In this document: piece after piece, positions 1 through 64,000 of the stretch | Layout: the number at the start of each line of letters is the position of its first letter | Position numbering within the stretch: the first letter of the stretch is position 1 | Assembly (NCBI GenBank): GCA_022824225.1 | Contig: JAJEAH010000048.1 | Span: 2,764-66,763 of the forward strand | Origin: Chloroflexota bacterium | GTDB taxonomy: Bacteria; Chloroflexota; UBA11872; VXOZ01 | Direction of reading: 5' to 3' | DNA length: 64,000 nucleotides | The notes under the pieces: model-generated | The model's input: only the letters and a program-made list of their open reading frames with translations | Databases searched by the model: none | Told to the model about the DNA's origin: nothing | Position numbers and translations under genes: made by a program

Positions 1-658
1 CGAGGAATGGGTGAATCGCCTCGAACTGGGCATGAACCAGAGCCAAGTGCGCCAACGGCGGCAAGGCGTCGTCGTGCAGGAATCGTTCCCAGTCGCCGAG
101 ACACGCCAAAAGCTCAGTAGGCGGAGGCGGAACATACGTTGCATCGTCTAGCGAGCAGCCCGGCGGACCGATCCAATTCTGGCTGCGGCGGAACTCTCCG
201 GGCGTTGCCGCCTCCCCTCGGACTCCGCTCATGAGCGCTTCGTGTAGCTCGCGTACGAGACGCAGCGACAGCGGCAACGTGTCAAGTCTTCCCAGCCCAT
301 ACTCCAGGGCAGCAACGTAATTGCTTACTTCATGCAAGTCGGTGGCATTCCGGGGCGCGGTCCCGCCGGCCTCGGCAGCCAACAGTTCGCCAAGTGTCGC
401 TTGGGTTCCCTCGATGCGGCTGGAAAGAACGGCCTCCTTACGCACAAATGGCCGGATCAAGAGATGAGGGTTGGCTAACCGTCTGCCTTCGCCGGCAAGC
501 TGACCGATGGCACGGTCGGCGGCGGACAGGCTGAGGCTAAGCCCCTGTTCCCAAACCAGAGGCGGCGGCAGCGCGGCCGGCACGTAGGCGCGGTAGCCTC
601 CCGGACACCTGACTACGCGACCATGCGGTACGCGCGCGGGAAAGGCAGTGGGCGACAC
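1..658 (-). CDS. Fic/DOC family protein (partial; 3' end runs off the window)
   Basis: Manual translation from GTG at 658 (SD-like AAGGGAAG upstream): ...GYRAYVPAALPP...ADRAIGQLAG...RKEAVLSSRIEGTQATL...LALVHAQFEAIHPFL, i.e. a Fic_N region followed by the start of the HPFxDGNGR motif at the window edge. Absent from the ORF track because it is truncated. Confidence 0.9.
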   Translation of the reverse strand, partial: MSPTAFPARVPHGRVVRCPGGYRAYVPAALPPPLVWEQGLSLSLSAADRAIGQLAGEGRRLANPHLLIRPFVRKEAVLSSRIEGTQATLGELLAAEAGGTAPRNATDLHEVSNYVAALEYGLGRLDTLPLSLRLVRELHEALMSGVRGEAATPGEFRRSQNWIGPPGCSLDDATYVPPPPTELLACLGDWERFLHDDALPPLAHLALVHAQFEAIHPFL

Positions 659-665
659 AGCTTCC

Positions 666-730
666 CTTATTTGCGGTTGCGAGAATACCAAACACTCTTA
701 TTATCACTCTAGAGGGTTTGCGCAAATAAG
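666..730. promoter_or_regulatory. 10-bp perfect inverted repeat upstream of the Fic gene (possible operator or RBS-sequestering hairpin)
   Basis: CTTATTTGCG (666-675) and CGCAAATAAG (721-730) flank an AT-rich stretch; the first arm abuts the Fic SD. Confidence 0.35.
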
Positions 731-803
731 ACAAGCTGGCTTTTCCGCTGGGGGTGCATAGCGGCCATGGCACTGGATCGATGACACGCAACCGTGTCTG
801 CCT

Positions 804-1193
804 TCAAACGTGCTGGTCTACCAGGATGGGATTGCCGTCGGGATCCACCACCACGAAGCTCTCCGGCCCGGTGGTGTCCTCATCGGCCTCGTTCACGAGT
901 TCCACGCCCTGCGCCTTGAGCTGCCGCTGCAACTCGCGCACGTCGGTGAAGCTCTCCACCGGCTGCGCCTGCCAATCCCACCCCGGATTAAAGGTGAGAA
1001 TGTTCTGCTCGAACATCCCCTGAAAGAGTCCAATCGTGGTCGTGCCGTTCCGCAGAATCAACCAGTTCTGCGCCGCGTCACCCCCCACCACCTCAAACCC
1101 AAACTTCGCATAGAAGTCCCGCGAAGCCGCGATGTCCTTCACCGCCAAGCTAACCGAAAACGCCCCGAGTTCCATGAAATGCTCCTGTCGCAT
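804..1193 (-). CDS. VOC/glyoxalase family protein
   Basis: [17 protein letters not shown] and [15 protein letters not shown] motifs, single-domain size; true start may be the MELGAF Met. Confidence 0.88.
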
Positions 1194-1297
1194 GCTAGTC
1201 TATGTGCCTTGCATTGTACCCCACAGCGAGCAGCCATTGACGGATAGGAGTCGCCCGCGGCGGCTACTCGTCACTGCTATGGATGTAGGCTAGCAAG

Positions 1298-1522
1298 CCG
1301 TTCGCCCTGAGCATCGTCGAAGGGTGAACGGCGGCGGAAGCGATTCGCGGCCTTAGACACGCTTCTCTCCGTTCACACTTCTACAGGCCTGCTATGCGCT
1401 TGTCGAAGTGCCCCGCACAAACAGAGAGATCGGCGTTCACTCTCAGTGCCTTGTGGGGCTTGACAGAGCCAGGGTGAATCCCATGAAAACCCTGTCCCTT
1501 CCTCGATGCTAAGGCGAACGGG
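1298..1522. repeat. REP-like palindromes, family B (CCGTTCGCcCTGAGC..GTCGAAG), partly decayed cluster
   Basis: CCGTTCGCCCTGAGCATCGTCGAAGGGTGAACGG at 1298-1331 (core repeated at 42128-42159) and a decayed inverted arm CCTCGATGCTAAGGCGAACGG near 1501-1521. Confidence 0.7.
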
Positions 1523-1572
1523 CCCGTGAACCCCTCTGGCAAACCAAGTGAGGCCTAGCCTTCCGCGCTTTT

Positions 1573-1651
1573 GTTGGGGGCACGACATGTCGTGCCCCTA
1601 CCATGAACTAGCGTCGGCAAGAACCGTCATGCCCGCGAACGCGGGAATCCA
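1573..1651. repeat. Two adjacent REP-like palindromes: GTAG-type (family D) and dRS3/RPE-like (family A)
   Basis: Perfect palindrome GGGGCACGACATGTCGTGCCCC (1577-1598) followed by TAC; CGTCATGCCCGCGAACGCGGGAATCCA (1625-1651). Confidence 0.75.
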
Positions 1652-1714
1652 TCTTCTCTTTGACCGGCCTTACACTATGAAAGGCAAACCAACGCATATG
1701 TGACTGATCACTCA

Positions 1715-1939
1715 CTACCGCTCGTTCATCTCATCCCGCGAAAACCGGCGCCCACCGGTGCCTATGGTCTCCCGCAACTCGCGTATCGCCGCCATCGCCT
1801 TATCAGCCTGCCGCCCGCGCTCCACGTAGTCCGTAAGCCACTGCCGAAAGAGCACCCCCAGAGTCGTCCCCTCCGCCGCAGCCCGCCGCCGCGCCGCTTC
1901 ATTTAAGCCCTCGTCGGCGCTCAGGGTGATGTTCTTCAT
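1715..1939 (-). CDS. Ribbon-helix-helix-type (VapB/DUF6364-like) antitoxin, orphan
   Basis: 74 aa; MKNITLSADE..AARRRAAAEGTTL..LFRQWL N-terminus and FSRDEMNER C-terminus typical of PIN-toxin partners; minus-strand TATAAT at 1973-1978 and GAGG SD. Confidence 0.78.
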   Translation of the reverse strand: MKNITLSADEGLNEAARRRAAAEGTTLGVLFRQWLTDYVERGRQADKAMAAIRELRETIGTGGRRFSRDEMNER

Positions 1940-2172
1940 GCCGTCAGCCTCATCAACATGCTTGTTGTGTGCATTATACTTCTGTGAAAACAGCCTTGCG
2001 GCTGTGCGCTACTCTCGGACACGCGCAGCATAGCTTGGGATCGGCGTGATTGAGCAGCAAACGTTGGGCGTATTAGAGAGCGCTGCATTGCTACAGTGGA
2101 CAAGGTATATAATAGACCCTGTAGAGTAGGAATGGTTCGCTACGAGACTGGACGAGCGATCAGGGGTGCGCC

Positions 2173-2403
2173 ATGAAAACGCAAGAGAGACCTGCCGAGG
2201 AAATCAGCGCGCAAGACGAATCCGCTTTGCTGCGGCACTTTGTCTTTGTCGCTATTTTTCGCAACTTTGTGAAGTCGTCGCACCGGTACCTCACCCAATC
2301 CTACGATGACTTTGGCAAGGGCTGGGAGGAGGATTTCTATGCCTGGCCAGGAAGCGCCTGGAAACGAAACGGATCGGCCATTGGCGGAATCTTCCGCAGA
2401 TGA
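2173..2403 (+). CDS. Small hypothetical protein
   Basis: 76-aa ORF with AGGGG SD and an upstream TATAAT (2108-2113); no family recognised. Confidence 0.35.
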   Translation: MKTQERPAEEISAQDESALLRHFVFVAIFRNFVKSSHRYLTQSYDDFGKGWEEDFYAWPGSAWKRNGSAIGGIFRR

Positions 2404-2491
2404 AGCCTCCGATTCCAGCTAGCAATCTATGCAACCCCTACACACATAAATCAACTGGGAGCCGCTGACAGGACTTAAAGAGGATTCCCCA

Positions 2492-2704
2492 ATGGAAAAG
2501 GACAGCACAGATCAAGAACCAAGGCAGATCAACTTGACACGAATAATTGCGTATTCGGGAGAACCTCGTGAGCCAGGCTATACGAAAGCACTCCTTGCCA
2601 ACATTCGAGAGATAAACCATTTTGGCTATCGTATAGCTGGGATTTATATGCTTCCAGGGAAAGCCCTGATTATCGGGGAACGCGTCCCGCTAGAAAGCGA
2701 ATAA
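2492..2704 (+). CDS. Small hypothetical protein
   Basis: 70-aa ORF in AT-richer DNA with AAGAGGA SD; globular-looking composition. Confidence 0.5.
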   Translation: MEKDSTDQEPRQINLTRIIAYSGEPREPGYTKALLANIREINHFGYRIAGIYMLPGKALIIGERVPLESE

Positions 2705-3021
2705 GAGAGTCCTAGCCTTCTCTAGCCTCAGGATGGTACCGCTATTCGCCCCTCGGCAACGTATTCCTGCAAAGACGCGAGGCTACTTTGCTTTTGCCTG
2801 CAACTCGTCGTGACGTGCAATCACCGCCGTAGCGCATTCTCTAGGTTGCAGCTAATACTTCCACGTGCCTCCACAGAGGATGACAAGAGCCTAACTCTGT
2901 CTCTCGGTCTCCTCAGACTGCGCTGTTTGTTTTCCAAATGGCACCTGCAAAGAACCTTTGCCTAGACATACGGTCGCGCCTCGAGTCTCAGAACGCGCGA
3001 ATTCAGGCTTTCGGGTTGTCA

Positions 3022-3050
3022 TTGTCAAGCAAAAGGAATGATAGTAAAGT
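3022..3050 (+). promoter_or_regulatory. Putative sigma70-type promoter of the Panacea operon
   Basis: TTGTCA (3022-3027), 17-bp spacer, TAAAGT (3045-3050); the -35 hexamer is tandemly duplicated (3016-3027). Confidence 0.5.
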
Positions 3051-3092
3051 GGAGTTATGGTGAGATTCTTTAACTATTATGGAGGATCTGTC

Positions 3093-3560
3093 ATGGAACA
3101 CGACGCCAGAAGCGTCGCTAACGAGTTCATCCGACGTGGTAAAGACGTTGGCAAACCCCTCACGCCTTTGCAGGTTCAGAAGCTAGTGTATTTTGCTCAT
3201 GCTTGGATGCTAGGTATCTACCGCCGTCCGTTGATCAATGAGCCCTTTGAAGTTTGGAAGTACGGCCCGGTTGTGCCAGTAGTATATTACTGCCTTCGGC
3301 ACTACGGCGGCGACCCAGTGACCGAAACCCTCCCAAATCACCCCGAGGACTTTGAGGACGAGTATGATTCTGCCGAGAATGACATCATCGACCAAGTCTT
3401 TCAAATATACGGGGGCCTTAGTGGAGGGCAGCTAATCACTCTAACCCACATGAAAGGCACGCCTTGGCATCAAGCAAAGAAGAAAGGGAATTGGTATATC
3501 CCTGACGACATGATTCGACGATTCTTCGCTGCTAAGGCGGAAGAGGCACGCCGTGAGTGA
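3093..3560 (+). CDS. Panacea-domain (DUF4065/SocA/GepA-like) antitoxin
   Basis: VAN.FI...LTPLQVQKLVYFAHAW.L...PLI.E.FEVWKYGPVVP..Y...L..LTH..GTPW signature; GGAGG SD at 3081-3085; alternative (leaderless) ATG at 3057. Confidence 0.92.
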   Translation: MEHDARSVANEFIRRGKDVGKPLTPLQVQKLVYFAHAWMLGIYRRPLINEPFEVWKYGPVVPVVYYCLRHYGGDPVTETLPNHPEDFEDEYDSAENDIIDQVFQIYGGLSGGQLITLTHMKGTPWHQAKKKGNWYIPDDMIRRFFAAKAEEARRE

Positions 3561-3963
3561 CCGCACGAAGAAGGTGCCGCCTGTTGACAGCAAAGTTGAA
3601 CTTGATGACGTAAGTACGGAAGAGGCTTCCGAGTACAAGGAGCCAGCCTATGCGCAGCTTTCAAGAGAGAGCCAGTTTGAAAGAGACGAGGAGTGGCTTA
3701 ATGAGTGGGCAAGGATTAAGAAGTGGTCTGTTCGCGCCGTGATTTGGGGTGGTGGTTCACTCCTCGCGATCCTGGTATTAGTTGTCTTCGCCACCGCTGT
3801 AGCTCACTTATTCATACCCCAGATCGGATGGCTTGATGAGAAGCAGCAACTTAGGCTCGTTGCATGGTACTCATCCGTTGCGCAGGTGCTATTTCCTGTG
3901 CTCATTGTCACTAACCCTTGGTTGCTGCGTTTGCTACCGCGCCGAAAAAAGAACGGAGATTAG
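3553..3963 (+). CDS. Two-TM membrane protein, candidate PanT toxin
   Basis: Overlaps the Panacea gene by 8 bp; acidic N-terminus, two hydrophobic segments, basic C-terminal tail. Confidence 0.7.
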   Translation: MSDRTKKVPPVDSKVELDDVSTEEASEYKEPAYAQLSRESQFERDEEWLNEWARIKKWSVRAVIWGGGSLLAILVLVVFATAVAHLFIPQIGWLDEKQQLRLVAWYSSVAQVLFPVLIVTNPWLLRLLPRRKKNGD

Positions 3964-4132
3964 CCCTCAGCTCCCGAAAGTCGCCGCAAGACATTCAAGA
4001 CGGAGTTCCGTACCTTCTGGCGCTCTACACTAAGAACGCCTCGTCAATATCGATAAGGCGTTCTTTGCTTTGTAGTGACGGTAAGGACTGGAAAGGTCAC
4101 CTAAGCTCATGCCGGGTTCACGGTAGTCGCCG

Positions 4133-7100
4133 CTACAGCCGCCGGTTGGAGATGACGGGTTCGGAGGCGAGGAGGTGGCGGAGGGTGCTGAGGTTGGGGA
4201 GATCAAGGATGTGGGTGAGGCCGTCGTCGAGGGCTTGACGGGCGGGGCAGTGGGCCATGCCGGGGAGCCGCTCGAATTCGGCGGTGGCGAGTGTGTCGAA
4301 GAGGCGGGAGAGGGATTGAAGCTGGGAGGCGGGGAGACGGCGGGGGTCGAGGACGGGCAGGTTTGCGAGGTCAGCCTTTTTCAGTGCAACCCAGCCTCCT
4401 CTTGTGCTAGTCCGCTGGGCCAGTATTGTCAGCAAGCCCAAGCTGGAGTTCATCCAAGCAACCAGCGCCTTCTCCATGGCCTCGGCTTCAACGGTGACGG
4501 GCCACCACACGTTTGATAGAACTCGCACTTCCGACTGCATGGCAACAATCCTGGTCGTCTCTAGCCAAAGCCTCTCCGATATAAGGAGCCGACTAGATTG
4601 TTGCCAAAGGTGTTCACCATACCCTGGCCGCTGTCCGCCTCTTGGCTTTACTAGTGGCGAAAGATAGGCGTCAGGCGAACACGTCATGGTCTTTCTTTGC
4701 TCCGTGTCGTGACCTTCAACCATAGGATAGGCTGTAACCGAACTCGTCCTATCGAACCCATCAACCAGTCTCCGTCTGTCAGGGCCGATTTCACCAAGTT
4801 CCCGCAGTTTGCACAGCGGAATGCTGGCGGTTGACGGCTCGCCGGGGACCCAGACTTCTCCATCATCCAACAGGCGCGCGGCGCTCCTTAACACGTCGGC
4901 GCGGGCGAATTGGACGCCGAACCACTGCTTGCCGGCCAGGTCTGGTTCCGGGATGGAGACCACTTCGCCTACGTCCTGGCCGTCCACTCTCAGTAGCGCT
5001 GTGCCGGATTCTTCCAGTTCTGCCGGGGGCGTTTCGCTGACGGCCTGCGCGGCGCGGTGGGCGTCCACGATGCCGTCCGGGTTGTGCCAGAGGTTGACGA
5101 AGGTGGTGCGGGGTGAAGATGGGTGCTCGCCCCGTATCGCGTACGGGGCAGGCTTTTCGTGTGACTCGTCACTCCGGCGGAGGCCGGAGTCCAGGGCACG
5201 CGGAGAGGATGGATTCCCGCTTGCGCGGGAATGACGGTCACTTTCTGGTGCGCGGGAATGACGGTCTGCTCCTGGATTCCGGTTTTCACCGGAATGACGG
5301 ACTGCCTCTGGATTCCGGCTTTCGCCGGAATGACGGAACGAGGCGCCGGTATGACGGGTTGATGCGCTGGCGCGGCGCGTGGCGATGAGCAGGGCTTCCG
5401 AGAGGTCGGTGCTGTCCGAGAAGTTCCAGCGTTGGGGATCGTGGGACGCAATCACCATATCGAGGGTGAAGTCCTGCTCGATCAAGGCACGGGTCTGCGC
5501 CCAGGAGGGGCCGGTGCAGACGGTGAGCGGCAGCACCAAAGCCAGCCGTCCCTCGCCGGGGAGCAGGTTAGGCGAAACGGCCGCCACGAACGCCGCGCCG
5601 AGACCGGCGGTGGCGGAGGCCTGCCGCGACTTCAGGCGGCGCGCCAGTTCGTCCTGGAGCTTGCGCCGTTCTCCCGCCGGCAGACTGCCGAACAACAGAT
5701 TGCCGCCCACGGAGCGCGTAAACGGCGGATTCATGATCGCCAGGTCGAGCTTGGGCAGCGTGGCTTTCGCGCCTTCCGCCGTGCCGCGCGCGCCGCTGCC
5801 CGCCACCTGCGCCACGTCGCCGCTGGTCACGCCGGTTTCCTGCGGGGAGAGCGCGTGCTGCACCGGCGCTTCAGTCGTTCCCAGGAAGTCCAGCGAGCCG
5901 AGCGACACGCGCTCACTCTCCACGCCCAGGGGCATGACGTAGAGGTTCATGCGGTCGAACTGGATGTGCGGGTTGAGCATCGCGAGGCTGGTGGCGGCGA
6001 AGTGAATGGCGGAAAGCTGCACGTCGTAGCCGTGCAGGGCTTGTTCCACCATGGCCTTGTGCAGCGCGGCGGCGCGCTTGCCCCCAGCGGCTTTGTGGCG
6101 GCGTTCCGCTTCCGCAGCCACCGCCATGAGCAGCGTCCCGGTGCCGCAGGCCAAATCGGCTACGCTGAGGGAGCCAGGAAACGTGTGGTCGCGCCAGTCA
6201 ACGCCCGCCGGCCAGTTGTGAAAGACCAGCCGTGTCAGCAACGTGGCCGCGGGCACTGAGGTGTAGTACGCGCCAGTAAACTTGGCGTCGGACAAGAGGG
6301 TGTGGAAGAGCCGCCCCGAGAGGTCGTGGCCTTCCACGTTGCGCGTCTCCGCTACTGCCTTGACCAGGGGCAGGATGACGGGCGTGCGCACGTCGGCCGG
6401 CCCGTCCTCGAGCACCGCGAGAATCTCGGCCGCCAAGGCAAAGACCGGCACGTAGTCGATGGTGTCGCAGATGAAGCGCCAGGTTTGCCGCAGGCTGGGA
6501 ATGCCCTGCCGTGAGGCTTCGCGCACCGTTTTCACGTCATCGTTGACGGCGGCCAGGCGGTCCTGGAACGCCAGCGCGTTGAAAAGCGCCAGGCAACCGA
6601 TGCGCAGCGCGGCGGCGCGGTTCTTCTCCTGGTCGGTTTCGGCTATGAGGTCGGCAATGCGGCGGGTGATGCGCTCGTGTTTATCAAGCCGGTACACCGC
6701 TTGCTCCAGCGCGTAGCTGATGGATTGCGCGGCGGCTTCCACCTGGTCCGTGACCTGCAACTCCAGGGGCAAGGTGCGCAGGTGGTCGGCGAGATCGGCG
6801 ACGGAACCGGTCCGTATCTGGCGCGGCGCTTGCGGCGAAGCCTTGGCCATCTCGAGCAGCGTCGGCAACGTCGCCAGCCACCACTGGAGGTCAGCGGCTT
6901 TCTCCAGTTCCGCTTGGGTATCCTCCGCATGACGCAGCCGTTCGGGGTAGAGCACGCCGAGCACGGCGAGCGCCTCGGGAAAAGCGGCGCGGCGTTCCTG
7001 GAGTTGGGCCTCCAGAGAACTCTCCGAACCCTCCCACTTGCACTCCAAGAGGATCAGGCCGCTGCGCAAGTTTATGCGCACGTCGGGCGCGCCTCGCCGG

Positions 7101-7210
7101 CTGCGGCGCTCCGCCTTGGCCGGAACGCCGCGCTGCGAAAGCAGAAGGGCCAGGTGGACGTTTACTTCCTCTTCGCGCGTAGTCTCTGTTTCTTTTGCTC
7201 TGCTTGCCAT
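4133..7210 (-). CDS. Type IIG/IIL-like restriction-modification fusion (PD-(D/E)xK nuclease + gamma-class N6-adenine MTase + TRD) with in-frame repeat insertion
   Basis: N-terminal APDVRI...LLECKW; GAYYTS, motif I DLACGTGTLL and motif IV IMNPPF; TRD-like C-terminus (AWMNSSLG...DLANLPVLD); 1025 aa. Confidence 0.88.
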   Translation of the reverse strand: MASRAKETETTREEEVNVHLALLLSQRGVPAKAERRSRRGAPDVRINLRSGLILLECKWEGSESSLEAQLQERRAAFPEALAVLGVLYPERLRHAEDTQAELEKAADLQWWLATLPTLLEMAKASPQAPRQIRTGSVADLADHLRTLPLELQVTDQVEAAAQSISYALEQAVYRLDKHERITRRIADLIAETDQEKNRAAALRIGCLALFNALAFQDRLAAVNDDVKTVREASRQGIPSLRQTWRFICDTIDYVPVFALAAEILAVLEDGPADVRTPVILPLVKAVAETRNVEGHDLSGRLFHTLLSDAKFTGAYYTSVPAATLLTRLVFHNWPAGVDWRDHTFPGSLSVADLACGTGTLLMAVAAEAERRHKAAGGKRAAALHKAMVEQALHGYDVQLSAIHFAATSLAMLNPHIQFDRMNLYVMPLGVESERVSLGSLDFLGTTEAPVQHALSPQETGVTSGDVAQVAGSGARGTAEGAKATLPKLDLAIMNPPFTRSVGGNLLFGSLPAGERRKLQDELARRLKSRQASATAGLGAAFVAAVSPNLLPGEGRLALVLPLTVCTGPSWAQTRALIEQDFTLDMVIASHDPQRWNFSDSTDLSEALLIATRRASASTRHTGASFRHSGESRNPEAVRHSGENRNPGADRHSRAPESDRHSRASGNPSSPRALDSGLRRSDESHEKPAPYAIRGEHPSSPRTTFVNLWHNPDGIVDAHRAAQAVSETPPAELEESGTALLRVDGQDVGEVVSIPEPDLAGKQWFGVQFARADVLRSAARLLDDGEVWVPGEPSTASIPLCKLRELGEIGPDRRRLVDGFDRTSSVTAYPMVEGHDTEQRKTMTCSPDAYLSPLVKPRGGQRPGYGEHLWQQSSRLLISERLWLETTRIVAMQSEVRVLSNVWWPVTVEAEAMEKALVAWMNSSLGLLTILAQRTSTRGGWVALKKADLANLPVLDPRRLPASQLQSLSRLFDTLATAEFERLPGMAHCPARQALDDGLTHILDLPNLSTLRHLLASEPVISNRRL
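5129..5358. repeat. Cluster of dRS3/RPE-like palindromes (family A) inside the RM coding sequence
   Basis: Units at 5167-5194 (inverted), 5210-5237, ~5250-5264 (half), 5272-5300, 5308-5336 and ~5343-5358 (half), plus GCCCCGTATCGCGTACGGGGC at 5129-5149; translated as repeated RHSGESRNP-like peptides. Confidence 0.9.
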
Positions 7211-7297
7211 TGTTGGTGGTTTCCCTATTGCGCGGGGCTAAGGGTGCACGGCCTTGGTTTTTGGATTACGCAGATGTTTGCGCGTTGTGGCGCCAAG

Positions 7298-7363
7298 AGC
7301 GGGGGACAAGCCCCTGCGCTACTTCAAGGCACAGATGGATTCCCGCGTGCGCGGGAAAGACGG
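7298..7363. repeat. REP-like elements of family E (GCGGGGGACAAGCCCC..CGCTAC) and family A
   Basis: 7298-7322 resembles 22851-22872; TGGATTCCCGCGTGCGCGGGAAAGACGG at 7336-7363. Confidence 0.7.
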
Positions 7364-7439
7364 ACAGGATTGGCGCCCCTGGGGGGTTTAGTAGACTTGC
7401 GATTGCGCTTGTCACAAGACCGCAATTCGCCCTCTCGCC

Positions 7440-8255
7440 CTAGCACTTCGTCTTGAACAACCGCGCCAGGTTCTCGCCGAGGATTAGTTTCTTTTCCGCT
7501 TCGGTGATTGGGGACAGGAGCACGCGGCCGAGTTGGTAGGTGGCGCAGGTCCAGGGCATATCGGAGCCGTAGAGGATCTTGTTCGCGCCGGCGAGGCGCA
7601 CCATTTCGGTGAAGTCGCCGCGGTAGCCCACTGAAGCCGCGGTATCCAGGTAGACGTTCGGTTCTTCCGCCGCCACCTGCACCAGATCCAGGCTGCTCTT
7701 GGGACTGCCGCCGGCGGCGTGGGCCACGATGAAGTGGGCGCCGGGATATTCGCGGGCGATGCGGCGCAGCGTCGCGGGCGTGCCGGTGCCGTGGCTGATG
7801 AGGGGCAGGCGGTGGCGGTGGGCCAGCTCGAACGCGGGCACGTAGCCGGGGCCGTCGAAGGGATAATTGGCCGTGCCGGTATGCAGCTTGATGCCCACCG
7901 CGCCGGCATCCAAGCAGCGCTGCAACTCGTCCCGCACCAGGTCCGCCTCGTGGGGATCGGGCACGGCGTAGGCCAGCAAGCGGCCGGGGAACTGCCGCGC
8001 CGCCGCCAGCGAGATGTCGTTGCCTTCCCGCATGTCCAGCAAGATTGCCATAGAAGAAAAGACACACGCCTGGTCCATGCCCACGCGGTCCATGGTGCGC
8101 ACCATGCCCGCGGCGTCGTTGAAGGTCTGGTAGAAGAGCGCGGTGGGGCCCACGTGACAGTGGTTGTCGATGACCAGCGTGCCGTGGAGCGGCGTGCCGT
8201 CCAGGGCCTGTTCGCGAAGTGACGAGGTGGGTGCGGTGGGAGCGCCTGCTGCCAT
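7440..8255 (-). CDS. Amidohydrolase_2 family metal-dependent hydrolase
   Basis: IDNHCH, GIKLH, ISHG, IVAHA, NVYLDT and KILYGSDMP motifs; start reassigned to ATG 8255 (GAGG SD). Confidence 0.9.
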   Translation of the reverse strand: MAAGAPTAPTSSLREQALDGTPLHGTLVIDNHCHVGPTALFYQTFNDAAGMVRTMDRVGMDQACVFSSMAILLDMREGNDISLAAARQFPGRLLAYAVPDPHEADLVRDELQRCLDAGAVGIKLHTGTANYPFDGPGYVPAFELAHRHRLPLISHGTGTPATLRRIAREYPGAHFIVAHAAGGSPKSSLDLVQVAAEEPNVYLDTAASVGYRGDFTEMVRLAGANKILYGSDMPWTCATYQLGRVLLSPITEAEKKLILGENLARLFKTKC

Positions 8256-8347
8256 GGGTGCCTGCCTCACGTTCGTGGTGTGTGTTGGCTCGTCGCGGGG
8301 TTGCTGGCTATGATTATACCCCGCGGCGCGGCCAAACCGTCTGGGGT

Positions 8348-8741
8348 GGCGGCCCCCTGCGCGGGGAACGGCCTGGCTGAAGTCAACGTCGGCATACGCG
8401 CCAAAGGTGGCGGCCCCCTGCGCGGGGAACGGACGTCCGCTGCCGCCTCTGCGCCCGCCGCGTCGGCGCGGCAGTCCCATTCGCGCCGGACGACGCCCAT
8501 TCCGTCATTCCGGCGAAAGCCGGAATCCAGGGCAGCCCCATGCACGCGAGGCGGCGACAAGATCAAGGTGCTGCACGGCCTGCGCGCGCAAAGCAGCCCC
8601 ATGCACGCGAGGCAGTGACGCACTGCCGCCAGTGGGTCTTTGCCCCACCCCTGGCAGCCCCATGCACGCGAGGCGGCGACCTTGCTGCTCGTGCTGCTGA
8701 GCAAACGCTCAACGGCGGCCCCATGCACGAGACGCGCCGCC
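8348..8741. CRISPR. Degenerate orphan CRISPR-like array (type I-E-like geometry): 7 repeats of ~28 bp, 6 spacers of ~33 bp
   Basis: Repeat starts at 8348, 8409, 8470, 8531, 8592, 8653 and 8714 (exact 61-bp period). Copies 4 and 6 are identical (GGCAGCCCCATGCACGCGAGGCGGCGAC); copies 1-2 read CCGTTCCCCGCGCAGGGGG on the minus strand, resembling I-E repeats. No cas genes in the window. Confidence 0.6.
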
Positions 8742-8999
8742 AATCCGGCTGCGCCGCCCTCTTCCCCAGCGGCACGGAGCGCACCGGCGGCGCGCGCCAA
8801 GCGGTTTGTCTGCCGCCCTCCCGCTGTGCGCCGCATTCCCGCACGGGCCAAACTATGCGTCCGGCCCGCTCCGCCATCCGGCAGTTTCCACAGCGCTGAT
8901 TACCCTTCGTGGTACGATACACCGGTAAGTTCAATGCGCAGCGCATCCGCGAGTATAGCGCCAGTGGTCCCGCTGGCCGCCGCTCCCAAGAGGGATTCT

Positions 9000-10067
9000 A
9001 TGGAACGCACGAAAGACCCCTCGGAACACGCCAGAGAACCGACGACGCCGACACCAACGCCGCCACCGACGCGCGCCGAGAACCTGCAGGAGCGCACGCT
9101 CGACGCCGGCGAGTACGTGGCATCCCTGCCGGAACGCCTGGTGCGCAGCGCTGCCGCCGGGGCCGGCGGCCTGGTGCACGAGACCTCCGAGGTCGTGCTG
9201 CCGCCGCCGATACGCCACTCGCAACTCTATCAGTCCACCATCGGGCGCATGGTGCGCATAGTGGTGGAATTCGTAGGCGGCGTGTCAGGGCCGGAAGCGG
9301 CTGACGCGATGGCGATACAGGACCTCGCCGTGCGCAAGCTGGCCGGCAACGCGGTAGAGGTGGCGAGCGTGGTGGCCGTGGGGTGGTCGCCGCTCTGGAT
9401 GCTGGCGGCGGCGGCTGACGTCACCGGCGGCACACGGGCGTATTTGGACGCTTTCGTGAAAGAACTCGAAGACTCTCACGTGCTGCCGCCGGACGCCAAC
9501 GTTTCCTCCGTGGACGAACTGCTCGCCGCGCTGGGGAACACCTCCGGCCAAATGGCCGATACAATTGACATCCCGCCGCTGGCGCTCAATGACATGCGCA
9601 CGAGTTTGCAGGAATTTCGCAGCCACGCCGGGCAACTCCCCGACCCGCGCGACCTCACCCAGATATTCACGGAAATGAACCGCGCCGCGGCGGAACAGAA
9701 CCGCTCGCTGTTCACGGTTTCGTCGCTCGTCGCCGCCGGAGCGGTGCAGGCGGGCATCCAGCTTGGCAACGTGCATGTCTTTTCGTTTTATCGGGGCTCG
9801 CTGAGCACAATTCGCGCGGAAGGCGTGCCGGCATATCTGCAACGCATCAGCCAACCGTACCTGGAAGCCGCCGCGCTGCACCTGCGCCCCAGCAGCAGCA
9901 CCCACACCCAACGGCTCCTCCGGCGCTTTCTCACCCGGCGCTGGCGCAAACGCTCTGCCAACGAGGGCTCTCCCCCCGCAATAGAGGCGACAAAGACGGA
10001 CAGGCCGGAGGAATCCCGCGCCGGCGACCCCGAGGACGATACCACGCGCCAATCGCAAAGGCCATGA
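9000..10067 (+). CDS. Hypothetical, mostly helical protein
   Basis: Host-like codon usage from ATG 9000 (AAGAGGGA SD); the upstream extension in the ORF track runs through the repeat array and is probably spurious. Confidence 0.75.
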   Translation: MERTKDPSEHAREPTTPTPTPPPTRAENLQERTLDAGEYVASLPERLVRSAAAGAGGLVHETSEVVLPPPIRHSQLYQSTIGRMVRIVVEFVGGVSGPEAADAMAIQDLAVRKLAGNAVEVASVVAVGWSPLWMLAAAADVTGGTRAYLDAFVKELEDSHVLPPDANVSSVDELLAALGNTSGQMADTIDIPPLALNDMRTSLQEFRSHAGQLPDPRDLTQIFTEMNRAAAEQNRSLFTVSSLVAAGAVQAGIQLGNVHVFSFYRGSLSTIRAEGVPAYLQRISQPYLEAAALHLRPSSSTHTQRLLRRFLTRRWRKRSANEGSPPAIEATKTDRPEESRAGDPEDDTTRQSQRP

Positions 10068-10315
10068 GCGAAAATACCCCCACGCCCCGACCGCCGCCGG
10101 ACACGATCGTGCCATACCGGCGGCGTATCTGAGACAGGCAGGCGATGTTTGGGCATAGAAAATCTACCCTTTACTGCCTCCCTTTTGCGATTCCGCCTTC
10201 TCTGCTGAGTGTTTCCCTGCGCGCAGGCAGCGGTAAAGGACATCCGGTCCGCCGCAGAGCGGGCGCGGCGGCAAGAACGAGCAAGCGGTCGCACCGATCG
10301 ACAGGACACTAAGCA

Positions 10316-11086
10316 ATGCTTCTCGTACTGGACATCGGCAACACGAATATCGCCGTGGGCGCTTTCGAAGCGAGCGCGCTGAAGGGGTCCTGGCGGCTGA
10401 ATACGGAAATCGGCAAGACGAGCGACGAATACGGCGTGCAAATCGTTGCGTTTATACGGCATGCCGGACTGGACGCACACCGCTGCGAAGCCGTCATCGT
10501 ATCCAGCGTGGTGCCGCCGCTGGCGCGCGCCGTCAACGATCTCTGCGTCAAGTATCTGGGGCATACGCCCGTGCTCATCGATCCCCGCGCCGTGCCCGGC
10601 GTGGCGGTGGAGATCGACCGGCCGGAGGAAGTCGGCGCCGACCGGGTGGTGAACGCGGCAGCGGCCTTCGAGCGCCACGGCGGCCCGTGCATCGTCATCG
10701 ACTTCGGCACGGCTACCACCTTCGACGTAGTCTCGGCGGCGGGCAACTACACAGGCGGCGCCATCGCGCCGGGGCTGGGTCTGGCCACGGAAGCCCTGGT
10801 CGCCCATGCCTCCCGCCTCTACCGCGTTGAGTTCGTGCCGCCAAAAACGGTGGTGGGCAAGAGCACCATCCACGCCATGCAGTCCGGCATCATGCTCGGC
10901 TATCTTTCCTTGGTGGAAGGCATGATCCGCCGCTTTCACGACGAGATTGGCGTCTGCACGGTGGTGGCAACCGGCGGTTTTGCCGGCCTCTTTGCTAAGC
11001 ACACGTCGGTGATCGACGCGGTAGACGCGAACCTGACGCTGGAAGGCCTGCGGATAGTGTACGACCGCCTGCAACGGGGCACGTAG
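10316..11086 (+). CDS. coaX: Type III pantothenate kinase
   Basis: LVLDIGNTN, EVGADR, IDFGTATT, GGAIAPG, VVATGG and LTLEGL motifs. Confidence 0.96.
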   Translation: MLLVLDIGNTNIAVGAFEASALKGSWRLNTEIGKTSDEYGVQIVAFIRHAGLDAHRCEAVIVSSVVPPLARAVNDLCVKYLGHTPVLIDPRAVPGVAVEIDRPEEVGADRVVNAAAAFERHGGPCIVIDFGTATTFDVVSAAGNYTGGAIAPGLGLATEALVAHASRLYRVEFVPPKTVVGKSTIHAMQSGIMLGYLSLVEGMIRRFHDEIGVCTVVATGGFAGLFAKHTSVIDAVDANLTLEGLRIVYDRLQRGT

Positions 11087-11410
11087 GTCGGCTCGTTTCA
11101 GTCGCTCTTGGCCCAGTACCACCGTCGCGCGCGGGGCCTTTCGCCTGCGCCGTGCCAAGCTCTGCCTTGCCCGCGGTTGCCAACCTTTGCCACGCAGAGA
11201 CGGAGGTTACCCGCCCTGCGCTCTTTCTCCGCAGATTCCGCCAAGCCGTGCCGCGCCGGGACGGAAGTCTACCTGAGTGAAAGCAACGCTGCGCGCATCG
11301 ATTTGGTGGGGAGTCTTGGGCCCGGCGCTCAAGTCCGCGATGCTATTCCCCGCCCGTATACTGGTGTACAGTGAGACCGGTGCCCTGAGGGAGTTGAGGG
11401 GAGCGAGCGC

Positions 11411-12619
11411 ATGAGCGTCTTGGGCGGAAAGAACATCCTGCTTGGCGTGTGCGGCAGCATTGCCGCCTTCAAGGCGGTGGCGTTGGCCAGCCAGCTCAAC
11501 CAGGCCGGGGCGGCGGTCACTACTATTCTCACCAAAGACGCCGCGCGCTTCGTTACGCCGCTTTCGTTCACGAGCGTCACGCAGCGTCCGGCCTACATCG
11601 ACCTCTACACGCCCGATCCCGGCCGCATCTTGCACATTGCCCTGGCCGAGGAGGCCGACCTGCTGGCCGTCGTGCCCGCCACCGCACACACCCTGGGCCG
11701 CATGGCGCAGGGACTGGCCGACGATCTCCTGACCTGCACCGTTCTCAGCACACAAGCGCCGGTGCTCGTTGCTCCCGCCATGGACGGCGGCATGTTCACC
11801 AATCCCGCCACACAGCAGAATCTGGCGACTCTGCGGGAGCGGGGCGTGCACGTGGTGGAGCCGTTGGCCGGCAGGCTGGCGTCGGGTCTCGTGGCCCAGG
11901 GGCGGCTGCCGGAAGTGGATGCGCTCATCGCCGAAATGCGCGCCGTGCTCGGCAGCGGCGGCCCACTGGCGGGCAAGACGGTGGTCGTTACCGCGGGCGG
12001 CACGCAGGAGCCGCTGGACCCCGTGCGCTACATCGGCAACCGCTCCAGCGGCAAGATGGGATTCGCCCTGGCGGAGGCGGCCAGAGACTACGGGGCGCGG
12101 GTGATACTCATCACAGGCGCCACCACCGCGCCGCCGCCCCACGGCATGGAAACAGTTTCCGCAACCACGGCCGCCGCCATGCAGGCCGCGGTCAACGAAC
12201 ACACCGCCCAGGCGGATGCGCTGATCATGGCCGCGGCAGTCGCCGACTACCGGCCCCAGACTGCCCAGGGCCAAAAGACGAAACGCACCGGCGATTCGCT
12301 TGCCCTTACCCTGGTTGAGAACGAGGACATTCTGGCCCAAGTCCCGCACACCCTCGTGAAAGTCGGCTTCGCCGCCGAGACCGAGCACATGATAGAGCAT
12401 GCGGAGAGCAAACTCACGCGCAAGAGCGCGGACCTCATCGTCGCCAATGATGTGTCTCGAGCCGACAGCGGCTTTGGCACGGACACGAACCAGGTGGTGA
12501 TCCTGAGCAGAGATAGACCCCCGGAGTCGCTGCCGGTGCTCGCCAAGACCGAGGTCGCCGAGACCATCCTGCAACGTGTGGCAGCCCTCCTCCGGCACGG
12601 GGCCGGCCGTTCGTGCTGA
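11411..12619 (+). CDS. coaBC: Bifunctional phosphopantothenoylcysteine decarboxylase/phosphopantothenate-cysteine ligase
   Basis: GSIAAFK, PATAHTL, APAMD, TAGGTQEPLDPVRYIGNRSSGKMG, AAVADY, VGFAAET and IVANDV motifs. Confidence 0.97.
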   Translation: MSVLGGKNILLGVCGSIAAFKAVALASQLNQAGAAVTTILTKDAARFVTPLSFTSVTQRPAYIDLYTPDPGRILHIALAEEADLLAVVPATAHTLGRMAQGLADDLLTCTVLSTQAPVLVAPAMDGGMFTNPATQQNLATLRERGVHVVEPLAGRLASGLVAQGRLPEVDALIAEMRAVLGSGGPLAGKTVVVTAGGTQEPLDPVRYIGNRSSGKMGFALAEAARDYGARVILITGATTAPPPHGMETVSATTAAAMQAAVNEHTAQADALIMAAAVADYRPQTAQGQKTKRTGDSLALTLVENEDILAQVPHTLVKVGFAAETEHMIEHAESKLTRKSADLIVANDVSRADSGFGTDTNQVVILSRDRPPESLPVLAKTEVAETILQRVAALLRHGAGRSC

Positions 12620-12708
12620 GCGTGTCGTAGCACGTCCGACGGCGAGTTGCTTCTGGGACTGTTCAAGGTTGGTTGCGGCGGTGGGGCAAACAAGACACGG
12701 CTCTCGGC

Positions 12709-13365
12709 TTACGCGAGTTCCCGATCGAAGTGCGGCGCGCACTGCTCATCGCGCTGCCGGGCAAACGCATCGGGCACGCGCAGGTCGGCGCCGCGTGACA
12801 GCGGCGGCAGCGCGTCTGCGGAAAAATAGCCCACGTCCAGCGCTTCGCTCGTCGGGTGCGGCGTGCCGGAGACGTGGGCGCACATGAAGCCGATGCTAAA
12901 GAGTTGATACGGCGCTCGGCCGCGATACGTCCGGTTGTCGTAGATGCCGATGAGGCGCTCGGCGCGCACGCGCACGCCGGTCTCCTCCCAGAACTCGCGC
13001 TCCGCCGCGTCCGCGGCCGTCTCGCCCACTTCCACCATGCCGCCCGGCAGCGCCCACAGCCGGTTGTCGGACCGCTGCATGAGCAGCACCCGGCCTTGCG
13101 CGTCGAAGAGCGCGCCGTAGGCTGCCACTTTCGGTGTCTGCACGCCCACGTCGCCGCGATACACCGCCTCGATCTCCGCAGCCGAACGCGTATCCGTCAG
13201 CGCGAAGAGCCGCGCCGCCAACCCCAGCACCTGTTCGTAGCGCGCAACGTCATACTCGTTGTCGTCGCGCCGCGCATAGTGAAGCCCGTTCTGCCCCAGC
13301 GCCCGCAACTGGTCGGCAACGTCCAACAAGACGCTGCCAACGTCTTCTCTGGTCTCGTTCGCCAT
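12709..13365 (-). CDS. NUDIX hydrolase with Nudix_N domain
   Basis: LGQNGL.Y...YD..RY N-terminal domain; Nudix box GGMVEVGETAADAAEREFWEETG. Confidence 0.93.
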   Translation of the reverse strand: MANETREDVGSVLLDVADQLRALGQNGLHYARRDDNEYDVARYEQVLGLAARLFALTDTRSAAEIEAVYRGDVGVQTPKVAAYGALFDAQGRVLLMQRSDNRLWALPGGMVEVGETAADAAEREFWEETGVRVRAERLIGIYDNRTYRGRAPYQLFSIGFMCAHVSGTPHPTSEALDVGYFSADALPPLSRGADLRVPDAFARQRDEQCAPHFDRELA

Positions 13366-13372
13366 GCTGCGC

Positions 13373-14059
13373 CTATCCCAGCATTACTTGCTTGAACTTC
13401 TCCAACGTAAACGCCGGATCGGCCAGAGCTTCCAGTAGCTTGCCCTCGTCCCGGCGGACCTCAGCGGCTTTGTCGGCAACCTGGGCGGCGATTTCGGCGG
13501 GAATCTGCACCACGCCGTTGCGGTCGGCATGCAGTAAGTCGCCAGGACTAACCGCAAGCCCCGCTACTGTCACCGGCGCGGCAAACGACTCGATGGTTAT
13601 TTGACCGTGGGACACGATCACGCCGGAGGCGAAGTACTGCAGGCCCAGGGCGCGAACCTCGTTGATGTCGCGCACGGCCCCGTCGGTGATTACGCCCACG
13701 AAATCCAGGCGCGCAAGCATAGTGCACATGATTTCGCCAAAGATGGCTGCCGGCACGTCCGGCGAGGCGTCGTGGGCCACCAGGATGCGGGGCGCCGGTA
13801 GCCCCGCCGCCTGCTCCAGCGCCTCGATCCACGCCTGGCGCATGGGCGGATCACCCGCTTCGCGGTCTTTGAACGTGACGGTGTAGGCGTAGCCGACGAT
13901 TTCGCCAAGTTCGGGATAGAGACACCGGATCGAACCATCCATGTACCCGGCGCGGCGGTCGCGCGCGTCGAATTCCTCGATGGCGTTGGCGATGGTGGGG
14001 CTGTCGATAGCGCGGAGCGCGGCAAGTTGCTCCGGCGTCAGTTCTGCTACTGATGACAC
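13373..14059 (-). CDS. RraA/HMG-CHA aldolase family protein
   Basis: DSPTIANAIE, GYAYT, AIFGEIM, TDGAVRDI and VSPGDLLHADRNGVV motifs; start uncertain (GTG 14059 or 14068). Confidence 0.9.
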   Translation of the reverse strand: MSSVAELTPEQLAALRAIDSPTIANAIEEFDARDRRAGYMDGSIRCLYPELGEIVGYAYTVTFKDREAGDPPMRQAWIEALEQAAGLPAPRILVAHDASPDVPAAIFGEIMCTMLARLDFVGVITDGAVRDINEVRALGLQYFASGVIVSHGQITIESFAAPVTVAGLAVSPGDLLHADRNGVVQIPAEIAAQVADKAAEVRRDEGKLLEALADPAFTLEKFKQVMLG

Positions 14060-14183
14060 GAAATGCACTCTCTTTCTGCGCAATATGCATGAGTTTTGCT
14101 GGCGCGGATTCCTGCCCAAGGCCCAGTAGCGGCAGGCTTCGCGGCGTGGCCGCCGCAGCGACGGAGCGAGCCGCGACGTCCCG

Positions 14184-14966
14184 TTAGACCAGGCAGCCGT
14201 CTAGCAAGCGCTGCAAGCTCCCGCCGGCGATGCCCGCCCGGGCTGCGGGGTCGAGTCCCCCGTAGGATAGCGTGGTGATGGGCAGGGCGGGCTCGAAGAT
14301 GGGCAGTCCAGTGCCAAATATAAACCGCTCGGCTCCCCAGCGTCCCACGAGTTCCAGGAGCGCGCTGTGGCCGCCCAGATACGAGGTCTCTACATAAAGA
14401 TTCGGCGCGCGGTCCAGCAGCGGGTAGAGCACGCGGAAGTCGGCGTGGGACTGGCGCAGAAGAACTACCGGCAGGTCGGGAAACGCCTCCAGAAGCCAGG
14501 CGATGAAGTCCCAGTGGCGGGGTTCGCTGTAGTGGGCGTTATCGAAGTCGAGCAGCATGGGCACGCGCTTGGCCGCCAGCGCCGCGGCCAATGGTTCGAT
14601 CACCCACGGCTCCAACACCAGCGTATGCGCCTTGGGGCATAGCCGCGCGGCACGGGCGCCGGCGTCCAGCAGGCGCGCCACCTGTGCGGTTTCGGGCGGC
14701 GTTTCGCCCGTGGCGGCAGGCATCACCACCCAGCAGGCGTCAAGACGCGGCTCGCCGGCAATGGCCTGCAGCAAGCGTTCGTTGCCGCCGGTGGGATCGT
14801 GCCACTTGGCGACGGTGTGGGTCACCAGCGCCCGGCGAATGTCATACGCGTGCAGCAATGCGAGCAGGCTCGCGACGTCCTGGGGCGCCCCCGGCGGGCG
14901 ATGGGGCAGTGGGCCCAGCAGCACGTTGACGTCGAAGAGGTCGGGCCGCCCGTTACCTTCGGCCAT
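14184..14966 (-). CDS. Amidohydrolase_2-fold protein lacking canonical metal ligands
   Basis: Overall pattern (GNERLL..., PNLYVETS, ERFIFGTGLP) is amidohydrolase-like, but DVNV replaces DxHxH and FGTG replaces FGSD; start ATG 14966 with GAGGAG SD. Confidence 0.8.
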   Translation of the reverse strand: MAEGNGRPDLFDVNVLLGPLPHRPPGAPQDVASLLALLHAYDIRRALVTHTVAKWHDPTGGNERLLQAIAGEPRLDACWVVMPAATGETPPETAQVARLLDAGARAARLCPKAHTLVLEPWVIEPLAAALAAKRVPMLLDFDNAHYSEPRHWDFIAWLLEAFPDLPVVLLRQSHADFRVLYPLLDRAPNLYVETSYLGGHSALLELVGRWGAERFIFGTGLPIFEPALPITTLSYGGLDPAARAGIAGGSLQRLLDGCLV

Positions 14967-15187
14967 GAAGAGATTCTCCTCTGCTGCCGCGTACCGGCAG
15001 GCCGCCAGGGCGCGGACATGGTGTTGCGGCATTCTCGCGGGTTCACGCCCAACGGCACATTTGCCAATTGGCTACTGTTCTGGCGCGCGACCGTCCGGTG
15101 CGCGCCCGTGTGTTTGCGCCGTCCGGTTTGGCTAGGAGCCGCGCACGCGGCGGCAATTTCGCGTCGCCGCCAATGCGATAGAGCACG

Positions 15188-17767
15188 TTACATCTTACCG
15201 CTGTCGGGGGCGGTTTGCCTAGGGGAGCGCCTCCGGATCGGCAATCGCCCCGCGTGCCAGAGCGTGCCGAGGAGCAGCGACAGAAGCCCCGCTGCGGTGA
15301 GCCGCAGGCCAAGAGCGAAGCCCGGGGGTGAGTACTGAAAGACTACGCGCTGCGTCTCCGCCGTGACCGGCACGGCCATGCCCAGGCCGTTGGCCGCAAT
15401 GATCTCCTCCGGTTGGCCGTCCACCGTAGCCGTCCACCCGCTGAGCGGCGTTTGCAGCCAGACCAGCAGGCCCGCGCCATCCGACCGGACGGCGAATTCC
15501 GCGCGGTGCGGGTCTTGGGCGGCAACGTCCACGCTGGAACCGGCTGCGCTCAGGCGCGGCCCCGCCGCCAGCACCGGTTCGCGCGCAAGCACGGGACGGT
15601 CCCGCGCCAGGAGCGCCAACGCGGTCTCTACGTCCGCGGCGAGCGCATATTCACCGGCGAGGAAGAACGCCGGCGCGGGGTCGGCCAGCGCATAGGTGTA
15701 TACGGTGATCCGGCCGCCCGTGAGCGAAATGTGCTCCTGTGCGGCAAGGGTGAGCTGCGGGTCTGCCAACGGCTCCAGGGTCGTGACATGGCGGACGCCC
15801 AGAGCCGCGAGCGCCGGCAGGCGGCTCAGGAAGACTTCGCGCTTGGCGGCGGCATCCAACCCGGCGTCGCCGGCAAACCCGGGTGTGATGGCGCGTTCGC
15901 TGCCCACGTAACCCAGCACGGCGTCCTGCGCCGCCGTCATCAGGTTTTCATAGCCGTCCAGGCTGGGTATGCCGTGAACCACGCCGCGATTGGGCGCCAG
16001 CGCCGCGATGGGGATGCGGTACTCCAAGGCGACGCGGTCGGCGCTCGCGGGACGCCGGTCCTGCGTCTGCGCGAATTCATGGCGCAATCCGCCCAAGCGC
16101 CAGCCAAAGCTGCGCCCGGGCGTGTCGTCTGCCTGCGCGGCGGTCACCGCCGCGGGCCGGGTGGCGACCACGCTTGCGGGCGCGCTCGGCGTCAGGCCGC
16201 GATTGCCCACCAGCAGCGTGCCGGCCACGACGGCGAGGAGGAAGAGCAAGGAGAGGCTGCCGCGCTCGCCGCGGCGCAGCCAGAGCAGCGCCAGGCCCGC
16301 TCCGAGGAGCGAAAGCGCGTAGAACGGTACCAGAGGTTCATCTATGCGCAGGGAGCGGCCCGCCGCCGCGATCTCGTCCGCCATGGCATTGTAGTAGAAC
16401 GCCGGGGTCTGGAGCTTGGTAGGGTCGGTCAGGATGAAGCGGTCGACATAGGCCCGGCCCGTGTCGGCAATGCGGTCAGTCAGCAATCTGAAGGCGAGCG
16501 CCGCCAGTGTGCCCCCGGCTGCCAGCAGCGCGGCGAGCGCGATGAGGGCTCTTTGCGCGTACCGCATGCCGCGCTCCACTGCCGCGCTCCCGCCCGCAAG
16601 CACGGCGTGCAAGCCGTAGGCCGCGAGGAGCGCGATGCAGGCGTTTACGGCCACAGCCGCCCGGTGGGGGTCACGGAAGAACGCGAAGCCCGGTATGAGT
16701 TGCAGCAGGCCGTAGACCGGCGTATAGCGCCCCAGCGCAAAGACTGCGGCCGCGGCAAGGGCTATGGCGAACGCGCGCACGGCGACGCCGGTCCGCCAAC
16801 GGGTAAGCCCGACCACGGCCAGAACCACCGGCAGCGCGCCGACGAACAGCAGACCTTGCGCGCTGAGCACGCGGGGAATGTGAAAGTCCAGAAAGACAAA
16901 TCCAAGCAGGAACGACCACGGCGGGACGGAGACGCCGCCCGCCTGAACGCCGCCCCGGGCCGACTCCGCCACCAGCGCGAGGGTGGTCAGCCAGCGCATG
17001 AGACTGATCGCCGCGCCGGTTGCCGCCGCCGTGCCCAGCGCAAGGGCGAGCGCGAGGCCGCGATAGAGGTCTTGGCGCATAACCGCCACGACGTGGGCGA
17101 GGGCGTAGACCGCCGGCAGGAGGAAGAGATAGCCAAACACCTGGGGATGGGCTGCCAATAGGGCGAGGGCAACAATCGCGCTCATCAGCGGCCACGCCCA
17201 CCAGCGCCGTTGGGTGAGCCCGTGTACGCCGAGCAGTGCGTACGGCGTGCACGCAAACAGCGGGGAGAAATTGTTGAAGTGCAGCGTACCGAGCATGAAC
17301 GTGTTGAGGGCATAGACGCTTCCCGCCAGCAGAGCCGCTGCGGGGCGCAAGCCCAGGACGCGCACGAAGGCGTAGAGACCCACGGCGGCGGCGCAGAGGT
17401 GGACCGCCATGGCGGCGGCGTAGCCCATGGGCGGCGGCAGCGCGAGCAGGAACGGCCAGTGCAGCGGATAGAACCACGGATACTCGCTGAACGCGATGGG
17501 AAAGCCGCCGAGAATCTCCGAGGTCCAGAGCGGGAAGACGCCGCCGCGCAGTTGCGCCGCCTGCCACTCGGCCCATACCTGGTTGGCCAGGATCAGGTCG
17601 CCGTTTAGCCAGTGCTCCCCCAGCACCAACAAGCGCCGGAACGGCCACAGACACAGGAGCGCCAGCACGGCTACCGCGTAGCGGTCCGACTTGCCCCGGT
17701 CGGCAAGCCGCTGCAGGAGCGCGTCCCAGTGGCGCAGGCTGCGGGTAAGTGTAGCCGGCTGTCGCAT
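15188..17767 (-). CDS. YfhO-like polytopic membrane protein (GT-C glycosyltransferase superfamily)
   Basis: Many TM segments; G..PLW....GGFP....YP, FFRDPHR and C-terminal GWTATVDG....AN...MAVPV....V.F.Y.P motifs. Confidence 0.85.
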   Translation of the reverse strand: MRQPATLTRSLRHWDALLQRLADRGKSDRYAVAVLALLCLWPFRRLLVLGEHWLNGDLILANQVWAEWQAAQLRGGVFPLWTSEILGGFPIAFSEYPWFYPLHWPFLLALPPPMGYAAAMAVHLCAAAVGLYAFVRVLGLRPAAALLAGSVYALNTFMLGTLHFNNFSPLFACTPYALLGVHGLTQRRWWAWPLMSAIVALALLAAHPQVFGYLFLLPAVYALAHVVAVMRQDLYRGLALALALGTAAATGAAISLMRWLTTLALVAESARGGVQAGGVSVPPWSFLLGFVFLDFHIPRVLSAQGLLFVGALPVVLAVVGLTRWRTGVAVRAFAIALAAAAVFALGRYTPVYGLLQLIPGFAFFRDPHRAAVAVNACIALLAAYGLHAVLAGGSAAVERGMRYAQRALIALAALLAAGGTLAALAFRLLTDRIADTGRAYVDRFILTDPTKLQTPAFYYNAMADEIAAAGRSLRIDEPLVPFYALSLLGAGLALLWLRRGERGSLSLLFLLAVVAGTLLVGNRGLTPSAPASVVATRPAAVTAAQADDTPGRSFGWRLGGLRHEFAQTQDRRPASADRVALEYRIPIAALAPNRGVVHGIPSLDGYENLMTAAQDAVLGYVGSERAITPGFAGDAGLDAAAKREVFLSRLPALAALGVRHVTTLEPLADPQLTLAAQEHISLTGGRITVYTYALADPAPAFFLAGEYALAADVETALALLARDRPVLAREPVLAAGPRLSAAGSSVDVAAQDPHRAEFAVRSDGAGLLVWLQTPLSGWTATVDGQPEEIIAANGLGMAVPVTAETQRVVFQYSPPGFALGLRLTAAGLLSLLLGTLWHAGRLPIRRRSPRQTAPDSGKM

Positions 17768-18075
17768 ACCAGTAATTATGACACGCTGGATGCGCGGAGA
17801 CCGCGTGGGAGCCCGCGCGGGTATCCCAGGTGGCGCCGCCCAGTCCGACGGACCGCGTGAGGCTCCCGCGCATCTGTGCGGGTTGCCGGACCGGCTGGGC
17901 GGGATCTCCCGCCGAAGTCCTGCCGGCTGCGCGGCCGGAGGGCCGGCGAATACGGTCAGACCGCTGTCAAGCCCGCCGCGCCGGAGCGGCTTGGCACGTT
18001 GAGGAGCGGGACGATAATGGCTTATAGTAGGATTCGGTTCCGCAAACCAGCACAGTGAATCGAGGACCCATCGCG

Positions 18076-18351
18076 ATGGGAGTGAAAGTTTACATTCCGA
18101 CGCCGTATCGGCGCTTTACCGGCAATCAATCGAGGGTCGAAGTGGAAGCGGCAACGGTCGGCCAGCTTCTGCAGGAACTCGAAAGGCAATTCCCCGGCAT
18201 CGGCGCGCAGATCGCCGATGAGTCTGGCGACATTCCCGGCTATCTGAACGTCTACGTGAACTCAGAGGAAGTCCGCACCCTCCAGGGCAAAGACACGGCG
18301 CTCGCCGACGGCGATGAAATCTCGGTGATTCCCGCCATGGCCGGCGGCTGA
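18076..18351 (+). CDS. MoaD/ThiS/CysO-family ubiquitin-like sulfur carrier
   Basis: V.IPTPYRRFTG...NVYVN.E.VR.LQG.DT.L.DGDEISVIPAMAGG with C-terminal GG. Confidence 0.93.
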   Translation: MGVKVYIPTPYRRFTGNQSRVEVEAATVGQLLQELERQFPGIGAQIADESGDIPGYLNVYVNSEEVRTLQGKDTALADGDEISVIPAMAGG

Positions 18352-18683
18352 GCAGAGGCCTGTAGCTTGGGATGCGCAAGACCTGAAGCACAGCGGCTTT
18401 TTCTTCATATTCTTGTTAGCCGGCTACAGTTACCCAAAGCCGCGTGGGTTTGCCGTACGTATCCGCGCGGCATATACCAAAACGCGCAAACCGGCGGACT
18501 ATTCTGACGTTCCGTCTCTTGCCAGTTTCGGCGCAGTTCTCTCGCATTGTCTCAGTCTTGGGCAGACCACTCCCACGTTGAGTTGGCGCTTCGCGCCACT
18601 TAATCTTGTCCTCGAGGTCGCCCTCGCGTGTCAGGGTCTTGGGTTCCGAGAGTAGTCGAGTGGGTTTGGGAGGTCATGGGCAC

Positions 18684-20966
18684 ATGATTGCACGGAGGGA
18701 GGGACTTGCCACTGTCCGGCTTGCCCTGCAGAAGCTGTCGCTGCGCTGGTATGCCGGAATCCGGCCCAAGCTACATGATGAAAGCCTGAGATGGGCCTTC
18801 GCCGTTGGTTGCGGGGCATTCCTGCTTGCGGCAGGTTTTGTCTTGCTCGTCGCGCAGCCAACCGTCAACTCTGTTGACGGCCCAATGTATCACAGAATTG
18901 GCTATGGCTTAGCGCAAGATTTCCGCTACAACGGGGGCGCTTATCCCTATCCGCTCTATCCCGTCTTCTTGGCGGTTGTCTATGTGCTTGGTGGAGCATA
19001 CGGAGCAGTATTCCTCGCCCACGGGGTGCTGTTCGCGATTACGGTCGGCTTAGGCTACTGGCTCGCGCGCCGGTTGGCAGGACACGCAACGGGCCTATTC
19101 GCGGCACTGCTCATTGCCCTCGATGCGACGCTGTTGGGGAATGTTGGCCTGGTCGCAACCGAGAATCTCCAGACTCCGCTGTTGTTGCTGGCGGTAGTCG
19201 TCTCGCTCTATGCGTTGCGACGCCGGGAATACCGATACCACGTTGGCATGGGTGTGCTGTGGGGGCTTCTCACCCTGGTAAAGCCCGCGACGATACTTTG
19301 GCCGCCGTTTCTCCTGCCCGTTTACTTGCTTGGCAGCGGCCGTCTGGGCGGACGGCTTTGGCTCGCGATGGCGCTTGCCTTCGTCTTGACACTCTCGCCA
19401 TGGGTTGTACGAAACCAGCTAGACACACAGGCAGCGGCTACGGGGCAATTCGAACTGCCCTTTGCGCAGGGCTATCCAACACTCCTCATCCATGTAGTGG
19501 ATGAAGGGGAAACGCGCCACAACATGGCCCATCTGGAGCCGAAGCTCCTGGCGGCCGCTTCTGCTGCTGCCGCAGAGGGGATCGAGCGAGAATCCATACA
19601 GTTCGAGTTCTATACGTTGCGCTTGCTGTGGGAACGAATAGAGCGTTCACCCATCGCGTACTTCGGTCATATTTGGGGCAACTTCACGTACTTTTGGCTT
19701 GAGCCGCCGGTGGTTTGGACTGATTCAGCCTACAATCACGTGTCCAACTTTCCCGGCGGATACCGGGATGCGCCCGGCTTCACCTACCATGCCCGGCTGC
19801 ATGCCGCTTTGGCGGTCTTGGCGTTCCTCTCCCTGATCTTGCTCTGCCGGCAGTCACTGCTCATCGCATCGTTCGTCGCACTCCTGATGTTCTACTATGC
19901 GGCTTTCCATACCATGTATGTTGTGCTCCCTCGTTTTAGCGTGCCGGTCATGCCGTTAGTCCTCATCGGGGCAGCGGCGTTTCCCATGCTTGCCACATCC
20001 GCAATTAGGGAGATAATCCTCAAGCGAAGAGTCATCGGCAATGCGCTCCTGACGATTCCTGTGGCCGCACTCTTGGCCGCGGTTGCGGTCAATTCCTTAC
20101 CCCCGCAGGCTAACGGCATCCAACAGGGCTCATTCGAGTCTGCAGACCAGGTGGACACGGTATGGTACTACGAAGATGCGGCGGATCAGAGGGATGTGCC
20201 TCCCGTAATCGCCCCATATCGGGCACGCGATGGATTCCGCTCAGCCGTTCTCAGGATTGCCGCGGATGAGCAAGGCGTTGAGAAGCGGCTGATCCAGATC
20301 GTCCCCGTGTGGTTTGACGCAACGTATCGGCTGAAATTCGTATACCGCTTTGCCGAAGAGGCGGTGAGAAGCGCCCCCTTCTACGTTGAAGTGAGTGAGT
20401 GGGATGAGTCCAATGAAGTGTGGGAAACGAGGGTAAAAGACCTTCTGCCGGTTGTAGGTAGCAGGTGGGAAGAACAAGAGTACGAGTTCAGCGTGAGCGC
20501 AAGTGCTCACACAGTCTTGGTTGCTTTCGGGACTAGAATCGAGCCGAGCGAAGTGTTGCTCGATAACGTACGGCTAGAATTGGCAGTATCCCCGTTGGCG
20601 CTCATTCAGAGGCCATACTTGCTAGATGATCCAGCGGAAGTCAATACAAGCAACTACTTGCCGCTGGAGAAATGGGTGGAAACACAGCCTCAAGAAAACC
20701 GATCATTCCTGCTGACGAATCCGGGAGTGGCACGGGCAAATGGCTGGCGAGGTGACGAGGGCACGTTGCAATCAACCGCATACGGGATTGGCCTCGGAAT
20801 GGTTGCCCTTTGGGTTTTGATCGGCGTCCTGTTCATTCGGCTGAGGTTGCTCGAGCGGATGGCGAGGGCGAGACTGTTGGAGGTCGGGTCAGGGGCCGCC
20901 ATGTTGTTTTTGGCAGTGGGCCAGGCAGCGACCTGCTATCTACTGCTGTTTAGCAATCCAATCTAG
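18684..20966 (+). CDS. GT-C (ArnT/PMT, GT39-like) glycosyltransferase with a C-terminal beta-rich, CBM-like domain
   Basis: DG..Y..I, PLYPVFLA, TENL, LVKP, PWVVRN and PRF..P motifs plus TM helices; GSFE...LLDNVRLE CBM-like segment; GGAGG SD; AT-richer than its flanks. Confidence 0.8.
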   Translation: MIARREGLATVRLALQKLSLRWYAGIRPKLHDESLRWAFAVGCGAFLLAAGFVLLVAQPTVNSVDGPMYHRIGYGLAQDFRYNGGAYPYPLYPVFLAVVYVLGGAYGAVFLAHGVLFAITVGLGYWLARRLAGHATGLFAALLIALDATLLGNVGLVATENLQTPLLLLAVVVSLYALRRREYRYHVGMGVLWGLLTLVKPATILWPPFLLPVYLLGSGRLGGRLWLAMALAFVLTLSPWVVRNQLDTQAAATGQFELPFAQGYPTLLIHVVDEGETRHNMAHLEPKLLAAASAAAAEGIERESIQFEFYTLRLLWERIERSPIAYFGHIWGNFTYFWLEPPVVWTDSAYNHVSNFPGGYRDAPGFTYHARLHAALAVLAFLSLILLCRQSLLIASFVALLMFYYAAFHTMYVVLPRFSVPVMPLVLIGAAAFPMLATSAIREIILKRRVIGNALLTIPVAALLAAVAVNSLPPQANGIQQGSFESADQVDTVWYYEDAADQRDVPPVIAPYRARDGFRSAVLRIAADEQGVEKRLIQIVPVWFDATYRLKFVYRFAEEAVRSAPFYVEVSEWDESNEVWETRVKDLLPVVGSRWEEQEYEFSVSASAHTVLVAFGTRIEPSEVLLDNVRLELAVSPLALIQRPYLLDDPAEVNTSNYLPLEKWVETQPQENRSFLLTNPGVARANGWRGDEGTLQSTAYGIGLGMVALWVLIGVLFIRLRLLERMARARLLEVGSGAAMLFLAVGQAATCYLLLFSNPI

Positions 20967-21195
20967 ACGCCTGGTCTGTCAGGCACATCGCTTTCACCGG
21001 TGTATTCCCTGGCATACTGATTCTGGGCTGCCCCTTCCCATTTCCCACGGCCTACGTGTATTGATTGGATGCGTCCCGCTGGTAACGCCGAGAAATCCCG
21101 TTGGACAGTCTCTGGGCCTTCTCCTAGAATTGCTAGTGGTAGTGTAGTCTCCTCGTTGCTCGCCATTGAAATTGCCGGAATTGAATAGCATCCTG

Positions 21196-22497
21196 ATGAT
21201 TCCCCGCTACACACGTCCCGTCATGGGCAAGATCTGGTCGGAAGAGCACAAATTCGCCACCTGGCTGCAGGTGGAGATCGCGGTGTGCGAGGCTTGGACG
21301 GAGCAGGGAAAGGTTCCCGCGGCCGACATGGCGAAATTGCGGCAGGCGCCGCAGCCCTCACTCGCGCGCATAGCCGCCATCGAAAAGGAGATCGACCACG
21401 ACCTGAACGCGTTTCTCATGGCCGTGGCGGAACAACTGGGCCCGGAGAGCCGCTTTCTGCACCTGGGGCTGACCTCATATGACGTGGAAGACACCGCCAC
21501 CGGCTTGCGGCTGCGGGATGCCGCCGATGTGCTGCTAGCGGAAATCGACGCCTTGAGCGAGGTGCTGGAAGAGGCCGCGGTAACATACAAAGACGTGCCG
21601 CAGATTGGGCGCACCCACGGCGTGCAGGCCGAACCGATTTCATTCGGCTACAAGCTGCTGGTGTGGGTGGATGAGATGCGCCGGAACCGAGCGCGCCTGG
21701 AGGCGGCGCGGGCCCAGGTAGCGGTCGGCAAAGTGTCCGGCGCGGTGGGCACCCACGCCAACGTGCCGCCCGTTATCGAGGACCGCGTCTGCGCCATGCT
21801 CGGCCTCGCCGTCGCGCCCACGTCCACCCAAATCGTCCAGCGGGACCGCCACGCCGATTTCGTCACCACGCTCGCGGTGATTGGCGCCTCGCTTGAGAAA
21901 TTCTCGACGGAAATCCGCAATCTCCAGCGCACGGAAGTCCTGGAGGTGGAAGAGCCGTTCGAGCCCGGGCGGGTGGGCTCGTCCGCCATGCCGCACAAGC
22001 GCAACCCCGCGCGCTGTGAGCGCATCTCCGGTCTGGCGCGCTTGCTGCGGTCCTATGCGCTGACGGCGCTGGAAAACGTGGCGCTCTGGCACGAGCGGGA
22101 CATCACGAATTCCGCCCCCGAACGCGTTATTTTTCCCGACTCCTGCATTGTTCTGGATTACATGCTCAGTCTCTTTACCCGCGTGATGGCCGATCTGCGC
22201 GTGTATCCGGATAACATGGCGCGCAACCTCGGCCAAACGGGCGGGCTCGTCTTCAGCGAGGCAGTGCTCTTGGCTCTGATCGACTGCGGTCTGACGCGCC
22301 AGCACGCCTACGCCATCGTGCAGGAACACGCTACGGCGGCATGGGAGACCGGCGGCGACTTTGGCGCGCTGCTCAAGGGCGACCCGCGAGTGCGCGAGCA
22401 CCTGGACGAGGCCGCAATCGACGCCCTCTTCGACGTGCGCCACCACCTGCGCCACGTCGACGCGTCCTACAGGCGCATGGGTCTGGCCGAGAAGTAG
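21196..22497 (+). CDS. purB: Adenylosuccinate lyase
   Basis: MIPRY, HLGLTSYD, GRTHG, SGAVGT, signature GSSAMPHKRNP and LWHERDI. Confidence 0.97.
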   Translation: MIPRYTRPVMGKIWSEEHKFATWLQVEIAVCEAWTEQGKVPAADMAKLRQAPQPSLARIAAIEKEIDHDLNAFLMAVAEQLGPESRFLHLGLTSYDVEDTATGLRLRDAADVLLAEIDALSEVLEEAAVTYKDVPQIGRTHGVQAEPISFGYKLLVWVDEMRRNRARLEAARAQVAVGKVSGAVGTHANVPPVIEDRVCAMLGLAVAPTSTQIVQRDRHADFVTTLAVIGASLEKFSTEIRNLQRTEVLEVEEPFEPGRVGSSAMPHKRNPARCERISGLARLLRSYALTALENVALWHERDITNSAPERVIFPDSCIVLDYMLSLFTRVMADLRVYPDNMARNLGQTGGLVFSEAVLLALIDCGLTRQHAYAIVQEHATAAWETGGDFGALLKGDPRVREHLDEAAIDALFDVRHHLRHVDASYRRMGLAEK

Positions 22498-22524
22498 CCG
22501 TCCTGCCAAAGCCGCAGTTCTCCA

Positions 22525-22547
22525 GTAGCGCAGATTTGCAACCTGCG
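22525..22547. repeat. GTAG-type REP-like palindrome (family F)
   Basis: GTAGCGCAGATTTGCAACCTGCG; related copies at 49748-49770 and 32001-32040. Confidence 0.6.
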
Positions 22548-22722
22548 TTTTCGGCAGCAATTGGGTTTGGGCGGTCACGCGCTAACGCCAAACCGCCGGG
22601 TACCCACCCGCGCTGCCCTCCGCGCCAAGAGGCGAGGGACAAGCCCTAATGCTGTCGCATTAAAGAGTCACGTACGTTTGTTGGTCTCCCAAATCCTCAC
22701 AAATGGATAAAAGTACACACAG

Positions 22723-22872
22723 CCGTTCGCCTTGAACCTGTCGAAAGGTGAACGGCGGGGTAGTTGTGGCGCACTGTACTACCCGTCCATACTTCGACAG
22801 GCTCAGCACGAACGGGTAGTACAGCGATCATCAGTTTTAAGCGACAGCATTGGGGACAAGCCCCCGCGCTAC
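22723..22872. repeat. REPIN-like inverted doublet (family B) plus a family E REP
   Basis: CCGTTCGCCTTGAACCTGTCGAA...CTTCGACAGGCTCAGCACGAACGG (22723-22815); GGGGACAAGCCCCCGCGCTAC (22852-22872). Confidence 0.75.
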
Positions 22873-22905
22873 ATCTATAGGGACGGCACGAAGACAGCGC
22901 CGCGC

Positions 22906-23700
22906 CTATGCGTCGTGGGTCGCCATCTCAATGAGCGTGCAGAAGGCGCCCTGCGGATCGCACACGAACGCAAATCTGCCCACGCCCTCCACCGCCATGA
23001 CGGGTGAAATTTGCTGTCCGCCCAGGCTCTGCAATTGCGCCAGCGAGTCGTCCAGGTTGGCGACGGCGAGGTAGATCGACCAATGCGGCGGCATCGGTTC
23101 CCATTCCGGCCTGATCGCCATCATGCCGGCTGCCGGTCTTTCATCGAGGCTGAACAGGTTATACTCGCCGCCGTCGCCGCTGGGCGTCATCTCCGCCGAC
23201 CAGCCGAAGAGGCCCACGTAGAATTCCTGGGCCGCGGCGGTATCGTGGGTGTAGAGTTCGCACCATGCCAGTGCGCCCGGTTCGCCAAAGACCTCGGCCC
23301 CGATTTCCGTGCCCGGCTGCCACACCGAAAACGCCGCGCCGGTGGGGTCTTGCGCCACCGCCATGCGGCCGGCGTCCATGACTGCCAGCGGCTCCTGCGC
23401 CAGCGTGCCGCCCAGCTCCGTGACGCGCGCCGCCGTGGCGTCGATGTCGGCTACCGTGAAGTAGCTCTGCCACACCGGCCGGCCGCCCGTCAACTGCTTG
23501 AGCTCCTCAGGCATGTCGTACATGGCAAACACGTTGCGCTCCCGCTTTTGCAGCAGGGCATAGGTCGAGCCTTCGGGTGAGGGCGCGTCCAAGGCCTTCA
23601 GTCCGAGGAGCGTGGTGTAGAACTGCTTGGAACCGTCCAGGTCCGGCGTGCCCAGATCGGCCCAACTGAACATGCCCGGTTGATGTTGCGTTACGTCCAT
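22906..23700 (-). CDS. Two-domain VOC family protein (Rv0577/CFP32-like)
   Basis: PG.FSWADL.T.D....FY, GRMAVAQDPTGA, WCELYT and GRFAFVCDPQGA motifs. Confidence 0.92.
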   Translation of the reverse strand: MDVTQHQPGMFSWADLGTPDLDGSKQFYTTLLGLKALDAPSPEGSTYALLQKRERNVFAMYDMPEELKQLTGGRPVWQSYFTVADIDATAARVTELGGTLAQEPLAVMDAGRMAVAQDPTGAAFSVWQPGTEIGAEVFGEPGALAWCELYTHDTAAAQEFYVGLFGWSAEMTPSGDGGEYNLFSLDERPAAGMMAIRPEWEPMPPHWSIYLAVANLDDSLAQLQSLGGQQISPVMAVEGVGRFAFVCDPQGAFCTLIEMATHDA

Positions 23701-23816
23701 GGTTTCCTCTGGTGCGTGCTTACGCGTTACGTCGTGTCAGCTATAGCGGCCCACACCGTCTATAGTAGAACGTGTAGGCGGAGACAGGCAATGAGACCGG
23801 AGAAGGGGGCGCAACG

Positions 23817-24707
23817 ATGGACGACGTAATCCTGGAGACGGCGCTGCCCCTGCCCCGCTATGCCCGGGGCAAGGTGCGCGACATGTACGACGTGGGCGAG
23901 CAGTTGCTCATCGTCACCACTGATCGCATTTCGGCCTTCGACGTGGTGCTGCCCATGGGCATACCCGGCAAGGGCCGGGTGCTCAATACGCTGTCGGCGT
24001 TTTGGTTCCGGCGGTCGCGCCGCCTGATGCCCAATCACCTCATCACCACCGACGTTGCGGACTACCCGGCGGCGCTCCAGCCCCACGGCGAGATGCTGGC
24101 GGGCCGCAGCATGCTGGTGCGGAAGGCGGAACGGATCGACGCTGAGTGCGTGGTGCGGGGCTATCTGGCCGGTTCCGGCTGGCGCGACTATGTGCGCACC
24201 GGTGCGGTTTGCGGGCACGCGCTGCCGCCGGGCCTGCTGGAAAGCCAGGAGTTGCCCGAACCCATCTTCACGCCCGCCACCAAGGCCGATTCCGGCCACG
24301 ATGAGAACATCTCGCGGGAGGAGTTGGCGTCGCGCATCGGCCCGGAGCTCGCGTCCCGCCTGGAAGCGGCCTCCCTCGCCATCTACGCGTTTGGACGCGC
24401 GGAAGCCCAGCAGGCCGGCTTGATCGTGGCCGATACGAAGTTCGAATTCGGGCTCTACCAAGGTGAACTCATCCTCATCGATGAAGCGTTCACGCCGGAC
24501 TCCTCGCGCTATTGGGACATAGACATCTACGAGCCCGGCCACCCCCAGCCGAGCTACGATAAGGAATTCGTGCGCGAATGGCTGCGCGAAAGCGGCTGGG
24601 ACATGGAGCCGCCGGCGCCCATGCTGCCGGACGACATCGTCCGGAAGACCGCCGCAAAATATACGGAAGCCCTGCGCCGCATCACGGCTTTACCGCGGTC
24701 GCAGTGA
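23817..24707 (+). CDS. purC: SAICAR synthetase
   Basis: RGKVRDMY, TDRISAFD, ECVVRGYLAGSG, IFTPATKA, VADTKFEFG, DEAFTPDSSRYW and SYDKEFVR motifs. Confidence 0.97.
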   Translation: MDDVILETALPLPRYARGKVRDMYDVGEQLLIVTTDRISAFDVVLPMGIPGKGRVLNTLSAFWFRRSRRLMPNHLITTDVADYPAALQPHGEMLAGRSMLVRKAERIDAECVVRGYLAGSGWRDYVRTGAVCGHALPPGLLESQELPEPIFTPATKADSGHDENISREELASRIGPELASRLEAASLAIYAFGRAEAQQAGLIVADTKFEFGLYQGELILIDEAFTPDSSRYWDIDIYEPGHPQPSYDKEFVREWLRESGWDMEPPAPMLPDDIVRKTAAKYTEALRRITALPRSQ

Positions 24708-24741
24708 CAGTTGGCCTAGAGATGCAGGAACGGCTGCGCGG

Positions 24742-25929
24742 CTACGACGCGGGGGCGGGACGCTCAGTGCGCCGGCAGGCCGCCGTATACACCGCCAGGT
24801 TGTGTTCGGCGATGCGCGGCCACGAAAAGCCCAGGGCAAAGCGCCGGGCGGCGTTGCCGAGACTCGCGCCCAGGGCGCGGTCGTCGTAGAGGCGGCGGAG
24901 CGCCTGGCTCAGCGCGGCGGCGTCTTCGGGCGGCGTCAGCAGCAGCGCATCGCTCTCCTGCAATTCCGGCGCGGGCTGCTTGGGATACGTGCTCACCAGC
25001 GGCAGGCTGTGGGCCATGGTTGTCAGTAAGCTCGTCCGGCGCAGCGACGCCCCGTCGGCAAACGGCAGGGCCATGGCGTCGCACGTCTGGATGGCGCGCG
25101 AGGCGTCGGTCGTTTCCAGGTAGCCGGTGCTCAGCAGGATGTCCTCAGTATCCAGCCGCAGCCGGTAGATGAGGCGCTCCAGGTGCTCCTTGTAGACCGC
25201 GTTGTACGGATCGCTCTCGCCCAAGCTGCCGCCAATGATGAGCACCTGTACGGGGATGTCCTGGTCGCGCAGGATGCGCACCGCTTCGAAGAGGGTGTCC
25301 ACGCCCTTGGTGAGATTGATGAAGCCGAAGAAGCCTACCAGGAATGCGTTTTCCGCCACGCCGCATTCGGCCCGGAGCGCCCGCCGCCGCTCTGCGGAAA
25401 TAGGCGCCACGGGCACCGCCGGGCCGACGCCGATCCGGTGTGTGGGCACGTCCGCATCCACCGTTGCCTCCCACTGCGCGCGGTCTTCGCGAGTGGTGAA
25501 GATGCACGCGTCGCTGTAGCGGCCCAGCATGTGGGTCACCCAACGGCGCACGGGACCGGCCTTGGGAAAGAGATAGGGCGTGCGCAGGTCGTGGAACGTG
25601 GTGACGAGCGCCGGGCGGGGCGTATGGCGGCGGAGGTACCAGGGTAGGAGGTTGACGGCGGGTTTGAGATCGAAGGCGGCGGTCTGGAATTGGATGTGGA
25701 CCACGTCGATTTCCCGTTCGGCAATGATCTGCCGCGCGACTGACCAGAAGGGAAAGCCCCACGTGCCGACGACGGGATGCACGGTGGGCTCCACGCTGGC
25801 GCAATTCGAGCCGGTCAGCACTTCGCTGGCCACGTCCAGCGCGCGGAGTTCGGAGCGCAACGCCGCAGTGTAGTCGGCGATCCCGCCCTGGTTGGGCGGG
25901 TATTCCCCGGTGACGAAGAGTACGCGCAT
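24742..25929 (-). CDS. GT4 family glycosyltransferase
   Basis: MRVLFVTGEYPP..GGIADY, TTFHD, FFGFI...KG and FSWPRIA motifs (GT-B fold); start reassigned to ATG 25929. Confidence 0.92.
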   Translation of the reverse strand: MRVLFVTGEYPPNQGGIADYTAALRSELRALDVASEVLTGSNCASVEPTVHPVVGTWGFPFWSVARQIIAEREIDVVHIQFQTAAFDLKPAVNLLPWYLRRHTPRPALVTTFHDLRTPYLFPKAGPVRRWVTHMLGRYSDACIFTTREDRAQWEATVDADVPTHRIGVGPAVPVAPISAERRRALRAECGVAENAFLVGFFGFINLTKGVDTLFEAVRILRDQDIPVQVLIIGGSLGESDPYNAVYKEHLERLIYRLRLDTEDILLSTGYLETTDASRAIQTCDAMALPFADGASLRRTSLLTTMAHSLPLVSTYPKQPAPELQESDALLLTPPEDAAALSQALRRLYDDRALGASLGNAARRFALGFSWPRIAEHNLAVYTAACRRTERPAPAS

Positions 25930-26058
25930 GTCTAGATTTGGGAAGTCCTTCCCACTGCGCGCCGCCGGGCAGCCTGGCGGATCGCGGCGCATGGAGATTG
26001 AGCGTTTCGCGGCGCGGGCATGCCGCCGCAATGGCTGACGTTAGCGCGCACACGTAGA

Positions 26059-27900
26059 TTATACGAGACGACGGCCCCTGCCCGGAAAGCCGGTGAGGTA
26101 CCACGCGGTCACGTGAGCGAAGATATTGGCTTTCTGGCGCGTGTGTTGGTCGCCTCGCTGCACGAGGGCGCGCACGCCCTGCTGCGCCGTGTAGGCGGCG
26201 AACAACAAGCCGATGACGATCCGCAGGAGCAGCGCCGGCCAGCGGCCGCGCTCCTTGGCCAGGAACTTGTGACGGCTGTGGTGAAAGTTGAGTGCGCGGC
26301 CTATCAGGTCCTGGTCGGCGCTCCGGCTGCGCTGGTGCCGAATTCGCGCCGTCGGCACGTATGCGACCTCCCAGCCGGCTTCCCTAATCCGGCGGCACCA
26401 GTCGGTTTCTTCGAAATACATGAAGAACCGGGGATCGAAGCCGCCCACCGCCCGCAGCGCGGTTCGCCGCGCAACAAGGCAGGCGCCCACCACCCAGTCA
26501 ACACGCGCGGGTTGCGTTTCGTCAAGGTCGCGGCAATAGAATCGCCGCAGGTCGGCGGTCTCGCCCAACCACCACTGCAGCGGCGTGCTCTCCAGCAGCG
26601 TGGTGGCAAACGTGTATGCGCGGCGACAGGTGGACTGTGTGCCCCAGCCGCCGTCCGGACCGTCCGGCGCGGCGACGTGGGGCCCCAGCAGCCCGACGTG
26701 GGGTTCTTGGTCGAGGCAGTCCCGAACGGCGGCAAAGAACCCGGCCTCCACAGTCGCATCGGGATTCAAGACCACCACCGTCTCCCCGCGCGCCGCCGCC
26801 ATGCCTTGGTTGGCCGCGTTCCCAAAGCCTGCGTTGGCGGCGTTGGCAATGAGGCGCACGCGGGGAAAACGCGCTCGCACCAGCGCTGCGCTGTCGTCTG
26901 CAGAAGCATTGTCCACGACGATTACTTCACCGTCGATCCCGGCGTCTTCCAGGTCTGCGAGCACCGATGCGATGGCGTCTGCGAGCAGCCCGGCCACGTT
27001 GTAGGCAACGATGACGACTGAGACGGCGCACGCCGCGGGCGGTAGTTGGCGAAATTCCCGCCAGACCCGGGTGGTGGGGTCTTTGGTCAGCGCGGCGAGA
27101 TGCCGATGCATGCGCCAATCGAAATAAGCCATGGCAGCGCTGATGGCAAGGCCTGCCCCGCCTCCGGCATAGCCCTGCCACGTGAAGAAATGTCGGTTGA
27201 AGGCCCGCAGCGGCTGCAGCACGTAATTGTGGGGCCGCACCCGGCGCCCCAGCAGCCACTGGCGGCGGGCCTCCAATTCGGCATAGCGCTCGTGCTTGGC
27301 CAGAAACTGCCGCACCGAGGCGTAGCTATAGTGAGTCAGGGTCTCCGTGAGCCGCCGGTCGGGGCCGTCCAGGGTCACGAGTTCGTGCACGAGGCGGGTG
27401 GGGTCATAGCGGCCCTTCGCGGCCTGGAACAAGCGGAGTTGGTAGTCCGGACTCCAGCCCGCGTAACGCAGCCAGCGATCTTTCAAAAGGTTCTTGCGGG
27501 GTATCCAGTAGCCCGCGACGGATTCATCGCGGGCGGCGGTCCGAATCTCCTGGGCCAGCGCGGGCGTGACGATCTCATCGGCGTCGATGAAGAGCACCCA
27601 GGGCGTCCGCACGTGGCCGAGGGCGAAGTTGCGCTGGGCGGCGAAACTCTCGAGCTTGCGTTCCAATACGCGAGCGCCGTGCCGCCGGCAGCGCTCGCGG
27701 GTCGCGTCCGTGCTGAAGTCATCCACCACCAGAATAGCGTCGGCCCAGGCGAGGGGCGTGAGGCAGGCAGCGATGGTGTCCGCCACGTTGCGAGTGAGCA
27801 CGACCGCCGTAATGCCGGTAGCGGGCGCCACAGCGGCAGGAGACGCGCAACCCGCGTTGGGCGAAGTGTGGGCGGGAGAACCAGGACGTGGCGCACTCAT
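26059..27900 (-). CDS. Fused double GT2 glycosyltransferase (WaaE-like + WbbL-like domains)
   Basis: Domain 1: VVDDFSTDAT, FAAQRNFAL, FIDADE. Domain 2: VVDNASADDS, NAGFGNAAN, LNPDA, FDPRFFMYFEETDWC. Confidence 0.9.
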   Translation of the reverse strand: MSAPRPGSPAHTSPNAGCASPAAVAPATGITAVVLTRNVADTIAACLTPLAWADAILVVDDFSTDATRERCRRHGARVLERKLESFAAQRNFALGHVRTPWVLFIDADEIVTPALAQEIRTAARDESVAGYWIPRKNLLKDRWLRYAGWSPDYQLRLFQAAKGRYDPTRLVHELVTLDGPDRRLTETLTHYSYASVRQFLAKHERYAELEARRQWLLGRRVRPHNYVLQPLRAFNRHFFTWQGYAGGGAGLAISAAMAYFDWRMHRHLAALTKDPTTRVWREFRQLPPAACAVSVVIVAYNVAGLLADAIASVLADLEDAGIDGEVIVVDNASADDSAALVRARFPRVRLIANAANAGFGNAANQGMAAARGETVVVLNPDATVEAGFFAAVRDCLDQEPHVGLLGPHVAAPDGPDGGWGTQSTCRRAYTFATTLLESTPLQWWLGETADLRRFYCRDLDETQPARVDWVVGACLVARRTALRAVGGFDPRFFMYFEETDWCRRIREAGWEVAYVPTARIRHQRSRSADQDLIGRALNFHHSRHKFLAKERGRWPALLLRIVIGLLFAAYTAQQGVRALVQRGDQHTRQKANIFAHVTAWYLTGFPGRGRRLV

Positions 27901-27919
27901 GGGCGTCTCTGCGGCCAGC

Positions 27920-28903
27920 TCACGAGCGCTGCTCGCCCCGGAGCGCCAGCGCGATCACGCGCTTCCGGCTCTGCCAGCGGTCGCGGAGCAGGGCGTGAGG
28001 GTCCGGCCCCTCGGCGGCAGCAGGAGACTCGGGGGGCCGGAAGCCCGCGCGCATCCGTCTGGGGAGCATGGTAAGCAACTGCCACAGCGCGCCGAAAGCC
28101 ACGATGCCGCGGGCCGCCCACTGGTAGCCGGGGCTGCAGTGCTTGGCAAACAACCGGAAGCGGCTGCGGTGCAACTCCACGAACATGCGGCCGGCCGCTT
28201 GGCCGGTGCTTTGGCCTTCATGGTGCACCACGCGGGCGTCGGGCACGTGCATGATCTGCCAGCCCGCCTGCCGCATGCGGCGGCACCAGTCCACCTCCTC
28301 GCAGTACATGAAGAACCGTTCATCCAGCAGCCCCACCCCGTCGCAGGCGGCGCGCCGTACCATCATGCACGCGCCCAGGGGGTAGTCCATGGCAAACGGC
28401 TTTTCATGCAGGCGGAACGGGTAGCGGCCGTAGAGCCGCGAATTCAGCAGGCGGTGGTTCAGGGGAAAGAAGTCGATGAGAGCCATGGCGAGGGTGGGAA
28501 AGCGAAACGCCGCGTGTTGATACCGGCCGTCGGGGTAGAGCAGCGTGGGGCCCGCCACGCCCACCTCGGGATGCGCTTCGAGGAAGACCGCCAGCGCATC
28601 GAGAGCGCCGGGAAAGATCTCCGTATCCGGGTTGAGCAGGCAGAGCAACTCGCCGGTGGCGGCCCGCAGCCCCTGGTTGGTGGCCGCGGCAAAGCCGCGG
28701 TTTTCCGTGTTGGCAATCACCTGGGCTCGAGGAAATTGCCCGCGCACGAGCGCCGCGCTGTCGTCGGCGGAGGCGTTGTCCACGACGATCACTTCCTCCG
28801 GCGGGCGCGGCTCCGCGTAGACGGATGCCAGGCAGCGCGCCAGGAGCGGCCGCACGTTGTACGAAACGATGATGACCGAAAGGCTGCTGCGGCGTGCTTG
28901 CAT
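27920..28903 (-). CDS. GT2 family glycosyltransferase (WbbL-like)
   Basis: VIIVSYN, VVDNASADDS, NRGFAAATN, LNPDT and LDERFFMYCEEVDWC motifs. Confidence 0.93.
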   Translation of the reverse strand: MQARRSSLSVIIVSYNVRPLLARCLASVYAEPRPPEEVIVVDNASADDSAALVRGQFPRAQVIANTENRGFAAATNQGLRAATGELLCLLNPDTEIFPGALDALAVFLEAHPEVGVAGPTLLYPDGRYQHAAFRFPTLAMALIDFFPLNHRLLNSRLYGRYPFRLHEKPFAMDYPLGACMMVRRAACDGVGLLDERFFMYCEEVDWCRRMRQAGWQIMHVPDARVVHHEGQSTGQAAGRMFVELHRSRFRLFAKHCSPGYQWAARGIVAFGALWQLLTMLPRRMRAGFRPPESPAAAEGPDPHALLRDRWQSRKRVIALALRGEQRS

Positions 28904-29189
28904 ACCGCCTGTCGCTTCTCCTAATCGGGCCGTGGGGGCGCGCGGGCCGGAAGGGCGGATGTCGCGGTGCGCGTGGGCCGCGCCGCGGAGGGAGATTCCG
29001 GTTTGCGGGACGCTCGTTCCTGCCCGGGTTGCCGCCCCAGTTCCGTCTCTCGCCCAGGCGCGCGTCCTGTCCGGCTGCGTGGGACCTGCTGATTCAATAA
29101 AACCGTCTCAGGCCCCAATCGTCAACACCGTTCCACATAGATTACGCTCGCCGGGGAGAGCCGTGGCCATAGCCGCGCGGCCCTCTCGC

Positions 29190-30239
29190 TCAGGCGGGAG
29201 CCGCCGCCGGACTCGCCGCCGGCGTGAACGTGTATTCCTTGAATTCGTTCTCGCAAGGCTGGCCGTACGCGATGAGCATGCGGCGTTCAGCGGGGATCAT
29301 GATGTAGCCGATGACGCTGTGCATGGTGGGACCGTGCTGGCAGATGGAAATGGGATCGGCGTGGGCCCGGGCGATCGCCATCGCTTGTTCCAACGAGTGA
29401 GGGCGGACCGCCGTGAGTTCCTGCAGCAGGTCGTAACGGCCGCGGCTATTGGCCATGAACGCCTCGTTATCCGTGCGCAGGTAGGGCCGCACCCGGTCCA
29501 CCAGGCAGTGGTTGCTGGCCCACAGGGCGTGGTCGTCAAGAGAGCGCACCCCGGCGACGGTGGCTGTGCGTTCCATCACCGCCGCGTTGCCGGCGGCGTC
29601 GGTGAAAACCAGGTTGTGGCCGTGGCACATGATGGGCGTGCGCTCGGCCAGCGCCAAAGCGCCCGCCACGTCGTCGGGATACTGCAGGAAGTAGCGCAGA
29701 GCGATGTTGGCGGGTATGCCGCGCTCCCAGTCATCGTCACTGTTGGGCAGGCTGCCGCCGCCGTACGTGAGGCCGGCAGCGTTGACGCCCGCGTTCATCC
29801 AGACCGTACCGGCCCACGTGACGCCGATGAAGTCATGGCCGGAGTCGGGACGGCCTTCCAGATAGACGTGAAACCGGAGGGCATCGGGGTTCACGTCGTT
29901 GGACTTGTAGTGCACTACGCCGTGGTCAGGGGTGACCAGAACGAAATTCGTGCAGTTGGGCGGTGTGCGCCCGAGTTCTTGGCAGGAGTTGTAGGCGAGC
30001 ACGTCGGCGAACGGGACGCCGGCGCCGTCGGCGATGCCGTGCAGTTCCGCCAGCGCCTCCGGAAACACCGCGTCCAGATTGCGTTCCACCTGTGTTAGCA
30101 CGCGCGTGCGGTGCGGCTCCGGATATCGTTCCGTTGGCACAACCATTTGCACGGCCGCCGCGACCAGGTCGGCAAAGGCCTCGCCTTGCTGCCGGCCCAT
30201 CGCGTACGGCGTTCCACTAAGCGCCACCTTGCGCATCAT
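29190..30239 (-). CDS. Peptidase C45 family (acyl-CoA:6-APA acyltransferase-like) Ntn hydrolase
   Basis: G.PY.MG.Q.G, ELHGIADGAG, nucleophile motif CT, GVNAAGL, SNH, S..RY and G.PC motifs. Confidence 0.85.
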   Translation of the reverse strand: MMRKVALSGTPYAMGRQQGEAFADLVAAAVQMVVPTERYPEPHRTRVLTQVERNLDAVFPEALAELHGIADGAGVPFADVLAYNSCQELGRTPPNCTNFVLVTPDHGVVHYKSNDVNPDALRFHVYLEGRPDSGHDFIGVTWAGTVWMNAGVNAAGLTYGGGSLPNSDDDWERGIPANIALRYFLQYPDDVAGALALAERTPIMCHGHNLVFTDAAGNAAVMERTATVAGVRSLDDHALWASNHCLVDRVRPYLRTDNEAFMANSRGRYDLLQELTAVRPHSLEQAMAIARAHADPISICQHGPTMHSVIGYIMIPAERRMLIAYGQPCENEFKEYTFTPAASPAAAPA

Positions 30240-30350
30240 GCCATCTCCTCTACGGCTACAGCCCTACTACCCCGGACCCAGGCTAGCTTACCGGACACTT
30301 GTAGTGTACCCGATAGCACGGCAGGCCGGGGATTGACTTTGCGGAGGGAC

Positions 30351-31825
30351 CGTTCCCGCTGAATTCGAACATGCCTACAACGCTAACCGTTCGCGCTGAG
30401 CTTGCCGAATAGCAGAACAACCGTTCGCGCTGAGCTTGTCGAAGCGCCTGACCGCGCTGGAAGCAAATGGAGTCCGGTATTTCGCCTAGCCCGCAGCCGT
30501 GGCGCCTGGTTGGTGGCTGGCCTGCCGCCTGCTGCCGTTCATACTTCGACGCGCTCAGCACGAACGGCAGCAGGCTGCGCACGCGGAGGCTAGGGCTCCG
30601 GGGGTGTCAGGGGCAATCCCAGCAAGCGGCCTGGCACGAAGTACTCGGTTGTAAGGCTCTGGAGGCGTTAGGGGCAATCATCTCATTCCCAGCAGGCTGC
30701 GTATGGGGTGGCTATGGAATGCGCCTGCCACGGGTCGTGTGTTCACTGATGTAACGTCTGCGGTAGGGCGAAAGCGGAGATGGTGTGGGTCGTTGCGCGT
30801 TGGCGGTGGGAGCGCCAAGAAGGCGTTCGCACTGAACTCGGACACGCAGGTACCGCAGACCGTTCGCGCTGAGCTTGTCGAATAGCAGAACAAGCGTTCG
30901 CGCTGAGCTTGTCGAATAGCAAAACAACCGTTCGCGCTGAGCTTGTCGAAGCGCCTGACCGCGCTGGAAGCAAATGGAGTCCGGTATTTTGCCTAGCCCG
31001 CAGCCGTGGCGCCTGGTTGGTGGCTGGCCTCTGCCTGCTGCCGTTCATACTTCGACGCGCTCAGCACGAACGGAAGCAGGCTGCGCGTGCGGAGTCCAAG
31101 GAATGCGCGAGCGGAGCCCAAGGAATGCGCATACGGAGACATAGGAATGCGCTTGCCGAGATTGGCGTGTTTTCTCTGGGGTAGCCGCCTGTGGTAAGGG
31201 AAAAGCGGACGGTGCGCGCATGGTCACGCGTTAGTGGTGGAAGCGCCAAAAGGCCGTTCGCGCTCAGCTCGAACACGCGGGCGCCACTCACCGTTCGCGC
31301 TGAGCAACAAAACGCAGACACCGCTCAACCGTTCGCGTTGAACAACGAAATGCAAACACCACTCACCGTTCGCGTTGAGCAACAAAATGCGAACACCGCT
31401 CAACCGTTCGCGCTGAGCAACAAAATGCAGACACCGCTCAACCGTTCGCGCTGAGCAACAAAATGCGAACACCGCTGACCGTTCGCGCTGAGCAACGAAA
31501 TGCAAACACCGCTTACCGTTCGCGCTGAGCTTGTCGAAGCGCCTGGCCGCGCGGGAGGGAGGCGGATCCCGGTGTGTTGCCTAGCCCGCAGCCGTGGCGC
31601 CTGGTTGGTGGCTGGGCTCCGCCTGCTTCCGTTCATACTTCGACAAGCTCAGCACGAACGGAAGCAGGCTGCGCGTGCGGAGTCCAAGGAATGCGCATAC
31701 GGAGACATGGGGCTGCGCGTACGGAGAAATGGGGCAGATTCTTGACGAAGCCAACGAGCGCGCCTCCATGGGGCTGCGCGTACGGAGACATGGGTCTTAG
31801 CGTACGGAGCCCAAGGAATGCGCGT
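30351..31825. repeat. Nested repeat macro-array: three diverged units each containing a ~146-bp REPIN/MITE-like element, plus internal tandem expansions
   Basis: Inverted-arm elements at 30421-30567, 30928-31073 and 31516-31661; 37-38-bp tandem units at 31291, 31329, 31366, 31404, 31442 and 31479; ~22-bp CGGAG(T/C)CCAAGGAATGCGC-type repeats near 31085-31152 and 31674-31823. Confidence 0.9.
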
Positions 31826-32142
31826 GCCGCGATTTGCGTGTACTAGGATGGCGCGCCTGACCTTTCTGAAGAGTTGGTCGCTGGCGCTGGCACGGCAGGA
31901 TGCGGGCAATGCCCCGTCGTCGGGGAGGGTTCGCGCGCCCTCGGCGGCTCAACCATTTTGAGGTGATGAGAATAGATAGAAGCCATGAGCAGAGACAACG
32001 GTAGCGTAGGTTCGCATCGGGCGTGCGCGCAACCTGCGCCGTTTTCCCCCACCGCCGGTTACGCTTACCCATCGCTGCAACATTGTTGGACTACTAGGCC
32101 CAAGGATTCGCCCAGAATAGCAAGACCGGCGCTGCCGGCAGC

Positions 32143-32787
32143 TTAGCTCAGCGCTTCGGGTGTGCGGTGGGTGCGGATGTACTCCAGGCTGCGGCGGTAT
32201 TGGTCTTCCGTGATGAATTGCTTGGACATATAGAGATTGAGCATCACTTCCAGGCGGAGGATGGGATAGAGGTTGTAGCCGTGGCTCTTCAAGCGCGCCT
32301 CACCGCCCTGGTCGCGGTCCACGAGCACGATGGCGTCACGCACCACCAAGCCGGCTTCCTGCAGGATCGCTGCCGTTTCCAGGATGCTGCCGCCGGTGGT
32401 CATCAAGTCGTCTATGACCAGCACGGTCTCGCCCGGCTTGTAGCGTCCCTCGATGCGGTGCTCGCCGCCCTGGCTGCGGGCGTAGATCATGGGGACGTTG
32501 GTTGCCAGCGAAAATGCCGTGGCGAGGTGGAGACCCCCAAAGGGCACACCCGCGACCAACGTGAAGGGGTGAATCTTGGGATGCCGCATCGCTTGACCCG
32601 AGCTCGTCTCCTGGGCGATGAGTTGCGCGGCGGCGCGCAGCGAATGGGGGTTGCTGACCAGCACGCGCGGGTCGATGTAGATGGGGGAATGCACCGTGGT
32701 GCGGCCCAAGGTATAGTCGCCGAAACGTACGCCGCCCAGTTTGAAGATGTCCTCCGCCAGCCAGAGATTCGAGACAGGCTGCTCCAC
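32143..32787 (-). CDS. pyrE: Orotate phosphoribosyltransferase-like (type I PRTase)
   Basis: FGDYTL...SPIYID, AGVPFGG, PRPP motif VLVIDDLMTTGGS and VLVDRDQGG; start GTG 32787. Confidence 0.8.
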   Translation of the reverse strand: MEQPVSNLWLAEDIFKLGGVRFGDYTLGRTTVHSPIYIDPRVLVSNPHSLRAAAQLIAQETSSGQAMRHPKIHPFTLVAGVPFGGLHLATAFSLATNVPMIYARSQGGEHRIEGRYKPGETVLVIDDLMTTGGSILETAAILQEAGLVVRDAIVLVDRDQGGEARLKSHGYNLYPILRLEVMLNLYMSKQFITEDQYRRSLEYIRTHRTPEALS

Positions 32788-32831
32788 GTCATGCCCTTTC
32801 CACGCGGACCGGATCGTTTCCAGACACACCA

Positions 32832-33638
32832 TTATCCTTTACGGGCGTGGCGAGTGTCAATTGTCCCGCTGCCGTTCACCGGCAGGGGCGTACCGGGGGC
32901 TTCGGCGATGGCGAGATAGGAGAGGCCGCAGGGCAGATTGCGGCGTGCCAGCCACCAGGCCTCGGCGCGGTGCACGGCCACGGCCAGCGCATTGACAGCG
33001 CCTGGCGCCGGCGGAAAGTCGCTGCGGGCGTCGCTCGATGCGGGGCGCGGCGACAGGAGCTTGCGCAGGCCCCGCGCGACGAGGGCGGGCAGGAGAATGG
33101 ACGCATAGGTCGGCGAAATGCGCACCACCCGCATGCCGGCGCCCTCGATCGTCTGCCGCAAGGCGCGTCGGGAGTAGCGCCGGTAGTGGTGGAGGGCCAC
33201 GTCGTGTTCGCCAAAGAGCGCCGGATGGGCGGGCACCGTACACAGCAAGATGCCTCCGGGCCGCAGCACGCGGGCACACTGCCGGACTGCCGGCGCGTCC
33301 TCACGCAAGTGCTCGAGCATGTCGGCAACGACGATGACGTCGAAGGAGCCATCGGCATAGGGGAGCGCCGTCGCGCTGGCCTGCGCCAAGTTGCCCAGCC
33401 GGCGTTCCGCGCAGAACGAAAGCGCTTCACGTTCCACGTCCACACCGTGGACCTCACCCAGGGGCGCGAGCATTTCCATGACCGCGCCGGTGCCGCAGCC
33501 CACGTCCAGGACGCGCGGCGCGGCAGGCAAACGGTCGCGCATGGTCCGCACCGCCGCCTGCAGGAACAACCGCTTGGACCGGAACCACCAGTAGCGGTCT
33601 TCCATGGCGAACATCTTGGCGTATTCGTCGCGGTTCAC
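32832..33638 (-). CDS. Class I SAM-dependent methyltransferase (Methyltransf_11)
   Basis: E..YWWF, VLDVGCGTG, LPYADGSFD, DMLEH, VLRPGG and TVPA....G.HD...HYRRY motifs; start GTG 33638. Confidence 0.9.
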   Translation of the reverse strand: MNRDEYAKMFAMEDRYWWFRSKRLFLQAAVRTMRDRLPAAPRVLDVGCGTGAVMEMLAPLGEVHGVDVEREALSFCAERRLGNLAQASATALPYADGSFDVIVVADMLEHLREDAPAVRQCARVLRPGGILLCTVPAHPALFGEHDVALHHYRRYSRRALRQTIEGAGMRVVRISPTYASILLPALVARGLRKLLSPRPASSDARSDFPPAPGAVNALAVAVHRAEAWWLARRNLPCGLSYLAIAEAPGTPLPVNGSGTIDTRHARKG

Positions 33639-33943
33639 GTTTGGGTCTACCTCAGCGCGGAAGCGGGCGGCGGCCTGGAGCACATGGGAAAAGGGCCGGA
33701 CAATACCACCTCGCCCTATGGTGTGGTACGGCGGCCCGGCGTGCACGGGAAGAGGGCCACTGCTAGACATTGTACGGCAATGTACTCGTCCGGCGCGCCG
33801 GGGCCCCTCTTGCGCGTGATTGGGACAGTCACGCTAAGATAGATACGAACGCACAACCGGCATCCCATCGGCATCCCATCCACCGCGCCCCGCGCTAACC
33901 CGCCGGCGTCCGGCGCAACGACATCGAACTGAAGCGACGACAC

Positions 33944-35500
33944 ATGAAGCACCCTTCGACACCCGTCGGTCTCTTGGGCATCGGGGCGAGCGCCGCGTCC
34001 TCCGCGGTCTTGCTGACGCTGGCCTTTCCGCCCTTCGATCTGTGGTATCTCGCGTGGATTGCGCTGGCGCCGATGTTCGTGCCCATGGCGCTGCCCACAC
34101 TGCGGCCCCGGGCGGCGCGGGCGGCGGCGTCCCTGACCTACGTGCTCTTCATGGGCGCGTTGCTCTGGCAAGCCTTTCCGCCGGGACTCACCAGCCGCGC
34201 CTGGCGGGGCAGCGACTTTCCGCCCATTCTCTTCCTGGATTCACCGGCGTTGTTCGTCAGCGTCATCCTGCTGCCGGCGCTCTTCGTCGTCTTCTACTTC
34301 GCGCGAATCCCGGCGGGCGCGCCGCAGGCGCTGGGGCAGGCGCGTCCGTACCTCTGGCTGCTGCCGCCGGCCGTCTGGACGCTGACCGAGTACGTGCGGT
34401 ACCGGCTGCAACTCGGCCACATATGGGGCAACCTCTTCACGACCCAGCATACGTTCCCGTCCGCCTTGGCCGTTACGCGCCTGGGTGGGCCGTGGTTGCT
34501 CACCTTCTGTATCGTGCTGGTCAACGTGCTCATCGCGGTAGGACTCGCCCGCGTGCTCGCCCGGCGGCCCCTGCAAGCGGCGGGCGTTGGCGCGCTGGCG
34601 TTGCCGGTGCTGGCTTGCGGTCTGCTGCTCGTCACCGCTGCGCGGACGGAGGCCGCGGCCCGGCTGCAAGCCGGCCCCGCTACCATAGAGGTCGCGTTGG
34701 TACAGACGGGACTCGACATGTCCGACTATTTTGACACCGCTCTGTCGCAGGGCGTGCGCGATTACTACGGCCTGGCCTGGAGCGACGTGGAAACCCTCAC
34801 TCGCGAGCAAGCCCAAGGCGCCGATCTGATCGTCTGGCCGGAGGCGACGGTCTGGCGCGACGTACAGGCCGACGAGGCAGCGCGGGAGCGGCTGGCGGCG
34901 TTCGCCCGCGAGATGGACGCCTATCTCTTCGCCCCGTATTTTGTGGACACCGACCCGCGCGGGTTCCGCAATGAAGCGGTGTTGATTTCGCCGCAGGGCG
35001 ACTTCCTTGGCATGTACGCCAAGAACTATCCCATCATCTACGTCGGCGAACAGAGCGTCACCGGCGGGGAGCATCCCGTCTTTGACACGCCGCTCGGCAC
35101 GTTTGCCACCATGATGGCATATGACTCCGATTTTCCCGATGTGGCGCGGACGCTGACGGCCAATGGCGCGCAACTCATCGCCGTGACCAGCCACGACTGG
35201 GTGGAAATGAGCCCGTTCCAGGTGGCGGCAAGCGTGCAGCGCGCCGCCGAGAACAACGTGACCGTGGTCAAAGCGGACTGGCGCTACGGCAGCGCGGTGA
35301 TTACGCCCGGCGGCGAAGTCATTGCCAGCACCTCGGCGTTGGCACCGGCCCGCACAGTGCTGCGCGCCGCGGTACCAGTCCCGGAGAGCGCCGGCACGCC
35401 GTACACGCGCACTGGCGATTGGGCGCCGGCGCTGTGCGGCATTTTCGTCGTCGGCGCGCTGGCCGTGTCGCTGTGGCAGCCGCGGGCACGCGCAAGCTAG
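33944..35500 (+). CDS. lnt: Apolipoprotein N-acyltransferase-like protein (catalytic Cys replaced by Ala)
   Basis: LAFPP..LWYLAWIALAP TM region; nitrilase domain VWPE, Y.K, RAAEN, GSAVI.P.G and TPY.R.GDW; MAYD where ICYE is expected. Confidence 0.8.
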   Translation: MKHPSTPVGLLGIGASAASSAVLLTLAFPPFDLWYLAWIALAPMFVPMALPTLRPRAARAAASLTYVLFMGALLWQAFPPGLTSRAWRGSDFPPILFLDSPALFVSVILLPALFVVFYFARIPAGAPQALGQARPYLWLLPPAVWTLTEYVRYRLQLGHIWGNLFTTQHTFPSALAVTRLGGPWLLTFCIVLVNVLIAVGLARVLARRPLQAAGVGALALPVLACGLLLVTAARTEAAARLQAGPATIEVALVQTGLDMSDYFDTALSQGVRDYYGLAWSDVETLTREQAQGADLIVWPEATVWRDVQADEAARERLAAFAREMDAYLFAPYFVDTDPRGFRNEAVLISPQGDFLGMYAKNYPIIYVGEQSVTGGEHPVFDTPLGTFATMMAYDSDFPDVARTLTANGAQLIAVTSHDWVEMSPFQVAASVQRAAENNVTVVKADWRYGSAVITPGGEVIASTSALAPARTVLRAAVPVPESAGTPYTRTGDWAPALCGIFVVGALAVSLWQPRARAS

Positions 35501-35513
35501 ACGGGAGACCGGC

Positions 35514-36650
35514 ATGGGCAACACCGCGCTCACCGGCAAGCAGAGCGACTTTCTCAAGATCGTAGCGGCGGCCGCGGGACGAGGCGACCTGGCCGCCGTG
35601 CGGCAATTCGTGGCCGACGACTCCCGTTGGGTGCGTACTGTCGGCTCCCACGGCCGCACCATGCTGTGGGAAGCCGCGTATTGGGGCAAGCTGGAGGTGG
35701 CGGAGTTTCTCGTGGCCGCGGGCGCTGACGTGCACGCGGCGGCTTGCCACTATAGCGAGCACTATGTGGAGATTACCTGCTACTGCGTGGCCCGCGCCAA
35801 GGGACGCCACGCCGTGGCCGAATTCCTGCTGGCCCAGGAGGCGCGGGTGGACGTGCACACGGCGGCGTATTTGGGCGAGACCGGTACCGTCCGGGCGTTG
35901 CTCGCCGCCGAGCCAACGCTATTGGAAAGCACGCTGGCACAGCACGATTCTCAGCGTTCGGCGGGCCGGCGGCTCATCTTCGACCACCGGCCCAACACCT
36001 GGGCCACGCCATTGGCCTATGGGGTCAGCGGCGGCTGCGCGGAAACGGTGGCGTTCCTGTTGGCGCGGGGCGCGGCAGTGGCTCCGCTGAGCGAGCGTCT
36101 GTTGGGCATCGCGGTGGGGCGGGGCCGCCTGGACCTGGTGGAGATGCTCCTGGCCAACGGCGCCGACGCGAAGAAGCTGCCCCTGGCAGACCCCTCGCAG
36201 AATCGAGAACTAGCGGAACTGGCCGTGGCCCACGGCTACGATGTCAATACGGGCCGTCCCGGCTGGCCGCCGCTCATCGTCGCCAGCCGGGGCGACAAAG
36301 GCGAGCATCCGGAGAAGATCCAAGCCCTGCTCGATCTTGGCGCGAACGTGAACGTGCGCGATTACAAGGGCAAGACCGCGCTCCACCGGGCCGCTACTGC
36401 CGGTTTCTTGGAAAGCATGGCGGTCTTGCTGGAGAGTGGCGCCGAAGTCGACGCGTCCGACGCAAAAGGCGAAACGCCGCTCTTCGACGCGGTCCGCGCC
36501 GGCCGTGTCGCGGCGGTGGCGCTGCTGTTGGAACGCGGCGCGGATTCGACGATGGAGAACGAAAAGGGCGACTCTGCCGCCTCACTTGCGCGGAGACTGC
36601 GCAAGCAAGAGGCACTTGAACTGGTTAGCTTGCTGGACAATTCTGTCTAG
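35514..36650 (+). CDS. Ankyrin repeat protein
   Basis: Multiple repeats: GRTMLWEAA, TPLAYGV, GWPPLIVAS, GKTALHRAA, GETPLFDAV; GGGAG SD before ATG 35514. Confidence 0.93.
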   Translation: MGNTALTGKQSDFLKIVAAAAGRGDLAAVRQFVADDSRWVRTVGSHGRTMLWEAAYWGKLEVAEFLVAAGADVHAAACHYSEHYVEITCYCVARAKGRHAVAEFLLAQEARVDVHTAAYLGETGTVRALLAAEPTLLESTLAQHDSQRSAGRRLIFDHRPNTWATPLAYGVSGGCAETVAFLLARGAAVAPLSERLLGIAVGRGRLDLVEMLLANGADAKKLPLADPSQNRELAELAVAHGYDVNTGRPGWPPLIVASRGDKGEHPEKIQALLDLGANVNVRDYKGKTALHRAATAGFLESMAVLLESGAEVDASDAKGETPLFDAVRAGRVAAVALLLERGADSTMENEKGDSAASLARRLRKQEALELVSLLDNSV

Positions 36651-36817
36651 CCATAGGGATGCCCTATATGGCAAGAATGTCTGGAGGTCTCTATGAGTCG
36701 TCTTCCTGATTGCTTTGCAGGCTCTTCCAGAAGACGTCTACAACACGATTCGCAATAGACTCTGCATCACTCTCTTGTTCATCGGACGGTCTATTGTGGC
36801 TGGGCTGTTCCCTAGGT

Positions 36818-37780
36818 TTATTCCGCTCTTCGGCGTGAGGATCTTCCACCTTGACCTCCTTTGAATCGCTGAAAGAACTGCGGGTTAATCTCAGGATCGA
36901 AGTAGTGCTTGCGTTTGATCCAGATGAAACCGTCCCCTTTTGAAATCAGAGCAACATCAATCGGCCCGCCCACCGTTTCATGTTCCTCAGACACTTTCCT
37001 CTTCAGCGACTGTAAACCAACCATTGCCTCCGCTACAGCGGGCAATTCACTTTTTGGCATCTCAGCAATAGTGCGAAGTACGGGTTGCGCATATTCTTCC
37101 CACTCAATTCGGTCCAGTTCCCTATATAGACTGCCCATAGCATCTCTTAGAGCCCGGGACACATCTTCGTCCGACTCCTTAAGAGTACCAGTCAAGAGCC
37201 TAGTAAGGATATGCTCAACTATTCTCAGCAGCTTTCTACTGTACGAAGGCTCTGCCCCATTCATGAATCCCTGGACAACTTCCTTTTGAGCGTATGGGAG
37301 GATTAAAGCCTCAATTCCTTGAATTGCTATACTCGGTTTTTCTAAACGATACATGAGTTGCCCGCGAAAGCCCAGAACTTCCAAGGATACAATTGCAGGA
37401 TAGATCTCTCTTTTCCCAAATCCGGCAACGACAATGCCAGAACGCGGCCACTTTACCTCCTCTTGGTCTATCCGAAGCTTGCTGGCCTGGACATTAATGA
37501 AGCGAATGAAATCCGATGTGTAGTCTTCGATAGTTCCCTTTTCCTCTATCCCCAGATGGTCTCTATACAACTTGATCACAGTTTCCCAGGGCACTTCTCC
37601 AAGGCGAGCGTTACCGTAAATCATTATGCCCACCGGTTGATGCTGGGAGAGTGCGAATAGCTTGTTTGCTGACGTAAAGATCTTCGCAACTTCCCCATAT
37701 TCGCTATCGGCAAGAGTAACAGCGCTATCAGCAGCAAGAGCTACTGCTTGCTGGTTCATCACTGCAATCTCAGCGGTCAC
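36818..37780 (-). CDS. Hypothetical protein with a proteasome-beta/HslV-like Ntn-hydrolase N-terminus
   Basis: GTG start at 37780 (GAAGGAG SD) gives (M)TAEIAVMN..AVALAADSAVT...ANKLF; later VAGF and TVGGPIDVALIS; AT-rich islet. Confidence 0.7.
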   Translation of the reverse strand: MTAEIAVMNQQAVALAADSAVTLADSEYGEVAKIFTSANKLFALSQHQPVGIMIYGNARLGEVPWETVIKLYRDHLGIEEKGTIEDYTSDFIRFINVQASKLRIDQEEVKWPRSGIVVAGFGKREIYPAIVSLEVLGFRGQLMYRLEKPSIAIQGIEALILPYAQKEVVQGFMNGAEPSYSRKLLRIVEHILTRLLTGTLKESDEDVSRALRDAMGSLYRELDRIEWEEYAQPVLRTIAEMPKSELPAVAEAMVGLQSLKRKVSEEHETVGGPIDVALISKGDGFIWIKRKHYFDPEINPQFFQRFKGGQGGRSSRRRAE

Positions 37781-37965
37781 CAAACTCTCCTTCAAGTGCA
37801 ACTTTCGTACAACCTCGTTGCCTGGTATTGGCGCCCTTCCTCATTTGCGAACCATGGCCTAGGTTTCGTAGTACACCCAGCGGATGCCTCTCAAAGTGCG
37901 GTAGGAAATCAGGGATCGAGCGAATGTCCAGCTTTCCTTGTCATTCAGATTGAGCACATTGAAGT

Positions 37966-38727
37966 TTAGCCTAGATTCGCATCATACCGCTCCAACGCCG
38001 CCAGAATGCCGTTGTCAGCGACATCCGGCGCGATCCAGTCGGCGATCGCCTTGAGATCGGGATGGGCGTTGCCCATGGCGATGCGCAGGCCGCATTCTTG
38101 CAGGAATTCCACGTCGTTCGGGCCGTCGCCGATGCCGATGATCTCAGCGGGGCTGATGCCGAGCAGGCGGGCGTAGCGGTGGACGGCGCTGGCCTTGGTT
38201 CCGGTCCTATGCGTGATGTCCACGCCCCATGTCTTGCCGGGCTCATACGGAAACTGCGTCACGTGCACGGGCCGGTCCGGCGCGAACAGCGCGTGAAAGC
38301 GCGGCAAATCGGCGGTCCGCACCGGCAGGACCGTTATGCGCGTGACGCTCCAGTGGCGAATGTCGGCGGCAGAATCGATGACGGTCGTGTCGTCCACGGC
38401 GGAAAAGCCATACTCGCTACCGGCAATGGCATCTACCACCGTGCGGGCGTCCGTAGGCTCCAAATAGACACAGTCGAGGGTCTCCAGAGTATCGGGACGG
38501 AAGATGCGGGCGCCGCCTTCGGCAACTTGCGGTTCTTTCAGGTCGAAACGAGCCGCCATATCAGCGACGTAGCGGTAGTTGCGGCTGGAGATCAGGCCCA
38601 CGGGGACGCGCCGGGCCAGCGCGGCCAGACCGGACACCACGGCGTCCGGCGGCGCCACGCCATACGGCGCAACCGTGCCATCGATGTCGCTCAGCAGGGC
38701 GCGATAGCGTGTGTCTCCGGCCTGCAT
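37966..38727 (-). CDS. Cof-type HAD-IIB hydrolase
   Basis: DIDGT, ISSR, TKASAV, IGDGPND and AMGNA motifs. Confidence 0.92.
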   Translation of the reverse strand: MQAGDTRYRALLSDIDGTVAPYGVAPPDAVVSGLAALARRVPVGLISSRNYRYVADMAARFDLKEPQVAEGGARIFRPDTLETLDCVYLEPTDARTVVDAIAGSEYGFSAVDDTTVIDSAADIRHWSVTRITVLPVRTADLPRFHALFAPDRPVHVTQFPYEPGKTWGVDITHRTGTKASAVHRYARLLGISPAEIIGIGDGPNDVEFLQECGLRIAMGNAHPDLKAIADWIAPDVADNGILAALERYDANLG

Positions 38728-38814
38728 TAAAAGTCCTTCCGGTAGCTGCGCCGCAAATGCTGGAGTCCCGTTGCCCACTGCCCACCGCACAACGGCCCTG
38801 TCGGTCGCAATCCG

Positions 38815-40200
38815 TCAGGAGCGGGATACCGTCTGCGCCGCCTGCGCCGCCGCCTTCGCCGCCTGCGCCGCCGCGGCCACGAACCGATCGATCTCCCTCT
38901 GGCCCATGGGCGTGGAGAGCGCGCCCAGCCCCTCTTTGGAGACGATGACACCGGCGTCCATCAGGCCGCGATGCAGTCCCCGCATGCGCGCCGCTGCCGC
39001 CGGATCTTTAGGAATGCTACGGTAATTGACGATGGGCACATCCGTCGGCGCCACCAGGATCAACGAACCCGCGCCGCTGATTTGCGCGGCCACACCTGCG
39101 TCGGCAAACGCGGCGTTGGCCCGGGCGCGCAGGTCGTCGCCCAGCGCTTCCAAGCGGTCGAATTCCTCCGGCGGCAATTGGGTCAGGGCGGCGCAGCCCG
39201 CGGTTGCCGAGAGCGGATTGCCGCTGTACGTCCCTCCTGAGGCCAGCGCCGGGGGGCCTTCCGTCGGGTCCAGCAGCGCCATGATTGCGGCGCTGCCGCC
39301 CACCGCGCCGATGGGCAGTCCGCCGCCGATGATCTTGCCGAATACGGTCAGATCGGGATCGCCGCCGTAGCGGGCCGCGCCGCCGTGATAGCTTACGCGA
39401 AAGCTGATCACCTCGTCGGAAATGAGGACGATGCCATAGTCGCGGGTGATTTCGCGCAGGAACGCAAGAAAGTCATCCTGCGGCAGTGGAAAGCCCGAGC
39501 GGTTGCAGAGCGGATCGTAGAGCAGCGCCGCTAACTCGTGCCCGTGCCGCTCCAGCAGGCGGGTTACAGCTTCGCGGTCGTTGTACGGCAGCGTCAGCAC
39601 GTCCGACTCCACCGAGTCCGCCAGCCCGCCGCTACTGGCTACGCTGTGGGGCGCGTGCGCCGGTCCCCAGGCATCCGGCTGCGACGCATAGCTCACCTGC
39701 ACGTAGTCGTAGTAGCCGTGGTAGAAGCCCTCGAACTTGGCGATGCGGCTGCGGCCCGTGTACGCCCGCGCCAGCTTCACCGCCAGCATGACCGCCTCAG
39801 TCCCGGAGTTGGCAAAGCGGATTTTCTCCAGAGACGGTACCCGCTCCACCAGCAGGCGCGCGAGTTTGAGCTCAGGCTCCGCGGGCTCCGAAAAGGCCGT
39901 GCCGCGCTGCAATTGGTCTACAATCGCCTCGTTGATGAGCGGGTTGGCGTGGCCGTGAATGAGCGCAGTCATGTTGTTGAGATAGTCGATGCGCTCGACG
40001 CCTTCCACGTCGGTCAGGTAGCAGCCGCGCCCGGACTGGGCGTAGATGGGATACGGTTGATAGTAGTAGTGCAGCCGCGACGTGCCGCCCGGCATGTACT
40101 TGGCGGATTCCGCAAAGAGCTTGGCGGTCTCACTGGCAGGGGGGTGCGCCTCCTGGTCGGGCGCAACCGCAACTGTTTCGAGACTCTGCCGTTGTGCCAT
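38815..40200 (-). CDS. Class III PLP aminotransferase (GSA aminomutase-like paralog)
   Basis: NSGTEA, FEGFYHG, DEVISFR, PLP lysine in GKIIGGGLPIGA, and GTYSGNP. Confidence 0.9.
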   Translation of the reverse strand: MAQRQSLETVAVAPDQEAHPPASETAKLFAESAKYMPGGTSRLHYYYQPYPIYAQSGRGCYLTDVEGVERIDYLNNMTALIHGHANPLINEAIVDQLQRGTAFSEPAEPELKLARLLVERVPSLEKIRFANSGTEAVMLAVKLARAYTGRSRIAKFEGFYHGYYDYVQVSYASQPDAWGPAHAPHSVASSGGLADSVESDVLTLPYNDREAVTRLLERHGHELAALLYDPLCNRSGFPLPQDDFLAFLREITRDYGIVLISDEVISFRVSYHGGAARYGGDPDLTVFGKIIGGGLPIGAVGGSAAIMALLDPTEGPPALASGGTYSGNPLSATAGCAALTQLPPEEFDRLEALGDDLRARANAAFADAGVAAQISGAGSLILVAPTDVPIVNYRSIPKDPAAAARMRGLHRGLMDAGVIVSKEGLGALSTPMGQREIDRFVAAAAQAAKAAAQAAQTVSRS

Positions 40201-40378
40201 AGCTACCTCCTCGCACATACGCGGCTACATGGCGATAGTATACTGGATGGGCCGGACTCACACCGGCGGCGCAGCGGCGTCTGGCCGCGATTGGGCGACT
40301 GAAACTGACCATCGCAGACCATGCGCAAGACCTGCAAGAGCTAGCCGCGACTAGCCGAGCCAAGGATTGAACAAGTCA

Positions 40379-41896
40379 ATGCGCACCTCTCCTGAGAATA
40401 TCCCAACGTATGCAGATGCCGTTGTCATTGGCGGCGGCACGGGCGGCGCGGCGGTGGCGGGTCTGCTGGCGGAGCGCGGCGACCGGTCGGTGCTGCTGCT
40501 GGAGGCAGGGCCCGATTACGGCCCGCGCGCCGGAAACCGCTGGCCGCCGGAGTTGCTCCAGGGGCGGGTGGTTGCCCGCACCCACGATTGGTCGTATACC
40601 AGCGCCGCGGCCAACGGCCAACCGGATCATGTGCTCCAGCGGGCCAAGGTGGTGGGCGGCTGCTCGGCGCACAACGGCTGCATCGCGATCTGGGGCAGCC
40701 GCGCGGACTACGACGGCTGGGCGGCGGCGGGCAACACGGGTTGGTCTGCCGCCGATGTGCTGCCGGCATTTCGGCGCGCTATGTCGCGCCTGCGCGTGCG
40801 TGAGTTCACGGCGGAGGAGACGACTCCCTTCCATGGCGCGTGCCTGGCGGCCATGATTGCATGCGGTATTCCGCTTACGGCGGACCTGAACGACCTGGAG
40901 GAAGACACGGGCGCGGCGCTGGCGCCGGTCAACATTCAGGACGACATTCGCTGGAGCACCGCCTTTGCCTACCTGGACCCGGTGCGGGAGCGAGGCGCGC
41001 TGACCGTACTGGGCGAAGCCCTCGTCGACAAGATCATCCTACGCGGCGGGCGGGCAGTCGCTGTGGACGTGATCCACCGGGGCGCACGGCGAACCATAGA
41101 GGCGGGACAAATCGTGCTCTGCGCCGGCGCGTACGGCTCGCCCGCCGTGCTGCTGCGCTCCGGCATCGGCCCGGCGGCGGAGCTTGCCCGGCTCAACATA
41201 TCCGTGGCTTTGGACCTGCCGGGCGTTGGCCGCAACCTGCACGACCACTCCGGCGTGACCATGCTGCACCACGGCACGCCGCTGTTCGACGCTCAGATGG
41301 CCGACTTCATGGCCGCGGGCAAGACCGTCTTCACCGAACAAAGCCTCGCCAAGGCGCGCAGCCGCCACTGCCGGGAGGCGTTCGACCTGCACGTCGCGCC
41401 GGTTACTGCCGCCGCGCCGGACGCGGACGGCCGCTGGGAGATTTCGATGTATGCGGCGCACATGGCGCCGCAGTCCCGGGGCCGCCTGACGCTGCGGGAC
41501 GCCAATCCCCACAGCAGTCCCGTCATCGATACCGGCTACTTCACCGATCCCGGCGGCAATGATCTGGCGTCGCTGCTGGACGGAGTCGCGCTAACCAGGG
41601 AAATTGCCCGGACGCAGCCGCTCGCCGCGTTGATCGGTGAAGAGCGTGCGGCAACCGCCGGCATGGTGTCCGTCGAGGATCTGCGCCGCCACAGCCTCCA
41701 CTACTTCCATCCGGTCGGCACGTGCAAGATGGGCCCCGCCTCAGATCCCACGGCGGTGGTGGACGCCGCTGGGAAAGTCCACGGCTTGGAGGCGCTCCAC
41801 GTGATAGACGCCGCCGTCATGCCCACCGTGCCCCGCGCCAACACCAACCTGCCGACGCTGATGCTCGCGGAGCGCATCGTCGCGGGACTCAGCTAG
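40379..41896 (+). CDS. GMC oxidoreductase (choline dehydrogenase-like)
   Basis: IGGGTGG, LLEAG, AKVVGGCSAHN, LPGVGRNLHDH, HPVGTCKMG and ANTNLPT motifs. Confidence 0.93.
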   Translation: MRTSPENIPTYADAVVIGGGTGGAAVAGLLAERGDRSVLLLEAGPDYGPRAGNRWPPELLQGRVVARTHDWSYTSAAANGQPDHVLQRAKVVGGCSAHNGCIAIWGSRADYDGWAAAGNTGWSAADVLPAFRRAMSRLRVREFTAEETTPFHGACLAAMIACGIPLTADLNDLEEDTGAALAPVNIQDDIRWSTAFAYLDPVRERGALTVLGEALVDKIILRGGRAVAVDVIHRGARRTIEAGQIVLCAGAYGSPAVLLRSGIGPAAELARLNISVALDLPGVGRNLHDHSGVTMLHHGTPLFDAQMADFMAAGKTVFTEQSLAKARSRHCREAFDLHVAPVTAAAPDADGRWEISMYAAHMAPQSRGRLTLRDANPHSSPVIDTGYFTDPGGNDLASLLDGVALTREIARTQPLAALIGEERAATAGMVSVEDLRRHSLHYFHPVGTCKMGPASDPTAVVDAAGKVHGLEALHVIDAAVMPTVPRANTNLPTLMLAERIVAGLS

Positions 41897-42067
41897 GAAC
41901 ACGCAGGTTGGGAATGGCGCCGTTTGGCGTTCCCGTCCACTTGCCGGCTGGACTTTGCGCACGGCGTGCCCGGAGACGGTCCAGTGCCGCGCTAGCGGCC
42001 TTGGGGGCGAAGCCAAGCGCGCGGTTTCCCCGTGCGGCACTGCTATGACGCGGCATTGCTACGGCGC

Positions 42068-42284
42068 AGTACTGCCATGGCGAAGTACTGCCATGGCGAA
42101 GTACTTCCATGGAAGTAGGCGCTCATACGTTCGCCCTGAGCATCGTCGAAGGGTGAACGCCAGCGGCATTGGGAAACGCTCGTATCCGCCGCCTGCACGC
42201 GCCGACATCCGCGTGAACGCCGCCTTGGCCGTGAACGCTGCCTTGGCAGTGACCGCTGCCTTGGCAGTGAGCGCCGCCGCGGCA
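42068..42284. repeat. Short tandem repeats flanking a family B REP
   Basis: 16-bp AGTACTGCCATGGCGA x~3 (42068-42117); REP at 42128-42159; 18-bp GTGAACGCYGCCTTGGCM-type unit x4 (42213-42284). Confidence 0.8.
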
Positions 42285-42770
42285 ATGGGAACTACCCAAA
42301 GCAGCAGCGCTAGCGCCCGCACCAGAGGTGAACGCCCGATATTGCGGGCTATACAGCTATCAGCACACGTCTCTCCGTATACTGTTTCGACAAGGGCTGC
42401 GCGAATTCCGCTCAGCGCGAACGGAGAGATGAAAGTCACTTTCATGCCCTAGTGCGGACCTGGCAAGGCCGTGGTGAGTCCCGTGGTGTGCTGCCCCGCG
42501 CCGGGCTGACCTAGTCTCACTGTGCGGAACCACGTTCTACCCAGATTTTTCTGCATGCCATACCTCCACACCGCCACGGCCGCAAGCTGAGACCGTCTAT
42601 TGGATGTCGCCAACTTGCGCCACTAGATCTTTCTTTCTCCGCCGCCAAGAAAATCTGAGAAAAGTACTGACAAATCTCCTTAGCTTGTTGTAGTGTGAAG
42701 CTAGGAGGACGGTCACTATTGCAGTATTTTCGGGCCATTGCAAGCTTCCGATTGCACAGCGGTATTCCCC

Positions 42771-43589
42771 ATGTTCGTCCAACGGCAGACCACGAGTGAA
42801 ACGACGCTACCCGGGCCTTTGATGGCCGGCTTGGGCGAGGTCCGGATACTCCATCCCCCTGGAACTTTCGCCCTGTCGCCGGCAAGCCTCATCTCTATCG
42901 AGGCGATCGTGAGGAACCAAGACCTGCTCAAGGGCATCGGGCTGGACTGGGGCACCGGCACCGGGTGTCTAGCGATCGCAGCCGCAAGAGTCGCCAGCGT
43001 TCATCACGTAACCGGCCTGGACATCAGCGAGGCGAGCGTGGCGATCGCGCGCGAGAACGCGTCGCTGAACGCGGTTGCCGACAAGACGTCGTTCTTCGTC
43101 TCTGACTCATACGCGCCTGTGGACCGGCGCGAGCGGCAAACGCTCGCATCTCTGACCGGGTGCGTGAACTTCGTAGTCTCGAATCCCCCTGCCAGCGAAC
43201 ACGACGACGGCTTCGGCTTCCGACGAGAAGTGCTCAGAGGCGCGCGAACGTATCTGGCGGACGGTGGCGTTGTATTTCTCGGCGGATCGTCTCGCTACGG
43301 CCAGAGAGCGAAGCGCATATGCGACGAGATGCCTGAGTATAGCTACGGCGGAATCCTCTCCAGCACCGGTTGGATCCCCTTCGACCTTACCCGGCCCGAC
43401 TACCTGCGCTATATGCGCCAGTACGCTGCCGAGGAGGATCGCGGCGGTCTGACCTACCGCTTCCAATGCAACGCCGTACATGCGGGAGAGCCTATCGACG
43501 CGCGGCGCGCCCTTTCGCTCTTCTTTGCGGCCGGGCTCATGCCGTACATGGACTGGGAAATGCACCTGTTCACGTACGGCGGAAAGTAG
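42771..43589 (+). CDS. Class I SAM-dependent methyltransferase (MTS/PrmC-like, NPP motif)
   Basis: LDWGTGTGCLAI, GLDIS....ARENA and VVSNPP motifs. Confidence 0.82.
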   Translation: MFVQRQTTSETTLPGPLMAGLGEVRILHPPGTFALSPASLISIEAIVRNQDLLKGIGLDWGTGTGCLAIAAARVASVHHVTGLDISEASVAIARENASLNAVADKTSFFVSDSYAPVDRRERQTLASLTGCVNFVVSNPPASEHDDGFGFRREVLRGARTYLADGGVVFLGGSSRYGQRAKRICDEMPEYSYGGILSSTGWIPFDLTRPDYLRYMRQYAAEEDRGGLTYRFQCNAVHAGEPIDARRALSLFFAAGLMPYMDWEMHLFTYGGK

Positions 43590-43831
43590 GCGGGCCCGCA
43601 TTCCGGCAGCGCGGTTTCCGGTTACGGCGGGTTGGGCCCGGCTAAGCAGCCCGCGCTTGATCCCCTGGATAGGGTCTTAAGGAAGCCTGTGGCCGCCAAG
43701 CGGTTGCACGCCCCGTAACGGCCGGACGACAGCGTTTGCTTTAGAGCAGGCCATGGGTTAGATTAGCCACGACGTGCGAGGGTCTTCTGCGGGTTTGGGG
43801 TGGATGTGGCTATGCCCTTGAGGAGAGCACC

Positions 43832-44580
43832 GTGAGAGTAGACCGCGGCCAGTTCATGGATCAGGGGTTTCTGGTCTTACGCAATCTCATTCCGCCGGAC
43901 AGACTCGCTGCCATGCGCGCCAGTTGCGAGACCATGCTGGAGCGGCAGAAGCTGAATTGGGCGCGGGAGCGCGGGCCGGACGACCCGCCGGGCGGCGAGT
44001 ACGAGACGTCTCGCCAACCCCGCGTCACGTTGGCGCGTCCGGGCCTCATCGACGCCAAGACCGCCAATGTCGTGGAGGGGTTCTGGGTCGCCGACGAGAC
44101 CCTGGAGATCGCCAGCCAACTCCTCTGCGAACCGGAGCCGTGCATTAGCGAAATGATGATGATGTGCAATCCCGTCCGCGACCGGCCCGGCGGCACAGGC
44201 TGGCACCGGGACGTTCATCCGGCGGACATGGCCCCGCTGGACGCGCTCACGGCGGAGGCCATGAAAAACGGCCCGCGCTACACGCAGTGGAACGTGCCGC
44301 TCTACGACGATAGCGTGCTGTGGGTCCTACCCGGCAGCCACCGCCGCAGCACCGACTAGGAACGCGCCGAATTGTTGCAAGACCGCGCCGGGGCCGTCAC
44401 CGGCGGCATTGAACGCCGGTGATGGCGTGATATAACAACTACCTGAACCACACCGGCAGCAACTATACCGCCAAGACGCGGCGCGCCCTGCTCGGCGGCC
44501 ATGCCATTTACGGCGCCTACCCGGAGCTTGGCTTTGCCGAACATTTGGCGCCGTGGGCGCGTGCGGCGCGCGGCTTCATA
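43832..44580 (+). pseudogene. Phytanoyl-CoA dioxygenase (PhyH, Fe/2OG) family pseudogene
   Basis: QF.DQGFLVLRN, GWHRD and LWVLPGSHRR, then a premature TAG (44357-44359); homologous-looking text continues (ERAELLQD; NAGDGVI; NNYLNHTGSNYTAKTRR) across two frameshifts. End approximate. Confidence 0.8.
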
Positions 44581-44844
44581 GAGCAATGGCAGCGCTCCAG
44601 TAATCGCGAGCCGGCTGCCCGTTCGCCGCCGGTTGCTTGAACAATCGGAAACCTTGCCCTGTATCTCCTTCTTGTATTACCCTCTTGTGGCATTCGCAAG
44701 CAGATTCGCAACAGACAGCGAAACCGAGGCCGATTTCGGTGGGTGGGTAGGTTATACGGGTGGGCAGGTATAATTGAAGCAGTAAGTCGGATGAAGAAAC
44801 GAGAACAAAGTGATGAATGCAGCATCTCAATGAGGAGGTCTTCT

Positions 44845-46488
44845 GTGATTGGCCGGATACGACGTAGTATTACGGTAGCCTTAGCCCTTGCGGCGCTCAT
44901 GGTCGCCGTTTCCTGTAGTGTGCGCGTGATCGAGCCGCCGCCGGATCCGGCGGAGGATTCCGCCGCATTTACGCAGTATTTCGTGGAACAGGCGATTGCG
45001 TTCTACGAGGCGAACGGACTGCAAGCGACCATCGACTTCTACAACACGATGGAGAGCGTGAATGGCGCGTGGTACGTTTTCATCTCGGACGAGAACGACA
45101 TCATGCGCGCCCATGCCGCCGTGCCGGCCAACGTGGGGTTGCATGCCGATCAGATTTTGGGGCCGGGCGGATACCCCGCGGGAACACAGGTAGCCGCGGC
45201 GGCCACTGCAGAGGGCGCCTGGACTACCTACACCTATATAAATCCGGCAACGGAGGCATTTCAGACGAAGCACTCGTGGGTGGTGCGGCATGACGGTCTG
45301 GTCTTTGGCTCCGGTTGGTATGAGGATGGACCGTCGAAAGATGACCCGGCGGCCTATACACAGGAGTTCGTGGCCCAGGCGGTCCGGCTGTATGAGGCTG
45401 TTGGGTTAGCAGACACGGTAGCGTACTACAACACGCCGGACAGCATTGACGGTCAATGGTACGTCTTCGTCTTCGATGAAAACGACACCATGCTCGCCCA
45501 TGCCGCCGTGCCGGCGAACGTGGGACTCCACGCCGACCAGATTTTGGGGCCGGGCGGCTATCCCGCGGGCGCGCAGGTAGTGGCGGCGGCGGCTGACGAA
45601 GGCGCGTGGACGGACTACGCGTACGTCAACCCATCAACCGGCGCATTCGAATCTAAGCACTCGTGGGTGGTGCGGCACGAAGGGCTCGTCTTCGGCTCGG
45701 GCTGGTATGAAGACGGCGCGTCGAAGTCCGATCCGGCGGCGTACACCCAGGCATTCGTGGCGCAGGCTATGCGGCTCTACGACGCCGTTGGGCGCGAAGA
45801 CGCATTTGCCTATTACAACTCGCCGGAAAGCGTAGACGAGGACTGGTACGTCTTCATCGTGGATGAAGACGAAAACACCATCGTGCACCCCACCCGTCCT
45901 GAATTGAGAGGCACTTCCCCGAAGACACGCGTTGACGTGCGCGGCAAGGCGTATGGCGAGGAGCTCGTTCTCGCGACGGCGGACGGCATCTGGGTAGACT
46001 ACTATTTCCTCAATCCCGCAACCGGCTATGAGGAGCAGAAACACGCTTGGGCGGTCAAGCACGATGGCCTGATCTTCGTCTCCGGTTGGTACGTGCGTGC
46101 CGAGGCGGAGGACGATGCAACGTATACCCAGTCCTTCGTGCACCGCGCCATCCAGCGGTACGACGCGCAAGGTCGCGAAGCCGCCCTCGAGTTCTTTAGC
46201 TCAGAGCAGAGCGTGCAGGGCCAGTGGTACGTGTTCGTGCTCGACGAGAACCAAGTCACTATCGCCCACCCCAATCCGGAGCACATCGGCCGCACCCGTG
46301 AGCAACGCATCGACACGCGCGGCTACGACTACGGCGCGGAGTTCCTGACCGCGACCGCGGAAGGCAAGTGGGTTGACTACGAGTTCCAGGACCCGGAGGC
46401 CGACCAAGAACGCCTGAAGCACACGTGGATCATCCAGCACGACGGGCTTTACTTTGGCTCGGGCTGGTATGAAGACGTAGGCGAATAA
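44845..46488 (+). CDS. Predicted lipoprotein composed of four tandem single-Cache domains
   Basis: GAGGAGG SD and GTG; signal peptide with lipobox VAVSC; four ~130-aa repeats of TQ.FV..A...Y...G...WYVF..D...H...G.W..Y...P......KH.W...HDGL.F.SGWY. Confidence 0.88.
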   Translation: MIGRIRRSITVALALAALMVAVSCSVRVIEPPPDPAEDSAAFTQYFVEQAIAFYEANGLQATIDFYNTMESVNGAWYVFISDENDIMRAHAAVPANVGLHADQILGPGGYPAGTQVAAAATAEGAWTTYTYINPATEAFQTKHSWVVRHDGLVFGSGWYEDGPSKDDPAAYTQEFVAQAVRLYEAVGLADTVAYYNTPDSIDGQWYVFVFDENDTMLAHAAVPANVGLHADQILGPGGYPAGAQVVAAAADEGAWTDYAYVNPSTGAFESKHSWVVRHEGLVFGSGWYEDGASKSDPAAYTQAFVAQAMRLYDAVGREDAFAYYNSPESVDEDWYVFIVDEDENTIVHPTRPELRGTSPKTRVDVRGKAYGEELVLATADGIWVDYYFLNPATGYEEQKHAWAVKHDGLIFVSGWYVRAEAEDDATYTQSFVHRAIQRYDAQGREAALEFFSSEQSVQGQWYVFVLDENQVTIAHPNPEHIGRTREQRIDTRGYDYGAEFLTATAEGKWVDYEFQDPEADQERLKHTWIIQHDGLYFGSGWYEDVGE

Positions 46489-46936
46489 GGGGGGAGACGC
46501 GGCGCAAGGAACCGCCTGTGTACAAAAAGGGCCACGTGAAACGCGCGGCGGGCGCAGCAAGCGCCTGCCGCGCGTCCTCTTGCTGCCGCCTCAACGGACG
46601 CGAGTGGCGGCTATGCGCTTGCTGTTGTTTCCATCGGACGGTGCGAAATTCTATTCTTGGCGCATATCTGGGAAAAGTCTGGGGGCGCTGCAGGAGCGGA
46701 GTCCTGAGGGAGCGGCGCGACCTTGCAGCGCCGGGCTGCGCGGCAGTCCGCGCCGGCCGCGGCCGCCACCCGCCAAACTCTCGTGTGCAGCGTAGAGGGG
46801 GATTAGTAGATTTGGGCTCAGGCTATAGAGATGCGAGTGTCAACATGTAAAGCCACTTCCCGACATGTCATTTTTGTGTTGTAGAAGGCGGTGAGACGGG
46901 GAGGGGGTGAAGAGGTAGCGCGAAGGGTGTATCGAA

Positions 46937-47207
46937 TGTCATTCCGAACGGAGCACAGCGCAGTGAGGAGTCTAAGGAGCCGCGCCAAGCGGGCGGCACG
47001 TTGCGGGGGCGCTAGATTCCTCGCAGGGCTCGGAATGACAAAAGACAGGGAACGCACAGCCATGCCACGCCGAACGCAGCACGCGCCCACGCCAAACCGA
47101 ACGCTGCACCCCCAATGTCATTCTGAGGAGCGTAGCGACGAAGAATCTCGTGTGCAGGGGATTCTCAGATTCCGCGAACCCTGTTCGACGCTGCACTCGG
47201 CATGACA
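46937..47207. repeat. Two REP-like inverted doublets, family C (TGTCATTCyGA...GAGGAaTCT)
   Basis: TGTCATTCCGA...TCGGAATGACA (46937-47040) and TGTCATTCTGAG...CTCGGCATGACA (47116-47207). Confidence 0.75.
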
Positions 47208-47416
47208 AAGAACGTGGCCCCGTGACGATGTCAAGTCTATATCTACTGATTCCCGCGTAGAGAATGAGCGCGCAGTCCGGTTGCCTTCGCTATAATGGGC
47301 CGTAACCCACGCGCAAACGGCGCGTAACGGATTCGGCTTGGCACAGTTGTCGCAGCCAAGAGCACGACCCTTGGCTCGCGGGCAGCGGCAGAGATCGCGG
47401 AGAAAGGGGAGCGGAA

Positions 47417-48691
47417 ATGGCTGAAGGGCTACGGGCCGGAGTTGGGCGCGCGACCATAACGCCGCCGATGGGGACGTGGCTGTGCGGTTTCGGCGGGCGC
47501 GAACACGGGTGCGACGCTATCCTCGACGACCTCTACGTCACGAGTCTCGTGCTGGCCAATGACGACACCACGCTCGCCGTCGTGACCTGCGACGTCTGCG
47601 GCCTGCCGTCCCAGCAGGTAGCCGCGCTGCGCAAGCTCGTTGCCGAGCAGACCGGCATTCCTGCCGCTCATGTGCTTGTCAATACCTCACACACGCATTC
47701 CGGCCCGTTCACGAGCATTCACGACGACATGTCGAGCCACGAGCGGGCGTATTCCACCAACCTTGTGCACACGCTGGCCGGTACCGTGAATGTGGCGCAC
47801 AGCAATCTGGAGGCGTGCCGCATTACCCATGGCGCGGGCAGCGTTGCCGTGAACGTCAATCGCCGCGAGATGCAGGCGGCCGGCGGCATGATACTCGGCG
47901 AAAACGCGCGCGGGGCGCTGGATACTACCGTGCAGATGCTGCGCGTGGATACGGACGAAGGCGAACCCCTGGCGGCGCTCATTCACTATGCGTGCCATCC
48001 CGTGGTGCTCACGCCGCCCAGCCATGCCGTGTCCGCTGACTTCGTGGGCGTGGCGCGGGGATTGTTCGAAGCGGCCAGCGGCGCGACCATGCTCTTCCTG
48101 CAGGGCGCGTGCGGCAACATCAACCCCATCGGCCAACGCGCGGGCATCGACATGCAGGAGCGCCAGTGGGGTGTGGGCAGCGCCCTGGGCGCAGAGGCGC
48201 TCAAAGTCTATTCACTGAGCGGCCTGCGCACGGCTTTCGGGGACAACGAACCCCTGGCGCCGGTGCTGGGCGCCGCGCAGGAAACACTGGAACTGGACTT
48301 GCACACGCCCAATGAACGACCCTCAGGCGTCAGCCGCCGCACGGCCGCTCTCCGCTACTGGACGCCGCCCCTCGTCGGCAGCGACCGGGTGGAGTTTGAA
48401 GTGCAGGCGCTCCGCGTCGGCGACGTGGCGCTGGTCGGCGGCGCCGGTGAGGTCTTCATCGAAATTGCGCAAGGGGTGCAGGAACGCTCGCCCTTTGCCC
48501 ACACCATGTACCTGGGCTACACGAACGGCGACATCGGCTACGTGCCCACCGCCGCCGCCTATCCCGAAGGCGGCTACGAGGTGGAAACCGCCCACTTCCA
48601 CTACGGCCTCCCCGCCGCCGTGGCGCCGGAAAGCGCCGGCCGCGTGGTGGACGCGAGCGTGGCGGCATTGGAATCACTGAGTGCAAGCTAG
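47417..48691 (+). CDS. Neutral/alkaline ceramidase-family hydrolase
   Basis: ITPP.G..L.GF, SHTHSGP, VNRR, YACHP, SADF, LQGACGNINP, GEVF and GY.NG.IGYVPT...Y.EGGYE motifs. Confidence 0.88.
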   Translation: MAEGLRAGVGRATITPPMGTWLCGFGGREHGCDAILDDLYVTSLVLANDDTTLAVVTCDVCGLPSQQVAALRKLVAEQTGIPAAHVLVNTSHTHSGPFTSIHDDMSSHERAYSTNLVHTLAGTVNVAHSNLEACRITHGAGSVAVNVNRREMQAAGGMILGENARGALDTTVQMLRVDTDEGEPLAALIHYACHPVVLTPPSHAVSADFVGVARGLFEAASGATMLFLQGACGNINPIGQRAGIDMQERQWGVGSALGAEALKVYSLSGLRTAFGDNEPLAPVLGAAQETLELDLHTPNERPSGVSRRTAALRYWTPPLVGSDRVEFEVQALRVGDVALVGGAGEVFIEIAQGVQERSPFAHTMYLGYTNGDIGYVPTAAAYPEGGYEVETAHFHYGLPAAVAPESAGRVVDASVAALESLSAS

Positions 48692-48743
48692 GTGACACAG
48701 CGCGGATCGTTGCGGCAGCAATAGCAGTCATCTGAGGTAGGCA

Positions 48744-49580
48744 ATGTTCACTCTTGGCGTCATGACCGATGAAATCTCACAAGACTTTGCCCATGCGCTC
48801 GACGTGATCGAGGAGTTTGGCGTGCGCACGGTCGAACTCCACGCTATGTGGGATAAGAACATCTGCGACCTGGACAGCCATGAGCTGACCCGGGTGCTGC
48901 GCATGGTGCGCGCACGCGACCTCACCGTGTGCGACATCGCCTCGCTCTTCCTGCGGTGTCCCATCGACGATTTGGACGCCTACAACGAGCACGTCAAGAT
49001 ACTGGAACGGTCCATTCAGATTGCGCCGTTGTTCGATTGCCAACTTGTGCGCTGCTTCTCGTTCTGGCGGGAAGACGACCTGGACACGCACTGGGATACG
49101 ATACTCGAACGGCTGGAACTGCCGGTGCGCATGGCGGAGTCTGCCGGTGTGACGCTGGCGTTCGAGAACGTGCGCTCGTGCAATATCGGCACCGGCGCGG
49201 AAACCGCGCGTCTGATGGAGACCATTGATTCACCAAACCTGCGCGTGATCTGGGACCCCGGCAACGCCTACGTGTCCGGCGAGGCGCGGCCCTATCCCGA
49301 CGGCTACGAAGCCGTAAAGCCGTGGATCGTGCACGTACACGTCAAGGACGCTGTGCTGAGCCCGGAGGGGGAATCGGTTTGGCAGCCCATTGGCGCGGGC
49401 AAGGTGGACTACGCCGGTCAGATGAAGGCGCTGGCGGAGGACGGCTACGACGGGGTGGTCTCATTGGAGACCCATTATTACCCCGAGGGCGGCACCCGCG
49501 AGCAGGGCAGCCGCGAGTCGTTTGCCGGCCTGCAGGCCATCCTGGCGGAACAGGGCATCGTGCCGAGAGAGATGGTCTAG
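48744..49580 (+). CDS. Sugar phosphate isomerase/epimerase (xylose isomerase-like TIM barrel)
   Basis: TDEISQD, LAFEN, WDPGN, HVHVKD, G.G.VDY and SLETH motifs. Confidence 0.9.
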   Translation: MFTLGVMTDEISQDFAHALDVIEEFGVRTVELHAMWDKNICDLDSHELTRVLRMVRARDLTVCDIASLFLRCPIDDLDAYNEHVKILERSIQIAPLFDCQLVRCFSFWREDDLDTHWDTILERLELPVRMAESAGVTLAFENVRSCNIGTGAETARLMETIDSPNLRVIWDPGNAYVSGEARPYPDGYEAVKPWIVHVHVKDAVLSPEGESVWQPIGAGKVDYAGQMKALAEDGYDGVVSLETHYYPEGGTREQGSRESFAGLQAILAEQGIVPREMV

Positions 49581-50082
49581 CGCTCGTTTGCGCAGCGTTC
49601 ACGACCGCTCCAGCCTTCTCCCTCCGCAGAGGGAGTTTCACCTGTGCTGCCATGCGCGACACACTGTCAAACGGGATTGCGGTTAAGAAGATACCGGCTT
49701 GCTCAGAAGACTATCCCGCCTCTTGGTGGGCTGGCCATGTATCTCCGGTAGCGCAGGTCTGTAACCTGCGTCTGTCTTCGGTCGCTCATATGCCTGTATA
49801 GCTTGCTTGCCGCTGGGAGGCATGTCCCTAGCCGCTTTACCACGCCGCAACGACCCGGGGGCGATGAAACATGCCCGTCCCATCTCACCGACACGTCGCA
49901 ACCGGGGACGTGCCCGCCGGATGCGATTCGCAGATGCGCCGAACTGCGGCACTTCCCAACGCTTCTCCACGTGAGGTCCGGCCACCATCCCGGACACTGC
50001 CCGCCGGCCGTCAAGCACGCGCGAGAGGCGCGTTTTCGCTACAATAGAGGCGAATAGCATCTGCAATCCAGGGGAGCGCGCG

Positions 50083-51477
50083 ATGGGCACAACGGTCGGG
50101 ACTGCCAACCTAACGCTAGACGAGCAATTCACGCGGCAATTCGCCGGTTCGGCCGCGCGCTTCCAGGACGCCGTAGACATCTTTCCCAACGGCGCTACCC
50201 ACGACGGCCGTGCCCAGAAGCCGTTTCCCCTCTATATCGAGCGCGCGCAGGGCGCGCACAAATGGGACGTGGACGGCAATCGCTTCATCGACTTTCTCGT
50301 GGGCCACGGCGCGCTCCTGCTGGGCCACGGCCATCCCGCCATCGTCGAGGCTGTGAACGCGCAGATGCAGCGCGGCACGCACTACGGCGCGGCCCATGAA
50401 CGCGAAGTAGAGTGGGGCCGCTGGGTGCAGCGGCTGATTCCGGCTGCTGAGCGCGTGCGCTTCACCAGTTCCGGCACCGAGGCCACGCTGATGGCCCTGC
50501 GGCTGGCGCGGGTGTTCACGGGCAAGAACAAGGTCGTCAAGTTCGAGCACCACTTCCACGGCTGGCATGACTACGTCGTGGTGGAAGGGCCGCCGGAGCC
50601 GCCGCCCGCCGGGGTGCCGGCCGGCACTGCCGACACCATGGTCGTGCTGCCGGTGCACGATCTCGAGCGCCTGGAAGCCGTGCTGCGGGACGATTCCGAT
50701 GTTGCCGCCGTCATCATGGAACCCACCGGCGCCGGCTACGCCACCTATCCCCTGGACCCCGATTTTCTCGCGGGGGTGCGCAAGCTCACGCTCGATTACG
50801 GTGTGGTGCTCGTCATGGATGAAGTCATCACCGGCTTTCGCTGCTCGCCGGGGGGCGCGCAGGCGGCCACCGGCGTCATTCCCGACCTTACCAGCCTGGC
50901 GAAGATCCTGGCCGGCGGGCTGCCCGGCGGTGCCGTGGCGGGACGCGCCGACATCATGGCTCACCTCGCCTACAGCGACGAGCCGGGGTGGAACGCCCGC
51001 AAGAAAGTCCGCCACCAGGGCACGTTCAATGCCAATCCCCTTTCGGCAACCGCGGGGTCAACCGCCTTGGCCATCGTGGCCGAGGGCTGGCCGGCGCGCC
51101 ACGTGAACGACCTCGCCGCTCTGCTGCGCGCCGAGCTCAATCAGGTCATGGACGCCCACGGCTTGAGCGGCTGCGTCTACGGCACGTACTCCATGTTCCA
51201 CATTCTGCTCAGCAACCCCCACAACCCGCGCGAGAAAATCTCGCCGGCGGACATTGGCGCCGCGGGCCAGCCGCCTTTCATCGCCATGCGCGACGCCGAC
51301 GCCGCGCTGTTCGGCAAGTTCAAGCGCGGCCTGCAGGTGCACGGCGTTGACCTCATGGGCGACGGCGGCATGCTCTCCACGGCGCACACTGAAGAAGATG
51401 TGCGCGAGGCCGCGGCGGCGTTCGACCGCACCATCGACCTGCTGAAGCAGGAGGGTACGATCCCTGGTGTGCGGTAG
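50083..51477 (+). CDS. Class III PLP aminotransferase (GSA aminomutase-like paralog)
   Basis: WDVDGN..ID, SSGTEA, HFHGWHD, DEVITGFR, AKILAGGLPGGA and HQGTFNANP; TACAAT -10 upstream. Confidence 0.9.
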   Translation: MGTTVGTANLTLDEQFTRQFAGSAARFQDAVDIFPNGATHDGRAQKPFPLYIERAQGAHKWDVDGNRFIDFLVGHGALLLGHGHPAIVEAVNAQMQRGTHYGAAHEREVEWGRWVQRLIPAAERVRFTSSGTEATLMALRLARVFTGKNKVVKFEHHFHGWHDYVVVEGPPEPPPAGVPAGTADTMVVLPVHDLERLEAVLRDDSDVAAVIMEPTGAGYATYPLDPDFLAGVRKLTLDYGVVLVMDEVITGFRCSPGGAQAATGVIPDLTSLAKILAGGLPGGAVAGRADIMAHLAYSDEPGWNARKKVRHQGTFNANPLSATAGSTALAIVAEGWPARHVNDLAALLRAELNQVMDAHGLSGCVYGTYSMFHILLSNPHNPREKISPADIGAAGQPPFIAMRDADAALFGKFKRGLQVHGVDLMGDGGMLSTAHTEEDVREAAAAFDRTIDLLKQEGTIPGVR

Positions 51478-51578
51478 CTTTAGGGAGCTACACCATGTGC
51501 GCAACTGCAGTTGACGCGGGAGGAGGCAAGTGCCTCTGATGAGAGCTGGGGTAAGCAACCCGGGGAAGGGAGCAAGTC

Positions 51579-51816
51579 ATGGCAGTCTTTGACACCCATA
51601 AGGCGTTTGAGACCTTGACGAGCGGAGGCTTCAGCGATCGATGCCCAAGCGCGGGCGCTGCTTAGCGCTATGGGCGAATCCCGTGAGTCCTTAGCTACTA
51701 AGGCAGACCTACGAGAACTGGAGTTGCGGGTACGGCCGCATTTGGGAGCCTATGTGTTCGCTGCGGCCGGCTTGGTGATAGCCGTGCTCATCGCCTATAT
51801 GGAGCTACGTGGATAG
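51579..51816 (+). pseudogene. Frameshifted small DUF1640/CCDC90-like coiled-coil membrane protein
   Basis: MAVFDTHKAFETLTSGGFSD / AQARALL...LATKADLRELEL...TM helix; removing one CGAT from CGATCGAT (51635-51642) restores a 77-aa ORF. Confidence 0.78.
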
Positions 51817-51901
51817 CGAATGACGATTATCTTGACTAAGCCCTGAGCGTCCATCTTGGTGCGCTTTCAATGCCGGTGTGCAGTATTGGGGAGAACAGTA
51901 A

Positions 51902-52891
51902 GTGAACCCTACCGCCAACGAACCGTCCTACGGTGGACCCGACCAGGAGATCTTCAAGCACGCGTTCACCGATCCGCTGAGCCCGTGCGAGCAGGTCTAT
52001 CCGCCGCTGGCTACGCTTGACGACATTCATGCGATGAACTCGTCGGTGGCGATGCCGGTGGACCGCTTCTTCACCGCCTACGCGGACTTGCAGATCGTGG
52101 GGGCGGACTCGCTGGCGCTCGACGGCGGCGATACCCACTTGCTGCGCCTCACTTACACCCTGGGCGGAGACACGTTCCACGCCCATGCCTATGCGCCCGC
52201 CCACCCGCAGACCGCGCGTCCCGCCGCGCTGGTCACGCCGGGAAGCGGCCTCAATTGCTCGGAGGGCATCTACCGCAACGACCCGGAGAGCTACCACTAC
52301 GGCATCGTGGAGGCGCTGGGCGACGCCTGCAACACCTACGTCTTTATCAAGCCCAATGAGGACTGCCTGGCGTTCCACAATGGATCAGGCAAACTCAACA
52401 TAAACTTCTTCGTCAACTGGCTGCTGAACCGGGCCCAGTCATTTTCCGCCGCGTACATCGTGGGCGCTATGGCCGTCACGAAATACTTGCAGGGGCGGCA
52501 CGACGCCGTGGTGCTCGCCGGGCTTTCTCAGGGCGGCGGCGCGACCTTGCTCACCGCCTTACAGTCGCAGCCCACGGCCGCCGTGATCGCCTCCGGCTTC
52601 TCGGTAATCATGGACCGCATCCAGTGGTCGGGGCACAACCAGATCATCATTCCCGGCATCGGCCAGGCCTATAGCAACGAGAACGTGCGGGAAAAGATCA
52701 AGGCGTCGCCGACGCAGTTCCTCTTTACCTACGGTAAACAGGAAAGCGTCATCTACCGCCTCGAGGCGGAAGAGCACTATAGCTGCGACTTCCTCGCGGA
52801 ATGCCCCAACGTGCGCTGCGAGTCCCACCACGAGGGCCACATCTTCCACGTGGGGATCACGAGCGACTTCCTGCGGGGGTTTGGGTTATAG
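51902..52891 (+). CDS. Alpha/beta hydrolase-fold protein
   Basis: Nucleophile elbow GLSQGG and C-terminal GHIF; GGAG SD. Confidence 0.75.
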   Translation: MNPTANEPSYGGPDQEIFKHAFTDPLSPCEQVYPPLATLDDIHAMNSSVAMPVDRFFTAYADLQIVGADSLALDGGDTHLLRLTYTLGGDTFHAHAYAPAHPQTARPAALVTPGSGLNCSEGIYRNDPESYHYGIVEALGDACNTYVFIKPNEDCLAFHNGSGKLNINFFVNWLLNRAQSFSAAYIVGAMAVTKYLQGRHDAVVLAGLSQGGGATLLTALQSQPTAAVIASGFSVIMDRIQWSGHNQIIIPGIGQAYSNENVREKIKASPTQFLFTYGKQESVIYRLEAEEHYSCDFLAECPNVRCESHHEGHIFHVGITSDFLRGFGL

Positions 52892-53010
52892 AGGGTGCGT
52901 TCGGCCTCCGGCAGTTGAGGTTGCGGCCTACCTCTAGCATGTCTCGTAGAATCACGTTGCTATGGCGTCTCCGGTTAGATGGGTGGAAATCTCTGTGCGA
53001 ATGAACGGCC

Positions 53011-54963
53011 ATGGGTAACGGAGAGCACTACACCGACGAGTGGACGCCGCTCAATCCCGTCATCTTGGAGGCGTACCGCCCGCCGTCGGACGTAGTGGTC
53101 GCGGCGGCCTGCGCGCCCCGGCAGGCCATGGTGGGCACGTGGCAGCGCGTCGCGCTGCGGCTGACCCTGGGGCGGGACGGGTTGCGCCGGGGCGATTCGT
53201 TGGCGGTGCAGTCCGCGACGCGGGGTTTGCAGTCGTGGCCGTCCCTGCAGGTCCTGATGCCTGCCGAGGCGGGGTATACAAGCGCCGCGGCGGCCTCCGG
53301 CCGGCGCGTAACCTGCACGCTCAGCGGGCAGCACGTGCGCGTGACCGCCCTGGATGCGCTCCCCGCCGGTGATACGATTGTGCTCACCTACGGCGACCGG
53401 CGCGCCGGCGGACCCGGCATCCGCATGACCCTCGCAGCCCTCCGCCAGTGGTTCCGCGTGCTCTACGAGCCGGGTGACGGGTCCGGCGCCCGCGAGGTGT
53501 CAGCCGACCCGCCCTATCTCGACCTCCTACCGGCTGCGCCGCACCGTCTGGACGTCTTAGCGCCCAGCCGGGCGCGCCGCGGTGAGCCCTTTGATCTCGT
53601 GGTCAAGGCCGTCGATGAACACGGCAACACCGCCGCTCCGTTGGCGCAGCCCGCGGTCATTTCTCCGGTCAACGGAACCGACTGTCCCCCCGAAATTGCA
53701 TTGTCCACCGGCGGGCGCGCCGCCGGGCGCGCCGCCATCGTGCTGAAGGAAGACATGCCCCCTGTTGGGAGGGTGCGTCTCGTGGTGCGGCATCCCGCCG
53801 TGCCTGCAGCGGGGCGCGGCACGCCGCTGGAAGCGCTGCCCGCCCACGACGATTCCGATCTCGTCTTCTGGGGCGACTTACATGCCCACACGTCCCACGG
53901 CCATGCCTACGGTGAGATCGAAGACCTGTACCACTACGCCAGTGATGAAGCGCGCCTGGACTTTGTGGCGCACGTGGAGCACTACACCCGCGCCGGTGAG
54001 TGGCTGCACCCGTGGTGGCGGCGGCGCTATCCCGATTGTCAAACGGTCGTGGACTTCGTCGAGCGCTCCTGGCAGGAGCGGCTGGCACTGGCGCGGCAGT
54101 TTGACGATCCGGGCCGGTTCGCACCGCTACTGGGCTTCGAATGGGCCCACGACACGGGGCATCTCAACGGCTTCTTTCCCGGTCTGGACGCGCCGCCGGT
54201 CTACCCAACGAGCTTTCGCGATCCGGCTATGACGCCCGCCCATCTCAATGAGTTGCTCGCCGGTCACGAGTGGTTCGGCGTGCCCCACCACACCGCGTTT
54301 CCGCTGGGCCGGGGCACGTTGGGCGGCTTCAGGTGGGAGCTTTTCGACCCGGAGACCATGCCGTGCGTGGAGATCGCCTCCAAGCAGGGCAATGGCGAGT
54401 ATTTCGGCGCGCCGAACGCCGCCCTGCCCATGGGCGTGGGCGGCACGGTGCGCGAGGGTCTGGCGCGCGGCCTGCGCTTCGGCTTTGTGGGCGCGACCGA
54501 CACGAATATCGCCCGCCCGGGCTCGTTCACCGCTCAGGAGAAACGCCAGCGGCTACCGGGGTTGACGGCTGTATTCGCGCCTGCGCTGGAGCGCAGAGCA
54601 ATCTACGATGCCATCCGCCAACGCCGCTGCTATGCCACCCTGGGCGGCAGACCCATCCTGCGCTTCGGCATCAACGGCGCGTTCATGGGCGAGTCCCTGC
54701 GCTTGCCCCAGGCCGACACCGTGAAGCACATTGTATGTGATGTTGCCGGTTCGGCGGAACTCGCCCGCGTGGAGGTCATCAAGAACGGCGCGCCGTTCTT
54801 TCAATTCGTCACCACCGATACCGGCGCCCACAACCGCACCCACGACTACCGCGAAGAGTTCCCCGACACCACCCCCAGCCAACCCGGCGACTACTACTAC
54901 CTGCGCGTCCAGCAACACGACGGCGCCCTCGCCTGGTCCAGCCCGATCTGGATCGACCTCTAA
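53011..54963 (+). CDS. DUF3604 / PHP-like metal-dependent hydrolase
   Basis: FWGDLHAHT, LDF, GFEW...GH.N, PHH, GFVGATD, GLTAVFA..L.R.AI.DA...RRCYAT and AWSSPIW motifs. Confidence 0.85.
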   Translation: MGNGEHYTDEWTPLNPVILEAYRPPSDVVVAAACAPRQAMVGTWQRVALRLTLGRDGLRRGDSLAVQSATRGLQSWPSLQVLMPAEAGYTSAAAASGRRVTCTLSGQHVRVTALDALPAGDTIVLTYGDRRAGGPGIRMTLAALRQWFRVLYEPGDGSGAREVSADPPYLDLLPAAPHRLDVLAPSRARRGEPFDLVVKAVDEHGNTAAPLAQPAVISPVNGTDCPPEIALSTGGRAAGRAAIVLKEDMPPVGRVRLVVRHPAVPAAGRGTPLEALPAHDDSDLVFWGDLHAHTSHGHAYGEIEDLYHYASDEARLDFVAHVEHYTRAGEWLHPWWRRRYPDCQTVVDFVERSWQERLALARQFDDPGRFAPLLGFEWAHDTGHLNGFFPGLDAPPVYPTSFRDPAMTPAHLNELLAGHEWFGVPHHTAFPLGRGTLGGFRWELFDPETMPCVEIASKQGNGEYFGAPNAALPMGVGGTVREGLARGLRFGFVGATDTNIARPGSFTAQEKRQRLPGLTAVFAPALERRAIYDAIRQRRCYATLGGRPILRFGINGAFMGESLRLPQADTVKHIVCDVAGSAELARVEVIKNGAPFFQFVTTDTGAHNRTHDYREEFPDTTPSQPGDYYYLRVQQHDGALAWSSPIWIDL

Positions 54964-55066
54964 TGTGGACTATTCTCAAGGCCGGCTGTAAAGTAGCTTG
55001 AAAAGCCCACACGAACTGTCCGGAAAATCGCCAATTTTGCCGGCAGCTAGATACATACATTCTCTG

Positions 55067-55672
55067 ATGGCGATAGCGCAAAATACAGTTGACGTCACCA
55101 ATTTCAATCGACAAGCGCGCCTACCGTATGATTTGCGGCTTCAGGACTTTCAGATGGCCATGCAGGATGTCTATGACTTCTTGTATGACGTGAATTCGCA
55201 TCTTAGCGGAAGAGGACTGCAGCGGCTCGACGACATGCTGCGCCCCGCGATACTGTCTGGGGCCCTATCTGACATGCTGACGGCCAGTCTCGCAAAGCAC
55301 TCCCGTGTACTTACGGAAAACCAATACCACAACGGACACCCAGACCTCGTCGTGCAAGGAGTCTACCCCCATAATGCGGTTAAGGCCGGAGCAGAAGGCG
55401 TGGAAGTCAAGACGACGCGGAAGGCTGGAGGAGCCGTGGATACGCACGGGGCGCGCGAACAGTGGATGTGCGTCTTCGTCTACCGCGTGGATACGGAGTC
55501 CGAGCCCGCGATTGAACGCGAGCCTCTGACCTTCGCCGAGGTCTATCTGGGACACGTCAAAATCGAGGACTTCCGCCGGAATCCCCGTAGCGAGCTTGGC
55601 ACTCGTACCGCGACACTCCACAAGAACGGCATTCAGAAACTCCGCCAGTGTTGGGTCTATCGTCTGGACTGA
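55067..55672 (+). CDS. Putative PD-(D/E)xK type II restriction endonuclease
   Basis: HPDL...GVEVK motif; convergent with and overlapping a DNA MTase gene; start ATG 55067 inferred. Confidence 0.72.
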   Translation: MAIAQNTVDVTNFNRQARLPYDLRLQDFQMAMQDVYDFLYDVNSHLSGRGLQRLDDMLRPAILSGALSDMLTASLAKHSRVLTENQYHNGHPDLVVQGVYPHNAVKAGAEGVEVKTTRKAGGAVDTHGAREQWMCVFVYRVDTESEPAIEREPLTFAEVYLGHVKIEDFRRNPRSELGTRTATLHKNGIQKLRQCWVYRLD

Positions 55673-56814
55673 TCTCCTTTTGGAGTGAACCGGATCAGCT
55701 TTGGAATCGCGGAACTCGCCATCTCGAAATAGCGGTCATCTTTCTCTACGCCAATGCTTGCATAGCCTACGGCCTCCGCGGCGGCCAGGGTTGATCCTGA
55801 GCCAGCAAACGGATCGAGAATGACTCCCTCGCCGAGGGGAAGTGCCGAACGCACCAGTTGGCGCAAGAAGGATTGTGGTTTCAGGCTGGGGTGCGGCGCC
55901 AACTCCCGCTCGGCCTTCCTTGTGGGCGAAGAAGGAATCACGTCTCCAAACGGCTTTTCTTGAGACTGTCGGCGGAAGCCACCGGTCCGCCACTGCCGCA
56001 GGTTGTCTTGGACTCTTCCCTCGATCGGCTTACGGTACACGAGCCACGGCTCCCACATCGAACGCGGCATCACGCTCACTTCGGAGAACTCATCGTGAGC
56101 CGCTTTCGGCCGGTCGCCGCCCCGCATCGTCATGGTGAGCCGCACTATCTCCCCCCTCCGCTCCAGCCCCGCCTCCGCCAGCGCCCCTGACACCAGATAC
56201 GACACAAGGGGATTGGACGCCACGATGACGTGGGCTCCCGGAACGAGCCTGGGCAGCAGTAGGCGGGCCCACACGTAGAAGAAGGTCCTGATGTCCTTGA
56301 GTTGCTCGTCGTTGAGCGTCGTAAACCGAGGCACTGGGGAGCGCACGTGACCGTCAAAAGACGGCGGAATCCGCCAGACGCCACCCCTGCCTCTACGCAG
56401 CTTGGCTTGTTGCTCGTCTGTATACTCGTGGAGACCGTATGGCGGGTCCGTAATGACTGCATGAATGCTGTTTGCGGGTTGCTGCTCCAGCCAGTCGAAG
56501 CAATCGGCGTGATGGAGCGTTGCGCGGCCAAAGGTGAGCGGAGCTTGGGGCGTTGCCATCGGCGGCATCGGACGCTGTAGCGCTGGCGCCGAATCTTGAC
56601 GTAGGGTGTACACCCCCCGCTCTTCCCGCGTAAACAACTGCGGCGTATTCAGGCGAAGGTAGGAGCGAACGGAGGATTCCTTAACCGGCCCAACGACCTG
56701 AGAGACTCGGTCCCCAATCTCCTTGGCCGTTAGTCCCTTAGACGTAAGGGACATGACCTGAATGATGCCGTCCCTGACTTGCCCGGGCGCGCGTCTGTTC
56801 TCATTCTCTGCCAT
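55657..56814 (-). CDS. Beta-class N4-C/N6-A DNA methyltransferase with N-terminal winged-HTH domain
   Basis: TDPPY (motif IV) precedes HPSLKP and DPFAGSGST (motif I); N-terminal LTAKEI...SSVRSYL...RGVYTL resembles a wHTH; start 56814 supported by the promoter. Confidence 0.92.
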   Translation of the reverse strand: MAENENRRAPGQVRDGIIQVMSLTSKGLTAKEIGDRVSQVVGPVKESSVRSYLRLNTPQLFTREERGVYTLRQDSAPALQRPMPPMATPQAPLTFGRATLHHADCFDWLEQQPANSIHAVITDPPYGLHEYTDEQQAKLRRGRGGVWRIPPSFDGHVRSPVPRFTTLNDEQLKDIRTFFYVWARLLLPRLVPGAHVIVASNPLVSYLVSGALAEAGLERRGEIVRLTMTMRGGDRPKAAHDEFSEVSVMPRSMWEPWLVYRKPIEGRVQDNLRQWRTGGFRRQSQEKPFGDVIPSSPTRKAERELAPHPSLKPQSFLRQLVRSALPLGEGVILDPFAGSGSTLAAAEAVGYASIGVEKDDRYFEMASSAIPKLIRFTPKGDQSRR

Positions 56815-56823
56815 CGTGTCTTG

Positions 56824-56852
56824 AGTATGGACGTCTGGACGTCTTTTGTCAA
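56824..56852 (-). promoter_or_regulatory. Sigma70-type promoter of the MTase gene with two GACGTC palindromes in the spacer
   Basis: TTGACA (56852-56847), 17 bp, CATACT (56829-56824), ending 9 bp before the ATG; GACGTC at 56830-56835 and 56838-56843. Confidence 0.8.
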
Positions 56853-56904
56853 GTGAGGCCATTAGGTCGAGTGCGGGAGTTGCGCCGCCAGAATTGCATA
56901 GGAG

Positions 56905-57795
56905 TTAGAGGATATCGACAAGCGTCTCCAGGGCCACGAAAACGAAGAACACCGCCGAAAGGGAGCTATTCACATGGAAGAAGGCGGTGTTGACGCGGGA
57001 GAGGTCGCGGGGATTGACGAGCAGGTGTTCCCAGATGAGCAGCCCAGCCACGGCCGCGATGCCGAGCCAGTAGAAGAGCCCCAGACCAAGGAGCGCGCCC
57101 ACCGCTGCCAGGCAGAGCACGGTGGCGGTGTGGGAGAGGGCGGAGAAGACTAGCGCACGCGGGATGCCGAAACGCGCGGGCACGGAGTAGAGGCCCTCTT
57201 TCAGGTCGATTTCGTAGTCTTGGCAGGCGTAGATCATGTCGAAACCCGCCATCCAGGTTACTACCGCCGCGCCCAGGAGCACTGTGCTCCACGCGAATTC
57301 GCCCGTAACCGCAATCCAGCCACCCATGGGCGCCATGGAGCCGGAGACGCCGAGCGCAAAGTGGCTGAGCCACGTGAACCGCTTGGTGTAGGAGTAGAAG
57401 ACCAGCCAGAATATCGCCACCGGCGAGAGCAGCACGCAGAGCCAATTGAGCATGGCCGCCGCAAACACCATGAGCGCCAGGTTAGCGATGCTCGCGCCCC
57501 ACATGAACTGCGGGGAGAGGATGCCCTGCGGCAAGGCGCGAATCGCCGTGCGGGGATTGCGGCTGTCCAGGTGGCGGTCGATGATGCGGTTGAGCGACAT
57601 GGCAGCGGTTCGACCGGTTGTCATGGCCACCGTTACCCAGATGAATTGCCACAGCGTCGGCAAGCCTCCCGCCGCCAGCAGCATGGCCAGGTAGGCGAAC
57701 GGCAAGGTGAAAGCCGCGTGCTCGATCTTGATGGCTTCCAAGAAGACCGGCACCTTGCGGATTACCGCTCCCACAGACGAAGGCGTGGCGCTCAT
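56905..57795 (-). CDS. mqnP: UbiA-family prenyltransferase, MqnP-like (futalosine menaquinone pathway)
   Basis: IKIEH..F.LPFAY, RTAAM.LNRIIDR.LD.RNPRT..R, YSYTKRFT, GFD.IYACQD and AFF.VN motifs. Confidence 0.88.
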   Translation of the reverse strand: MSATPSSVGAVIRKVPVFLEAIKIEHAAFTLPFAYLAMLLAAGGLPTLWQFIWVTVAMTTGRTAAMSLNRIIDRHLDSRNPRTAIRALPQGILSPQFMWGASIANLALMVFAAAMLNWLCVLLSPVAIFWLVFYSYTKRFTWLSHFALGVSGSMAPMGGWIAVTGEFAWSTVLLGAAVVTWMAGFDMIYACQDYEIDLKEGLYSVPARFGIPRALVFSALSHTATVLCLAAVGALLGLGLFYWLGIAAVAGLLIWEHLLVNPRDLSRVNTAFFHVNSSLSAVFFVFVALETLVDIL

Positions 57796-57828
57796 GTGAT
57801 TTCTCTGCTCTTGGCAGCCTGACTGCGG

Positions 57829-58416
57829 CTATTCGCGGGGCAGCATTTCCGCGAGCAGTGTCTCCATGGTGGCGATGGGCAGGGGGCCAATGAATTTGGC
57901 GGCTATGGTACCGTCGGGCGCGATGAAATAGGTTTCCGGGATGCCGGAGACACCGTACTCGATGGCGATCTTGCCGTTGGGGTCGGGTCCGCTGGGGTAG
58001 GTCTGCCCGTAGGCCTTGCGGAACTGCGCCGCCGACTCTTCGCTATCCCACAGGTTGATGCCCAGCACCACCACGCCCCGGTCCTGGTGGCGGACGTGGG
58101 TCTCTTCCAGCGCGGGGGCTTCCGCCCGGCACGGGGCGCACCACGAGGCCCAGAAGTTGATGACCACGGCTTGCCCGCGCAGGTCGCTGAGCCGCACCAC
58201 GCGGCCGTCGCTCAACGTCAAGGTAAAGTCCGGCGCGGGACGGTTGTCCTGGCGGATGAGGGTGGGTTCCAGGTTTACGCCCGGCTCGAAGCCCGCCAGT
58301 TGCCCGCTCTGGGAGAGCACATAGTAGAACAGCGCCAGCAGACCGGCCATCATCGCCACCAGGAGCGGTATGAGCACGTACCGCAGGGGTATGGTGCGCG
58401 GGGCCGCACTGCTCAC
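57829..58416 (-). CDS. TlpA/ResA-like membrane-anchored thiol-disulfide oxidoreductase
   Basis: N-terminal TM, APDFTL, NFWASWCAPCRAE and YGVSGIPETYFI motifs. Confidence 0.93.
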   Translation of the reverse strand: MSSAAPRTIPLRYVLIPLLVAMMAGLLALFYYVLSQSGQLAGFEPGVNLEPTLIRQDNRPAPDFTLTLSDGRVVRLSDLRGQAVVINFWASWCAPCRAEAPALEETHVRHQDRGVVVLGINLWDSEESAAQFRKAYGQTYPSGPDPNGKIAIEYGVSGIPETYFIAPDGTIAAKFIGPLPIATMETLLAEMLPRE

Positions 58417-59216
58417 TGCACCATGCTCCAGACATGCTCGATCAGGTACGTAAGATCATCGCCGCGAAAGCGCACGGTGCGCCCGTCCAGCCGCTCCTGC
58501 GACGCGGAATCGAAGACGCTGCGGTCCCACACGTGGGTATCCGTCACGGTAACGTCGATTTCGTGGGGCGGTCGCACGGGCCAGGGCACGGGCAGCGGGG
58601 AGCTTGACAACGCGTCTCGCACCCCGGCGCTCACGTCCTCACGCACCGTGGCGGGAATGCGCAGCTTGGCGGCCTGAAAGCCGAATCCCCACTTGGCTAT
58701 GCACGTGCGCACGTCTGGCAGCAGCGCTTCCGCTTCGGCGCAGGCGTGGTTGTCACCGCTCACGAACGCCACAGGCACGTTGTGCGCGCCGCAGAGGGCG
58801 GCGTGGATGCCGATAGTGCCCAGGTCGCGGCCGTCCACGCGGATACGCTGCACACCCGGCGCGAGCGTTTGGCACAGCACCCCGCCCCACGTCCCGGCCC
58901 GGGCGGGATGGCCCAGGAGGATTGCCGCGTCGGCGCCGGCCAGTTCGGCAAAGCGCGCCTGCTGCTGTTCACCAAACACGTAGATTGCGCCGGGGTGCAG
59001 CCGGTCTTCGTGAAACGGCGTCAGGCCGGTAGCGTCGTGCACGACGACTTCCCGTGCGCCGGCCTGTTGCGCGCCGGTTACGGCGGCCTCGATCTCGCGC
59101 GCCATGAGCGTGCGCGCCTCCTCGAACAGAAAGGGCGCTTCGCCCTGGGGGTCAACCTGGTTGCGGTGCACCACCCCGGCAGTACCGGCCAAGAGGCCAA
59201 TGATGACGACTTTCAT
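58413..59216 (-). CDS. M55 (DppA D-aminopeptidase)-fold protein with degenerate metal site
   Basis: MKV.I....G..GV, AAV.GA..AGA.EVVV.D, VPV.FVSGD...C.EA and R.DGRTV motifs; start ATG 59216. Confidence 0.8.
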   Translation of the reverse strand: MKVVIIGLLAGTAGVVHRNQVDPQGEAPFLFEEARTLMAREIEAAVTGAQQAGAREVVVHDATGLTPFHEDRLHPGAIYVFGEQQQARFAELAGADAAILLGHPARAGTWGGVLCQTLAPGVQRIRVDGRDLGTIGIHAALCGAHNVPVAFVSGDNHACAEAEALLPDVRTCIAKWGFGFQAAKLRIPATVREDVSAGVRDALSSSPLPVPWPVRPPHEIDVTVTDTHVWDRSVFDSASQERLDGRTVRFRGDDLTYLIEHVWSMVQ

Positions 59217-59400
59217 CGCGACGATCCCTGGTGGCTGCCGAGCGCCGGCCCAATTCGGCCCAAGGGCGCGGGTGCAGTCGCAATGGTACGCACAGGCGCA
59301 AGAGCGCAAGCGGAATAGAGAGCGCAGCCGCCGCAGTTGCGCTGGCGGCAAACACTGGGGAGCAGGTGGACCGGACTACGCATGCGATCAGCCTGCGCCG

Positions 59401-60570
59401 CTACATCGTCGGCCCGATGCGGTGCGGGGCGAACTCGCGGTGGCCCAGAATCTCGGTGGCCGTTAGCAGGCCGTTTACCGTAGCCAGGGAGAGATCGAAG
59501 AGCTCCTCGCCCAGGTCGCGGATACTGGCGGCGCCTTCCAGCACCGGCACGCCGGAAAAGTCGATATTGTCCTGCATTTTTGCCACAGTTTGCGGATTGG
59601 CACAGACTTTGATGACAGGCGCCACCGGATTGCCCAGGGGCGAGCCGCGGCCGGTGGTGAAAATGCAGAGCTGCGCGCCGCCGGCCACCATGCCGGTCAC
59701 CGATTCCGAGTCGTAGCCCGGCGTATCCATCACCACCAGGCCCTTCTTGGTGGGGTATTCGGCATAGCCGACCACCTCTTCCAGCACGCTGGTGCCGCCC
59801 TTGTAGATGCAGCCCAGTGACTTCTCCTCGATGGTGGTCAGGCCGCCTTGGATATTCCCCGGCGCCGGATTCGCGCCTCGAATATCGACCCCCATGTTGA
59901 GGGCGTCCTCTTCGGCCTTGCGCACCACGCCGAGCAGTTGCTCGCCGATGGCCGGTTCGCGGGCGCGCTGGGCAAAGATGTGCTCGGCGCCGATGAATTC
60001 CGCCGCCTCGCTAATCATCACCGTGCCGCCGGCCTCCACGACCATGTCGGAGACCACGCCGACGATGGGATTGCTTGCCAGGCCGCTGGTAGTGTCGGAG
60101 CCGCCGCACTCCGTAGCGAGTACCAGTTCGGAGAGGGGAAACTCCTCGCGCTGCATGGTGGAAAGCTTGGCTTGCAGCTTCTGCGCCATTTGCGCGCCTT
60201 CCTGGATGGTCCGGATCGAGCCGCCGGCCTCTTGGATCACGATGAGTTCCACCGGCTTGCCCGTTTTGGCAATGCCCTCGGCGATGAGGGGCGCTTCGGC
60301 AGTCTCGCAGCCCAGGCCCACGACGATAGCCGCGCCCACGTTCGGATTGCTGCCGGTGCCGACCATGGTGCGCACGAAGAGGTCCGCATCCGGGCCGAGT
60401 TGGCCGCAGCCGTATTGGTGGATCGCGGTCACGGCACCGGGCACGAGTTCGGTTATGCGTTGGCCTACGGTAGACGAACAGATTACCGAAGGCAGGATTG
60501 CCAGGTGGTTTCGCACTCCCACGCGGCAATCGGGCCGGCGGTAGCCTTGAAATGTCTCTGCGCGTGCCAC
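59401..60570 (-). CDS. UxaA/GarD/SuyB-family dehydratase large subunit
   Basis: GYRR.D.RVGVRN, SV.CS, H..GC, GLGCE, ECGGSD..SG, NP.PGN..GGLTTIEEKSLG and FTTGRG motifs; strong GGAGGAGG SD; start could be 60579 or 60633. Confidence 0.92.
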   Translation of the reverse strand: MARAETFQGYRRPDCRVGVRNHLAILPSVICSSTVGQRITELVPGAVTAIHQYGCGQLGPDADLFVRTMVGTGSNPNVGAAIVVGLGCETAEAPLIAEGIAKTGKPVELIVIQEAGGSIRTIQEGAQMAQKLQAKLSTMQREEFPLSELVLATECGGSDTTSGLASNPIVGVVSDMVVEAGGTVMISEAAEFIGAEHIFAQRAREPAIGEQLLGVVRKAEEDALNMGVDIRGANPAPGNIQGGLTTIEEKSLGCIYKGGTSVLEEVVGYAEYPTKKGLVVMDTPGYDSESVTGMVAGGAQLCIFTTGRGSPLGNPVAPVIKVCANPQTVAKMQDNIDFSGVPVLEGAASIRDLGEELFDLSLATVNGLLTATEILGHREFAPHRIGPTM

Positions 60571-60880
60571 AGTATTCACCCCTCCTCCGGTCGCGTACGG
60601 TGACAAAATCGGCCTGCGCGGCGTTTGTTTCATTCGTATTGTACTCTTCTCGTCGATTCAGTGTTTCCGCCTGACGGCGCGCCGTCAGGCGGTGCCCGCA
60701 GCCGCGGTGCGCCGCGCCGGTACAGGGCATCGCCGCGCCGGACCGCGACGCAGGTGTGCCAGCGGCGGGAACGGCGCCGGGCGCGCCGGGTTGGCGGCGG
60801 TTGCGCGACGGTAGAGTCCTGCACGGCGGAGCGGCAATTAAGCAAAAAAGCCCTTGCTTCTTGCACGAAATGAGGGTAAG

Positions 60881-60923
60881 TTGACATTGATGAGCGTGTA
60901 GCGTACCGTGATTCACGGTGCGC
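60881..60923 (+). promoter_or_regulatory. Putative groEL promoter with an overlapping palindromic operator
   Basis: TTGACA (60881-60886), 17 bp, TACCGT (60904-60909); inverted repeat GCGTACCGTGA-T-TCACGGTGCGC (60901-60923). Confidence 0.55.
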
Positions 60924-61048
60924 TTGCACATTTTTGCTGAACATTGTGAAAGACATAATTGGCGACCCGGCACGCGTAGCGGCAAGGCAATGGCAGACGC
61001 CGCCGGGCGCTTCACACCTTAGTTGACGGTAAAGAGGAGCTGTTTTAG

Positions 61049-62671
61049 ATGCCCAAACACGTAATCTTCAGTGAAGATGCGCGGGAGGCCCTGATGTCGG
61101 GGATAGCCATGGTGGCGGCTACGGTGTCAGCCACTCTGGGTCCAAAGGGCCGCAACGTGGCGTTGAGTGAACGGGAGAAGTTGCCCATCGTCACCCACGA
61201 CGGCGTGACGGTCGCCAAAGAGATCGAGCTTGAGGACAACTTCGAGAACATGGGCGCTCAACTCATCATTCAAGCCGCGAGCAAGACCAACGATACCGCC
61301 GGCGACGGCACCACCACAGCCACCGTGCTGGCCGATACCCTCATCACCGAAGGCCACCGCCATATCGCGTCGGGGGCGAATCCCATGATCCTCAAGCGGG
61401 GCCTGGAAAAGGCGGCCCGGGTTGTGGTGGAAGAGCTGCGCAAGTCCGCCACGCCGGTGACGGGCAAAGACCAGGTCACCGAGGTCGCTACGATTTCGGC
61501 CGCCGATACCGAAATCGGCACGCTCATTGGCGAGGTCATGGACCGGGTGGGCAGAGACGGCTTGGTGACGGTGGAAGAAGGCCGCGGCTTCGGCTTCTCG
61601 GTGGAATACGTGGAAGGCATGGAATTCGACCAGGGCTTCCTCTCGCCGCTCTTCATCACGGATGCCCAGACCATGACGGCGGAGATCGAAGACCCCTACA
61701 TCTTCATCACCGACCAGAAGCTCGACTCGTTGGAAGAGGCGCTGCCGCTGCTGGAGCGCATGGTGGATGCCGGGGAGAAGAACCTCGTCATCATCGCCTT
61801 GGAAGTAGAAAAACATGCCCTGGCGATGCTCATCACCAATAAGCAGCGGGGCGTGCTGAACTGTGTGGCCGTCAAAGTGCCCGGCTATGGCGACCGCCGT
61901 AAAGAGACGCTGCGGGATATCGCGATCGTGACAGGCGGGCAGTTGATCTCGGAGGAAGCGGGCAAGCGGGTGGACGAGGTGCAGCTAGAGGACCTGGGCC
62001 GCGCCAGCCGCGTAGTGGTCGGCAAGGATTCTACCGCAATCATCGAAGGCCACGGGGACTCAGAAGCAATCGCGGCCCGCGCCAACCAGGTCAAGTCGCG
62101 GCTGCAAGACGGCGCGCCTGAGTTCGACCGCGAGAAACTGGAAGAGCGGGTGGCGAAACTCACCGGCGGCGTCGCCATCGTCCGCGTGGGGGCGGCCACC
62201 GAAATTGAAATGAAAGAGAGACGGGACCGCGTGGACGACGCCCTCTCGGCCACCCGGGCCGCCGTGGCAGAAGGCATTGTGCCCGGCGGCGGCGTGGCGC
62301 TCGTCAACGCAGCATCCGGACTCGACCGCCTGAAGCTGAAGGGCGATGAGGCGGTGGCCGTGCTGATGATGCGCGAGGCATTGCTGGCGCCGCTCCGGCG
62401 CATCGCGCTCAACGCCGGTCTGGACGCCAATGTCATCGTGCGCGAGGTGCAGCGCCTGGCCAAGAGCCGCCGCAACAAGAACATGGGCCACAACGTCCTG
62501 ACGGGCGAGTACGTGGACATGATCGACGCCGGCATCATCGACCCCCTCAAGGTCACGCGTTCCGCCGTTGAGAATGCCGCCTCGGTGGCGTGCATGGTGC
62601 TCACTACGGAGGCCCTGGTCGCCGACGAGCCCAAGGAGGACGTCGTCGTGGAGGGCACGCCCGAATTCTAA
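61049..62671 (+). CDS. groEL: Chaperonin GroEL (orphan paralog)
   Basis: TLGPKGRNV, DGVTVAKEI, AGDGTTTATVLA, EKLEERVAKLTGGVA, EGIVPGGG and GIIDPLKVTR motifs. Confidence 0.97.
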   Translation: MPKHVIFSEDAREALMSGIAMVAATVSATLGPKGRNVALSEREKLPIVTHDGVTVAKEIELEDNFENMGAQLIIQAASKTNDTAGDGTTTATVLADTLITEGHRHIASGANPMILKRGLEKAARVVVEELRKSATPVTGKDQVTEVATISAADTEIGTLIGEVMDRVGRDGLVTVEEGRGFGFSVEYVEGMEFDQGFLSPLFITDAQTMTAEIEDPYIFITDQKLDSLEEALPLLERMVDAGEKNLVIIALEVEKHALAMLITNKQRGVLNCVAVKVPGYGDRRKETLRDIAIVTGGQLISEEAGKRVDEVQLEDLGRASRVVVGKDSTAIIEGHGDSEAIAARANQVKSRLQDGAPEFDREKLEERVAKLTGGVAIVRVGAATEIEMKERRDRVDDALSATRAAVAEGIVPGGGVALVNAASGLDRLKLKGDEAVAVLMMREALLAPLRRIALNAGLDANVIVREVQRLAKSRRNKNMGHNVLTGEYVDMIDAGIIDPLKVTRSAVENAASVACMVLTTEALVADEPKEDVVVEGTPEF

Positions 62672-62700
62672 GCGAACGCAGGAAACGCCAGCACGAATCT

Positions 62701-62728
62701 AAAGGCCCCCGCAAAGGGGGCCTTTTCT
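62701..62728 (+). terminator. Intrinsic terminator after groEL
   Basis: AAAGGCCCCC-GCAAA-GGGGGCCTTT followed by TCT. Confidence 0.85.
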
Positions 62729-62888
62729 GCGGCGCTATGCCGCGCAGGCTCGCTACTGCCACCCGTAGCGGGCGGTAGCTGAACGAGCGAAATGCTCGAC
62801 GAATCACGAGGCGTGGAGCGCGCCCAGGACGGCGCAGGTGATACTATGAGCTTAAGGACCGTCTGTACCGCTACGAAGGAGTAGGCGC

Positions 62889-63506
62889 ATGAATAAGCGG
62901 GCATTGCTGATTGCGGTCGGCCTCTTCGTCGTCCTGGTTGGCGGCGGCGTGGCGTGGTGGCTCATTTCGCCGCTATTCCTTGATACCGTCGTTGAAGAGG
63001 AATTGCCGTTCGAGATTCCGACTGAGGAAGAGATGGCCGATATGTCGGAAGAGGAACTCGCGAAAGTGGCCGCGGACGTCATGGACGCCGCGGCGCAGAT
63101 GCCGGATACGGAGATGGACGAAGAGATGCCGGAGATGGCGAATGACGCGCAGCCGGTGGTGGTCGCCCAGGGCCAATTCAAGGATGCCGACGACTTTCAC
63201 AAAGGCGCCGGCACGGCGACGCTCTACCGCCTGCCCGACGGCACGCATCTCCTGCGGTTCGAGGACTTCACCGTCACCAACGGCCCGCAACTGCACGTGC
63301 TCCTGGCCAACCACGCGGATCCCGCCAACCGGAACGACCTGGAATCCGGCTACGTCGATTTGGGCGGGCTGAAAGGCAACGTGGGCAGCCAGAACTATGA
63401 GATTGGGGCCGACATCGCCATCGACTCTGTCCAGAGCATCGTCATCTACTGCAAGCCTTTCCACGTGGTCTTTTCCACCGCGCCGCTGAGCAACAGCGAA
63501 AGCTAG
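62889..63506 (+). CDS. DM13 domain protein with N-terminal membrane anchor
   Basis: SPLF.D..V.E, G.F...D.FH.G.G.A, NGP.LHV.L, LG.LKGN.G.QNY and IYCKPFHVVF motifs; AAGGAG SD. Confidence 0.92.
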   Translation: MNKRALLIAVGLFVVLVGGGVAWWLISPLFLDTVVEEELPFEIPTEEEMADMSEEELAKVAADVMDAAAQMPDTEMDEEMPEMANDAQPVVVAQGQFKDADDFHKGAGTATLYRLPDGTHLLRFEDFTVTNGPQLHVLLANHADPANRNDLESGYVDLGGLKGNVGSQNYEIGADIAIDSVQSIVIYCKPFHVVFSTAPLSNSES

Positions 63507-63955
63507 CCGGGCGCGGACACAACCGCTGCACAGAGCGCGGCGAGGAGTCGCAGGGCGGCGATACCCGGCTCCTCGCTGCCCTGCTCAATGCAGAGCGCAA
63601 GCCAACAATCGGTTGTGAGACTATTGGCGGCAAGCTGTTGCGCGAGAGCGACGGGCTTGGTCGGCGGACCTTGCGCGCACGGAAGAGTGCTACCCAGCCG
63701 AAGGCCCAACCCCCGCTGCATGCGGCGGCCCTTGCGCGCACGGAAAAGTGGGACTGCTAGCGAAACAGGGCTGGGGAAAGACTCTGGCGGTCTGTGCGCA
63801 GACAGAATCTGCGGTCCATACACAGACGTAATCAAACGCGGCGGGTGGAATGCAAGAGGCGCGGGGGCTGCATATTGCGGCGCGCTACACCGATGACTGG
63901 CTCACAGCGATGCGCCAGCGCCCTCTCACTCACGGCTTGGAATGAACGTGGACTG

Positions 63956-64000
63956 CGCCCAAGAGGCGCGCGCCCAAGAGGCGCGCGCACAAAAGGCGCG
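63956..64000. repeat. 15-bp tandem repeat (at least 3 copies; may continue beyond the window)
   Basis: CGCCCAAGAGGCGCG x2 followed by CGCACAAAAGGCGCG. Confidence 0.7.

Follow-up and report, generated by a model that had tools for sequence, protein, structure and literature searches.

The window analysed here is a stretch of 64,000 nucleotides of Chloroflexota DNA, and the locus of interest is a minus-strand gene whose product is, by prediction, a type IIG-like restriction-modification (RM) fusion, its activity included in that prediction. Part of this gene consists of palindromic DNA repeats that also occur between the neighboring genes. The features at the locus are as follows:

4133..7210, minus strand: the host RM gene, a 1025-aa open reading frame (ORF) that is free of stops according to ORF calling and translation
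5108..5371, minus strand: the repeat-built linker of 264 nt (codons 614-701, 88 aa), its bounds set against homologues with a 10-aa linker
5343..5357, minus strand: a decayed 5' half unit, CCGTCATACCGGCGC, peptide RHTGA
5309..5334, minus strand: a full unit with a perfect 8-bp stem, peptide RHSGESRNP
5273..5298, minus strand: a full unit, 36 nt from the unit at 5309..5334, peptide RHSGENRNP
5248..5264, minus strand: a 5' half unit, peptide RHSRAP
5210..5235, minus strand: a full unit, peptide RHSRASGNP, which forms an inverted pair with the unit at 5168..5193
5168..5193, plus strand: an inverted full unit of the GTCACTCC..GGAGTCCA subtype, which gives the peptide LDSGLRRSD on the gene strand
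5129..5149, no strand: a second palindrome, GCCCCGTA-N5-TACGGGGC, nested in the decayed last unit
1626..1651, plus strand: an intergenic repeat copy, identified by pattern match as the same repeat family
7336..7361, minus strand: an intergenic repeat copy between the start of the RM gene and the upstream amidohydrolase gene
8504..8529, plus strand: an intergenic repeat copy that occupies one 33-nt "spacer" of a 61-nt periodic array

The N-terminus of the host protein carries a PD..ExK motif (D43, E56, and K58), which is followed by methyltransferase (MTase) motif I (DLACGTG, residues 352-358), by motif IV (NPPF, residues 494-497), and by a C-terminal portion that is the recognition part. Among 58 homologues, the residues of these motifs show no variation or are conserved to at least 90%; in addition, the host protein (P0001) retains every residue that is invariant in the 58 homologues, on both sides of the repeat-built block. 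PADLOC matched the protein to MTase_II (E 7.1e-8) and REase_MTase_IIG (E 2.5e-4). Similarly, the top Foldseek match of its structure model was the type IIG enzyme BpuSI (3s1s, E 4.3e-10), and the next matches were M.BseCI, CamA, M.TaqI, BsaXI, DrdV, and PglX. Fold matches and motifs together point to a nuclease, a gamma-class N6A methyltransferase, and a recognition part in one chain, which is the arrangement of a type IIG enzyme, with the MTase core of the model at low confidence. A Pfam search of the protein returned zero matches, an NCBIfam search yielded a MADS2 match far below the threshold and nothing else, and a PDB sequence profile search gave no meaningful match.

The translation of the ORF includes ...NFSDSTDLSEALLIATRR-ASASTRHTGASFRHSGESRNPEAVRHSGENRNPGADRHSRAPESDRHSRASGNPSSPRALDSGLRRSDESHEKPAPYAIRGEHPSSPR-TTFVNLW..., and the repeats lie within it, in frame, with zero stops and zero frameshifts across 5108-5371, just as the earlier note had described. 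The units in the block (four full, two half, and one decayed) are accompanied by the nested second palindrome and have an internal periodicity of 27 and 36 nt. The stems of the four full units are all perfect, and the RNA fold of the block (-120.2 kcal/mol) has a z-score of -7.15 against 200 shuffles. The second palindrome, for its part, belongs to a dispersed family of about 25 copies and is missing from the close allele P0002. When the window was scanned with the unit pattern GTCATTCCSGN6CSGGAATCCA, allowing at most 2 mismatches, seven matches were found (1626, 5168, 5210, 5273, 5309, 7336, and 8504), as opposed to a mean of 0.00 over 100 dinucleotide-preserving shuffles, none of which contained any match. 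The copies at 1626, 7336, and 8504 lie outside every ORF of at least 80 aa that has a family match, which bears out the earlier claim of intergenic members at 1625, 7336, and 8502. TRF detected no tandem array over positions 7200-9300, and Rfam gave no match over positions 1-12000 of the window at E values up to 1.

The block repeat has the defining features of the CGTC-1 REPs, the same family as the NTS or Ssn-related motif. Its units read ATTCCSGC-NNNN-GCSGGAAT-CCA, in which the stem is 8 bp long and begins with AT, the loop has 4 nt, and CCA forms the tail; they also carry the CGTC tag (cCGTCATT..). The published CGTC-1 REPs have a CGTC (or TGTC/CCTC) tag, an 8-bp stem starting with A-T, a 4-nt loop, and an unpaired CCA tail, and they are often paired in inverted orientation as "HH dimers" (PMC3733652). 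With at most one mismatch, the CGTC-tagged pattern has 109 copies in the genome that contains the window and also occurs in 29 of 41 related genomes, while the control gave 0 everywhere. The NTS consensus, searched with the criterion of at most one mismatch that is used in PMC11893778 itself, has 26 copies in the same genome vs. 0 for the reversed control. One of these lies in the block (5209-5236, i.e., the unit at 5210..5235 with its flanks) and differs from the published Neisseria consensus by 1 mismatch. Inverted pairs are found in the window (5168-5235) and also, to give examples and not a systematic count, on contigs C3, C30, C45, C46, C73, and C86. The earlier note had proposed a relationship with Rickettsia palindromic elements (RPEs) and Neisseria dRS3, and the features listed here, together with the single mismatch to the NTS consensus, make that relationship closer than was claimed.

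In the same genome, in-frame units also occur in the genes for UvrA and MoeA, in a FadB-like gene, in Methyltransf_28 and APH genes, and in an Eco57I-type RM gene, which is the second restriction-modification gene of this genome with an in-frame block. In UvrA, a gap of about 390 aa separates the two Pfam domains that flank the block. The reading frame of the in-frame units is strongly biased: the polar frame or its mirror accounts for 26 of 28, the other two read VIPAKAGIH, and the remaining two open frames are used by none. A literature search for repeat-encoded peptides found no papers, and a search for the term "Ssn-related motif" returned the Chenal paper alone (PMC11893778).

Alignment with homologues, a check that the earlier note had proposed, delimits the insertion against 10-aa linkers. 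Of 121 proteins compared from this family, which has roughly 2500 members, 111 have a linker of 9-11 aa and the other 10 one of 18-101 aa; at this position the host protein has its 88 repeat-derived residues. Within the genus, the block is present in 8 of 12 orthologues. The repeat-free orthologues have a 10-aa linker, and the repeat-bearing ones have linkers of 18 to 109 aa, in frame, in addition to one copy broken by an insertion sequence (IS). The seven intact repeat-bearing linkers are 54, 81, 93, 135, 138, 264, and 327 nt long; all of these lengths are different, and all are multiples of 3. Among 24 informative genome loci, 17 are intact without the repeat, five are intact with it, one is broken by the IS, and one is frameshifted. 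Blocks are found at the same site in four relatives with single-contig chromosomes (G006, G003, G015, and G011).

The left junction (..GCATCA[A/C][A/C]C-CGTCA..) and the frame are the same in every repeat-bearing allele, which argues for one origin of the block; the position and frame of the half unit at 5343..5357 are likewise common to all repeat-bearing orthologues. In a tree built with the linker masked, repeat-bearing alleles do not form one clade: nine of them are scattered among 15 proteins with short linkers in a clade of 24 leaves, so that a single origin requires that alleles were exchanged or that the block was lost several times. Given the mosaic nature of the gene, the tree does not decide between a single and a multiple origin. 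At a finer scale, P0001 and P0002 have flanks that are at least 95% identical and differ by a 7-aa half unit and by the 8-aa nested palindrome. A contig from another sample, which belongs to another study, carries an extra 21-nt half unit after base 5254 of the half unit at 5248..5264, and this is the same insertion that separates P0001 from P0002. The two broken orthologues owe their state to other events than unit slippage: in relative L008 (genome G013), an IS110-family element of 1189 bp lies within the first half unit and splits the RM gene, and in G010 a TAA interrupts the gene elsewhere.

In the structure model, residues 616-697 have a pLDDT below 50 and no DSSP secondary structure, and the block lies between the predicted strands 606-612 and 701-707. 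Its earlier placement between the MTase and the target recognition domain was roughly right, with these two predicted strands on either side. Since the MTase core of the model is poor (mean pLDDT 62), the reading of the block as a surface loop draws mainly on the comparison of sequences.

The best reading, and in our judgment a highly probable one, is that the block is a tolerated, disordered, and fast-changing loop; the idea of a tolerated loop made from selfish DNA, put forward in the earlier note, is sustained by the replacement of the 9-11-aa linker and by the low pLDDT. One CGTC-1/NTS unit would have inserted, in an ancestor within the genus, into a loop that is short, polar, and variable and that connects the last strand of the methyltransferase (...LLIATRR) with the C-terminal part (TTFVNLW...). 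The site would then have gained and lost whole units, acquired the inverted pair and the nested second palindrome, and decayed in part. Versions would have survived only if they preserved the reading frame of the gene and were themselves translated in the polar frame, as RHSxESxNP or, in the mirror version, as LDSxxxxSD, and the enzyme would thereby have come to tolerate a translated, disordered surface loop. We infer both that the block is translated and that it is neutral. That the frame stays open across the block says little by itself, because each unit is open in 5 of its 6 frames, and the perfect stems of the four full units could be a sign of selection on the DNA or RNA, contrary to neutrality, or simply of a young age.

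The way in which the units spread is likewise a matter of inference. The RAYT transposase (PF01797, the Y1 IS200/IS605 type), for which the control search was positive in 6 of 14 genomes, had 0 matches in the assembly of this genome, and so did IS110 (PF01548) and Cas1 (PF01867); the assembly is 95% complete, and copies of repeats and IS elements are frequently lost during assembly. The spread is possibly linked to a small GIY-YIG gene flanked by the motif (SRM), which makes this gene a candidate partner. The genome has three small GIY-YIG ORFs, one of which is the following:

C50:60074-60361: GIY-YIG gene of 96 aa counted from its Met; in the stop-to-stop frame around it, Pfam finds GIY-YIG and nothing else

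A repeat unit lies 6 nt from the 3' end of this gene, and among loci of the C50 type a repeat is found within 135 nt in 12 of 12 and on both sides in 5 of 12. A GIY-YIG homologue is present in 20 of 29 repeat-bearing genomes vs. 1 of 12 repeat-less ones, although these genomes are related and the counts are not independent. For the C50 protein, the sole NCBIfam match, to a group I intron endonuclease, fell below the threshold, and a PDB sequence search gave UPF0213 (1zg2, E 0.0036). Its size, single domain, and flanking motif fit an Ssn-like nuclease, with a putative activity.

In an alternative reading, the in-gene hairpins have a function at the DNA level, as sites for this genome's own Ssn-like nuclease, as landing pads for REP-seeking IS110 elements, or as both. 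Cutting, variation, or knockout of the defense gene would then be more frequent, possibly in a reversible manner, or the transfer of the gene as single-stranded DNA would be limited. SsnA is known to cut NTS hairpins in single-stranded DNA and to modulate transformation in Neisseria (Chenal et al., 2025; PMC11893778). The conserved arrangement of the repeat-flanked 96-aa gene in relatives, the IS110-family element within the L008 block, the block in a second RM gene of the same genome, and the perfect stems of the full units are all consistent with such a function. However, there is a single IS event among the 8 block-bearing orthologues, the assembly of this genome contains zero IS110 elements, and units also sit in the housekeeping genes for UvrA, MoeA, and FadB, where switching makes little sense. 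We therefore consider this alternative unlikely. A more specific version, in which an Ssn-like nuclease nicks the in-gene SRM hairpins when they are single-stranded, drives the expansion and contraction of whole units, and attracts IS110, is decidedly unlikely; if such active arrays existed, two RM genes and UvrA would gain a frame-preserving hypervariable loop and, at the level of the population, an insertional off-switch.

The earlier note had also suggested that the block could act as a recombination hinge. In this role it would provide a patch of homology through which alleles exchange their C-terminal recognition parts. The C-terminal part is indeed mosaic, with two sequence types that occur irrespective of overall relatedness. 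However, the breakpoints fall off the block: the closest pair, P0001 and P0002, is 92-100% identical through the junction and over some 90 residues past it, and the identity drops to 48-60% only from about 90-100 residues downstream, before it recovers near the C-terminus. Moreover, the same mosaic is seen in homologues whose linker is 10 aa long. The hinge proposal is accordingly very improbable.

It is equally hard to believe that the block is an artefact, whether through misassembly of a repeat-rich region or in a dead gene with no translation through the block. Such a view could appeal to the short-read contigs, which break within the block, to contigs C2 and C43 of the metagenome-assembled genome, which end in the same repeats, and to the RNA run X20, whose contigs cover only the 32-36-nt repeat units, present at many loci, and two short conserved patches. 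On the other hand, the contigs of the probable source run tile the block as 4100-5301, 5273-5333, and 5309-7250 and overlap consistently, with none of them spanning the whole block. The separately assembled P0002, with flanks of at least 95% identity and the same block layout, also argues against misassembly, as do the blocks at this site in the single-contig chromosomes, and the retention of all invariant residues on either side of the block speaks against a dead gene. Four runs were compared as assembled contigs, and the gaps that X2 and X3 leave in their coverage are uninformative as well. The many "joints" in the block have sides shorter than 36 nt and most probably stem from repeat loci elsewhere.

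Phase-variable RM genes are well known, and the number of units varies between close alleles and between species, but the switch proposed earlier, in which the gain or loss of units would shift the frame and turn the enzyme on or off, is scarcely credible, given that the block's periods and all seven intact linkers are multiples of 3 where a phase-variable gene would have a unit length that is not, that the indels seen between close alleles are of 21 nt and 8 codons, that the block has no homopolymer or short tract, and that an IS (G013) and a TAA elsewhere (G010) account for the broken orthologues.

In-frame insertion is a known habit of the CGTC-1/NTS family, to which the locus adds a well-documented case from Chloroflexota in sponge metagenomes. 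One sequence family nevertheless ties together the literature on Rickettsia RPEs, on Neisseria dRS3/NTS and the Ssn nuclease, and on REP-targeting IS110 elements. The series of linkers in the genus, from 10 aa through 18 to 109 aa, together with the IS-broken copy, could serve to ask how much of a disordered insert a type IIG enzyme tolerates, and it could also reveal how repeat arrays grow. Annotators should be aware that peptides such as RHSRESGNP, MDSRxxGND, and VIPAKAGIH are translated repeats and not protein domains.

Among known enzymes, BpuSI (PDB 3s1s) shares with the host protein the order nuclease, methyltransferase, recognition part, a fold match over the whole length, and the PD..ExK and NPPF motifs. 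Unlike BpuSI, the host protein has about 78 additional disordered residues after the MTase core, and it departs from type IIG enzymes in having neither a Pfam match nor a sequence match to solved structures. RPEs are a further precedent for the insertion: according to work attributed to Ogata and colleagues in 2000 and 2002 and to Claverie and Ogata in 2003, they reportedly insert in frame at sites compatible with the fold, and the genes stay functional. The RM gene resembles these cases as a conserved gene with an in-frame insertion and its conserved residues kept. RPE-1, however, is a longer element of 100-150 bp, whereas here units of 26-36 nt accumulate into arrays whose length differs between species.

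IS elements that target REPs are said to have been described by Tobes and Pareja in 2006. The IS110-family element (IS110-family enzymes are bridge-RNA recombinases) inside a block unit of L008 is a similar case, with the difference that its target lies within a coding region, so that the gene is broken. ISPpu10, for comparison, lands in copies of one conserved intergenic sequence (10.64898/2026.03.19.712850).

The CGTC-1 REPs, which take in Rickettsia conorii RPE-6 and Neisseria dRS3 (Di Nocera, De Gregorio, and Rocco, 2013; PMC3733652), match the present repeats in tag, stem, loop, tail, inverted pairs, high copy number, and in-frame copies, including one in uvrA. The differences concern the host phylum, since the portion of that paper covered here names Chloroflexi for GTAG repeats only, and the size of the blocks, which reach 88-109 aa in this RM gene family as opposed to the 43-82 aa reported there for repeat clusters; the words "restriction," "methylase," and "methyltransferase" each have 0 occurrences in the main text of the paper. 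For the NTS/SsnA system, the text of PMC11893778 has 0 occurrences of "intragenic" and of "Chloroflex." The likeness to this system nonetheless extends from a near-identical motif to a motif-flanked, single-domain GIY-YIG gene of 96 aa, compared with 94 aa for SsnA, and to the host itself, which comes from animal-associated samples (sponge metagenomes), in keeping with the excess of symbionts among motif-rich species (PMC11893778).

The minus-strand ORF 4133..7210, obtained by ORF calling and translation, runs without a stop through 1025 aa, and its codons 614-701 (window 5108-5371) translate as ASASTRHTGASFRHSGESRNPEAVRHSGENRNPGADRHSRAPESDRHSRASGNPSSPRALDSGLRRSDESHEKPAPYAIRGEHPSSPR, flanked by ...NFSDSTDLSEALLIATRR on one side and TTFVNLW... 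on the other. The earlier note had described in-frame palindromic repeats in this restriction-modification (RM) gene, lying before TTFVNLW, and this was confirmed: the window contains seven matches to the unit pattern (at most two mismatches), versus none in any of 100 dinucleotide-preserving shuffles that served as chance control. In the block, Tandem Repeats Finder detected a 27-nt period with 2.0 copies and a 36-nt period with 2.3, and the RNA fold reaches -120.2 kcal/mol against -84.8 ± 5.0 in shuffles (z = -7.15). The repeat-built block is real and clearly bounded, with these elements:

5309-5334, gene strand (-): full hairpin unit
5273-5298, gene strand (-): full hairpin unit
5210-5235, gene strand (-): full hairpin unit
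5168-5193, opposite to gene strand: full hairpin unit, inverted
about 5343-5357: half unit
about 5248-5264: half unit
5129-5149: second, unrelated palindrome, nested in the decayed last unit

The palindrome at 5129-5149, GCCCCGTA-N5-TACGGGGC, is a second dispersed family with about 24 further genome sites. Conserved flanks are frequent among its copies; in some, they terminate with GGGAATCCATCT, giving the impression of a palindrome inserted into the loop of the hairpin unit.

The hairpin unit has a CGTC tag, an 8-bp stem starting with AT (ATTCCSGC/GCSGGAAT), a 4-nt loop and a CCA tail, all of which agree with the CGTC-1 REP as defined in PMC3733652 (CGTC tag, AT-starting 8-bp stem, 4-nt loop, CCA tail), where CGTC-1 is equated with Neisseria dRS3 and Rickettsia RPE-6. 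The NTS consensus of PMC11893778, searched with the limit of one mismatch that the paper itself uses, has 26 copies in the genome against 0 in the control, and one match lies in the block (5209-5236). The Rickettsia and Neisseria analogies proposed earlier thus hold, both falling in one family with the unit. A looser oriented pattern gave 137 units in the genome and a CGTC-tagged pattern 109; the latter was found in 29 of 41 related genomes (control 0 in all), with 17/17 of the genus positive and three other families having none. One further copy of the CGTC-1/NTS family forms a 33-nt spacer (8498-8530) of a periodic array at 8345-8741, in which seven imperfect repeats of 24-28 nt (..CCCC..GCGGGGAAC..; 8345, 8406, 8470, 8531, 8592, 8653, 8714) follow a 61-nt period, with mutually dissimilar spacers. 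Within the genome this repeat is confined to the array; the layout resembles that of a CRISPR, but the array has no Rfam match and the genome no Cas1.

The host protein had no Pfam match, and NCBIfam returned MADS2 alone, below threshold. PADLOC gave weak matches at residues about 290-410 to MTase_II (E 7.1e-8) and type IIG (E 2.5e-4), and the family is large (2565 proteins at E ≤0.001 among 8000 scored candidates). Across 58 aligned sequences, D43, K58, NPPF (494-497) and six residues of DLACGTG (352-358) are invariant, and E56 and L353 are at least 90% conserved. The AlphaFold2 model has a mean pLDDT of 62 and a poor MTase core; its top Foldseek match is the type IIG enzyme BpuSI (3s1s, E 4.3e-10), followed by M.BseCI, CamA and M.TaqI, gamma-class adenine methyltransferases with recognition domains, and then by BsaXI, DrdV and PglX. 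Since fold and motifs agree, "restriction-modification enzyme" is a fair label for a protein of predicted activity. Its gene neighbours encode a SocA/Panacea protein, a Fic protein and an amidohydrolase. Between a SocA/Panacea gene and a glyoxalase-like gene, about 1.8 kb (1250-3050) contain no ORF of at least 80 aa and no Rfam match, at a GC content of 0.49-0.59 versus about 0.65.

Very probably, the block is a tolerated, predicted-translated and fast-changing loop of CGTC-1/NTS hairpin repeats. It would have begun with one original insertion into a short linker, after which whole in-frame pieces would be gained or lost under a filter that keeps reading frames giving hydrophilic, disordered loops. 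Alignment to homologues places the block at a site where the linker measures 9-11 aa in 111 of 121 proteins (the query and its 120 best hits) and 18-101 aa in the other ten. Nine of these long linkers contain RHS...NP and LDSGLRRSD peptides as in the block; the tenth, in the homologue P0047, carries a decayed VIP..GIQ-like stretch, another reading frame of the unit. The idea of a tolerated loop also agrees with the structure prediction, in which residues 616-697 have pLDDT <50 and no secondary structure; strand 606-612 precedes them, strand 701-707 follows, and confidence recovers directly after them. Because these residues are modelled without structure and the short linkers of other homologues are polar and freely variable (e.g., PRQPAKAGSR, PETRDSIERR, SKKHKKVKRR), the block fits a loop on the protein surface, where the methyltransferase core ends.

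The DNA of 25 genome loci was compared, and 24 of them gave usable information: 17 have intact repeat-free linkers (10-26 aa), five intact repeat-bearing linkers, one a linker broken by an insertion sequence and one a frameshifted, repeat-free linker. The frameshift lies near 5800-5850 of L016, from a relative MAG, and marks the orthologue there as a pseudogene unless it is a sequencing error. The orthologue is present in 11 of 16 congeners; with the own genome included, the block occurs in 8/12 and a 10-aa linker in 4/12, records that probably overlap with the 25 loci. Block lengths in the genus (54, 81, 93, 135, 138, 264 and 327 nt) are all different and all divisible by 3, and one more copy consists of 81 nt plus an insertion sequence. 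The left junction and frame (CGT CAT TCC = RHS) are common to all block-bearing alleles, which points to a single original insertion. In a linker-masked tree, a single clade of 24 leaves (support 1.0) takes in the nine block-bearing proteins, scattered among 15 that have a short linker; the gene being mosaic, this tree fails to separate allele exchange from repeated events.

P0001, the window's protein, and P0002, a separately assembled close homologue, are at least 95% identical on either side of the block and differ inside it by a 7-aa half unit and an 8-aa nested palindrome. A 227-nt contig from another study, covering 5224-5429, has the same kind of 21-nt insertion after base 5254. Judged from these differences beside such similar flanks, the block evolves faster than its surroundings, in whole in-frame pieces. 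The proposal that the block is a recombination hinge between MTase and TRD is contradicted for this closest pair, whose identity remains 92-100% through the junction and drops to 48-60% about 90-100 residues downstream. Gain or loss of units as an on/off switch is contradicted by the 27- and 36-nt periods, the multiple-of-3 genus blocks, and indels of 21 nt and whole codons; of the two broken orthologues, one is interrupted by an insertion sequence and the other by a stop codon at a different place in the gene. Separately, at residues about 790-945 of P0001 (window about 4376-4843), two C-terminal sequence types, 48-60% identical amid a 95% identical background, are shuffled among close alleles, as if a recognition module were being exchanged within this RM family.

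Elsewhere in the genome, 41 of the 137 units fall within open frames that span 250 codons or more and leave 60 or more on either side of the unit, many such frames being due to chance at 63% GC. Seven of eight candidate ORF pieces match Pfam: five are UvrA, MoeA, a FadB-like enzyme, Methyltransf_28 and APH, and two are the halves of a second RM gene. This gene, of Eco57I/N6_Mtase type, likewise contains a block of in-frame units and is split over two contig ends (G000:C2:29-2755(-) and G000:C43:3-2126(+)), the assembly break falling inside the block. Frame use was counted for 28 in-frame units in nine ORF pieces, of which one lacks a Pfam match. The polar frame RHSxESxNP or its mirror (L/M)DSxxxxxD accounts for 26 units and the VIPAKAGIH frame for two, whereas the other two open frames are unused; this bias is consistent with a filter that favours hydrophilic and disordered loops.

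No RAYT was found in the genome, which has three small single-domain GIY-YIG ORFs. One of these, 96 aa counted from Met, has a unit 6 nt off its 3' end; in all 12 fetched loci (best matches, own genome among them), a unit lies at most 135 nt from a gene of this type, with units on both sides in five. A homologue occurs in 20/29 repeat-positive versus 1/12 repeat-negative genomes, which are related, so that the counts are not independent. A second small GIY-YIG ORF (C71:19029-19616) has around it another hairpin variant, GTCATTCCGAGCCCGGCGAGGAATCCA, in four copies (G000:C71:18498-20133), suggesting a putative second nuclease-motif pair. A genuine cost of having the block does show up at L008, in a relative MAG, where a 1189-bp IS110-family element (5829-7017) inside the first half unit (CGTCATT^CC) splits the orthologous RM gene; its 332-aa ORF (5992-6990) matches DEDD_Tnp_IS110 and Transposase_20 (E 1.1e-23 and 4.6e-17).

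Rickettsia and other bacteria already provide examples of this kind of in-frame hairpin repeat. New here are this gene family and host phylum as carriers, the block-length series over the genus, the reading-frame bias, the candidate Ssn-like gene and the IS110 insertion in a block. The unit-flanked GIY-YIG gene, a candidate Ssn-like gene, agrees in layout with the NTS-ssnA-NTS arrangement described in PMC11893778. PMC3733652 likewise places CGTC-1 copies inside genes, many of which act in replication and repair (uvrA among them), and gives 43-82 aa as the coding length of clusters; the UvrA gene of this genome (G000:C29:1286-5767, L033), with 11 in-frame units and about 390 residues between UvrA_inter and UvrA_DNA-bind, far exceeds that size.

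What the first reader, a model, noticed from the sequence alone, without database searches (positions are those of the whole stretch)
8348..8741. Cas-less, strongly drifted CRISPR-like array with an exact 61-bp period
Seen: seven related ~28-bp units start at 8348, 8409, 8470, 8531, 8592, 8653 and 8714, with no indel in the register, separated by six different ~33-bp segments. The repeats form two sub-types: copies 1-2 (GGCGGCCCCCTGCGCGGGGAACGG) and copies 4-6 (GGCAGCCCCATGCACGCGAGGCGGCGAC consensus); copies 3 and 7 are decayed (copy 3 matches copy 4 at 20/28). The period is not a multiple of 3, so this is not a protein repeat. Known: type I-E arrays have 28-29 + 32-33 = 61-bp units and a GTTCCCCGC...GGGG stem, which copies 1-2 resemble on the minus strand. 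Inference: an orphan array whose repeat sequence changed mid-array while unit length was conserved; it is either a relic or a repurposed guide/regulatory RNA locus between two divergent genes. Standard finders may miss part of it. Caveat: spacers 2 and 5 share CTGCCGCC in register, so an old tandem duplication is not excluded.
Basis: partly seen in the sequence, partly recalled or inferred. Interest (0 to 1): 0.8.

Follow-up and report, generated by a model that had tools for sequence, protein, structure and literature searches.

The report
Decayed orphan type I-E CRISPR array
This is a real but worn-out CRISPR array of the type I-E kind in a sponge-associated Chloroflexota genome that has lost most of its CRISPR genes, so it is a relic of a known immune system and not a new one.

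Summary
Seven 28-nt units start at 8348 + 61n with no indel. Six unrelated 33-nt spacers separate them.

The best reading is a product of type I-E spacer integration, read on the + strand, with the leader side at 8348 and the trailer at 8741.

- **Period.** A same-genus genome (G009) has a complete I-E operon and a 38-repeat array with the same 28+33 = 61 unit.
- **Repeat likeness.** That repeat matches copies 4 and 6 here at 17 of 28 in register (p about 3e-4 in register, 0.009 over any offset or strand).
- **Unit variation.** Related strains in other samples carry one extra 61-nt unit and a different first spacer.

The genome is not Cas-less. Another contig keeps an intact solo cas3 followed by four full and one partial canonical I-E repeats. 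No Cascade, cas1 or cas2 genes were found.

The window repeats have lost the repeat hairpin, and there is no leader of the array's own. Spacer 3 is a copy of a host REP element.

Copies are identical to each other yet 11 of 28 from the canonical repeat. Spacers were therefore added when the repeat was already aberrant, so a 'neo-CRISPR' origin is not excluded.

A word search of the scan's earlier notes found no such array on other DNA.

The parts
7440..8255 (-). Left flanking gene, Amidohydro_2 family. It is kept by all 16 same-genus relatives.
   Evidence: Pfam PF04909, E 1.1e-26. blastn identity 81-86% in 16 of 16 genus genomes.
8256..8347 (+). Leader-side flank. It is orthologous to the amidohydrolase upstream region of relatives that lack the array. 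It holds a conserved GATTATAC box (TATAAT on the - strand) and one promoter-like site on the + strand (8285-8314) that points into the array.
   Evidence: The alignment with 8 relatives keeps invariant columns up to position 85 of the stretch, window 8340. Promoter scan: 1 site against 0.1 expected.
8348..8375 (+). Repeat copy 1, sub-type A. The identical stretch shared with copy 2 runs 8345-8371.
8376..8408 (+). Spacer 1. In the strains of runs X2 and X3 a different sequence of the same length stands here.
   Evidence: table 3: at least 18 of the positions 8377-8405 differ, while copies 1 and 2 are kept.
8409..8436 (+). Repeat copy 2, sub-type A.
8437..8469 (+). Spacer 2. It is shared with X2 and X3, with 7 listed differences.
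   Evidence: table 3.
8470..8497 (+). Repeat copy 3, a decayed B type (20 of 28 to copy 4).
8498..8530 (+). Spacer 3: 3 nt followed by a full 30-nt host REP element (8501-8530).
   Evidence: 78 copies of the REP core in the own genome. The REP consensus spans exactly 8501-8530 and does not reach copy 3. There are hundreds of matches across the class.
8531..8558 (+). Repeat copy 4, sub-type B. It matches the G009 type I-E repeat at 17 of 28 in register.
8559..8591 (+). Spacer 4. In X2 and X3 an extra unit (B repeat plus a unique 33-nt spacer) stands before it.
   Evidence: tables 5c and 8.
8592..8619 (+). Repeat copy 5, sub-type B with 3 private changes.
8620..8652 (+). Spacer 5.
8653..8680 (+). 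Repeat copy 6, identical to copy 4.
8681..8713 (+). Spacer 6.
8714..8741 (+). Repeat copy 7, the terminal repeat. Its first 16 nt match B at 15 of 16; its last 12 nt match at 8 of 12.
   Evidence: The G009 terminal repeat shows the same pattern.
8742..8905 (.). Unique GC-rich tail (72% G+C) between the array and the conserved promoter-like box before the right-hand gene. It has no counterpart in relatives or elsewhere in the genome.
9000..10067 (+). Right flanking gene, a 355-aa ORF without a Pfam match. It is kept by same-genus relatives.

Best explanation
The array was written by a type I-E adaptation complex (Cas1-Cas2). That complex inserts a 33-bp spacer and copies a 28-bp repeat at the leader end, which gives the rigid 61-bp unit.

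The array reads on the + strand: the leader side is at about 8340 and the terminal repeat is at 8714-8741.

It is now an orphan relic. The genome's I-E system is being dismantled: an intact cas3 and a few canonical repeats survive on another contig, and cse1, cse2, cas7, cas5, cas6e, cas1 and cas2 were not found.

The repeats here no longer form the hairpin that Cas6e cuts, so the array most probably yields no working crRNA.

Spacer 3 was taken from the host's own REP family.

**Shown:** the architecture, the unrelated spacers, the likeness to the genus's I-E repeat, unit-wise variation between strains, the solo cas3, and the loss of the hairpin.

**Inferred:**
- Cas1-Cas2 wrote the array.
- The last spacers were added when the repeat was already aberrant. 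Copies 4 and 6 are identical, and copies 1 and 2 are identical over 27 nt, yet both types are 11 or more of 28 away from the canonical repeat.
- The REP-derived self spacer may have favoured loss of the interference genes.
For: 1. Exact 61-bp register over 7 units, with spacers no more alike than shuffles.
2. Of the 30 I-E cas2 loci examined from 30 of 401 phylum genomes with a match, 27 hold an array. Their periods are 61 (22 loci), 62 (4) and 63 (1).
3. G009, of the same genus, has cas3-cse1-cse2-cas7-cas5-cas6e-cas1-cas2 followed by 37 canonical repeats and 1 terminal repeat, built as 28+33.
4. Copies 4 and 6 match the genus-type repeat at 17 of 28 in register on the + strand. Own-genome null: 0.03% of 28-mers in register and 0.9% of 40-mers over any offset or strand reach that count. 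Copy 1 also reaches 17, at an offset of 2.
5. The core CCCCNTGCACGCGNGG occurs exactly only in this array (3 times), in the G009 array (37 times) and once as a singleton, across 17 genus genomes.
6. The own genome has a full-length cas3 of 865 aa with HD, helicase and Cas3 C-terminal domains, 62% identical to that of G009. It is followed by a partial repeat and four full canonical repeats spaced 61 apart within each of two pairs. One of them is identical to the repeat of another I-E locus in the phylum.
7. Contigs of two other samples carry the array with one extra unit of exactly 28+33 nt after copy 4. They also carry a different spacer 1 of the same length.
8. The array is absent at this site in the 11 same-genus relatives inspected of 16. 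No blastn match to it was found in any of 40 relatives, apart from the REP.
9. The REP consensus (30 nt, 78 genomic copies) fits inside spacer 3 without disturbing the register.
Against: - The repeats fold no better than shuffles on either strand (z +0.5 and 0.0 for type B, +0.7 and +0.1 for type A). The canonical repeats of G009 and C47 give z -2.2 and -3.3.
- There is no leader of the array's own and no AT-rich flank. The sequence up to about 8340 is orthologous to relatives that lack the array.
- No cas gene lies in the first 22.5 kb of the window.
- Cas1 and I-E Cas2 were not found in the genome, which is 95% complete in 87 contigs, so absence is not proven.
- Sequence likeness to I-E repeats is moderate. 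The repeat core is nearly palindromic, so the minus strand also gives 12-14 of 28.
- No spacer has a convincing match in phage records, in 40 relatives or in the own genome, except the REP.
- Two repeat sub-types that differ at 10 of 28 within one array are not explained by simple copying at the leader end.
- The genome holds many REP tandem arrays, some with periods near 61.
Confidence: 0.75

Rival explanations
1. Neo-CRISPR origin. The array never was a canonical I-E array. It was born at this spot when the lineage's I-E Cas1-Cas2 integrated spacers off-target into a repeat-like sequence next to the amidohydrolase promoter, copying 28 bp of local sequence each time. This shares the integration mechanism with the best explanation and differs only in origin.
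For: - Copies are identical to each other (4 = 6; 1 = 2 over 27 nt) although they are 11 of 28 or more from the canonical repeat. By contrast, the four residual canonical repeats on C47 differ from their best copy at 0, 2, 4 and 5 scattered positions.
- The array has no leader of its own. It starts within about 8 nt of sequence shared with array-less relatives.
- There is no repeat hairpin.
- It is confined to this species at a site that its relatives fill with other insertions.
- Off-target integration that spawns new arrays is reported for E. coli by Nivala et al. 2018. I saw this only as passages in citing papers: 10.1101/148544 and PMC6698737.
Against: - Six successive integrations at a non-canonical site would be needed.
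- No single-copy 'proto-repeat' is visible at the site in 11 relatives, although REP insertions have reshaped that stretch.
- The two sub-types within one array still need an extra event.
- The 17 of 28 likeness to the canonical repeat is also what a decayed canonical repeat would show.
Confidence: 0.3
2. Not CRISPR-derived. The array is a spaced cluster of protein-binding sites, or a REP- or minisatellite-type array, made by duplication of a 61-bp unit.
For: - The genome is full of REP tandem arrays, several with periods of 56-62.
- The array lies in an intergenic stretch that relatives fill with REP and MITE copies.
- No hairpin, no leader, no adjacent cas genes.
Against: - The spacers show no residual likeness, and Tandem Repeats Finder finds nothing. 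Yet the array is confined to one species, which is too young for duplicated halves to have randomised.
- The repeats occur nowhere else in the genome, nor in 97 other genomes of the class.
- They show only chance likeness to the main REP family: 12-15 of 27, with 53% of null samples at 13 or more.
- The REP arrays of this genome have similar 'spacers' or uneven periods.
- The extra unit in other strains is exactly 28+33 nt with a unique 33-nt insert.
Confidence: 0.1
3. A working, repurposed RNA locus. The degenerate array is kept because its transcript acts as a guide or regulator, like the degenerate mini-arrays that steer Cascade onto cas promoters or the Listeria orphan array.
For: - A promoter-like site on the + strand (8285-8314) points into the array.
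- Copies 4 and 6 are kept identical.
- Degenerate regulatory mini-arrays are known from I-E loci, according to earlier notes of this scan on other genomes. I did not read the papers those notes name.
Against: - No Cascade genes were found to use such an RNA.
- No spacer matches cas genes or cas promoter regions in the 324,780 bases of cas loci held. The best matches are 12-13 nt.
- Folding is no better than shuffles.
- The array varies between strains by unit loss, spacer replacement and many substitutions, while the flanking gene is nearly unchanged.
- It is absent from all other species examined.
Confidence: 0.05

Closest known systems
Canonical type I-E CRISPR array (here: G009 of the same genus, locus L031; E. 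coli K-12 CRISPR arrays recalled)
   Same: 28-nt repeat plus 33-nt spacer gives a 61-bp unit. Spacers are unique. The terminal repeat decays in its 3' part. The repeat core CCCC.TGCACGCG.GG sits in the same register.
   Different: 11 of 28 repeat positions differ. The 6-bp stem is broken at two pairs. The 3' handle part (ATAGACC) is replaced. There is no leader and no adjacent cas operon. Two repeat sub-types share one array.
Orphan CRISPR arrays left after loss of cas genes (E. coli I-F orphan arrays; Lactobacillus acidophilus NCFM with self-targeting spacers and a deleted cas cassette), as described in passages of PMC8616872 and PMC6990116
   Same: An array survives without its interference and adaptation genes. 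A self-matching spacer is present. Degeneration of the system fits what those reviews describe.
   Different: Here cas3 survives intact on another contig. The spacers do not match cas genes, so there are no 'anti-cas' spacers. The repeats are far more drifted than in those examples, as far as I recall them.
Neo-CRISPR arrays from off-target Cas1-Cas2 integration (Nivala, Shipman and Church 2018, Nat Microbiol 3:310). The paper itself is not held; I saw it only through citing passages.
   Same: The repeats are unlike the canonical one but are copied exactly. The I-E ruler length is kept. There is no native leader and the site is an ordinary intergenic region.
   Different: Those events were seen under Cas1-Cas2 overproduction in E. 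coli. Whether they reach six spacers in nature is not known to me. No proto-repeat could be shown here.
Cas-regulating degenerate mini-arrays of I-E loci (CreR type), known to me from earlier notes of this scan on other genomes; papers not read
   Same: Degenerate I-E-like repeats.
   Different: Those have two repeats and one spacer, lie between cas3 and cse1, and match the cas promoter. This array has seven repeats, lies far from cas3, and has no such match. G009 has no repeat-like element within 10 mismatches in its cas3-cse1 spacer.

Membership tests
CRISPR array, type I-E | Regular units of about 28-29 nt repeat plus 32-33 nt spacer (61 bp) | tested here: met
   Seven units at exactly 61. 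Benchmark: 27 I-E arrays of the phylum with periods 61 (22), 62 (4) and 63 (1).
CRISPR array, type I-E | Spacers unrelated to one another | tested here: met
   Mean in-register identity 8.6 of 33 against shuffles at 9.05 +/- 0.63. No Tandem Repeats Finder array.
CRISPR array, type I-E | Repeat sequence of the I-E repeat family | tested here: inconclusive
   17 of 28 to the genus-type repeat. p about 3e-4 in register and 0.009 over any offset or strand. The 3' handle is not kept. Rfam gave no hit, but it also misses the true G009 array, so that says nothing.
CRISPR array, type I-E | Repeat forms the stable hairpin cut by Cas6e | tested here: not met
   z +0.5, 0.0, +0.7 and +0.1 for window repeats on both strands, against -2.2 and -3.3 for canonical repeats.
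CRISPR array, type I-E | Leader next to the first repeat | tested here: not met
   The flank up to about 8340 is shared with array-less relatives. There is no AT-rich flank: 65% and 72% G+C. Leaders of true I-E loci here are not alike either, so likeness could not be used as a test.
CRISPR array, type I-E | Cognate cas genes in the genome | tested here: inconclusive
   cas3 is present and intact. cse1, cse2, cas7, cas5, cas6e, cas1 and cas2 were not found by tblastn at E below 1. Cas1 and I-E Cas2 families were not found. The genome is 95% complete.
CRISPR array, type I-E | Strain-to-strain change by whole repeat-spacer units, polar towards the leader | tested here: met
   There is an extra 61-nt unit and a replaced first spacer in contigs of runs X2 and X3, while the trailer-side units are shared. 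Differential loss from a longer ancestral array would give the same picture.
CRISPR array, type I-E | Spacers match mobile elements with a shared PAM | tested here: not met
   Phage records: best E-value 0.4. 40 relatives and the own genome: only the REP match of spacer 3. IMG/VR was not scanned with the spacers.
CRISPR array, type I-E | Processed crRNAs of about 61 nt | not testable with these tools
   Only assembled RNA contigs were on hand.
Neo-CRISPR (off-target Cas1-Cas2 integration) | A single-copy proto-repeat at the same site in genomes without the array | tested here: inconclusive
   None was seen in the 11 relatives inspected, but that stretch is replaced by other insertions in each of them.
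REP / BIME-type repeat cluster | The same unit dispersed at many sites of the genome | tested here: not met
   Both repeat types occur only here. The B type is absent from 97 other class genomes. Likeness to the main REP family is at chance level.
Minisatellite / tandem duplication | Whole units, spacer halves included, related by descent | tested here: not met
Cas-regulating mini-array (CreR / CreTA type) | Two degenerate repeats inside the cas locus, with a spacer that matches a cas promoter | tested here: not met
   There are seven repeats, on another contig than cas3. No spacer match longer than 13 nt in 324,780 bases of cas loci.

The most novel reading that the evidence does not exclude
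A natural neo-CRISPR array. The lineage's type I-E Cas1-Cas2 repeatedly integrated spacers, one of them a host REP element, off-target into a repeat-like sequence beside a housekeeping promoter. This built a six-spacer array whose repeats never supported crRNA processing. If so, it would be a field example of how new CRISPR arrays are born, caught in a genome that then lost Cascade, cas1 and cas2.
Probability: 0.3. Interest if true: 0.65.

Novelty: new member of a known kind. Interest (0 to 1): 0.4.

Why it matters
Orphan and degenerate CRISPR arrays are well known, so the main finding is ordinary. Three points give it some value.

1. It shows a type I-E system caught in the middle of its dismantling in an uncultured sponge-associated Chloroflexota lineage: an intact solo cas3, a residual canonical array, and a second aberrant array. 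Only 1 of 16 sister species searched keeps the whole system.
2. The repeats are far from canonical yet copied exactly. This implies that spacer integration went on with a repeat that cannot make the Cas6e hairpin. That bears on how tolerant I-E integration is, and on whether new arrays arise off-target in nature.
3. One spacer is a copy of a host REP element present in 78 copies. That is a plausible cause of autoimmunity and of the loss of the interference genes.

Standard CRISPR finders would probably miss the array or split it.

Tried and rejected
- **Rfam scan.** The scan of 7800-9400 at E up to 10 gave no CRISPR family. The same scan misses the true G009 array, so it says nothing.
- **Leader comparison.** I compared both flanks with four true I-E leaders. 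Scores sat at shuffle level, and the true leaders are not alike among themselves either, apart from the near-identical L078/L080 pair.
- **Anti-cas or cas-promoter spacers.** None found.
- **Descent from the main REP family.** Ungapped identity is at chance level. A short gapped likeness of the 3' part of copies 1-2 to the REP end, seen in alignment A1, is post hoc and was dropped.
- **Exact 20-mer of the B repeat in public contigs.** There were 4 hits in metagenome contigs and 4 in species genomes. All 8 are single copies with no repeat at the 61-nt steps on either side, most of them looking like ordinary coding DNA.
- **Phage records.** Only 22-25-nt matches at E 0.4 to the GC-rich spacer 2.
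- **RNA run X6.** Its contigs lie on 7980-8134, on the REP at 8496-8535 (with loose ends, so from other loci) and on 8950-9032, and none on the rest of the array. These are assembled contigs, so this shows neither transcription nor silence.
- **Genome-wide scan for lag 60-62 periodicity.** It found 17 places. The 7 other places I read at lag 61 are REP-type arrays with similar inter-repeat parts or uneven periods, or show no clear array.
- **My first k-mer scan for arrays** missed the C47 residual repeats.
- **Regulatory mini-array between cas3 and cse1 in G009.** None within 10 mismatches. Whether the first two C47 repeats are such an element or part of the old main array is open.
- **Nivala et al. 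2018** could not be read.
- **Not tried:** the spacers were not scanned against IMG/VR contigs.

Full report
**1. The observation**

The region 8348-8741 holds seven related 28-nt units that start every 61 nt without any indel.

- Self-identity of 8340-8745 peaks at lag 61 (0.507) and lag 122 (0.482). The mean over lags 20-129 is 0.296 with sd 0.035.
- Copies 4 and 6 are identical. Copy 5 differs from them at 3 positions, copy 7 at 5 and copy 3 at 8.
- Copies 1 and 2 share an identical 27-mer (8345-8371 and 8406-8432) and match copies 4-6 at only 15-18 of 28.
- The six 33-nt spacers are no more alike in register than shuffles: 8.6 against 9.05 +/- 0.63 of 33.
- Tandem Repeats Finder sees no array here.
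- The array lies in a 744-nt spacer between a divergent Amidohydro_2 gene (7440-8255, -) and a 355-aa ORF without a Pfam match (9000-10067, +).
- 61 is not a multiple of 3, and the ORF that crosses the array has no Pfam match.

**2. Where the array occurs**

- Both repeat types occur only at this locus in the 3.37-Mb genome, which is in 87 contigs and 95% complete.
- The B type is in none of 97 other genomes of the class at up to 3 mismatches.
- An exact 20-mer of the B type gives only 8 single, unrelated hits in public metagenome and genome contigs, none in an array.
- All 16 same-genus genomes keep both flanking genes. None shows a blastn match to the array, apart from the REP described in section 5.
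- In the 11 relatives whose spacer I read, only two promoter-like ends are conserved. The middle is filled with different REP or MITE copies.
- Homology with the relatives runs up to about 8340, within about 8 nt of the first repeat.

**3. The link to type I-E**

- One same-genus genome, G009, has cas3-cse1-cse2-cas7-cas5-cas6e-cas1-cas2.
- That operon is followed, in the same direction, by 37 canonical repeats and one terminal repeat. The repeat is 28 nt and the spacers are 33 nt, with period 61 (62 once). The terminal repeat decays in its 3' part.
- In a sample of 401 genomes of the phylum, 30 have an I-E cas2. Of the 30 loci examined, 27 hold an array, with periods 61 (22), 62 (4) and 63 (1).
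- On the + strand and in register, copies 4 and 6 match the G009 repeat at 17 of 28. The core CCCC.TGCACGCG.GG matches at 14 of 16.
- Random 28-mers of the own genome reach 17 in register in 0.03% of draws. 40-mers reach it at any offset or strand in 0.9% of draws.
- Copy 1 also reaches 17, at an offset of 2.
- With no mismatch, the core motif occurs in 17 genus genomes only in this array (3 times), in the G009 array (37 times) and once elsewhere.
- Likeness to the genome's main REP family is at chance level.

**4. The genome is not Cas-less**

- tblastn with the eight G009 Cas proteins finds a full-length cas3 on contig C47, 60% identical over 886 aligned positions, and nothing else at E below 1.
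- The ORF is intact at 865 aa, with HD, helicase and Cas3 C-terminal domains.
- It is one of only two cas3 genes in the 17 genus genomes.
- About 160 nt after its stop codon come the 3' half of a repeat and then full repeats at L041:11147 and 11208.
- A roughly 600-nt stretch follows that holds a Phage_VG64-family gene. Two more repeats follow at 11844 and 11905.
- These four repeats differ from the best copy at 2, 5, 4 and 0 positions.
- That best copy is identical to the repeat of another I-E locus of the phylum.
- A tRNA-Gln gene follows.
- Cas1 (PF01867) and I-E Cas2 (PF09707) were not found in the genome.
- The simplest reading is a deletion from the cas3-cse1 spacer into the main array. 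The window array is then a second array of the same, now crippled, system.

**5. Orientation, spacer 3 and strains**

Three lines favour the + strand.

- Copies 3-7 match the canonical repeat better on + (15-17 of 28) than on - (12-14).
- Copy 7 keeps its 5' part and decays in its 3' part, like the G009 terminal repeat.
- Strains differ at the 8348 end and agree at the 8741 end.

A promoter-like site on the + strand (8285-8314) points into the array.

Spacer 3 is 3 nt followed by a complete 30-nt REP element. The REP has 78 copies in this genome, and its consensus ends exactly at the spacer's end. A REP that had inserted on its own would have broken the 61-nt register. Capture of a 33-nt piece of host DNA by the integrase is therefore the simplest account. 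This step is inferred.

Runs labelled sponge metagenome, from two studies, hold parts of the stretch. Contigs of X2 and X3 show the following:

- One extra unit after copy 4, made of a B repeat and a unique 33-nt spacer.
- A different sequence of the same length in place of spacer 1, with at least 18 of the positions 8377-8405 changed.
- Seven changes in spacer 2.
- Two changes (X3) or six changes (X2, counting the one at 8345) in copy 1.
- Only a few changes in the flanking gene.

Unit-wise change is what CRISPR arrays do. Differential loss from a longer ancestral array would explain it as well as new acquisition would.

**6. State and origin**

- The canonical repeats of G009 and C47 fold into a 6-bp stem with a tetraloop (z -2.2 and -3.3).
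- The window repeats fold no better than shuffles on either strand. In type B, two G-to-A changes break two stem pairs.
- With no Cascade and no Cas6e found, the array most probably makes no working crRNA.
- Copies 4 and 6 are identical, and copies 1 and 2 are identical over 27 nt, while both types are 11 or more of 28 from the canonical repeat. Independent decay of canonical copies cannot give that, and the C47 repeats show what scattered decay looks like.
- The repeats must therefore have been copied in their aberrant form.
- The known process that copies a repeat while inserting a unique spacer is Cas1-Cas2 integration.
- Either a secondary array went on acquiring spacers after its first repeat had drifted, or the array arose off-target at a repeat-like site. 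The second is a 'neo-CRISPR', reported for E. coli by Nivala et al. 2018, which I could see only through citing passages (the paper is not held).
- The lack of a leader of its own and of a hairpin favours the second reading.
- The need for six integrations at one site, and the two sub-types in one array, weigh against it.
- I could not find a proto-repeat in relatives.

**7. Comparison with what is known**

- Orphan arrays and degenerating CRISPR-Cas loci are described in passages of PMC8616872.
- Loss of cas genes in genomes with self-targeting spacers is described in passages of PMC6990116.
- The spacers here do not target cas genes.
- Regulatory mini-arrays of I-E loci, noted by this scan in other genomes, have two repeats inside the cas locus and a promoter-matching spacer. 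That does not fit this array.
- The scan's earlier notes on this genome describe its REP families and name it a Chloroflexota genome.

**Verdict**

The array is real. It is CRISPR-derived of the I-E kind with confidence of about 0.75, and it is an orphan relic. I class it as a new member of a known kind, of moderate interest, with an open and testable possibility that it is a natural neo-CRISPR array.

Noticed in passing
G000 contig C47:16341-18938 (L041:8342-10939) and L041:11103-11932: An intact solo cas3 is followed by a partial repeat and four full canonical I-E repeats. No Cascade, cas1 or cas2 genes are present. This looks like a deletion from the cas3-cse1 spacer into the array.
   Followed up: yes
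L041:11339-11794 (+): A 151-aa gene of the Phage_VG64 family (Pfam E 5e-53) sits between the second and third residual repeats. It is an insertion into the old array.
   Followed up: partly
L041:12157-12230 (-) and L041:12380-12640: A tRNA-Gln(CTG) gene lies just beyond the residual array. A run of short tandem and REP-like repeats follows it.
   Followed up: partly
Own genome, e.g. C4:76194-76734, C30:6754-7329, C31:67935-68293, C73:6673-7055, C19:3037-3403: There are dozens of tandem arrays of REP-type hairpin repeats (CCGTTCGCGCTGAGCCTGTCGAAGCGC family and others), some with periods near 61. The scan's earlier notes on this genome already describe this landscape.
   Followed up: partly
window 9045-9072, and 9047 in run X2: A 12-nt tandem repeat lies near the start of the downstream ORF (Thr/Pro-rich). 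One strain carries an 18-nt in-frame insertion there.
   Followed up: no
window 4133-7210 (-): A 1025-aa ORF without any Pfam match. I have not checked whether it is a real gene or a GC-rich spurious frame.
   Followed up: no
window 3057-3560 (+): A 167-aa ORF with a SocA/Panacea antitoxin domain (Pfam E 6e-21).
   Followed up: no
L033-L040 (class relatives G029, G034, G068, G071, G020, G059, G077, G045): Arrays of 65-66-bp period with a roughly 36-nt repeat ending in CATCGGCTAAACT lie near Cas1 genes of 304-371 aa. This is a different CRISPR type, common in sister families.
   Followed up: no
L031:13146-13613 and G000 C74:68351-68838 (L042:4351-4838): The gene just downstream of the G009 array has a homolog (about 69% at protein level) near the end of the window's own contig, about 57 kb from the window array. 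A further weaker DNA match lies on C58. I do not know whether this reflects old synteny or a multi-copy gene.
   Followed up: no

Follow-up and report, generated by a model that had tools for sequence, protein, structure and literature searches.

The window analysed here is a 64,000-nt stretch of a Chloroflexota genome (G000: 3.37 Mb, 87 contigs, 95% complete). Toward its left end, a methyltransferase-like gene and an amidohydrolase gene lie on the minus strand, followed by a small array of direct repeats and then by a conserved gene on the plus strand (Table 1). The array has an exact 61-nt period across seven repeat units, each of 28 + 33 nt and all in one register. The third slot, between repeats 3 and 4, reads CATTCCGTCATTCCGGCGAAAGCCGGAATCCAG. 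At the left edge of the window, an open-ended minus-strand frame (2-691) matches the PADLOC SoFic model (2.5e-62), so a defence-type gene lies near the methyltransferase-like gene.

Table 1. Features of the array and its surroundings (window coordinates)
Feature	Position	Strand	Remarks
1025-aa methyltransferase-like gene	4133..7210	-	NPPF and DLACGTG motifs in the translation
REP cluster read in frame inside the 1025-aa gene	5200..5345	-	includes 5308-5340 and 5272-5304
Amidohydrolase gene, left of array	7440..8255	-	Pfam Amidohydro_2, 1.1e-26; orthologues in 16/16 genus genomes
Promoter-like site pointing into array	8285..8314	+	1 site found, 0.1 expected in shuffles
Repeat 1, D2 type	8345..8371	+	27/27 same as repeat 2
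Repeat 2, D2 type	8406..8432	+	27/27 same as repeat 1
Repeat 3	8470..8497	+	directly 5' of REP; 20/28 to repeat 4; intermediate between D1 and D2
Slot 3 of array	8498..8530	+	CAT (3 nt), then one 30-nt REP unit
CGTC-1-type REP proper	8503..8530	+	predicted hairpin; family features as in the available text of PMC3733652
Repeat 4, D1 type	8531..8558	+	begins at the base after the REP tail
Repeat 5, D1 type	8592..8619	+	25/28 to repeat 4
Repeat 6, D1 type	8653..8680	+	28/28 to repeat 4
Repeat 7, D1 type	8714..8741	+	23/28 to repeat 4; 3' half divergent
Conserved gene, right of array	9000..10067	+	no family found (Pfam, NCBIfam)

Taken in order, the seven units match the repeat at 8531 at 18, 17, 20, 28, 25, 28, and 23 of 28 positions. 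Read on the plus strand, the array would probably end with repeat 7. The promoter-like site overlaps a -10-like motif of the divergent amidohydrolase gene, and this motif is conserved in relatives.

By its architecture, the array is CRISPR-like: the direct repeats are regular, the spacers are unique and of constant length, and the six non-REP spacers are single-copy in the genome and mutually unrelated. The genus relative G009 carries an array of 37-38 repeats with the same 61-nt period, along with a complete type I-E operon (Cas3, Cse1, Cse2, Cas7, Cas5, Cas6e, and Cas1, by Pfam). Of 36 spacers in this active array, 0 are REP-like. Six of the seven window units align better to the G009 I-E repeat in the plus orientation. 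The D1 repeat has an ungapped identity of 17/28 to the G009 repeat, and of 12-14/28 to the I-E repeats found on another contig (C47) of the window genome. Canonical G009 and C47 repeats fold a 6-bp hairpin with a 4-nt loop, the type of substrate used by Cas6e; D1 and repeat 3 fold no better than shuffled sequences, and D2 retains 4 bp.

The nearest repeat relative of D1 was found by scanning metagenome contigs for two D1 cores 61 nt apart, which returned four loci (L031-L034); the same pattern gave 0 matches in the genome-contig scan. One of these, L033, is an array of 13 repeats of 28 nt with 32-33-nt spacers, and its repeat agrees with D1 at 21/28 positions overall and at 17/18 at the 5' end. 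The L033 contig is phage-like, with terminase and portal genes, and none of the L033 spacers matches the window genome. Within the 4.5 kb viewed around it, the L033 array occupies about 1836-2565 (stored strand) and its spacers 8 and 9 differ at one base; a 541-aa TnpB-family gene lies directly upstream on the same strand. The other three loci were set aside: L031 and L032 are satellites of 20-21 nt rather than arrays, and L034 contains two repeats only. Virus-borne mini-arrays were reportedly described by Medvedeva et al. in 2019.

When 8200-9000 was searched against Rfam at E <=10, no family of CRISPR repeats came up; the three matches obtained were weak and unrelated. Compared with 50,697 phage and 72,556 plasmid records, the non-REP spacers gave nothing better than E 0.1. 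It is concluded that the array is CRISPR-derived and degenerate, with I-E-like geometry and without an I-E-type repeat sequence or hairpin. Very improbably, the array would have no CRISPR ancestry, and would be a tandem or mosaic repeat that mimics CRISPR geometry and includes the REP as one variable part. Such an origin would suit the absence of adjacent cas genes and of an Rfam family, the poor repeat hairpins, the little room for a leader on the left, and the wealth of tandem hairpin-repeat arrays in this genome and its relatives. It fits poorly with spacers that are unique and mutually unrelated; with an exact 61-nt period, as in the I-E arrays of G009 and C47; with the 21/28 identity of D1 to the repeat of a genuine array; and with related strains that differ by a whole repeat-spacer unit (see below).

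The element in slot 3 is a REP of the CGTC-1 type. Its unpaired CGTC head (8503-8506) is followed by an 8-bp stem (8507-8514 with 8519-8526) that begins with A-T pairs, a GAAA loop (8515-8518), and a CCAG tail (8527-8530), as read from sequence and predicted fold. The fold has an energy of -13.6 kcal/mol (z -4.4), equalled by 0/200 shuffles. The available text of Di Nocera, De Gregorio, and Rocco (2013, PMC3733652) describes CGTC-1 tagged REPs, which include Neisseria dRS3 and Rickettsia RPE-6, by these same parts: a CGTC head; an 8-bp stem beginning AT; a 4-nt loop; and a CCA tail. The described elements are dispersed, form inverted pairs, and have copies inside genes, and that text assigns them no dedicated transposase. 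Head, stem, loop, tail, dispersed multicopy occurrence, inverted pairs, genic copies, and lack of a dedicated transposase are shared by the element studied here. For the last point, the genome has no match to the Y1 transposase family (Y1_Tnp, PF01797), for which 6/14 control genomes were positive.

The genome contains 92 REP copies at <=4 mismatches, several visibly arranged as inverted pairs. Searched alone at <=3 mismatches, the 27-nt core has 65 matches, of which 16 are exact; the same pattern reversed, used as a control, has 0. The consensus of the 92 copies spans 30 nt (8501-8530: TCC plus the 27-mer), and the slot-3 REP is identical to it at 30/30 positions. Beyond these limits the flanks of the copies are unrelated, with flank columns agreeing at 29-52%. 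According to a DNA search of 40 relatives, the REP occurs widely across the genus and two related families as well. Just 1/92 copies, that in slot 3, lies between direct repeats spaced by 61 nt in a non-REP context; other high-scoring contexts were rejected as a tandem REP cluster on contig C29 and one chance case at 18/28. Among the CGTC-1 copies described in the available text of PMC3733652, none is placed as here, in a CRISPR spacer slot.

The placement of the REP is exact. The element begins 3 nt past repeat 3 and the last base of its tail immediately precedes repeat 4. Both bordering repeats are complete, and no bases are left over between the REP and repeat 4. The original prediction was that the element occupies one slot with the 61-nt register undisturbed, and that an ordinary insertion would have lengthened the unit. 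Both statements are borne out: a 30-nt insert would make a unit of 91 nt, and the REP-holding unit (8470-8530) is exactly 61 nt, as are the others. Simple insertion of a REP is therefore excluded. The same prediction ranked the repeat just upstream among the most decayed, and rightly: 8470-8497, at 20/28, is the most divergent of its type.

Slot 3 had also been noted as a near-copy of a repeat inside the neighbouring methyltransferase-like gene. The slot (plus strand) indeed matches the reverse complement of 5308-5340 at 32/33 positions, with 1 mismatch, and that of 5272-5304 at 30/33; 0 such matches are expected from 100 shuffles. The 32/33 value is made up of the 30 consensus positions plus 2/3 flank positions. 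The copy at C16:2085-2111, on another contig, likewise reaches 32/33 with its flank, so the gene copy is not a special source. The caution that it need not be the source was thus justified, and the description of the element as a multicopy self repeat holds for 92 copies. A genome-wide count of the 33-mer gave a divided answer: near matches are many, and exact ones are absent. Exact copies of the 27-nt core lie at 15 other sites; over the full 33 nt, two of the 91 other copies match at 32/33, five at 31/33, and none at 33/33. Near-identical chromosomal sites outside the array, as expected of a self-targeting spacer, are thus present, and no source locus for capture is identified since no genomic copy matches all 33 nt.

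Flanking sequence adds little. Beyond the 33-mer, the gene copy shares 7/15 positions on the left and 4/15 on the right without gaps, or 7/10 on the right with a 1-nt shift. As a case for the gene copy as source this was rejected as weak and post hoc, the 7/10 level being reached by two copies. A PAM had been sought in the flanks of the matches; none is readable, and the trinucleotides beside the 91 copies are heterogeneous.

The gene that carries these copies (4133-7210) has methyltransferase-like motifs, NPPF and a SAM-binding-like one. Its family matches are weak: PADLOC MTase_II (7.1e-8) and REase_MTase_IIG (2.5e-4), and NCBIfam MAD2 at 2.3e-4, far below the cut-off. No Pfam family was found at 1e-3, and no nuclease domain was identified. 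These motifs and matches hint weakly at a Type IIG restriction-modification enzyme. At least four REP units (5200-5345) encode a segment of ~70 aa between the methyltransferase-like and C-terminal parts. Orthologues in most genus genomes are frames of 953-989 aa beside the amidohydrolase gene, and align to residues 1-~615-646 and ~696-1025; because most of them do not have it, the REP segment is a lineage-specific in-frame insertion. G006 is the exception, with a 1070-aa frame that aligns throughout the 1025-aa gene.

Five public runs contain this stretch, all of them sponge metagenomes and none recorded as RNA. Four (X1-X4) were compared, by way of Logan contigs; for X2-X4 the comparison extends to those parts that the contigs cover. 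In 4/4 runs the contigs stop or start inside the REP and none bridges it. In X1, the probable source run, contigs covering 7700-8529 and 8504-9500 show no differences from the window and overlap by 26 nt of REP. In X2, from another study, and in X3, left contigs end at 8529/8530 and right contigs begin at 8504/8506. The right contigs of both have 0 differences through a D1 repeat, followed by 33 letters absent from the window, and then by repeat 4 onward. Both strains therefore carry one extra 61-nt unit (repeat plus 33-nt spacer) directly after the REP. Differences between strains by whole repeat-spacer units are the behaviour of a CRISPR array.

The left contig of X2 is more divergent. It has 50 substitutions, at least 31 of them within the 139 nt at 8357-8495. 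Most of spacer 1 differs from the window, repeat 3 is changed at many positions, and one change occurs at equivalent positions of repeats 1 and 2. None of the X2 substitutions listed falls within 8498-8530. The slot was to be checked in related strains for a shorter unit lacking the element; no such unit was seen, and X2 and X3 hold the REP in the same slot. The REP was thus already in place in the common ancestor of strains from two studies. To the right, the gene at 9000-10067 has a 12-nt tandem repeat near its 5' end (9045-9072). Here X3 is longer by 18 letters, added after 9047, so that a Pro/Thr-rich stretch is polymorphic in length.

Contigs that break inside a repeat raise the question of an assembly artefact: contig ends misjoined at a shared REP, or sequence collapsed between two REPs. 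The failure of any Logan contig in the four runs to bridge the REP, and the X1 overlap that consists of 26 nt of REP only, would allow it. It is nevertheless extremely unlikely. The two flanking genes are neighbours in 16/16 genus relatives; array repeats keep the exact 61-nt register to the left and right of the join; runs from a second study show these junctions again, on either side; and a 30-nt repeat should be easily spanned by ordinary reads.

The amidohydrolase gene and the 9000-10067 gene are adjacent in 16/16 other genus genomes, with gaps of 269-893 nt between aligned starts. None of the 16 orthologous gaps contains D1- or D2-like repeats or this REP, and when 8260-8900 was searched against the DNA of 40 relatives, the REP part alone was matched. 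The whole array is missing from those relatives, so they offer no species-level comparator with an empty slot. In many of the orthologous gaps (L015-L030) there are hairpin repeats of several other families, some of them in tandem arrays. The array is lineage-specific, and lies in a region where small repeats often land. The gap differs in every species, its conserved parts being short motifs beside the two genes; in L030 it holds a tandem array of ~50-nt units.

Together, these results suggest that the array once acquired a REP copy as a spacer and is now an inert relic, a reading given a probability of about 55%. In this model, Cas1-Cas2-type adaptation machinery would have acquired one of the genome's own CGTC-1 REPs as an ordinary 32-33-nt spacer, and placed it in a small satellite array of I-E-like type (28-29-nt repeat, 32-33-nt spacer, period 61). 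The unit would have been inherited since, which would account for its presence in related strains. The model is favoured because it accounts together for a register kept exactly, for flanking repeats left whole, and for a REP that stops where repeat 4 begins. The proposal that a self repeat had been captured as a spacer thus stands as the best reading, on the strength of register and intact repeats; we infer entry of the element by spacer acquisition.

Several observations weigh against capture. On a uniform-sampling estimate, a spacer that holds a whole 30-nt REP should be very rare. A scan of 185,579 species (one genome each, one REP orientation, canonical repeat ends) looked for CGTC-1 REPs lying at most 8 nt past the end of an I-E repeat and gave no array case; its sole match was rejected as an ordinary intergenic REP. 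If the leader lies on the left, two spacers were added after the REP spacer, and a lethal self-targeting spacer should have blocked later additions unless interference was already off. The absence of an Rfam family on the array and of a PAM-like flank beside the REP copies also counts against it. Finally, the REP looks young or homogenised beside its surroundings, with its 30/30 match to consensus and no listed strain difference, although the perfect match could stem from gene conversion among REP copies.

This last point leads to the main alternative, which is unlikely overall: the REP arrived secondarily in a dead array, by its own route or by gene conversion, and overwrote a former spacer. 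The 61-nt length of the unit would then have been kept by chance, or because the route works that way. The contrast between a 30/30 REP and neighbouring repeats at 20-25/28 is what this would produce, as is a REP with no listed strain difference next to 139 nt upstream with at least 31. The prior for arrival by the element's own route is raised by the orthologous gap, which collects other hairpin repeats in many of the 16 relatives. REP units of the same family also sit in frame inside the neighbouring gene. CGTC-1 REPs can lie inside genes and, in the available text of PMC3733652, have no known transposase, in keeping with the absence of a Y1 transposase from this genome. Insertion should, however, have added 30 nt to a unit that is exactly 61 nt, the flanking repeats are complete, the REP abuts repeat 4, and it was in place in the common ancestor of strains from two studies. 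We know of no equal-length replacement mechanism for REPs, which further counts against secondary arrival.

If the REP was captured, the array would today be inert: its processing hairpin is lost; it has no adjoining cas genes; and a lone cas3 with mini-arrays remains on another contig. No cas genes lie beside the array, and no Cas1 or Cas7e family matches were found in the genome; since this is 95% complete, absence of cas genes is not proven. In tblastn searches with seven G009 Cas proteins, 1/7 found a homologue: Cas3, with 60% identity over 886 aa. This cas3 (C47:16359-18935) is an intact frame of 865 aa in which the HD and C-terminal Cas3 domains are confirmed. Directly behind it comes a truncated I-E repeat, then a pair of canonical repeats with 61-nt spacing, a VG64-family lipoprotein-like gene, and a second pair of repeats with the same spacing. 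Neither Cascade nor cas1 genes are present at this locus (C47:16341-19935, equal to L041 4342-7936), and cas3 is all that it shares with the cas locus of G009. It looks like an I-E locus stripped of Cascade, cas6e, and cas1-2 by deletion. Across the genus, Cas1 occurs in 1/17 genomes and this Cas3 in 2/17. With D1 matching the C47 I-E repeats at 12-14/28, the window array may have been served by other Cas proteins, which is a further point against capture. Downstream of the cas3 remnant, units that resemble hairpin repeats form two tandem arrays, at L041 8430-8975 and 13361-13657, whose periods are 22 and 27 nt.

A spacer aimed at dozens of the genome's own REPs may have favoured the loss of effector genes and the decay of the repeat upstream, or may have gone along with them. 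In 2010, Stern et al. are said to have linked self-targeting CRISPR spacers to degenerate or incomplete CRISPR-Cas systems. The earlier suggestion that the self spacer could have selected for loss or drift of the system fits the decay, with cas3 and mini-arrays left over and the hairpin lost; the spacer may or may not have caused it.

It had also been proposed that the slot provides a working guide against REP-containing loci, the methyltransferase-like gene among them. This gained no support: effector genes for it were not found, and the REP copies have no common PAM-like flank. In the broader form of this idea, the array is transcribed and an effector acting in trans, from an unbinned cas locus or a mobile element, loads the REP guide; the guide would regulate REP loci or transcripts, or serve as a decoy that draws the RNA-guided complex of an invader to the many REPs of the host. 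Such a role is very improbable, with cas3 as the only effector gene found in the genome, no processing hairpin in D1 or repeat 3, and L033 spacers that do not match this genome. What invites it is the promoter-like site pointing into the array; the conservation of the REP unit between strains with differing flanks; the likeness of D1 (21/28) to a repeat on a phage-like contig with terminase, portal, and TnpB-family genes; and a recent preprint. The available text of that preprint reports that orphan guide RNAs, on satellites, target E. coli REPs as decoys and so blunt VIPR, the RNA-guided silencer of a phage (10.64898/2026.10.15.759431). A more specific version, put forward on analysis, is slightly less probable still: the array would have been kept for a decoy or regulatory REP guide that diverts a mobile-element effector accepting D1-type repeats onto ~90 harmless REPs.

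None of the ingredients is new by itself, neither self-targeting spacers nor orphan arrays nor CGTC-1 REPs. A spacer slot filled by a complete REP with ~90 chromosomal copies is another matter: none of the papers returned by full-text searches describes one in the text available. The available text of PMC8616872 links self-targeting spacers to incomplete CRISPR-Cas systems. The locus resembles those systems in that the slot sequence occurs elsewhere in the chromosome, effector and adaptation genes are missing, and a neighbouring repeat is mutated. It differs in that the target is a dispersed ~90-copy repeat rather than a single gene or prophage, and in that the spacer is almost wholly one repeat unit, with no 33/33 source and no nameable PAM. 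The same text also mentions type I-E arrays, orphan or satellite, that lie far from cas genes, as well as mini-arrays carried by viruses. As in the orphan and satellite arrays, adjacent cas genes are absent, the period is 61 nt, and whole units are gained or lost at the level of strains; unlike theirs, the repeats here match the I-E repeats of the genus and genome at 12-17/28 and have no Cas6e-type hairpin.

The nearest functional precedent is the set of REP-directed orphan guides in the available text of the VIPR preprint (10.64898/2026.10.15.759431). There, as here, a guide-like unit with no effector gene matches a multicopy host REP. The VIPR guides, as that text presents them, have arrays of 5-nt units with a tail, use another effector, reside on phage satellites, and have experimental support, whereas the present locus is a CRISPR-like chromosomal relic known from sequence alone. 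Most likely, the locus preserves, as a relic, a spacer derived from the genome itself; this is unusual, yet fits what is known of self-targeting and CRISPR decay.

If the REP did enter as a spacer, the locus would be a natural CRISPR memory against a host repeat that is dispersed over dozens of chromosomal sites, all of them targets together. It would also preserve the end of such an accident: effector genes lost, flanking repeat mutated, array frozen. Should the REP instead have replaced a spacer, it would point to an unknown route of equal-length replacement for CGTC REPs; should the array act as a decoy, it would do in CRISPR-array form what satellite solo guides do when they steer phage VIPR complexes to E. 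coli REPs. Moreover, a locus with public strain variants allows two questions to be asked: do REP hairpins bias spacer uptake, and can orphan arrays with REP guides act as decoys?
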